22,263 nucleotides of DNA. Origin: an uncultured archaeon. GTDB lineage: Archaea > Asgardarchaeota > Lokiarchaeia > Sigyniarchaeales > SOKP01. Made by a program: the position numbers and the translations under genes. The DNA lies in assembly GCA_964388035.1 (NCBI GenBank), contig CAYLZE010000085.1, positions 1 through 22,263 on the forward strand, given 5' to 3'. Numbering within the stretch: position 1 is the stretch's first letter; each line of letters begins with the position of its first letter. This document shows positions 1-22,263 of this stretch, piece after piece. The notes beneath the pieces are model-generated. The model was not told the origin of the DNA. It was given only the letters and a program-made list of their open reading frames with translations, and searched no databases.

Positions 1-39
1 GAATATAAATAATTAAATTATCAGTCTTTTTATCTAATC

Positions 40-1674
40 ATGTCAACAATCCACGGTCCTCAGTATCTATTACCATTATTTTTAGAAAAAGGCAAAAAAG
101 AATCGCCTTTTAAGGATAATGAAGAAATTACCTTAGCTTTTTATTTGTTAACAAAAAATTTTACTCCTTCTACTAAGTTGATTTCTTTTTCCAGACTTTT
201 ATGGCCATTATTATCCATTCAAGGTGTTATTGGTCGACATATCTTTCTTGATGGGCTCTATATTTTGAAAAAGGAAGGAAAATTTACGAACCCTCCACGT
301 CAACCATTGATCGGTCATTTATTAAGGAATATTGATAATAGGACTCAATTAGAGCAGTTAAATAAAATAATTGAAGTATTGACTTATGAAGATACGGAAG
401 CAGAAGAGATAGGTAAAGGAGAAGAATCAGAATACCGTGCTCTAACTATTGGAGGATTAGTACATCCCGAATTTCTTAATGCTCTTTCAGATGTGCTAAA
501 TCTCATTGAATATCAGCCAATTAATGAGTACATGCCGTTAGATACTACCATGTCCATTGAAAAAGCTTTAGATCTTGCAGAAAAATATCGAAATACGATC
601 GGAGACATGAAGGGAAATGCGCAAAGATGGGAAATGCAGATTGATTTGATACAAAAAGAGATCGATAAAATGATGATTGATATCACCGTCAATATTAAAG
701 ACACCATGATCCGTTACGATTCTCAAGTCAAAAAAATCACTTCCGCCTTAAATAATGAACAGATGCAAGATCAGATCGAGAGAGAAATTGATAAGATCGA
801 CCTATGGAAGATGAATGAAAAAAAAAACCTAATTGAAAATTTTACCTTATCCTTTAAAAATACCGAATTATTACTTGAAGAGATAATAAAAAAAAACAAA
901 TTCTTTAGCAATAGTGAAGTTCTTAAAACGAAACCTGTAGAAGATTTAATATCAAATGTTAACAACCATATTGATTATTTGAAATCAGATGCTCAAACAT
1001 TCGAGCAATCTATAAATTCAATAGAAGAAAAATTTCAAGATTTTAAAAATCGCCTTGATGAAATTGAAAAGGAAAGCAACGAAAAAATTAATTCTTTTAA
1101 AGAACAATTAGATATGGAATTGCAAGCGAAAAGTAAACAAGTCATGGGGTTAAAAAATGAAAAAGTAGATTTGATGAATAGTTTGAATTCACTTAAACAA
1201 CAAATCGAAGATTTAACAAAAAATGTAAATCAGATTATATTTCAAAAGAAATCTGATTGTCTCAAAGAAGCGGAGGATTTAAAATCCTGGTCAATTGATG
1301 ATGAACAATCCGAATTATTTTCTCGACCTATTCAATGGATTTACATGCCATTATATGTATTATTTTACGAAGATGAAGAAATGTTGGAAGAAAAAATGGA
1401 TCTCGTATTTCCGGGATTTATTAATAGTGATTCATCTTCAATCTATGAGAATTTCAGTGAAGAATTTGCTACTTTAAAACAAGAAGTTCTGAAGAAAATT
1501 GAGGAAGACATGATACTTCGATCCAATTTCGAGTTTTCTTGTGAAAATAAAAATTACTTAAAAGATTCTAATTTACCCAAAAAGATTCAACAAGGATTGT
1601 CAAATTTAAGATATTTCATTAATAATGATCAAGAAAATAAAATTAGAGAAAAAATAAGTTCGATTTCTATATAA
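40..1674 (+). CDS. Hypothetical long coiled-coil protein (544 aa) with globular N- and C-terminal regions
   Basis: Long ORF with ATG start. Residues ~170-415 are E/K/Q/L/I-rich with heptad periodicity, flanked by aromatic/Pro-containing segments (SRLLWPLLSI...FLDGL; WIYMPLYVLFY). No Walker A motif and no TM segment. Confidence 0.8.
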   Translation: MSTIHGPQYLLPLFLEKGKKESPFKDNEEITLAFYLLTKNFTPSTKLISFSRLLWPLLSIQGVIGRHIFLDGLYILKKEGKFTNPPRQPLIGHLLRNIDNRTQLEQLNKIIEVLTYEDTEAEEIGKGEESEYRALTIGGLVHPEFLNALSDVLNLIEYQPINEYMPLDTTMSIEKALDLAEKYRNTIGDMKGNAQRWEMQIDLIQKEIDKMMIDITVNIKDTMIRYDSQVKKITSALNNEQMQDQIEREIDKIDLWKMNEKKNLIENFTLSFKNTELLLEEIIKKNKFFSNSEVLKTKPVEDLISNVNNHIDYLKSDAQTFEQSINSIEEKFQDFKNRLDEIEKESNEKINSFKEQLDMELQAKSKQVMGLKNEKVDLMNSLNSLKQQIEDLTKNVNQIIFQKKSDCLKEAEDLKSWSIDDEQSELFSRPIQWIYMPLYVLFYEDEEMLEEKMDLVFPGFINSDSSSIYENFSEEFATLKQEVLKKIEEDMILRSNFEFSCENKNYLKDSNLPKKIQQGLSNLRYFINNDQENKIREKISSISI

Positions 1675-1682
1675 TATCTAAT

Positions 1683-2366
1683 ATGTCCAAAAGTAGACAG
1701 ACTCGGTTAAGTTTAAAAAAAAATCGCATAAGAGCTTTTTTTGCCTCTCTCGAAAAAAAAGCTCAAGAAAAAGTGAAGTATGATACAATAGAAGAACAAA
1801 TTTTAAGGGAGGGCATGGTATATCGCCAAATGCGGTTACCTGTAGAAAAAATAACCCCTGAGTTTGAAGCGGAATTAAAAAAGAGGGTGGAAGAGAATTT
1901 TCTTCATGCCAAAATTAGAATTGTTGAACGGGAGTCTCATCATGATTTGAGAAGTGTAATGAATATATACAATAAGGCGTGGCTAACCAGCTCGACACCC
2001 TTCAGGCCGCTTACATTAGAATCTCTTATTAAGATTTTTAACGACCCCGATACCAGTATTTTAATAGCTAAAGTTTGGGACCAAGATATTGGGTTCTGTA
2101 TACTCGATTTAGAAGGACCGAAAAAAGATATCGGCGTGATTGCGGGACTTGGTGTTGTTCCTAGATATCAAAGAAAGGGACTTGGAACGGTATTAGGCAT
2201 GGCGGTATGGAATTTCTTTAAGGAGAAAGGCGTTAAAGAGCTCCGTTGTGAAGTGTATAAAGATAACGTTATTTCGTATTCTTTTATTAAATGGATTGGA
2301 TTTGAGGAATTCGATGTTAAAGCATATCATCGTAAAGATTTTGAAGTGAATGAAGATCAAAATTAG
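1683..2366 (+). CDS. GNAT family N-acetyltransferase (RimI/Ard1-like core) with basic N-terminal extension
   Basis: Acetyl-CoA binding motif A LGVVPRYQRKGLG; motif B LRCEVYKDNVISYSFIKWIGF; starts 8 nt after the upstream stop. Confidence 0.9.
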   Translation: MSKSRQTRLSLKKNRIRAFFASLEKKAQEKVKYDTIEEQILREGMVYRQMRLPVEKITPEFEAELKKRVEENFLHAKIRIVERESHHDLRSVMNIYNKAWLTSSTPFRPLTLESLIKIFNDPDTSILIAKVWDQDIGFCILDLEGPKKDIGVIAGLGVVPRYQRKGLGTVLGMAVWNFFKEKGVKELRCEVYKDNVISYSFIKWIGFEEFDVKAYHRKDFEVNEDQN

Positions 2367-2404
2367 ATTTTATTTAAGACTTATTGCGATTTTATTTTAT
2401 TATC

Positions 2405-3070
2405 ATGTCCGATTCTAGAATGAATTTAAAAAGGAGACGCATAAGAAGTTTCTTCTTATTATCTGATACAAGAAGTACTGATACGGAAGAGCTTAAAGAA
2501 GATCTTGAAACAAAGGGTTTGACATATATCCAAATGAGGCTTCCTGTGGAAGAAATAACTCCAGAATTTGAAAATGAACTAAAAAAGAAAGTCGAACAAA
2601 ATATTCTTCACGCAAAAATTAGAGAAGCTCAAGAAGAAGATTTAGAAAGCGTAATGTTCATTCATAATAGAGCCTGGATGACTTCCAATGAGCCATTCCG
2701 TCCTATAACCATGGATTCGCTTAAAAAAATATATGAATTTCCTGAAACCAAGATATTAATTGCTCGTGTCTATGGTTCCGATGGCGGATTTGTAATTTTA
2801 GATTTTGAAGGAGAAAATAATGAATTTGGAGTGATTGCTGGATTAGGCGTAATTCCTAGATTCCAGAGGAAAGGGCTAGGCTCCGTCATGGGGATGGCAG
2901 CATGGAACTTTTTTAAAGAGAAGGGTGTAAAAGAATTAAGATGCGAAGTCTACGTGGATAATAAAGTTTCCTATAATTTTATTAAATCATTAAATTTTAA
3001 AGAATTTTCAAAAAAGACCTATAGGAGAGAAGATTTTATTATCGAAGAGGAGACGGAGGAAGAAGGTTGA
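2405..3070 (+). CDS. GNAT family N-acetyltransferase, tandem paralogue of 1683..2366
   Basis: LGVIPRFQRKGLG and LRCEVYVDNKVSYNFIKSLNF motifs. ATG at 2405 (MSDSRMNLKRRRIRSFF) aligns with the paralogue N-terminus (MSKSRQTRLSLKKNRIRAFF), so it is preferred over TTG 2384. Confidence 0.9.
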   Translation: MSDSRMNLKRRRIRSFFLLSDTRSTDTEELKEDLETKGLTYIQMRLPVEEITPEFENELKKKVEQNILHAKIREAQEEDLESVMFIHNRAWMTSNEPFRPITMDSLKKIYEFPETKILIARVYGSDGGFVILDFEGENNEFGVIAGLGVIPRFQRKGLGSVMGMAAWNFFKEKGVKELRCEVYVDNKVSYNFIKSLNFKEFSKKTYRREDFIIEEETEEEG

Positions 3071-3073
3071 GTA

Positions 3074-4507
3074 TTAAACCTTTTCACTGGAATTTGTGAG
3101 GGAATTAATTTTCTCTGTAATCAATTTTTCATTGTATTCATCTAACAATTCATGATAATAGCTCCTTGCTTTTTCATAATAATTCATGGATAAATCTATT
3201 AATTCCTCATCGATATATATTTCACCTAATAAGTTTAAAATAAGTGCACTTTTTTTAAGATAATGTTTTTGTTCGTATATTTCGAGGGCTCTATTGTAAG
3301 AATCAATTGCTTTTGAGGTATCATGTAATGTTTTATAATATATATCTCCAATTATGAACATGATGTCTGCTCGTTTAAGATCATCTCCATATTTATAAAA
3401 AATCTCGCTTGCTAATTCATAAAATTCAATGGATCGATGATAATTCTTCTTATTTGTATAAAGTACACCAAGAGATTCTAAAACCCTTCCTTCACGAATA
3501 TCATCTCCTATTTCAAAAGTTCTAATGGATTCCAAGCTCTTTAAGAGATAATGTTCGGCATCGGAATGAGCCTGTAGATTATTATGGATTAATCCTAAAT
3601 ATAAAAAACATTCCCATTCTAATTGCGCCTTAAGAATTAATGAAAATCCGCTGTTTATCCTTTTAATTAGATTTAATGCTATATTTAAATTATTTAATGC
3701 CTCCTCTACAAAATCAGGGCCTTTTTTATAATATAGTTTACCTAATTTTATGCGTGTGTTTATTAATCCATATGAATCATCAATTTCCGTAAAATAGATC
3801 AAATTTCTCTCCAAAATATTCTGAACTTTCTCATACTCCTTTAATATAAAAAAAATGTCAATGAGATTACTGGAAGTTTTAATTTCATAAGATCTATAAC
3901 CGAATTTTATAGCCAATTCTAATGCTTTATCATAATATTCATGAGCTTTTCCTATTTCCTTCAATGTAAAATACACATTGGCCAGGTTGTTATAAACTTG
4001 AATTATTTTCTCAATATCTTGGATTTTATCTAAAATTTCAATTGAATAGTTAAAATGATAAATTGCTTGATCAAAGTATCCCAATTCTTCTTGAACAATC
4101 CCTAATTCATTGTGAGTAATCGCAATATTTAATTGATCGTTCTCACTTACGAAATTGTCTAGAGCCAGATGTAAGATTTTTACTGTCGATTCTAAATCTC
4201 TTTTTTTATAGTATAAACTGGCTTTCTCAAGGAGTTCCGGAGCCGCGGATTCACCATTATTTATCTTTTGATTGATCAACAATTCGACGCCCTGAATTTT
4301 CGCTTCAATTTCATCGTTTTTAATAATCGTAAAATCAATAGTTTCATTCCCTAAATATTGATTTAAGGTTAAAAATTCATGGTCAATAGAATCTTGTTCC
4401 GGTATATCATCATTTTTATTAATGGGCACAATTAAAGGTTTATTACAATAAGGACAATAGGTATCATTAGGATGAATCAAGTTTTTACAATAAGGACAGG
4501 GTTCCAT
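3074..4507 (-). CDS. TPR-repeat protein with N-terminal C4 zinc ribbon
   Basis: CPYC-x10-CPYC at the N-terminus, then repeated TPR consensus units (IAITHNELGIVQEELGYFDQAIYHF; VYNNLANVYFTLKEIGKAHEYYDKALEL; VLESLGVLYTNKKNYHRSIEFYELA). Confidence 0.88.
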   Translation of the reverse strand: MEPCPYCKNLIHPNDTYCPYCNKPLIVPINKNDDIPEQDSIDHEFLTLNQYLGNETIDFTIIKNDEIEAKIQGVELLINQKINNGESAAPELLEKASLYYKKRDLESTVKILHLALDNFVSENDQLNIAITHNELGIVQEELGYFDQAIYHFNYSIEILDKIQDIEKIIQVYNNLANVYFTLKEIGKAHEYYDKALELAIKFGYRSYEIKTSSNLIDIFFILKEYEKVQNILERNLIYFTEIDDSYGLINTRIKLGKLYYKKGPDFVEEALNNLNIALNLIKRINSGFSLILKAQLEWECFLYLGLIHNNLQAHSDAEHYLLKSLESIRTFEIGDDIREGRVLESLGVLYTNKKNYHRSIEFYELASEIFYKYGDDLKRADIMFIIGDIYYKTLHDTSKAIDSYNRALEIYEQKHYLKKSALILNLLGEIYIDEELIDLSMNYYEKARSYYHELLDEYNEKLITEKINSLTNSSEKV

Positions 4508-4601
4508 TGTCGAGATAATTACATTGTTGCTTGTTCTTTATAATCTATTATACAATAATTCCGTTATAAAATATATAAATTCAAATTTTATAAATTGATA
4601 T

Positions 4602-5528
4602 CTAATTATCTGAATTTTTTTCTAATTCATAACGGATGTCTTGTTCACGCAGCCCTAAGGAATTTAATAGTATTTTTAATTGAATGATTGCATTCTTTGC
4701 TTGAACTTCTTTAGCATATTTTAATGCTGAAATGAATTGATCCTTAGCGGCGTTAAATTCACCCATATAGAAGAAAATTTCACCAATCAAGCTTCTTGCT
4801 TTTAAAATGTATTCGCCATAATTAGATTGTGATGCAACCTCAAGAGCTTTTTTAATTTGGAAAAGTGCTTCATTTAACTTTTCTGCATTTTTGTTAAGTA
4901 ATCCTAAATTTAATAGAGATACAATTACACCCTTTTTATCGCTGATTTGTTCAAAAGCTTCCAAAGATTTCTTATATAATTCATAAACGACGTCCCAATT
5001 TTCTTGAACTTCATGAATAGTAATTAGATTTCCAAGACAATCTAAAAGTCCATATATATCACCATGTTCCGAGCATAATGCACTACATTCAAGAAAGATA
5101 TTATTAGCATCTTCATATTTTTGTAAATTGGTCAGATTCATGCCAATCAACTTTAAACACGTGATTATTTCATTGGTTTGTAATAACTCTTTATAAATGA
5201 AGAGAGCTTCTTGGTACGCTGAAATTGATTTTTCATGCTCACCCTGTTGATAATATAAAGTTCCTAGAATTCCCAAGGTGGCGGCGACACCTAATCTATC
5301 TTTTTGTTTCCTGAAATGTAATAAGCAAGTCGAGAGATTTTTTTCTGCTTCCTCAAAGTGATCGATCTCCATTTGCAATATAGCAAGCTCACTCAATTCT
5401 TGCATGTAATTCGAATCTTTCCCGATTTGTTCTAATTGAGCCAGAATTTCTTTTTTTTTCTTTATTAATTCTTCAATTTCTTCTTTGGTATATTCTTCAT
5501 GCTTTTGAACAAAAATGGAATAAATCAC
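4602..5528 (-). CDS. TPR-repeat protein
   Basis: TPR units such as VAATLGILGTLYYQQGEHEKSISAYQEAL and VIVSLLNLGLLNKNAEKLNEALFQIKKAL. The start is uncertain because the GTG at 5528 lies inside an AGGTGA RBS-like motif. Confidence 0.85.
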   Translation of the reverse strand: MIYSIFVQKHEEYTKEEIEELIKKKKEILAQLEQIGKDSNYMQELSELAILQMEIDHFEEAEKNLSTCLLHFRKQKDRLGVAATLGILGTLYYQQGEHEKSISAYQEALFIYKELLQTNEIITCLKLIGMNLTNLQKYEDANNIFLECSALCSEHGDIYGLLDCLGNLITIHEVQENWDVVYELYKKSLEAFEQISDKKGVIVSLLNLGLLNKNAEKLNEALFQIKKALEVASQSNYGEYILKARSLIGEIFFYMGEFNAAKDQFISALKYAKEVQAKNAIIQLKILLNSLGLREQDIRYELEKNSDN

Positions 5529-5727
5529 CTTCTCATAATTATCAATAAATCTAATGGCTTGAATTTGGACACGATAAAGATAATAATGTTGATAAATACA
5601 AGAATTTTTTTCTTAGATTTTAGAAGTTTCTATAATATGCGAGATATATTTTTTAAGAATAATTTTTTTACATTCAAATTTTGAAATGTAATGAAACATT
5701 GCTTATTTAGAAGAAATTCCATATCAA

Positions 5728-5810
5728 AGTATTGTTGTTTAAATATTATAAATTCTAATTAATCTAATATAAATTGAACAACGCCATGAGAATAGTATTG
5801 TTCTTTAAAT
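5728..5810. repeat. 17-bp direct repeat pair (1 mismatch) in a divergent intergenic region
   Basis: agtattgttgtttaaat at 5728-5744 and agtattgttctttaaat at 5794-5810. Confidence 0.55.
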
Positions 5811-5835
5811 TTAATAATAACAACAAAATATAACC

Positions 5836-6132
5836 ATGTATAAACTAAACTTAAAACGAGCGGTAGAGTATATCAAGGAATTAAATTTTAACGAACAGGA
5901 AATTAACAGAATCAATGAGATAGCGAAAGATATCATTCAAGATAAACATTTTGTACGATATTCCAGCAGATTAACTGAAATTAGTGAAAAAAGTGAAAAT
6001 ATTGAGGCTTTTCTAAAAAGTACTATAGATTTACTAGGAGCGGGAGATCTCCCTTCTCTCATGAAAATCATTGCGAATGATGAGATTTTTTTAAACTACA
6101 TGCAGGATATGTTATTAGATAAATTATTATAA
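5836..6132 (+). CDS. Small hypothetical alpha-helical protein (98 aa)
   Basis: ATG-started ORF in an otherwise empty region, protein-like composition, followed directly by a T11 tract. Confidence 0.65.
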   Translation: MYKLNLKRAVEYIKELNFNEQEINRINEIAKDIIQDKHFVRYSSRLTEISEKSENIEAFLKSTIDLLGAGDLPSLMKIIANDEIFLNYMQDMLLDKLL

Positions 6133-6143
6133 TTTTTTTTTTT
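6133..6143 (+). terminator. Oligo-T (T11) archaeal-type terminator candidate
   Basis: Eleven T residues immediately after the TAA of 5836..6132. Confidence 0.45.
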
Positions 6144-6387
6144 AATAACGGACTTTTTAAGGAATTGATTTTTAAGTTAAAATCCTTACTCTTTAAGGTC
6201 ATATCAAGGTGAATAAATCTGTATTTCTTCTTTCTAAATATAACTTGATTCCACCTTTCAATATTTGCTTCAAATCTTTTCTCATGTATTCTTAAAATGG
6301 TTATCACAATTTATTTTGAAAAATTATAAAAATAGGTGTCTATTAATAGTTTTTGAATGATGTATAAAAATATTGGGAGTATAAACC

Positions 6388-7500
6388 ATGAAACGTGAAG
6401 CTAAATTATGGAATAAATTAGAAAATAATAAAGTTCAATGTCATGTTTGCGCAAATGAATGCATCATAACTCCAGGAAAGCTGGGGATTTGTAGAACTCG
6501 CAAAAACATTGATGGAACACTTTTTACATTGATTTATGGCTCTTTGATTTCATCGGGGAGTTTGGATCCTATTGAAAAGAAGCCCCTTTACAATTTTTGG
6601 CCTGGGGCTATAGCATATTCGATTGCCTCCATTGGGTGTTCCTTAAGTTGTCAGAATTGTCAAAACTGGACAATAAGTCAAGCATGTCCTTCTGAAGATG
6701 GTAAAAATGGATATTATGAATTCGAAGAAATGAAATCTCGCAAGATTTCTTTGATTGAAATGACTCCCGAAGATTTAGTTAAAAAAGTCTTGAGAAGCAA
6801 AGCAAAAACTCTTGCCTACACGTATAATGAGCCTTTAATTTGGCATGAGTGGGTTTTGGACACTGCAAAATTGCTGAAACAAGAGAGAATTCCAACAATT
6901 CTCGTTACAAATGGATATTCAACTTCCCAAGCAACAGAAGAATTGATTGAAGTTGGAATTGATGCAGCTAATATTGATATTAAAGCCATGTCCGATGAGT
7001 TCTATCAAAAGATATGTTGCGTGAAATCTGTTAAACCTGTTTTGGACACAGCAAAACGTTTTAAGGAGCATGGAATACATGTGGAATTAACAAATTTAAT
7101 TATTCCCGACTTGAACGATACTAAAGAAGAAATTGAAGAATTATGTCAATGGGTTGCGAAAGAATTAGGTAAAGACACTCCACTCCATTTTTCTGCCTAT
7201 CATCCCGATTTTAAAGTGCCCTCTAAAAAGAGAACACCCTATCAAACCTTGGACATGGCATATAAAGTTGCAAAGGAGATAGGATTATATTATCCATATG
7301 TTGGAAATATCAATCATGAAAGGGGAAGTAATACTTATTGCCCACAATGTGGTCATTTGCTTATTGGTCGTTCCGGATATAGTTTCACTAAGATCGCTAT
7401 TGATCAAGATAAAAAATGTCCGAATTGCAATTATAATTTAGAACATGACATTATTGGAGAGATAACCCAGATAGGAGCGCGGAGATTTTCTTTTTTTTAA
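6388..7500 (+). CDS. amrS: AmmeMemoRadiSam system radical SAM enzyme (PFL-activase-like)
   Basis: N-terminal CHVCANEC...GICRTRKN, DPIEKKPLYNFWPG, CxxxCxxC (CSLSCQNCQNWTISQ), AYTYNEP, NIDIKAM, PLHFSAYHP, YVGNI and C-terminal CPQC...CPNC, all typical of this family. Confidence 0.92.
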   Translation: MKREAKLWNKLENNKVQCHVCANECIITPGKLGICRTRKNIDGTLFTLIYGSLISSGSLDPIEKKPLYNFWPGAIAYSIASIGCSLSCQNCQNWTISQACPSEDGKNGYYEFEEMKSRKISLIEMTPEDLVKKVLRSKAKTLAYTYNEPLIWHEWVLDTAKLLKQERIPTILVTNGYSTSQATEELIEVGIDAANIDIKAMSDEFYQKICCVKSVKPVLDTAKRFKEHGIHVELTNLIIPDLNDTKEEIEELCQWVAKELGKDTPLHFSAYHPDFKVPSKKRTPYQTLDMAYKVAKEIGLYYPYVGNINHERGSNTYCPQCGHLLIGRSGYSFTKIAIDQDKKCPNCNYNLEHDIIGEITQIGARRFSFF

Positions 7501-7550
7501 AATAAATGAATAAAAGAGTAAAAATTAAATAAAAAGAGAAAAAGAAGCTA
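7501..7550 (-). terminator. T-rich tract between convergent genes (terminator candidate for the minus-strand gene)
   Basis: The minus strand reads ...gcttctttttctctttttatttaatttttactcttttattc directly after the stop at 7553. Confidence 0.35.
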
Positions 7551-7552
7551 AT

Positions 7553-8206
7553 TTAAAATATTGAAACCCCATAAATCAAAAGTGCGAAACCTTGTACGAA
7601 ACAAAATCCAGCAACGATTATTGCAAAGGGTGGAAAGGAAATTATTTTTGACAAGAACATGATACCTCCTATAAAGAATTTAACGGTTAAAGCGACAATT
7701 GCAAAGATAATAATAAATACAATGATCAGAACGATTCTAGGATCTACAAACTCTCCGATAAATTTTACAGCCGAATCTGGAATAAAAGCTATTATTACAA
7801 TGATAACACCTGTCGCAACGCCCACACCAATGATACTTGGGATCGGTAAATCATTCAATGGTTTCATGAGAGTAAGGATGCCTAAGACGATCAAAAATAT
7901 GGATGTAAACGTATTATGTCCGCTACCTGTTTCTGTCTGATAAGCAATGCTCGGGGGAATATTTAAAATTATTGAAGCAACCCCCGAAGTGATGCAAAAA
8001 GCACCCACGAGGAATCCGAATCCCGTTAAAACTTTTAGGAAGAGAGTAATGTCGAAATCCCAATCCTCAACTTTTGTTAACTTTCTCCATGATTTTCTTC
8101 TACTGGCTTCATAAGCAGCATAAATTAACCAGAATACTCCAAGTAAAACGACAAATAGGGCAGCTAATTCAGCCACAGGTTGTAAAAATTGATCTACTAA
8201 TGCCAT
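7553..8206 (-). CDS. Hypothetical polytopic membrane protein (~6 TM)
   Basis: About six hydrophobic segments. ATG at 8206 is preceded by aggaagtga at 5 nt spacing and is preferred over GTG 8215. Confidence 0.82.
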   Translation of the reverse strand: MALVDQFLQPVAELAALFVVLLGVFWLIYAAYEASRRKSWRKLTKVEDWDFDITLFLKVLTGFGFLVGAFCITSGVASIILNIPPSIAYQTETGSGHNTFTSIFLIVLGILTLMKPLNDLPIPSIIGVGVATGVIIVIIAFIPDSAVKFIGEFVDPRIVLIIVFIIIFAIVALTVKFFIGGIMFLSKIISFPPFAIIVAGFCFVQGFALLIYGVSIF

Positions 8207-8222
8207 TTGATTCACTTCCTAT

Positions 8223-8270
8223 TTAAATTGAATTATTTGTTTCAAAATTTGAATATTATATTCAATTTAA
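8223..8270. repeat. Nested inverted repeat upstream of the membrane protein gene
   Basis: ttaaattgaat (8223-8233) and attcaatttaa (8260-8270) are perfect 11-bp arms enclosing the palindrome ttcaaa-a-tttgaa (8241-8253). Confidence 0.55.
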
Positions 8271-8329
8271 TTATAATATGTAAATTTAATTATAAAAAAT
8301 ATTGTAAGACCATTTTTCATGTATGATGG

Positions 8330-8338
8330 AAAAAAAAA
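8330..8338 (-). terminator. Oligo-T (T9) terminator candidate after glpD
   Basis: A9 on the plus strand, 5 nt past the glpD stop codon. Confidence 0.4.
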
Positions 8339-8343
8339 GATTT

Positions 8344-10026
8344 TTAAATAAAAACTATAGTTTTCTGGATGTATTCTAAATAATGATTAATTTCTTTTTT
8401 TTTAGTATCTTCTGACCAAGAATACTCTCGAGCCATAATATCACCTACTACTTTTGTTGCTTGCTCTTGCTCTCTATGATCAATGAAAATGGCCATTTCA
8501 GTGCGCCTACAAAATACATCAATTAAATGAAGGGTTAACTCATGTTTTAAAGTGTAGAAAATTTCCGCTTTTATAAAATAATAATTATCAAGTATTTTTT
8601 CAGCAAGGGGGGGATCTTGCTTAATGAGCTCTAAAATTTTCAAAGCACCTCTTCCATATTGTTGATAAAGATGATCAGAAATCTTTTGCTCTAAATTAAT
8701 CCCACTTTTCTCGAGATTATTAACCCAATCCTCTTTATCAAGGGAAATGATGAATCTTTGTTTAGAAAAATTGCTCTCTCTATGAATATCGGAAAAAATA
8801 TTCGCTTTTTCAATTTCAAGAAGAAGATCTTCAGCCATGGCTCTCCATTCGGTTAACTTTCCGCCTGCAATAGTAAGGAGTCCATCATCAGAAAAAAATA
8901 TGATATGTTTTCGCGATATATCACTTTCAGATTTTCCTTTTTGCATTACTAAGGGACGTACTCCCGCATAAGTAGATAAGATGTTTTCATAGCTCAATTC
9001 TGCTTTGGGAAAGTAATATTTTACCGAGTTAATCAAATAATCTGCATCTTCTTTATTACAATAAGGATTGTCCAAATCACCCGAATAATCAGTATCGGTC
9101 GTTCCTATTATGGTAAATTCACCTTCCCGGGGCAATACAAAAAATGATCTATCATCTGTTCTTGAGCGGATTATCGTGGCCATTCTGTTTTTCACATGTT
9201 TTGTACGAAATTGAACGTGTACTCCTTTTGTAGGTCGAATTAATGGTTTTGGAATATCATCAGGATAACTTTCTAGTAATTTATCAGTCCATATCCCTGT
9301 TGCGTTGACAACTAATGTTCCTTTTATACGTAATTCTCGATTCTTTTCTAAATCCTTACATACCACCCCCACGATTTTTCCATTTGCTTTAATGTATTCT
9401 TCAACCTGACAATAATTAACAGCATCCGTACCCCGTATTACTGCTTCTTTTAAGGTTTCTAAGGTTAATCTTGCGTCATCCACGTTGTTATCGTAATACA
9501 CGGCACCCCCTTTATTACCTTCTTGAATGTACTCGGGCTCCATCTGATGAATTTCTTCTGCAGAATACCATTTATACTTTTTGAAGTTTTTGAATTCTTG
9601 ATCAGTATCGCTTAGAAAATCGTATATTTTACAAGCGCCTATGATATCTCTTTTTTTATACTTGTCCCCTTCTAATTCGACAAACAAGAAGGGTATGGGA
9701 CGAATCAAATTAGGAATTGCATAGCGCATCCAATTTCTTTCTGTACTAGCTGTTTTAACCAAATCCATGTCTCCATGAGATAAATATCTAATACCACCAT
9801 GTGCTAATTTCGAACTTCGAGAAGAGGTACCTCCCGCAAAATCTTGTTTTTCCAAAAGGGCGACTTTAAGGTTTCTCATTGCGGCCTCCCGAGCAACACC
9901 CGCTCCCGTAATTCCCCCTCCAATTATGATTATATCATAATTCATAGTTTGGAGTCTCTCAAATATTTTTTCTCTTGAATGGCAATTCCAAGATAATGAA
10001 AATAATTTATCTACTAATTCGCTCAT
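8344..10026 (-). CDS. glpD: FAD-dependent glycerol-3-phosphate dehydrogenase/oxidase (GlpD family)
   Basis: IIIGGGITGAG FAD motif, DFAGGTSSRSSKLAHGGIRYL, DDARL, VVNATGIWTD, PTKGVH, IGTTDTDY, YAGVRPL, GGKLT and C-terminal DVFCRRT. Confidence 0.95.
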   Translation of the reverse strand: MSELVDKLFSLSWNCHSREKIFERLQTMNYDIIIIGGGITGAGVAREAAMRNLKVALLEKQDFAGGTSSRSSKLAHGGIRYLSHGDMDLVKTASTERNWMRYAIPNLIRPIPFLFVELEGDKYKKRDIIGACKIYDFLSDTDQEFKNFKKYKWYSAEEIHQMEPEYIQEGNKGGAVYYDNNVDDARLTLETLKEAVIRGTDAVNYCQVEEYIKANGKIVGVVCKDLEKNRELRIKGTLVVNATGIWTDKLLESYPDDIPKPLIRPTKGVHVQFRTKHVKNRMATIIRSRTDDRSFFVLPREGEFTIIGTTDTDYSGDLDNPYCNKEDADYLINSVKYYFPKAELSYENILSTYAGVRPLVMQKGKSESDISRKHIIFFSDDGLLTIAGGKLTEWRAMAEDLLLEIEKANIFSDIHRESNFSKQRFIISLDKEDWVNNLEKSGINLEQKISDHLYQQYGRGALKILELIKQDPPLAEKILDNYYFIKAEIFYTLKHELTLHLIDVFCRRTEMAIFIDHREQEQATKVVGDIMAREYSWSEDTKKKEINHYLEYIQKTIVFI

Positions 10027-10126
10027 TTATTCTCACTTAGAATTAAATAATTAATATTTATTTAAATTAAGAATGGAAATTATTTTAAATTAATTTTTAA
10101 TATCTTTTTACTTGCCTCTTGAGCTA

Positions 10127-10936
10127 TTACACTGCAGTTAAAAATTTCCGGGTAGATAATCTAATTCCAATATACGCAAAAAATAAGGAAGTCAGGAATG
10201 CAAAGGGGAGATTTGCAATTATGATATAGGCGAATAAGGGTTCTGCCGAATAAAAATATAGGGTAATGACAACAATTACCAAAATGATAGAGCTTCCATA
10301 AGCGGGTTTCTGGTTTCCAATTAGAAAACCTAAAATAAAATTCGGAAGTATAAAAATGATTAATACGTTAGAGATGGCTAAAAATACTAGTGATGGCATG
10401 AAAATGGTAAAAATTTCGGTTTGACTAAATAATAATTGATTTAATTGAAAATAATTATAAAGAAATTGAGTGGCAATAATACTAACTAATAATAAGAAAT
10501 ATGACATCGGAGCTACAATTAACCATGATAATCCCATTCTTTTTCCGAATGAGGGTTGGACTTTTCCTTTTAAATTATTCATTACTAATATATTCATGAG
10601 AGTAGTATCTATTCTCTCTTTTTCATAATACGGAGAATACTCATCTATAAAATCCAACAAAATGTTTCTTAATACTTGATTAAGAAGAATATTATTATCA
10701 TTTGCATTTGCCACCATTGCACCTAATAAACATTCACGGGACATGGGCAATATAATTAATTTTTTATTTTCACCTAAATCAAGATGTTTTATTACACGAT
10801 TCAAAGCTTCTCGGCTGAAGTGCGTGATGGATGATAAAAATCCAACTAATAAATTAGTATCAAAACTAGTGCTGGTTAAGTTCTTTTCGTATAATAAAAC
10901 GCCATTTTCATTTATTATATATACACTATCTATCAA
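10127..10936 (-). CDS. Longin-like domain fused to ~4 C-terminal TM helices
   Basis: N-terminal MIDSVYIINENGVLLYEK (beta-beta), helix LLVGFLSSITHFSRE, three strands and helix LNQVLRNILLDFIDEY match the longin-fold pattern. Residues ~134-260 are hydrophobic. TTG start. Confidence 0.75.
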   Translation of the reverse strand: MIDSVYIINENGVLLYEKNLTSTSFDTNLLVGFLSSITHFSREALNRVIKHLDLGENKKLIILPMSRECLLGAMVANANDNNILLNQVLRNILLDFIDEYSPYYEKERIDTTLMNILVMNNLKGKVQPSFGKRMGLSWLIVAPMSYFLLLVSIIATQFLYNYFQLNQLLFSQTEIFTIFMPSLVFLAISNVLIIFILPNFILGFLIGNQKPAYGSSIILVIVVITLYFYSAEPLFAYIIIANLPFAFLTSLFFAYIGIRLSTRKFLTAV

Positions 10937-10981
10937 TTTTTCTCTTCTCGGGACTTTTAGTTAGTATTTTAATAAACTATC

Positions 10982-12763
10982 TTATTTGCCAATTGATTTT
11001 AAATTTTGGTGAATATATTCTAAATAATCGTCAAGATCAGCATTAAGTCTTTTAAAACTGTATAAATTTTGTCCAAATATTTGTATGAGTAATATTAACA
11101 AATCATCGGGATTCATTTGGGTATAGATTTTATACCGTTCATTCTTTCGATCCTCTATTATCACTAAAGATTCAAAGGTTCTTAATTTATTAATTTCTTC
11201 GGGATTAGGATTATTTAACTCAATTAAAACTAATTCTCCAGATTGAGGTAATTTTGCTCTATATTCTTCAATTGACCTAGTTTCAGTTGCCTTTTCAGTT
11301 ATAATAAGAATTTCATCGCATTCTGAAACAATTTCTTCTGGTCCATACAAAATGAATATCATGTGGAAAGATTTTTTGATATTTTTAATAAATTCATTGA
11401 ATTTGGCATACTCCATTCTATTTAAAAAATCGGGGGGTATTCTAAAAATAATTAAAGTAGAATATTGCAATAATGCTCTTGCGACGGAAAAGATCATGTA
11501 TTCTAATGAAGTTAACTCCTTTACTTTTACGTCCTTTTTAAGGATTAACCCCGTTACTTTTAAAATAATAGAGAGATTATCTCTTTTTTCCTTCCAATTC
11601 CTCAATATCCTATATAATTGAATTCTTTTTTCAAATTCTTCATAAATTTCATCTTTTAATTGATATAGTCCCGCATGCTTTATTGCATCTGTCAAAGCAA
11701 CTCGACGCTCCTTAAAGGGATTTGCAACTTGAATTCCCTTTTTTATCGCTCTTGCTAAAGTTAAATTTTCGGTTTTTTCATCAACTCTTGCGGGTAAAAT
11801 GAAAATTCTTTTTTTTTCTTGTTCTGAAAGTAATTGTACATGTTTTCCAAAAACCTTAATTGTTCCATTAAAATCCTCTTGTGAACCCCCTAAAGCTCTC
11901 ATTAATTTTAATAATTCTAAATTAAAAATATGTTCACTAATTTGGGTTGAATCATAATATATTCCTAATGATTCTCCCCTATGAACTTTGAAATTTAAAT
12001 TTTTAATCTTATCTGAAAGCATTATATCTTCCATGATTAAATGTTGAGAATCTTTAAAAAAACCCGATATATTAAGGCGATCAAGAATAACCTTAATTAA
12101 ACTATTCACAATTTCAGTAACATGTAAGGGGTGATTTTCATCCCATTTTTTGATGTTTTCTGTTTTTAAAAATTCATTTAATTTGATAATTCTGGATAAT
12201 GTAAGTGAAAATGTGATTTTTGGCAATAGAGGATAATTTTCAAAATTTATTTTAAGTTTCAATAAAAAGTGGGGAAAATACACCCAAATTTCTCTATTAT
12301 AAGGATTATTTTCAACGCTATAATTTTCATAATCTTCATTTAATAACGTGACTTCTTGTTCTAATACAGATAAATGGAAGCGATATTCGCTATTTATAGT
12401 TTTACTTAATCGATTAATAATTTTTAAAGGACTAACTAATCCATCATCATCAAAGTCAGGATTAAGGATTATTTGATTAATGTCGATTTCCGTTTCAATG
12501 GGAGTATATATTTTTAAGAGAGGCATGCCCTTATCCAATACATCCCTATTTGTAAAAAAAAGAACCTCTACATAACTTTTCTTATAAATCAAATTTAAAA
12601 TGGTAGATATACCAAATGTTCCTTCTTTATAAATCATCCAATACTTTCGTGAGACACGAATAGCTTCTAAGATCTTTTTTTGAATTGTATTTAATTCAAT
12701 TTGACGTTTGCTAATTGCTTCACCGTTATCATTCCTTACTTCTTTTTCTTTACTCATCGACAT
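10982..12763 (-). CDS. RWD/UBC-like domain fused to a degenerate (inactive) ABC ATPase
   Basis: aa ~135-226: EQEVTLLNEDY...KINFENYPLLPKITF...WDENHPLHVTEIVNSL. The ABC scaffold is visible (NLNFKVHRGESLGI, GTIKVFG, SVARALL, CDEILII), but Walker A, signature, Walker B and H-loop are all replaced. Confidence 0.72.
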   Translation of the reverse strand: MSMSKEKEVRNDNGEAISKRQIELNTIQKKILEAIRVSRKYWMIYKEGTFGISTILNLIYKKSYVEVLFFTNRDVLDKGMPLLKIYTPIETEIDINQIILNPDFDDDGLVSPLKIINRLSKTINSEYRFHLSVLEQEVTLLNEDYENYSVENNPYNREIWVYFPHFLLKLKINFENYPLLPKITFSLTLSRIIKLNEFLKTENIKKWDENHPLHVTEIVNSLIKVILDRLNISGFFKDSQHLIMEDIMLSDKIKNLNFKVHRGESLGIYYDSTQISEHIFNLELLKLMRALGGSQEDFNGTIKVFGKHVQLLSEQEKKRIFILPARVDEKTENLTLARAIKKGIQVANPFKERRVALTDAIKHAGLYQLKDEIYEEFEKRIQLYRILRNWKEKRDNLSIILKVTGLILKKDVKVKELTSLEYMIFSVARALLQYSTLIIFRIPPDFLNRMEYAKFNEFIKNIKKSFHMIFILYGPEEIVSECDEILIITEKATETRSIEEYRAKLPQSGELVLIELNNPNPEEINKLRTFESLVIIEDRKNERYKIYTQMNPDDLLILLIQIFGQNLYSFKRLNADLDDYLEYIHQNLKSIGK

Positions 12764-12771
12764 TTAATATT

Positions 12772-15700
12772 CTATTCCTCAATTTCAATTGTTCTATATC
12801 TAAAATATTCTTCCATTCGCGATTCTGATTGTGTAATTTTTTTCAGAACACCCTCACTAAAAATAGGTTTTATTTTTTCCTCAACTTGATTTAGAGTCAG
12901 ATCAGTAAAGATGGAATAATCAGTTCCGGCTTTGTCTTCTAAAGCTTTAGCTATGCCCTCAATATTATTCAGTTTCTCTAAAGCATTTTGTTGAATTTGC
13001 TTAAATGTCAATTGAATAGTCCTGCCTTTTCCCGGAAGTTGATCAAGGAGATCTTTAGGATCACCATAATCTATCAGACCTCTATATCTTCCAAAAATAG
13101 CAACTTTATCGCAAAATCTAGACTCTTCGGGATAATGAGTTATTATAATCAATGTGGTATTAAATTGCTCATTAATACGTGTTAAAGAGTGCCATAAGTT
13201 TTCTCTCACAATCGGATCGAGGCCTGAGGTGGGCTCATCCATCCAAACAATGATAGGTTCGTGAATAAGGGAGACTGCTATTGAAACACGACGCTTTTGA
13301 CCTCCTGAAAGATTTTTTACGAGCTCATTCATTTTATCTTCAATTTCAAGGGTTCTTAAAATTCTCCTTGCTCTTCTTCTAATTTCTTTTTCAGGAATTC
13401 CATATTGATTCCCAAAATATAATAGATTTTGGAGCGTAGTAAAATTCTGATAAATTTTAGATATATCTTGAGGACAGTATCCATAAATAGGACGAATTTT
13501 TTTTGCATACTTTCTCACATCCATCCCATAAATTTGTGATATACCTGTTGTTTTTCTCATTCCTAGTAATCCCTTGACAAATGTACTCTTTCCCGCTCCG
13601 CTTTCTCCTAAAACACCAAGAATTTCCCCATGAGTTAAACGCAATGAAACAGAATCAACAATTAATTTTCCTCCGGCATATATACTTAAATTTTCACAAT
13701 TAATGGCGGGAAATCTTTTTAAATATTCAATATTTAACTTGTCCCTTATATTTAAGATGGATTTTAGCCTTTCTGTTATATCAAAGTATGATAAAAAACT
13801 TAGAAATCCAATTATCCAGATAATCACAATTTCTGCAGCTAAAACAGAAAGTAATAATTGGTTCCAAGGGGTGGGATCAAAAGAGTGATCATATTTAAAA
13901 TTATTAATAATGATAATTCCAAAGGGACAGTTTCTTAAATCCCCGCCAAAATTTGGAACATCCCCCAATCCTCCCGTCTTTTTGCTGATGCAATTTAAGA
14001 ACCAAGTTAATAGAGTAGCCATATTTTCAGGTTGATATCGATAATCATACAATGCCTTGGATGCAAAATATGTAATAATAAAGTAGGAGATGCTAATTCC
14101 CGTAAATGTTGAAAGATCAGGTATAAGATTAAAACCACCATCTTCTAATTGGGCTAATTTTAAGAATTCTATTGAGGAAATCTTGGATAGAGGTTCTTCT
14201 TGAATTAATATTAATAATTCCAATCCATAATAAGTGGAAGTCACATCACTCTGAAATCCTAAAAATAATGGAAAACCTCCATCGGCACTTTGGCAAGATT
14301 TAATCCAGTTAGATAGAGATGTCATATTTATTTTATTGACTGCATCCAATATACTCAAAGCTGAATAGGCCCAATAGGTTGTTTCTACAGTCGAAATGTT
14401 GGTATTAACCAAATCTAATATGATGTAATAATAAGATCCAAAAAATTGGGAAAGGTATTCTGTATCATTACCTGCCTTAAACCCGCCGTCCGGATTCTGT
14501 AATTGAATTAAATAAATTTGCGTGGCTGTTCTATTTGGAAGCTCTATTTTTTCATAATCAAAAAAAATTTCATATAATTCCATGGCACAATAAGTAGAAA
14601 AGGTACTGGAATTCATTCCGGGGTGAGAACCAAAACCACCATCTCGAAGATTATAACAATCTTCCACGAACTTCCAAGTATTGTTAATATTAATTAAATT
14701 AGGTAATCCCGTGGAATTTCCTTCATATACGGCTAATGTACCCAAATAATTAGACTCAATAGTTATATCTCCAAATAAACCATTCGTAGCTTGATGGTCA
14801 TATAACCAAGAATAATAATTTAGTCTCACCTGATTGATTCGTTCTTTATAAACATCATCAAGCTGTGAGTTTTGTTCAAATAAGGTGATTGTATTCATAG
14901 CGGCCCATCCAGCTTTGAATGTTGAAGGATATTTATTTCCCTGTCTCACCCCAAATCCCCCATCCGTATTGTTACAATTCAAGACATAATCAAGTGTTTG
15001 AAATCTTTGCAATGGTGTAGATCCTATTTTATAGAGAGAAGATACACTGTAATAAGTTGATTTGACATCTGAATCTCCCCCAATTTCCATCGAATAACCT
15101 CCATCTAGCCGAGAATAACGAAGAAGATTGAAAAACGCAATTATTAATCCTTCATCAATTAAACTATAAGTTTGATTTAATTCTAAAAATGCCTTGATTC
15201 CATAATATGTACTTTCTGAAGTAGGAGATATCGTTGTATTGGTATAAGAATATCCTCCGAGATAAAAAGTTGAATTTATGTACGTTGAAAGATTCTGTTT
15301 AGAGATTATAGCTGGAAGCGAAAATTGTTCCGCCAATTTTATTCCACAATAGGTTGAAATGATATCAGAATCATTTAAAGAGGGATTCAATTTAAATCCA
15401 TACCCATGAGATTCTTGACTATTTTTTAGATATTGAATAATTTTATCAATTTTTCCTTCATCTATTTCGGGATCCAAGAATGATTTACCCATTTCATCTA
15501 TAGTAGCTACAACTTCATAGGTTGAAAAAAGATTACCTAATCCGTAAACATCAGAAAACGAACCATCATCATTTTGTTTTTCGAATAAATAATGAAAGAA
15601 AAAATATTTTTCATCTTCTTTTAATAAGGTATTTGAGCGGGGATCTATCAATTTGGATAGAATAAATTGATTACTTGAAAAGTTAATAGAGTTAATTGCG

Positions 15701-15957
15701 CTGTAAGTCGAATCAATATCCACTTCAATGAATAATCCCGATGAGGGATTTTTATGTGTTAGAGAAAAATATAACATTTCATCTTTAAGGTCATTAACTT
15801 GTTCTGTGGTAAAATATTGCTTATAAGGAGTATTAATTATCAATAATAGAAATAAAGGGGCGCTTAATACCACGGAGATAATTATGATTGTTCTTATTAT
15901 TCGTTTCGTTTTATAATTTATATTATCCCACCTCCTCTTTCCATTTGGTATTCCCAT
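12772..15957 (-). CDS. Membrane-anchored prenyltransferase/squalene-cyclase-repeat ectodomain fused to an ABC ATPase
   Basis: N-terminal TM, 12 Q-x-x-DGGF...STY-type repeats, second TM (~13857-13786), then GESGAGKS, GYCPQ, LSGGQ, VWMDEPTSGLD, ITH. The true start may be ATA at 15921. Confidence 0.88.
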   Translation of the reverse strand: MGIPNGKRRWDNINYKTKRIIRTIIIISVVLSAPLFLLLIINTPYKQYFTTEQVNDLKDEMLYFSLTHKNPSSGLFIEVDIDSTYSAINSINFSSNQFILSKLIDPRSNTLLKEDEKYFFFHYLFEKQNDDGSFSDVYGLGNLFSTYEVVATIDEMGKSFLDPEIDEGKIDKIIQYLKNSQESHGYGFKLNPSLNDSDIISTYCGIKLAEQFSLPAIISKQNLSTYINSTFYLGGYSYTNTTISPTSESTYYGIKAFLELNQTYSLIDEGLIIAFFNLLRYSRLDGGYSMEIGGDSDVKSTYYSVSSLYKIGSTPLQRFQTLDYVLNCNNTDGGFGVRQGNKYPSTFKAGWAAMNTITLFEQNSQLDDVYKERINQVRLNYYSWLYDHQATNGLFGDITIESNYLGTLAVYEGNSTGLPNLININNTWKFVEDCYNLRDGGFGSHPGMNSSTFSTYCAMELYEIFFDYEKIELPNRTATQIYLIQLQNPDGGFKAGNDTEYLSQFFGSYYYIILDLVNTNISTVETTYWAYSALSILDAVNKINMTSLSNWIKSCQSADGGFPLFLGFQSDVTSTYYGLELLILIQEEPLSKISSIEFLKLAQLEDGGFNLIPDLSTFTGISISYFIITYFASKALYDYRYQPENMATLLTWFLNCISKKTGGLGDVPNFGGDLRNCPFGIIIINNFKYDHSFDPTPWNQLLLSVLAAEIVIIWIIGFLSFLSYFDITERLKSILNIRDKLNIEYLKRFPAINCENLSIYAGGKLIVDSVSLRLTHGEILGVLGESGAGKSTFVKGLLGMRKTTGISQIYGMDVRKYAKKIRPIYGYCPQDISKIYQNFTTLQNLLYFGNQYGIPEKEIRRRARRILRTLEIEDKMNELVKNLSGGQKRRVSIAVSLIHEPIIVWMDEPTSGLDPIVRENLWHSLTRINEQFNTTLIIITHYPEESRFCDKVAIFGRYRGLIDYGDPKDLLDQLPGKGRTIQLTFKQIQQNALEKLNNIEGIAKALEDKAGTDYSIFTDLTLNQVEEKIKPIFSEGVLKKITQSESRMEEYFRYRTIEIEE

Positions 15958-16931
15958 TCTTTTTTTTCCTTTTCTTCCTCCTCTTGAATCCGTATTTGAA
16001 AGTATCTTCGGAAAGTTGCTCCATCCTTATTAAGTGACTTAATTTTAACATCGTTTTTTATAAGATAATCAACCAATTTTGGAAGCTCATCATCAAAATT
16101 ATTTAAAAAAACTTCCACTACTTCATTCCCTACTCTAATTATTTTATCCACGGGGTAATTCTTAAATATATTGATCTTAACTTGATTTAATTCATCGATG
16201 GTAAACCTAGCTAATTTACCTCCACTTGGAAGTGTAGATATTAATACTTGTGGATCCTCAAACTCCAATACTCTCCCTTCTCTTAGTATTGCTGCTTTAT
16301 CGCAAATTAAGGAGCATTCCATGTCATGAGATATAATGAACATGGTCGTTCCTAAATTCTGATTAAGTTTCTTTAGGTAGCTTAAAATATCATACCTCTT
16401 ACTTGCATCCACTCCCGTGGTGGGTTCATCTAGAAATAAAATTTCAGGTTCATGTATGAGACCTATTGCTATGGAGACTCTCTTCTTTTCTCCGCCACTC
16501 ATGTTATTTAAGGGTTTTTTCCACGTATCTTCAGGAATATCTAATATTTGAAAAAGATCGCTTGCTATTTTTTTTGATTTTTCTGTCTTCATGCCATAAG
16601 TTGATGCAAAAGTTTCAATATTAGCAAGCGGTTTTAAATCATAATAAAGATTGAGTTCTTCCAGCTGAGGAACATATCCTATGGAAGATAATATCTCTGG
16701 ATGATTGCGTCTTTTTGCCGGAGATAACCCCATTACTTGAATATTTCCACTCCAATGTTTCTTATTAAGCTGGCATGTAATTGCCCGAATGATTGTAGTT
16801 TTACCTGCTCCCGATATCCCGAAATATCCTATAATTTCACCTTTTTTTACCGAAAATGACACATCATGGATGATGTGCTTCTTTCCAAATTTCACATTTA
16901 AATTTTCCACTTCAATTACTATATCATTCAC
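15918..16931 (-). CDS. ABC transporter ATP-binding protein (ABC-2/DrrA-CcmA-like) with C-terminal regulatory domain
   Basis: GISGAGKT, GYVPQ, MSGGE, FLDEPTTGVD, ISH. GTG start preceded by gagga. Confidence 0.93.
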   Translation of the reverse strand: MNDIVIEVENLNVKFGKKHIIHDVSFSVKKGEIIGYFGISGAGKTTIIRAITCQLNKKHWSGNIQVMGLSPAKRRNHPEILSSIGYVPQLEELNLYYDLKPLANIETFASTYGMKTEKSKKIASDLFQILDIPEDTWKKPLNNMSGGEKKRVSIAIGLIHEPEILFLDEPTTGVDASKRYDILSYLKKLNQNLGTTMFIISHDMECSLICDKAAILREGRVLEFEDPQVLISTLPSGGKLARFTIDELNQVKINIFKNYPVDKIIRVGNEVVEVFLNNFDDELPKLVDYLIKNDVKIKSLNKDGATFRRYFQIRIQEEEEKEKKEWEYQMERGGGII

Positions 16932-17035
16932 ATGAATCCTCTAAAGCAGGTAATTTTATTCTCGCCTAGTTTATTTGCGATATAATTTAATTTTTAATTA
17001 AATTCCTCCATTAATTATTCTTTTTCCTAATTACA

Positions 17036-18175
17036 TTAGACCTCATAATCCTTTAGATAAAATATTATGAAACTAAGCGCGATGAATAATGCACTTATTC
17101 CTAATAAGCAATAAAAATCAAATCCAATCACAGATTTCCCTTTTGTCACGATCCCCATGATGAGGGGCTTTCCATGAGATAGAGGTAGCATGTATGCTAC
17201 AGCTTGCAGATATCTGGGCATTGCATCAATCGGAATAAAGATTCCGCTTAAGATAACGATTAAAATATAAAAAGCGAACATTAGCTGATTTGCTTCTGTC
17301 TTAGTGTTGCTGGTACAACTGATAAAGATTCCTATGGATAAACCTGAAAATCCGATCATAAATAATGCAATGAATAAATCGAGTGATGACCCTACTATGT
17401 AAAGTCCACCCAAAATACTCGAAATCATTAGGATTATAACTTGCAAAAACAAAATAGAAGAATAGGTAATAAATTTTGAACAAAGAATTTCATATTTATT
17501 GAGGGGAGTAAGTAAAAGTCGAGCTATGGGATGTTCCCTAACAACGACTAATATCGTAAGGACCAGACTTATTCCAAAAATTATCATGGGAAGCAATAAG
17601 GTAATAGCATTATTAAATTGAAAATTATAATTTGGAGGAATTGCAAATTCTTGATATCCAGCAATTTTAAATTGCGGTTTGAGATTATTATCTTTCACAA
17701 ATATATCTATGGAGTCTTGAACAGCATTGAGATAATCTTGAATTTTATCTATATTTGATGCATCGGGAACGCATTGAATTACAGCAGGATAACCCCAAGA
17801 TATCATCTCTGAAAAATCTAAGGGGATAACAATAATAACACTAACATTTCCTGCAAGTAGTTCATTTTGGGCTTCTTCCATGGCATAAATATCTTTAGAA
17901 GCATTATAAAATTTAACTAATTCCAATTTTTGGGATTTATTTACCGCATTCAAATAAGGAATCGTATAATTATCTATCTTATATTCTGTATAATCATTAG
18001 GATTGAGAAAGGAATTAGAATCATAAGAAATTACAATGGTCTTAACTGGAATGGGATTTTCAGCGGATTGCATCGAAATATACGCAAAAAGCGTGACGAT
18101 GAGAGGTGGGAGCGCTAATGCAATGAATAAGTTATAAGGATCTGTCCGTAATAGTCTAAATTCCTTTTTTATCAT
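17036..18175 (-). CDS. ABC-2 type permease with extracellular domain (YbhR/YbhS-like)
   Basis: KEFRLLRTD, TM1, ~150 aa ectodomain (VIIVIPLDFS, DASN), then 5 TM with LSGIFIPIDAMP...YMLPLSHG. The reading frame stays open upstream to 18265, so the real start is probably earlier (ATT 18259). Confidence 0.92.
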   Translation of the reverse strand: MIKKEFRLLRTDPYNLFIALALPPLIVTLFAYISMQSAENPIPVKTIVISYDSNSFLNPNDYTEYKIDNYTIPYLNAVNKSQKLELVKFYNASKDIYAMEEAQNELLAGNVSVIIVIPLDFSEMISWGYPAVIQCVPDASNIDKIQDYLNAVQDSIDIFVKDNNLKPQFKIAGYQEFAIPPNYNFQFNNAITLLLPMIIFGISLVLTILVVVREHPIARLLLTPLNKYEILCSKFITYSSILFLQVIILMISSILGGLYIVGSSLDLFIALFMIGFSGLSIGIFISCTSNTKTEANQLMFAFYILIVILSGIFIPIDAMPRYLQAVAYMLPLSHGKPLIMGIVTKGKSVIGFDFYCLLGISALFIALSFIIFYLKDYEV

Positions 18176-18265
18176 TTTTGTTATTCTAAAAAGGCTAAGT
18201 CTGAGATCTCGAAAAAATCTTTTTTTTTTCTTTCCCCAGAATTTTCTTGAAGAATTAATATGACA

Positions 18266-19420
18266 TCACACTTCCACCTTCTTTAATTTGAATATGAGAT
18301 AAGCAAGAAAGAGAAACACCAAACTAATTAAATTTAAAGAAATAAAATGCTGGAGAGTGATCGATAACCCTTTTAAAGTGATTTCGACTAATAACGGAAT
18401 GGCGTGACCCAAGGGTAAACTATTAATTAATATTTGTAAGGCGGGAGATAAAGAAGAAGTATCAACAAAAGTTCCTGAAAGAAGGAGCATTGTTATAAAA
18501 AACATGATATAAAGTTGGTTTGCGGTTTGCTCTGATGGACTGATTGCAGAGATGAACAACCCTATGCACACGCCACTGAACCCGATGGCAACCAATACGA
18601 TATAAAGTTCAAAGAGTGAACCTAGAGAATACAACCCAAATAGCGCAATAGTTACAAATATTTCCGCAGATTGCAAAAGCATGATTAAACTATTCGCGAC
18701 CAATTTACTAATTATGATTTCATTTTTTGCCGTGGGTGTTAGCAACATCCTGGGGAGGGGTCCTTCAGATACGATTGACAGCGAGGTGAGATTCATGGTA
18801 GTACCAATAATAATGAGAGGTAACATGATAGAAACTGCATAATTTAATATTTGGGGTTCCCAAAAAGGCACGTCATATTCCAGATAGGGGTTCATGACGA
18901 CCATATTTTTTGTCATTCCTACTTTTGCTCGAAACAGCGCTATGGGTTCTTGTAATGATACTTCAATGGCTGCAACAGCATTCAGCTCCGAACCATCCAC
19001 ATAATAAATTATAACGGGATCTACTCCCTTAATAACGGACTCTGAAAAATTTGTCGGTAAAATAATGAATACATCAATTGTCTCTTGCCGTAATAATTCA
19101 ATATATCGATTAAAAGTATATTCATATCCCGTAATATTCCGGGCTATGTATGATTCATAAAGACCAAAAGAGGTGGTGTTATCGCGCATGATGGAGATAA
19201 AATCATTTTCATATGCATGGGAATCTTTTCTAAAGCCTCTCCAACAGTGCATTTCATCTTTACTAATAATAGCTGCATTGAAAAATTTTGTTGGACCTCC
19301 TCCAGAAGTCAGTCCAAAAATAATTATCAAGATTAAGGGAATAATGAATATCATGACTAAAGTTCTTCTATCTGACCTAATCCGACCAAATTCCTTAAAG
19401 ATTAATCCACGTATATTCAA
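18266..19420 (-). CDS. ABC-2 type permease with extracellular domain (paralogue of 17036..18175)
   Basis: KEFGRIRSDRRT, TM1, ectodomain (FIILPTNFS, VDGS), LLSGTFV...SLPLGHA. TTG start preceded by aggag. Confidence 0.92.
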   Translation of the reverse strand: MNIRGLIFKEFGRIRSDRRTLVMIFIIPLILIIIFGLTSGGGPTKFFNAAIISKDEMHCWRGFRKDSHAYENDFISIMRDNTTSFGLYESYIARNITGYEYTFNRYIELLRQETIDVFIILPTNFSESVIKGVDPVIIYYVDGSELNAVAAIEVSLQEPIALFRAKVGMTKNMVVMNPYLEYDVPFWEPQILNYAVSIMLPLIIIGTTMNLTSLSIVSEGPLPRMLLTPTAKNEIIISKLVANSLIMLLQSAEIFVTIALFGLYSLGSLFELYIVLVAIGFSGVCIGLFISAISPSEQTANQLYIMFFITMLLLSGTFVDTSSLSPALQILINSLPLGHAIPLLVEITLKGLSITLQHFISLNLISLVFLFLAYLIFKLKKVEV

Positions 19421-19512
19421 TTCATGCTTCTCCTTCTACTTTCCCCTAACTCTCTTCATTTTTTTATTTTAAATATTCAATATTCATGTTTAAGTACATA
19501 AAAACCTTGGAA

Positions 19513-19526
19513 TTTATATATTTTTT
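19513..19526 (-). promoter_or_regulatory. Possible BRE/TATA box upstream of the ABC cluster
   Basis: The minus strand reads aaaaaa-TATATAAA about 95 nt upstream of the TTG at 19420. Weak evidence in an AT-rich background. Confidence 0.25.
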
Positions 19527-19530
19527 AGCT

Positions 19531-20973
19531 CTAGGAAAGATAGGTGTTTTGATACCAATCTTTTAGATTTTTGAAACGAGAAGACTTGAATGTAGTGAGG
19601 AGGTGATTTTTCGCATCCTTTTTTATTTTTTCGAATAATGCTTCACAAATTTTTGGATTATCTTGACTAATGTCTTTGCTCCATGTCGGGTCTCTAGTGA
19701 GATCATACAATTTTTGAAAAGATCGATCGTTTGCTGTTATTAGGGCATAATGATCATCCTTATAAAGTGTCCAAAGACTCATGCCACATGTGATGTAATC
19801 TCTGCCCTCGAGTTCATGATCCTGTTCATCAACAAATCGAGAAAGGTCTAAACCATCCAAATTATTTGGTCTTTCTTTGCCAAGAAACCCAAGAATTGTA
19901 GGCAAGATATCGTGAACATACACGTGACTTTTGGTTATTTTTTTAGGTCCCTTTATACCTCCAGGGGGTTTGATCATTAGAGGAATATCCACTAATTCGG
20001 GATAAAGATGGGTAGGGATTTTTCCTATCGCACTATGTTCTCCTAAACTGTGTCCATGATCACTCAATAGAATAATTAATGATTCTTCATAAATTTCCAA
20101 TTCTTTTAACTTCTCAATAAAATGACCAAACCAAGCATCGCACAAAGATACTTCTCCAGAATAGCATGCCCGCATGCATTTTAATTCTTCCCTTGACATG
20201 TATGTTAAAGATTCTCCATAAATGGGTAGAATAATCCTATTACCTCGATATGCTTTATCTAAATAGAGCTGAAGATATTGTTGCGGAGGATCCCAGGGTT
20301 CATGGGGATCAAACTCATCTATTAATAAGAAAATGTTGCTATAATTCTTTAAAATATCAAGGGTTTCGATAGCTTTTTGAAATGTTTTAGCGGGAAAATA
20401 ATTTTTCTCCTCTTTCCGATATTGCACGTTAGCAAAATAGCGACTTAATAATAATTTTTGCAATTGGACTTGAGCTTTATTTTCTTTCGTTTTATTTACT
20501 AAAAATTTACGTATATAGCTATTGATCTCACGCTTATCTCCTTTTAATCTTGCATGGTATTTATCAAACTCTTGTCCCCGAATAGCATGCCATTCATCAA
20601 ACCCTAAATGAAAATTCATGTTGGGTTTAAATTGATGATAAGTGCTTGTAATAAATGAGGTAATATATCCCAATCGAGTAAGGTATTCTGACAAATGTTT
20701 TTGATTGGAAGGAATGGGTGTCCAACCAGGGGACTCTACCATATCATCCGTTCTTAAGAAAGAAACATCTTGATTAAAGGGGAATGTTCTAATTCCCGTA
20801 TGAACGGCGCGGCGCACGGGTATGGTAGGCAAAGATTCAGGATACGCTTTTTCGAATACAATAGAATCATTAGCAAAAGCGTCGAAATGGGGAGTGTGTA
20901 TTTGATCATTCCCATAAATTTTGCCTACATGATCCTTTCTTAATGTATCAAATATTATCAAAAAGATTTTCAT
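19531..20973 (-). CDS. Sulfatase-like alkaline-phosphatase-superfamily hydrolase (Thr at nucleophile position)
   Basis: IIFDTLRKDH, TPHFD, PTIPVRRAVHTG (position of CxPxRxxxxTG), DPHEPW, LSDHG, PLMIK, LYDLTRDP. No signal peptide. Confidence 0.9.
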   Translation of the reverse strand: MKIFLIIFDTLRKDHVGKIYGNDQIHTPHFDAFANDSIVFEKAYPESLPTIPVRRAVHTGIRTFPFNQDVSFLRTDDMVESPGWTPIPSNQKHLSEYLTRLGYITSFITSTYHQFKPNMNFHLGFDEWHAIRGQEFDKYHARLKGDKREINSYIRKFLVNKTKENKAQVQLQKLLLSRYFANVQYRKEEKNYFPAKTFQKAIETLDILKNYSNIFLLIDEFDPHEPWDPPQQYLQLYLDKAYRGNRIILPIYGESLTYMSREELKCMRACYSGEVSLCDAWFGHFIEKLKELEIYEESLIILLSDHGHSLGEHSAIGKIPTHLYPELVDIPLMIKPPGGIKGPKKITKSHVYVHDILPTILGFLGKERPNNLDGLDLSRFVDEQDHELEGRDYITCGMSLWTLYKDDHYALITANDRSFQKLYDLTRDPTWSKDISQDNPKICEALFEKIKKDAKNHLLTTFKSSRFKNLKDWYQNTYLS

Positions 20974-21100
20974 GAGAAGTAATATGAGTTGTGTATTGAA
21001 ATTCTTCTAAACTTATATAAAAAGAATAATAAAGATTCTTAAATAAAATTCTGGAATTAATAACCTTGGGTGTGCAGATAAGATAGAAAATCACCCATCC

Positions 21101-22084
21101 TTAATCTTGTATTAATTTCTTCAAAATTAGAAGCATGGAATAAATATCATGGTAATTATGCTCAATACATTTTTTAATTAATCCGATGTATCGATTCGGA
21201 TTTTCCTTGTACTTTCTGTAGCATAATCCTACCATGCTACTTGGTAGTTCATTTTGTCTTTTAAAATTCAATAATTGGGTTTCAATACTCGTCAAGCTAT
21301 AATTTTCATACTTGCCCTTGAATTTTCTTCGGCAATTATGATAGAGATCCAAGTGATAATATTGCGTATTACTTTTTTCATAAGGATCTTCGCTCTCGAG
21401 AATCATTGGATTTTCATCAAAAAAATAAAGTAATCGATTTGCTATGTAAGGAATATCAAAGCTTTTTCCATTATAAGTAATGAATCCTTTAAATCTGGGA
21501 AGAATTTCTTTTCGGAAATATTCCAAAATAGCGATTTCTTCTTCCAATTCTCTACTAAACAGTTGAGAAATTACAAATTTTTCATTATCATAATACCCTA
21601 ATCCTAAAATAATGATTGAGCTATCATAAAGATCTAATGTTTCTATATCAATAAATAACAGTTCTTTTTTATTAAAACAGAAGATTAAATCTAAATCTTG
21701 AATATAGCGATTTTTACTCAATGTGACATGATCTTTTTTTTTAATTAACTCCAAAATTTCATTTGCAGAATTTCGATATCGTAAATTAAATCTCAAGTCT
21801 AAAAGAGTTTTAACACCCCTGCGAAATAAATCTCGTTCAATAGCTTCTCCTATATAATATACAGTTTTTAAGTTCTGGAGTAGTTTTTTCTTAGTAAAAT
21901 GTAAACACAAATCATTTTGTGAGACATCCAAGACATTCTTGACTTCCATGAATTGTCCCATTTCATTCCTGAGGATATTATAATTTGGAAAGAGATCCTC
22001 TATAGCTTTACCCCGATATTTCGTAATATAATCCGTGATGTTTACGCTGATTTCTTCAATATTTAGATGAAAATCCATTGCCAA
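21101..22084 (-). CDS. YprB/MrfB-like RNase H-fold DEDD 3'-5' exonuclease with helix-hairpin-helix segment
   Basis: FIDIET (ExoI), TYNGKSFDIPYI (ExoII), HLDLYH, YSLTSIE, EHNYHDI (ExoIII); HhH-like LKTVYYIGEAIERDLFRRGVKTLLDL. Confidence 0.88.
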   Translation of the reverse strand: MAMDFHLNIEEISVNITDYITKYRGKAIEDLFPNYNILRNEMGQFMEVKNVLDVSQNDLCLHFTKKKLLQNLKTVYYIGEAIERDLFRRGVKTLLDLRFNLRYRNSANEILELIKKKDHVTLSKNRYIQDLDLIFCFNKKELLFIDIETLDLYDSSIIILGLGYYDNEKFVISQLFSRELEEEIAILEYFRKEILPRFKGFITYNGKSFDIPYIANRLLYFFDENPMILESEDPYEKSNTQYYHLDLYHNCRRKFKGKYENYSLTSIETQLLNFKRQNELPSSMVGLCYRKYKENPNRYIGLIKKCIEHNYHDIYSMLLILKKLIQD

Positions 22085-22263
22085 AATCTTAAAATGTAAT
22101 TCTCTTTAAAAAAGAAAAATCTCTAACGATTTTTAGTAAAATAACGTGCTTTTAAAACAAAATCCTTCTTTGCTGATTTTAAAAATTAACTTTATCAATA
22201 ATTATTATTCAAAGAAAAAATCAATGTTAGGAATAACATCTTTTGCATGTTTTCTAGAAGAAC

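Follow-up and report, generated by a model that had tools for sequence, protein, structure and literature searches.

What does a transporter operon do with three ATPase-fold subunits and three of the "eukaryotic signature" folds of Asgard archaea? The question is raised by six genes of an uncultured Lokiarchaeia archaeon. The window analysed here is a 22,263-nucleotide stretch of its assembly GCA_964388035.1 (contig CAYLZE010000085.1), in which genes A to F lie at 10127-19420, all on the minus strand, running from A at 19420 down to F at 10127:

18266..19420, minus strand: gene A, ABC-2 permease of YbhS/ABCH type, with TM1, an ectodomain of ~150 aa and five further TM helices (hydropathy; Pfam PF12698, E 7.7e-23; ABCH-9C, E 1.5e-26)
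17036..18175, minus strand: gene B, second permease, paralogue of A (PF12698, E 6.3e-29; ABCH, E 3e-20)
15918..16931, minus strand: gene C, a soluble ABC ATPase in which Walker A, signature and Walker B are all intact, followed by a C-terminal regulatory domain
12772..15957, minus strand: gene D, a duplicated alpha/alpha barrel of prenyltransferase repeats between TM1 and TM2, then an intact ABC ATPase with regulatory domain
13873..15825, minus strand: barrel forming the D ectodomain (residues ~45-695), with about 10 repeats and an internal duplication (PF00432, GGTase-II beta, self-match)
10982..12763, minus strand: gene E, tandem RWD/UEV-like domains and degenerate NBD with regulatory domain (AF2 model, pLDDT 86)
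12068..12709, minus strand: RWD/UEV-like tandem in E (residues 19-232); its second domain carries a YPxxxP motif and a conserved Trp (AF2 secondary structure; profile links)
10127..10936, minus strand: gene F, N-terminal longin domain (residues 1-125) and four TM helices

Results

Layout and conservation of the operon

A preliminary description of this DNA had noted six co-directional genes with three NBD subunits in an Asgard archaeon. Both points stand, the named homologues belonging to Promethearchaeota and other Asgard. The linkage of all six genes, which it had proposed to check, also recurs: the order A-F is kept in 23 loci of the family and in one other family, and the operon is kept intact across many Lokiarchaeia. 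Of the 48 family genomes, the 33 with D are also the 33 with E. E and F remain adjacent where genes insert between D and E, and in three relatives the inserted gene is, judged by eye, a probable roadblock/longin gene. The operon was not found in several 99-100% complete genomes of the family, so the system is dispensable. It was not detected in the closed genomes searched, and genetics are therefore not at hand.

The neighbouring genes (glpD, acyl-CoA synthetase, FAD oxidase) differ among loci and point to no substrate. Beside the operon we found no recurring two-component or other output partner and no recurring E1, E3, ubiquitin or GTPase gene. A scan for sigma-70 promoters and terminators stayed at chance level with models unsuited to archaea, and Atlas feature searches returned nothing named. 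In 12 relatives, gene C carries a tRNA-type bulge-helix-bulge (BHB) intron inside codon T172, a site corresponding to ~16416-16417 in the window, whose genome lacks the intron. These BHB introns rule out the reading of the split C genes as pseudogenes.

Permeases and ATPases

PF12698, PF01061 and PF12679 all score above their cut-offs for A and B, which identifies both as TMDs of the ABC2_membrane family. The suggestion that the permeases are ABCH-like is borne out: insect ABCH-9C is the only solved sequence that matches either significantly, over the full length for A. Neither A nor B has an NBD, which sets them apart from the ABCH half-transporter, an NBD-TMD homodimer, and their profiles matched no ABCA TMD at E<0.1. 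A and B retain the full ABCH-like six-helix exporter fold. The true start of B may lie further upstream, in a frame open to 18265.

Walker A, signature, Walker B and H-switch are invariant in the alignments of C and D. In E, Walker A is found in 0 of 99 homologues, and by its sequence E is a dead third NBD, unable to hydrolyse ATP. The C-terminal module shared by the three proteins had been taken to mark co-adapted paralogues, but it is the general regulatory domain of DrrA/NosF type. A private triplication fares no better: after removal of 22 long or redundant rows, an AU test rejected a clade of C, D and E alone (p-AU 0.00025). In quick trees with SH-aLRT support only, C groups with ATPase T1 (98-99) and D with ATPase T2 (98-99) of a pan-Asgard sister operon; this placement identifies C and D as descendants of those two ATPases. 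The trees hold no eukaryotic sequences, and nearness to ABCA and ABCH is a matter of similarity ranks only.

In the sister operon, a dead subtilase-GIFT surface protein accompanies the same two-ATPase core. This large anchored protein is encoded in 24 of 33 sister loci, and the catalytic Ser motif occurs in 0 of the 21 long copies checked. Its GIFT domain is of the GldG/IFT52 type. On the best explanation, the six-gene operon derives from a pan-Asgard family whose members join this two-ATPase core to a surface protein that is a dead enzyme.

Barrel ectodomain of D

The ectodomain of D shows the prenyltransferase repeats of an alpha-alpha toroid (PF00432, E 1e-36, 127 bits against a cut-off of 26.5). 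Its nearest solved relative is GGTase-II beta (E 2.4e-15), and its two halves match one another (E 1.4e-10). The two TM helices around it have positive-inside flanks by hydropathy, which predicts the barrel outside the cell. We are thus highly confident in the prediction that D is anchored by two TM helices enclosing a dead double barrel on the outer face. Sequon enrichment was dropped as topology evidence, being ~1.8-fold over composition in both barrel and NBD.

The Asp-x-Cys...His zinc triad is not conserved: a DxC[YF] string occurs in 4 of 29 D orthologues and is missing from the consensus. The DxDD motif of squalene-hopene cyclases is not conserved either (3 of 29), and Pfam cyclase scores fall below cut-off. 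No prenyltransferase alpha subunit (PF01239, PPTA repeats) was found in the 96.7% complete genome with a short model that can miss distant forms. Therefore, of the prenyltransferase-beta assignment made earlier, the fold stands, but the barrel is not a eukaryotic trafficking-type enzyme, because it is extracellular and lacks a conserved zinc motif. By analogy with GGTase-III and Ykt6, the barrel might have prenylated the longin F; its outward-facing topology and the missing zinc motif rule this out. The same double barrel recurs in Asgard archaea as the ectodomain preceding a 7TM/ATP-grasp enzyme.

RWD/UEV pair of E and longin protein F

The AF2 secondary structure of the E N-terminus runs twice through the alpha-beta-beta-beta-(YPxxxP)-beta-alpha topology. 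In the second domain Pro178 is invariant, and Tyr177, Pro181 and Trp207 are kept at 90% or more. Profiles link the pair to Asgard multi-repeat UQ_con/RWD proteins and more weakly to BRE (E 0.12) and E2 (E 0.46), with a Pfam BRE match of E 9e-4 for family members. The E2 active-site cysteine before the conserved Trp is absent; the sole recurrent Cys column in residues 19-232 is residue 223, in the last helix. In fold searches with the whole E chain (PDB, VIA-wide, viral, Atlas), matches to the NBD took up the results, so that the N-terminus was not probed; one weak viral E2 match (E 1.3e-3) appeared. An Rpb8 match was rejected as short and incompatible in fold.

Residues 1-125 of F follow the beta-beta-alpha-beta-beta-beta-alpha-alpha order of a longin, so that all three folds first proposed, prenyltransferase-like, RWD/UEV-like and longin, hold up. 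The TM part of F was considered as a truncated permease for E on one Pfam hint and dropped, profile-profile comparison with A and B giving a probability of 0.1-0.2%. A complex prediction for E and F scored 0.01 against a mark of 0.32, which is no answer and counts neither way. In two other families of the class, F is unlinked to the operon. The single operon whose E lacks the RWD pair (genome G154) is in a genome without full-length F. It is rejected as an ancestral state, since its C, D and E nest within Lokiarchaeia clades, and this placement makes it probably a transferred or misbinned, reduced copy.

Discussion

Our tentative preference is for a type V exporter in which the dead barrel would accept or sense a cargo that is hydrophobic and probably an isoprenoid lipid, and in which E and F would serve as accessory regulators. 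A and B would form the channel of this ABC-2 (YbhFSR/ABCH-like) exporter, and motifs and family rules make it very probable that the intact ATPases C and D would power it as a heterodimer. By analogy with ABCA ectodomains, the barrel might be the acceptor or sensor, although we put this at slightly less than even. Such a cargo, probably an isoprenoid lipid or a lipid-linked product, would travel to the outer leaflet or the envelope. E probably docks, by a narrow balance of judgement, on the layer of NBDs and regulatory domains as a brake or scaffold that offers two inert RWD/UEV surfaces. F would be a membrane-anchored longin adaptor paired with the RWD-bearing form of E, and we put its binding to the complex, too, at slightly less than even.

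A lipid or isoprenoid cargo is plausible. A and B match ABCH-9C, and GGTase-II beta, the solved protein closest to the barrel, binds geranylgeranyl groups. Against it, drugs and peptides also leave the cell through ABC-2 permeases of this shape (YbhFSR, SagGHI). A drug or peptide efflux pump of DrrAB, SagGHI or PmtCD type with incidental accessory domains would fit the patchy presence of the operon and the best NCBIfam matches (drrA, RbbA and SagH, all below cut-offs). We consider it improbable: such a pump could do without a dead NBD, a longin and an ectodomain of 650 residues that keeps 33-70% identity, and the NBDs fall outside the YbhF/YadG/DrrA-like group (SH-aLRT 95-99), in a separate Asgard-dominated clade. 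Alternatively, the operon may encode a mechanotransducer or envelope-assembly machine, NosDFY- or GldAFG-like, rather than a bulk exporter. ATP cycles of C and D would then move an ectodomain that holds or hands over a surface component, while E and F relay its state to the cytoplasm. The GIFT domain of the sister operon, the reuse of the double barrel and the high rank of NosF-type NBDs with regulatory domains in the fold search speak for such a machine. The full exporter fold kept in A and B and the lack of a recurring output partner speak against it, and we regard it as rather unlikely.

The strongest form of the preliminary description, a proto-trafficking machine under the control of ubiquitin, read by the RWD/UEV pair, and of a small GTPase acting via the longin, seems to us highly improbable. 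The folds are real, RING and JAB domains are fused to the RWD-like repeat of E in other Asgard proteins, a Rab-like GTPase gene family adjoins 6 of 33 sister loci, and the roadblock/longin candidate sits between D and E in three relatives. Yet RWD and longin folds are general interaction modules, with about a dozen longin-like matches in the window's genome, and the barrel lies on the wrong side of the membrane for cytoplasmic prenylation in a genome where no alpha subunit was found. Coupling to ubiquitin or small GTPases had been read from fold only; it is not upheld by a pair without catalytic cysteine and an operon beside which no gene of either system recurs. We are equally doubtful that all six proteins assemble into a single complex with three NBD-fold subunits, one that would act as an ABCH/ABCA-like isoprenoid-lipid exporter gated from the inner side by a ubiquitin-reading pseudo-ATPase (tandem UEV/RWD) and a GTPase-engaging membrane longin. 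If true, this would set a prokaryotic precedent for membrane-lipid transport under ubiquitin and GTPase control.

The operon's core belongs to an ordinary transporter class. Around this pump, whose ATPase is measurable, sit longin, RWD/UEV and prenyltransferase-like domains, so their roles are testable by reconstitution. The relation to the dead-subtilase sister operon suggests that Asgard archaea share a general design in which an ABC-2 core goes with a catalytically dead surface enzyme fold. The searchable literature, which excludes most subscription papers, holds no description of the operon, and in no paper there did we find an ABC-2 system in which one NBD is tethered to an outer domain and a third one is dead. 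PMC7997004, in its accessible part, lists Asgard ABC2 systems generically.

Comparison with known systems

The accessory domains resemble eukaryotic proteins in fold. The ectodomain of D has the fold of the RabGGTase/FTase beta subunit, but is extracellular, without the conserved zinc motif or a detected alpha subunit. The E N-terminus resembles the tandem UEV/RWD of BRE/BRCC45, without the E2 cysteine. The F N-terminus shares the fold of the VAMP7, AP-sigma and TRAPP longins, with four TM helices instead of a SNARE motif.

With prokaryotic ABC-2/type V exporters (E. coli YbhFSR and RbbA-YhhJ; DrrAB; T. maritima TM_1403, PDB 4yer), the operon has in common two TM1-ectodomain-5TM permeases and DEPT-type NBDs with a C-terminal regulatory domain. 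Unlike them, it has three NBD-fold subunits, one of them dead, a longin-4TM gene, and an NBD held in the membrane by two TM helices that flank a 650-aa ectodomain; its NBDs form their own Asgard-dominated clade, and it has no membrane-fusion protein. Insect ABCH-9C (PDB 8yzp, 9ju6), which pumps ceramide and lipophilic xenobiotics (PMC12578276), is the nearest solved sequence for both permeases, and the nearest solved sequence need not be the nearest relative. ABCH is a fused NBD-TMD homodimer, whereas the TMDs and NBDs of the Asgard operon are separate and heterodimeric, with accessory subunits. Eukaryotic ABCA1/3/4/7 share the ectodomain after TM1, the regulatory domains after the NBDs and high NBD similarity; they carry TMD-NBD-R twice on one polypeptide, whereas the Asgard genes are separate in all loci examined. 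GldA/F/G and NosDFY, like the Asgard operon, combine an ABC-2 core with a large accessory domain on the outer face, and the sister operon has a GIFT domain of the GldG type. In the six-gene operon, by contrast, the accessory domain is a prenyltransferase-like barrel fused to an NBD.

Operon layout and conservation

The six reading frames and the motifs quoted in the preliminary description were confirmed at their place on the minus strand. The operon and its flanking genes are laid out as follows (window coordinates):

18266-19420, minus strand: gene A, ABC-2 permease
17036-18175, minus strand: gene B, ABC-2 permease
15918-16931, minus strand: gene C, soluble ABC ATPase
12772-15957, minus strand: gene D, TM1-barrel-TM2-ATPase fusion
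10982-12763, minus strand: gene E, tandem RWD/UEV-like domains and a degenerate ATPase domain (NBD)
10127-10936, minus strand: gene F, longin domain and four TM helices
8344-10026: glpD, flanking the operon
19531-20973: sulfatase, flanking the operon
21101-22084: RNase-H-like nuclease, flanking the operon

The frames of C and D share 40 nt, and the D-E and E-F spacings are 8 and 45 nt. The frame of B stays open as far as the stop codon of A (18176-18265) with no standard start there, and B homologues are ~30 aa longer than the window's B; its start may be a non-standard one, or an overlap start may have eroded.

The named homologues belong to Promethearchaeota (Lokiarchaeia) and other Asgard archaea. 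The order A-B-C-D-E-F is kept in 20/20 fetched loci of the window genome's family and in L071, L072 and L087, with inserted genes now and then interrupting B-C or D-E in family loci. All six genes also occur at L055, a single locus from another family of the class. Two further families keep A-E. One has the five in order, followed by an unrelated gene (L060, L061); the other has the arrangement C-D-A-B, E being divergent (L056, L058, L059). In both, full-length F homologues sit elsewhere in the genome. The proposed linkage of six genes across genomes holds for the family loci and L055, but not for F in these two families. Longin-4TM homologues of F that are not linked to the operon (L091-L097) come from two families of the class besides the window genome's own; they number two or three per genome, and some lie near small-GTPase-like genes.

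Among 48 family genomes, D is present in the same 33 that give a strong E match, and across 400 genomes of the phylum its orthologues are limited to Lokiarchaeia and one outlier, G154. The operon is patchy (75/134 family genomes) and was not found in several family genomes that are 99-100% complete, nor in three single-contig genomes. Its recurrent neighbours (acyl-CoA synthetase, FAD oxidase, glpD, RNase-H-like nuclease and two unknown families) differ from lineage to lineage and none points to the substrate; linkage of glpD and of the nuclease is repeated in only 3-4 relatives. No description of the operon was found in the literature searched; it is a real and conserved ABC-2 exporter variant that appears to be undescribed.

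Two variants affect the D-E junction. L046, L048 and L072 carry two opposite-strand genes there, encoding a 245-aa membrane protein and a protein of ~155 aa, by eye a probable roadblock/longin protein with no Pfam match. L080:3934-8451 is an in-frame D-E fusion of 1505 aa lacking D's regulatory domain, which reflects either a true deletion or misassembly.

Domains of the encoded proteins

A and B belong to the ABC2_membrane_3 permeases: in each, TM1 is followed by an ectodomain of ~150 residues and then by five further helices. The catalytic motifs of C and D are intact in every orthologue checked. Just two hydrophobic helices occur in D, at about residues 19-46 and 698-729, and basic residues stand ahead of the first and behind the second. 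The NBD has to be in the cytoplasm, which would place the intervening 650 residues outside the cell. The preliminary description assigned this region to a prenyltransferase barrel, and the fold stands: it matches the prenyltransferase repeat (PF00432) and RabGGTase beta (E 2.4e-15), and is duplicated internally (E 1.4e-10). Enzymatic function does not follow, as neither the zinc motif nor the cyclase motif is conserved among orthologues. A search of the window's genome found no prenyltransferase alpha subunit. The most fitting description of the region is a dead-enzyme ectodomain. Similar barrels are fused to a 7TM/ATP-grasp enzyme in other Asgard lineages, so this is a surface module that can be reused. 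In such lineages, L082-L085 carry prenyltransferase-repeat genes in pairs, one fused to 7TM_transglut and ATP-grasp domains, and at L085 a transglutaminase-like gene comes after them.

The first RWD unit of E contains a DxDxDG, EF-hand-like loop (residues 103-108, window 12440-12457), present in 86/99 homologues and matching calmodulin weakly. It may bind Ca2+ or may be only the family's Trp-Asp loop. E's second repeat is common to Asgard multi-repeat RWD/UBC-like proteins (L074, L076, L077, L079; P0196-P0199), some of them fused to RING or JAB domains.

A candidate intron in gene C

In 12/161 genomes of the class, from 6 genera (L101-L112), gene C carries a 31-34-nt insert within a Thr codon after Walker B. 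The site matches window ~16416-16417, where the window's copy has no insert. All 12 inserts form a bulge-helix-bulge with two 3-nt bulges and a 3-bp outer helix; the 4-bp central helix is complete in 10/12 and shows compensatory changes. The reversed-pattern control gave no match. Excision at the canonical positions brings back the frame and the Walker B/D-loop peptide in 12/12, making the insert a candidate tRNA-type mRNA intron.

Ancestry of the three NBDs

The C-terminal module common to C, D and E is the usual DrrA/NosF-type regulatory domain and is therefore no sign of special kinship. In an NBD tree that took in the window genome's other ABC ATPases and E. coli YbhF, RbbA and YadG, the three group with T1 and T2, the ATPases of a pan-Asgard sister operon, to one side of a strongly supported split (SH-aLRT 95 and 99), T1 pairing with C and T2 with D. 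The earlier view of C, D and E as their own paralogue set fails, a clade of these three only being rejected (p-AU 0.00025). E sits on a long branch, so its placement is tentative; grouping it with D and T2 is not rejected (p 0.23).

MAGs of Jord/Freyr-, Hel-, Loki-, Hermod- and Thorarchaeia contain the sister operon, which at 24/33 loci includes a surface protein of 1,200-1,800 aa. In this protein an N-terminal and a C-terminal helix enclose a subtilase domain followed by a GIFT/DUF4350-like domain (below cut-off); the catalytic Ser motif was found in 0/21 long copies. The loci (L116-L148, L064-L070) encode T1, one or two permeases, T2 and the large anchored subtilase-GIFT protein. T2 has a duplicated N-terminal domain with a weak TrmB-like match, and a Rab-like GTPase family adjoins 6 loci.

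In G154, outside the class, the operon reads A-B-C-D-E' (L073:6136-13791); E' lacks the RWD pair (E residues 19-232), and full-length F was not found in this genome. Because its operon genes fall inside Lokiarchaeia clades, they were probably transferred or misbinned, and the RWD pair and F were lost in one joint event, a weak hint that the two work together.

Proposed mechanism and comparison with known systems

What the analysis shows directly is which genes the operon holds, their order, the folds and how intact the motifs are in each NBD. On these, we suggest that C-D powers an A-B channel, that the outer barrel serves as acceptor or sensor, that E is a docked, non-hydrolysing regulator and that F is a membrane adaptor. 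The cargo would be hydrophobic and probably isoprenoid, given the ABCH-like permeases, the prenyl-binding fold and the isoprenoid membranes. We hold this mechanism as a whole tentatively, at a little under an even chance. The same parts could instead form a NosDFY/GldAFG-like mechanotransducer, which is unlikely but the foremost alternative. A drug or peptide pump is improbable, and proto-trafficking gated by ubiquitin or GTPases is the least probable of these readings.

The sole significant solved matches of A and B are to insect ABCH-9C (E 1.5e-26 and 3e-20), which exports ceramide and insecticide (PMC12578276). The subtilase-GIFT protein of the sister operon equals D in topology (helix, dead-enzyme ectodomain, helix), and in D this is fused to a T2-type NBD. 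The older design is therefore a C/D heterodimer paired with a dead enzyme fold at the surface, to which E and F were added.

Follow-up and report, generated by a model that had tools for sequence, protein, structure and literature searches.

A single reverse-strand open reading frame (P0001) in a 22,263-nucleotide stretch of DNA from an uncultured Lokiarchaeial archaeon (contig CAYLZE010000085.1, positions 1 to 22,263; this stretch is hereafter the window) encodes a fusion of an ectodomain made of two prenyltransferase-type alpha/alpha toroids with an intact ABC-type nucleotide-binding domain (NBD), the two parts being separated by a transmembrane (TM) helix. We propose, with confidence that is about evenly balanced, that this fusion functions as one of the two ATPase subunits of a type V (ABC-2) exporter, with the toroids as a tethered module for binding or hand-off outside the cell. 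The ORF and its parts are as follows:

12772..15957, reverse strand: whole ORF (P0001), 1061 aa, comprising TM1, double-toroid ectodomain, TM2, ABC NBD and C-terminal domain
15835..15957, reverse strand: residues 1-41, basic cytoplasmic N-terminus and TM1/signal anchor (residues 23-41; hydropathy, AF2)
14833..15834, reverse strand: residues 42-375, ectodomain barrel 1, with 6 Prenyltrans-type repeats
13858..14832, reverse strand: residues 376-700, ectodomain barrel 2, with 6 repeats
13783..13857, reverse strand: residues 701-725, TM2 (hydropathy, AF2)
13708..13782, reverse strand: residues 726-750, cytoplasmic linker joining TM2 and NBD, modelled with low confidence (AF2 pLDDT <50 at 727-740)
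13033..13707, reverse strand: residues 751-975, the NBD, which is of ABC-2/DrrA type
12775..13032, reverse strand: residues 976-1061, C-terminal alpha/beta domain of 85 aa, as in TM_1403 (4yer) and NosF

The Pfam Prenyltrans model (PF00432) matches the fusion in four stretches with an E-value of 1e-36 (score 127 bits, cut-off 26.5), and ABC_tran (PF00005) matches residues 768-911 with an E-value of 1.4e-24 (87.7 bits against a cut-off of 25). A hydropathy scan identifies only two TM segments, residues 23-41 and 701-719, which match helices 15-41 and 696-725 of the full-length AF2 model (pLDDT 88.5). The N-terminus is basic (net charge +6), and the ectodomain of 659 aa holds 12 Prenyltrans repeats in total. 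ORF, Pfam, hydropathy and AF2 thus agree on the layout that an earlier note had read from the bare sequence, namely a basic N-terminus, TM1, about 650 residues of repeats, TM2 and an intact NBD. The ORF shares its first 40 nucleotides with the end of the NBD gene that precedes it; in a homologue whose database gene call is truncated, TM1 is still encoded upstream of the called start.

The fusion is found in more than 100 clusters at 90% identity drawn from four independent sources (NCBI, JGI, ENA and Logan), nearly all of them Asgard, and, as a single copy, in 38 of the 301 genomes of the phylum and 34 of the 68 genomes of the window's own family. Its homologues are continuous ORFs of about 1000-1090 aa without internal stops, and the junction formed by TM2 and the linker aligns throughout. 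We accordingly give next to no credence to an artefact of assembly or annotation in which a surface-protein gene and an NBD gene were wrongly joined, in favor of which we found nothing, and the fusion can be taken as real, as had been claimed. Its presence in only about half of the genomes of the window's own family indicates that the system is accessory rather than core. A 'Deferrimicrobia' homologue was rejected as a bacterial occurrence, its contig being syntenic with a Helarchaeota contig and encoding eIF-1A and an ELP3-like protein. Our search of the literature on the fusion, and on prenyltransferase-like domains displayed outside Asgard cells, recovered nothing on this protein family and no characterization of its architecture.

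The placement of the repeat region outside the cell is well founded, because the NBD has to lie in the cytoplasm, the chain has two TM segments and a basic N-terminus, and signal peptides and C-terminal anchors are borne by the unfused relatives of the ectodomain. The earlier note had placed the repeats there too and had pointed to about 14 N-X-S/T sequons among them. The ectodomain does contain 14, but their use as a sign of location fails: a further four sequons lie in the NBD region, the ratio of observed sequons to those expected from composition across the family is 1.67 for the ectodomain and 2.26 for the NBD, and N-x-S/T triplets are also conserved in cytoplasmic motifs, such as at N882 of the ABC signature. 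As enrichment in the NBD at least matches that in the ectodomain, sequons were dropped as evidence for topology.

Since a full-length Foldseek search was swamped by NBD matches, the ectodomain was folded separately. The resulting AF2 model (pLDDT 92.9, pTM 0.91) displays two alpha/alpha toroids, which are homologous to each other (E 5e-12), and each of which matches protein prenyltransferase beta subunits (VIA Z of 27.4 and 27.2, rmsd 2.9 A over 274-284 (about 285) residues; Foldseek TM-scores of 0.69-0.73 normalized to the target); the double barrel recognized at the outset is supported. Matches to terpene cyclases (Z 18-20), six-hairpin glycosidases/epimerases (Z about 18) and TED domains (Z about 16) are clearly below the beta-subunit Z of 27. 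Set against 1sqc, 1gsz and 1w6k for the beta-gamma placement of two barrels about a single cavity that marks class II terpene cyclases, the whole ectodomain model, in which the relative placement of the domains by AF2 is uncertain, superposes poorly, with rmsds of 8-12 A and TM-scores of 0.41-0.43. The beta subunits of RabGGTase, GGTase-I and FTase have the PF00432 repeats and the (alpha/alpha)6 fold in common with the fusion; in contrast to them, however, it possesses two barrels per chain, which lie outside the cell, and lacks the Asp/Cys/His zinc site, whose ligands are found where the inner helices of repeats 5 and 6 begin.

We then scored motif conservation on an alignment of 39 homologues. 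In the ectodomain the DxDD motif occurs in one of the 39 sequences, the QW and CGEQ thioester motifs in none of the 39, and neither a DDxxD motif nor a conserved Asp/Cys/His triad is seen across this alignment. The only conserved His of the ectodomain is H68, the conserved Cys residues occupy only the structural xxC repeat position on the outer helices, and the zinc-ligand positions of RabGGTase beta align with Lys, Ser, Thr or Asn (HMMER alignments, with the register set by eye). A search of the 96.7%-complete genome of the window for a prenyltransferase alpha subunit (PPTA, PF01239) gave no hit. The loss of the zinc ligands and of the DxDD, QW and thioester motifs argues that the ectodomain is, as judged from sequence, a binding module or scaffold rather than any known prenyltransferase, terpene cyclase or thioester enzyme. 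It might instead harbor a new active site on the toroid, for example a glycan- or lipid-modifying one, which the fusion would merely position next to the exporter supplying its substrate. Six-hairpin glycosidases, epimerases and phosphorylases do have the same fold (Z 15-18), and an invariant polar cluster of D666, D673, R675 and N676 is found at the end of barrel 2, with N676 at the position of the Zn-binding His in the sixth repeat of RabGGTase beta (repeat register, by eye). Nevertheless, we regard such an enzyme as unlikely, given that both sequence and structure lead to the prenyltransferase/terpene-cyclase superfamily rather than to the glycosidases, that the catalytic signatures of that superfamily are missing, and that the ectodomain has no evident cofactor or metal site.

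The earlier note took it as established that barrels of this type are cytoplasmic. This does not hold, as the closest unfused relatives of the ectodomain (E 1e-31 to 1e-14) are archaeal surface proteins, such as P0109 from Odin, P0110 from Woesearchaeota and P0139, which combine a signal peptide with a C-terminal TM helix and a basic tail and are hence extracellular; at least two more surface-anchored proteins of this kind are encoded in the window's own genome. The toroids would have descended from this archaeal surface-anchored family of Prenyltrans-repeat proteins, and the anchoring of the unfused relatives suggests that the fusion arose when a surface-protein gene joined a downstream NBD gene. 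These relatives are extracellular like the fusion ectodomain but lack an NBD, and at the three of their loci that were examined the neighbors are 7TM_transglut/ATP-grasp and transglutaminase-core genes, with no ABC-2 transporters. Toroids of the prenyltransferase type are thus widespread in archaea as an extracellular module, one repeatedly combined with membrane machines whose ATP use is cytoplasmic, namely the ABC NBD in the fusion and ATP-grasp in the unfused relatives. The Ribophorin II N-terminal domain (PF05817) was rejected as a further relationship: its weak matches fall only in the unfused relatives, where they overlap the Prenyltrans repeats, and the fusion protein itself has no match to it at E 0.01 or better.

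The NBD of the fusion contains the Walker A motif GESGAGKST (784-792), Q830, the signature LSGGQ (883-887), D907-E908, the D-loop and H941, all of them invariant in the 39 homologues, and by motif criteria it is predicted to be a catalytically competent ABC ATPase, much as the first reading of an intact motor had it. Its best NCBIfam matches are DrrA, RbbA, NodI and GldA; as all scores are below the respective cut-offs (DrrA 174.9 against 312.45, GldA 107.7 against 402.6, NodI 131 against 521), it is related to, but not a member of, any named equivalog. Together with the C-terminal domain it aligns with 4yer (TM_1403) at TM-scores of 0.84-0.85 and with NosF (7o0y_B) at 0.74, NosF thus ranking with its nearest structural neighbors. 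Sequence comparison with the PDB also places ABCA NBDs near the top, with high scores that add up two NBDs per chain.

Examination of the gene neighborhood places the fusion in a cassette with five other genes:

10127..10936, reverse strand: last of the conserved cassette genes, encoding a 269-aa protein with four TM helices in its C-terminal part
10982..12763, reverse strand: soluble protein of 593 aa; a degenerate NBD that lacks Walker A, signature and Walker B makes up its C-terminal half (pseudo-NBD protein)
15918..16931, reverse strand: second, stand-alone NBD, 337 aa, with intact motifs
17036..18175, reverse strand: ABC-2 permease of 379 aa, in which about 155 aa of extracellular loop separate TM1 from TM2-6
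18266..19420, reverse strand: another ABC-2 permease, of 384 aa and paralogous to the 379-aa one (about 34% identity)

The two permeases match PF12698 (ABC2_membrane_3) with E-values of 6e-29 and 8e-23. This cassette of two ABC-2 permeases, NBD, fusion, pseudo-NBD protein and 4-TM protein is kept in the 30 loci examined from the window's own family as well as in Thor and Loki-type loci, and is rearranged in Hel loci; in the Hel-type loci a MacB/FtsX-type system adjoins it. Two ABC-2 permeases and a second intact NBD accompany the fusion throughout, and about 45 of 71 genomes of the window's family have the cassette. No hint of a cargo was found in the cassette or its variable flanks. ESM Atlas look-ups with the pseudo-NBD and 4-TM proteins yielded nothing beyond unnamed clusters from Asgard archaea and fragments of generic ABC proteins. 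These two subunits are additional to a simple exporter model, which leaves both unexplained.

In light of this composition, we posit a heterotetrameric exporter of two different permeases and two different intact NBDs, one of these ATPase subunits being the fusion; we infer its assembly with the neighboring gene products, the export direction and the ligand of the fusion. The TM hairpin on the NBD would hold the 659-aa double toroid at the outer membrane surface, close to where the permeases expose their extracellular loops, and, with toroids on just one of the NBDs, such a heterotetramer would carry exactly one toroid copy per transporter. The toroids would there bind or pass on the material leaving the pump. 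An amphipathic cargo is the most plausible, for which an isoprenoid-bearing lipid, a lipid-linked glycan, a peptide or a surface polymer are candidates.

Comparison with characterized systems helps to situate this proposal. The fusion shares its NBD and C-terminal domain, as well as partner permeases of the ABC2_membrane_3 type, with TM_1403, NosF and the NBD and R domain of ABCA proteins, but the NBDs of the latter lack an N-terminal TM hairpin bearing an ectodomain. The analogy to an ABCA half transporter that had been drawn is a loose one: a large extracellular domain (ECD) between TM helices followed by NBD and C-terminal domain is indeed common to both, whereas the fusion has two TM helices only and no transmembrane domain, the ABCA-like TM1-ECD-TM2-6 unit belonging instead to the two separate permease genes; moreover, the ABCA ECD is absent among the fold matches of the ectodomain. 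A further parallel is offered by TagGH, the type V wall-teichoic-acid exporter of B. subtilis, where TagH continues from its NBD into a TM helix and then a domain outside the cell, and hence is, like the fusion, a membrane-anchored ATPase subunit of a type V ABC exporter with an extracytoplasmic domain. The additional part of TagH is C-terminal, has one TM helix and a different fold, and serves a lipid-linked teichoic acid cargo, whereas that of the fusion is N-terminal, has two TM helices and forms a double toroid.

Mean column identity is 0.71 for the NBD, 0.59 for the juxtamembrane stretch and 0.41-0.45 for the ectodomain, which is under purifying selection; the TM helices are the least conserved parts of the fusion (0.27-0.31). 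The most conserved ectodomain stretch, residues 661-700, directly adjoins the membrane (D666, F670, G671, D673-L-R-N676, W698), and TM2 contains a buried Glu, E709, kept in 95% of the homologues. The juxtamembrane stretch and E709 could fit a mechanotransmission device comparable to NosDFY, FtsEX, LolCDE and MacB, which are ABC machines of that type: transporting nothing, it would relay ATP-driven NBD closure via TM2 and the permeases, so that the toroids extract, release or remodel a surface-bound molecule. The covalent attachment of the ectodomain to the moving NBD rather than to a permease, the structural proximity of NosF, and the MacB/FtsX-type system beside the cassette in Hel-type loci also speak for this possibility. 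However, the TM2-NBD linker, being long and of low confidence, would make a poor rigid lever, the TM helices through which the motion would pass are those of lowest conservation, and the permeases are ordinary ABC-2 exporter-type proteins; hence, we see mechanotransmission as a serious but improbable competitor. That the ectodomain evolves faster than the motor, as is often the case in receptors, could likewise point to a sensor, in which the toroids bind an environmental or surface ligand and gate the ATPase, with the pseudo-NBD and 4-TM proteins providing a cytoplasmic regulatory output in a BceAB-like manner. The two extra conserved non-catalytic subunits would suit such an arrangement. Yet no kinase, transcription factor or other signaling output is conserved beside the cassette, the flanks varying between loci, and two complete permeases with two active NBDs suit a working pump; we therefore hold little expectation of a receptor.

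To our knowledge, the ATPase subunits of ABC systems are nearly always soluble motors in the cytoplasm. In the fusion, the motor subunit crosses the membrane itself and displays outside a 70-kDa domain of a ligand-binding type, and if the toroids of the proposed exporter receive or act on its cargo this would represent a new coupling of an ABC pump to extracellular chemistry. One more specific version of the export model, which we consider rather doubtful, is that the toroid is the extracellular acceptor of an isoprenoid lipid, such as an archaeal membrane lipid or a polyprenyl- or dolichyl-phosphate-linked glycan, extracted by the ABC-2 pump; the superfold of the toroids also binds peptides, proteins and sugars, and isoprenoid binding does not follow from the fold alone. 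The Asgard archaea, whose cell surface and lipid handling are little characterized, are the archaeal lineage closest to eukaryotes. Were the acceptor version correct, the cassette would constitute an Asgard-specific machine for lipid extraction and hand-off, like ABCA1/apoA-I or the Lpt and Lol systems, and would be relevant to the way in which archaea related to eukaryotes transfer lipids beyond a single membrane.

Open reading frame 12772-15957 on the reverse strand is intact and encodes a protein of 1061 residues (P0001, the fusion protein), in which Pfam detects four stretches of the prenyltransferase alpha-alpha toroid repeat (PF00432, E=1e-36) together with an ABC ATPase domain (NBD, residues 768-911, E=1.4e-24). 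By hydropathy the protein has two membrane segments and no more, 23-41 (TM1) and 701-719 (TM2); the full-length AF2 model (pLDDT 88.5) renders 15-41 and 696-725 as long helices. The N-terminus is basic, at a net charge of +6. All the ABC catalytic motifs are present and conserved:

Catalytic motifs of P0001, each invariant in 39 homologues
784-792, Walker A, GESGAGKST
Q830, Q-loop
883-887, signature, LSGGQ
D907-E908, Walker B and catalytic Glu
D-loop, present
H941, H-loop

The ORF, Pfam, hydropathy, model and motifs thus confirm every structural detail of the fusion reported in the earlier note, from basic N-terminus through TM1, repeats and TM2 to an intact NBD. Within TM2, E709 (window 13831-13833) lies midway along the helix and is kept in 95% of the 39 homologues, the remainder of TM2 being poorly conserved; its partner may be another helix or a lipid head group. 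The fusion ORF begins 40 nt ahead of the stop of the upstream NBD gene (window 15918-15957), an overlap consistent with the two ATPase subunits being translationally coupled.

As the NBD needs cytoplasmic ATP, the two TM helices and the basic N-terminus mean that the 659 residues between TM1 and TM2 must lie outside. Independent support for this topology, and for its proposal in the earlier note, comes from the nearest relatives without an NBD (E=1e-31 to 1e-14), drawn from an exhaustive search of 1.84 billion representatives: nearly all are 740-990 aa long, begin with a signal peptide, carry Prenyltrans repeats and end in one TM helix and a basic tail. Archaeal surface-anchored proteins are typically laid out in this way, and the arrangement suggests that the fusion may have originated by joining a surface-protein gene to a downstream NBD gene, with the signal peptide becoming TM1. 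The 14 sequons earlier adduced for an outside location are real but carry no topological weight, because across the family such sites exceed the number expected from amino-acid composition 1.67-fold in the ectodomain and even more, 2.26-fold, in the cytoplasmic NBD. A cultured Asgard archaeon does glycosylate N-X-S/T sites, although in that organism the modification was observed mainly on one solute-binding protein (PMC11284389).

At loci encoding unfused surface-anchored relatives (Odin, L006:7001-14607; Woesearchaeota, L007:7001-12360; a metagenome contig, L008:7001-12632), the next two genes after the relative encode, in all three cases, a 7TM_transglut plus ATPgrasp_ST protein and a Transglut_core protein, and at the Odin locus Prenyltrans repeats also lie within the 7TM/ATP-grasp protein itself. 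The extracellular toroid is therefore found repeatedly next to membrane machines that use ATP through a cytoplasmic domain. In two unfused relatives, P0110 (Woesearchaeota) and P0135, the Prenyltrans repeats are overlapped by weak Pfam matches to PF05817, the N-terminal domain of Ribophorin II (E=7e-6 for P0135); this match is absent from P0001 in Pfam and may merely reflect a shared helical repeat. The window's own genome (G000) encodes two more giant proteins with Prenyltrans repeats, both probably surface proteins:

Further Prenyltrans-repeat proteins of G000
Contig C42, L047:3643-7590, 1315 aa, signal peptide
Contig C40, L048:2667-7484, 1605 aa, signal peptide, SBBP beta-propeller repeats, C-terminal anchor

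With at least these two further large signal-peptide carriers in one genome, the toroid is unremarkable both as a fold and, in archaea, as an extracellular module; the earlier characterization of such barrels as cytoplasmic does not extend to these archaeal relatives.

Folded separately with 42 aligned sequences, the ectodomain yields a confident model (pLDDT 92.9, pTM 0.91) of 12 helical-hairpin repeats, and its halves are mutually homologous (26% identity, E=5e-12), so that it constitutes a duplicated six-repeat toroid. The closest fold to each modeled barrel is the beta subunit of protein prenyltransferases (VIA Z 27, rmsd 2.9 Å over ~285 residues; Foldseek TM-score ~0.7), with clearly lower matches to terpene cyclases (Z 18-20), six-hairpin glycosidases/epimerases (Z ~18) and thioester domains (Z ~16), in keeping with the double (alpha/alpha)6 prenyltransferase-type barrel recognized earlier. 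As modeled, the barrel pair superposes poorly on squalene-hopene and oxidosqualene cyclases (rmsd 8-12 Å). The DxDD, DDxxD, QW and CGEQ motifs are absent from the ectodomain; across the homologue alignment the only conserved histidine is H68 and conserved cysteines are confined to the outer helices, at the structural xxC position, so the Asp/Cys/His zinc site of prenyltransferases is lacking. No PPTA alpha subunit was found in the window's genome (96.7% complete). Judged by the signatures of known families, whose active sites are absent, the double toroid is predicted to be non-catalytic, and we consider it improbable that it represents a new enzyme built on this scaffold. The ectodomain is under purifying selection, with a mean column identity of 0.41-0.45 versus 0.71 for the NBD; conservation within it is highest (0.59) over residues 661-700, which span the last repeat and the juxtamembrane segment and in which D666, F670, G671, N676 and W698 are invariant and D673, L674 and R675 near-invariant.

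A word-indexed search of NCBI, JGI, ENA and Logan recovered 107 fused clusters of ~1000-1090 aa, and those with names are Asgard (Promethearchaeota/Loki, Hod, Hermod, Thor and Hel). Among 301 sampled genomes of the phylum the fusion occurs in 38, including 34 of the 68 from the window's own family, as a single copy without internal stops; a permease search identified 45 carriers among 71 genomes of that family, some apparent absences being contig ends. This recurrence across four sources excludes the chimeric assembly that the earlier note had named as a potential refutation. For P0104, a fused homologue labeled Candidatus Deferrimicrobia, we rejected a bacterial origin: its contig (L009) shares synteny with L004, a Helarchaeota contig, and carries genes for eIF-1A and an ELP3-like radical SAM protein, which makes a binning error the most likely source of the label. 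Database gene calls for the homologues, including several rows of our alignment A1, in many cases begin inside or past TM1, and public models are consequently often N-terminally truncated. In the fused homologue P0054 (L040:1381-1620) the upstream frame still encodes the basic stretch and TM1, and the true start is probably TTG.

Directly upstream of the fusion lie two paralogous ABC-2 permeases (PF12698), each with TM1, a ~155-aa extracellular loop and TM2-6, followed by a separate NBD of 337 aa whose motifs are intact; on the downstream side are a 593-aa soluble protein with a degenerate NBD in its C-terminal half and a four-TM-helix protein of 269 aa. The C-terminal half of the 593-aa protein (window 10982-12763, reverse strand) aligns to both NBDs without Walker A, signature or Walker B, marking it as a predicted conserved pseudo-ATPase, and its N-terminal ~330 aa have no family match. 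The identical six-gene order recurs in Loki-type and Thor contigs, and in 30 loci fetched from the window's taxonomic family the permease pair is present in all, with the fusion just downstream wherever checked. In Hel-type contigs (L004:14604-17552; L009:15711-18557) the cassette genes are retained but rearranged, with the pseudo-NBD encoded on the other strand and the permeases following the fusion. Behind the cassette lie a MacB_PCD/FtsX permease, a protein of 262-268 aa and a further NBD; together this MacB/FtsX-type addition resembles a second ABC system, one of the mechanotransmission type. Flanking genes vary between loci and name no cargo. In the window a GlpA/GlpD-type FAD glycerol-3-phosphate dehydrogenase and a sulfatase-family protein flank the cassette (8344-10026 and 19531-20973, both reverse strand), neither conserved in the other loci examined.

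Two different permeases with two different intact NBDs would compose a complete heterotetrameric type V ABC transporter, with the fusion as one motor. The modeled NBD and C-terminal domain of P0001 superpose on T. maritima TM_1403 (TM-score 0.84-0.85) and NosF (0.74), and the nearest NCBIfam entries are DrrA, RbbA, NodI and GldA, all under the family cut-offs. Motor and permeases are thus ordinary type V parts; the unusual feature is the covalent union of NBD and ectodomain via a TM hairpin. B. subtilis TagH, which consists of an NBD, a TM segment and an extracellular domain, is the nearest nameable precedent. The likeness to ABCA drawn earlier is only an analogy, as the ABCA-like TM1-ECD-TM2-6 unit resides in the neighboring permease genes rather than in P0001. 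A literature search found no published description of the NBD-TM-hairpin-toroid architecture, which the earlier note had allowed might already be characterized.

The main alternative is a mechanotransmission machine of the NosDFY/FtsEX/LolCDE kind, in which the ectodomain, and not transport, would be driven by ATP hydrolysis. The attachment of the ectodomain to a moving NBD and the conserved juxtamembrane segment speak for it; against it stand a TM2-NBD linker that is long and disordered and TM helices that are poorly conserved, and we consider it rather doubtful. A receptor role for the toroids is about as improbable as a new enzyme. We favor the toroids as a tethered module that would bind or hand off extruded cargo, which is plausible; that cargo would probably be amphipathic, since elsewhere, in prenyltransferases, the fold binds isoprenoid chains and peptides. 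The interpretation given in the earlier note is thus supported in part. The system is a conserved ABC-2 transporter with one ATPase subunit threaded through the membrane, which displays a double toroid outside, one per predicted complex: a real, conserved variant of the type V ABC exporter, restricted to Asgard archaea, in which an extracellular double toroid is tethered to an NBD.
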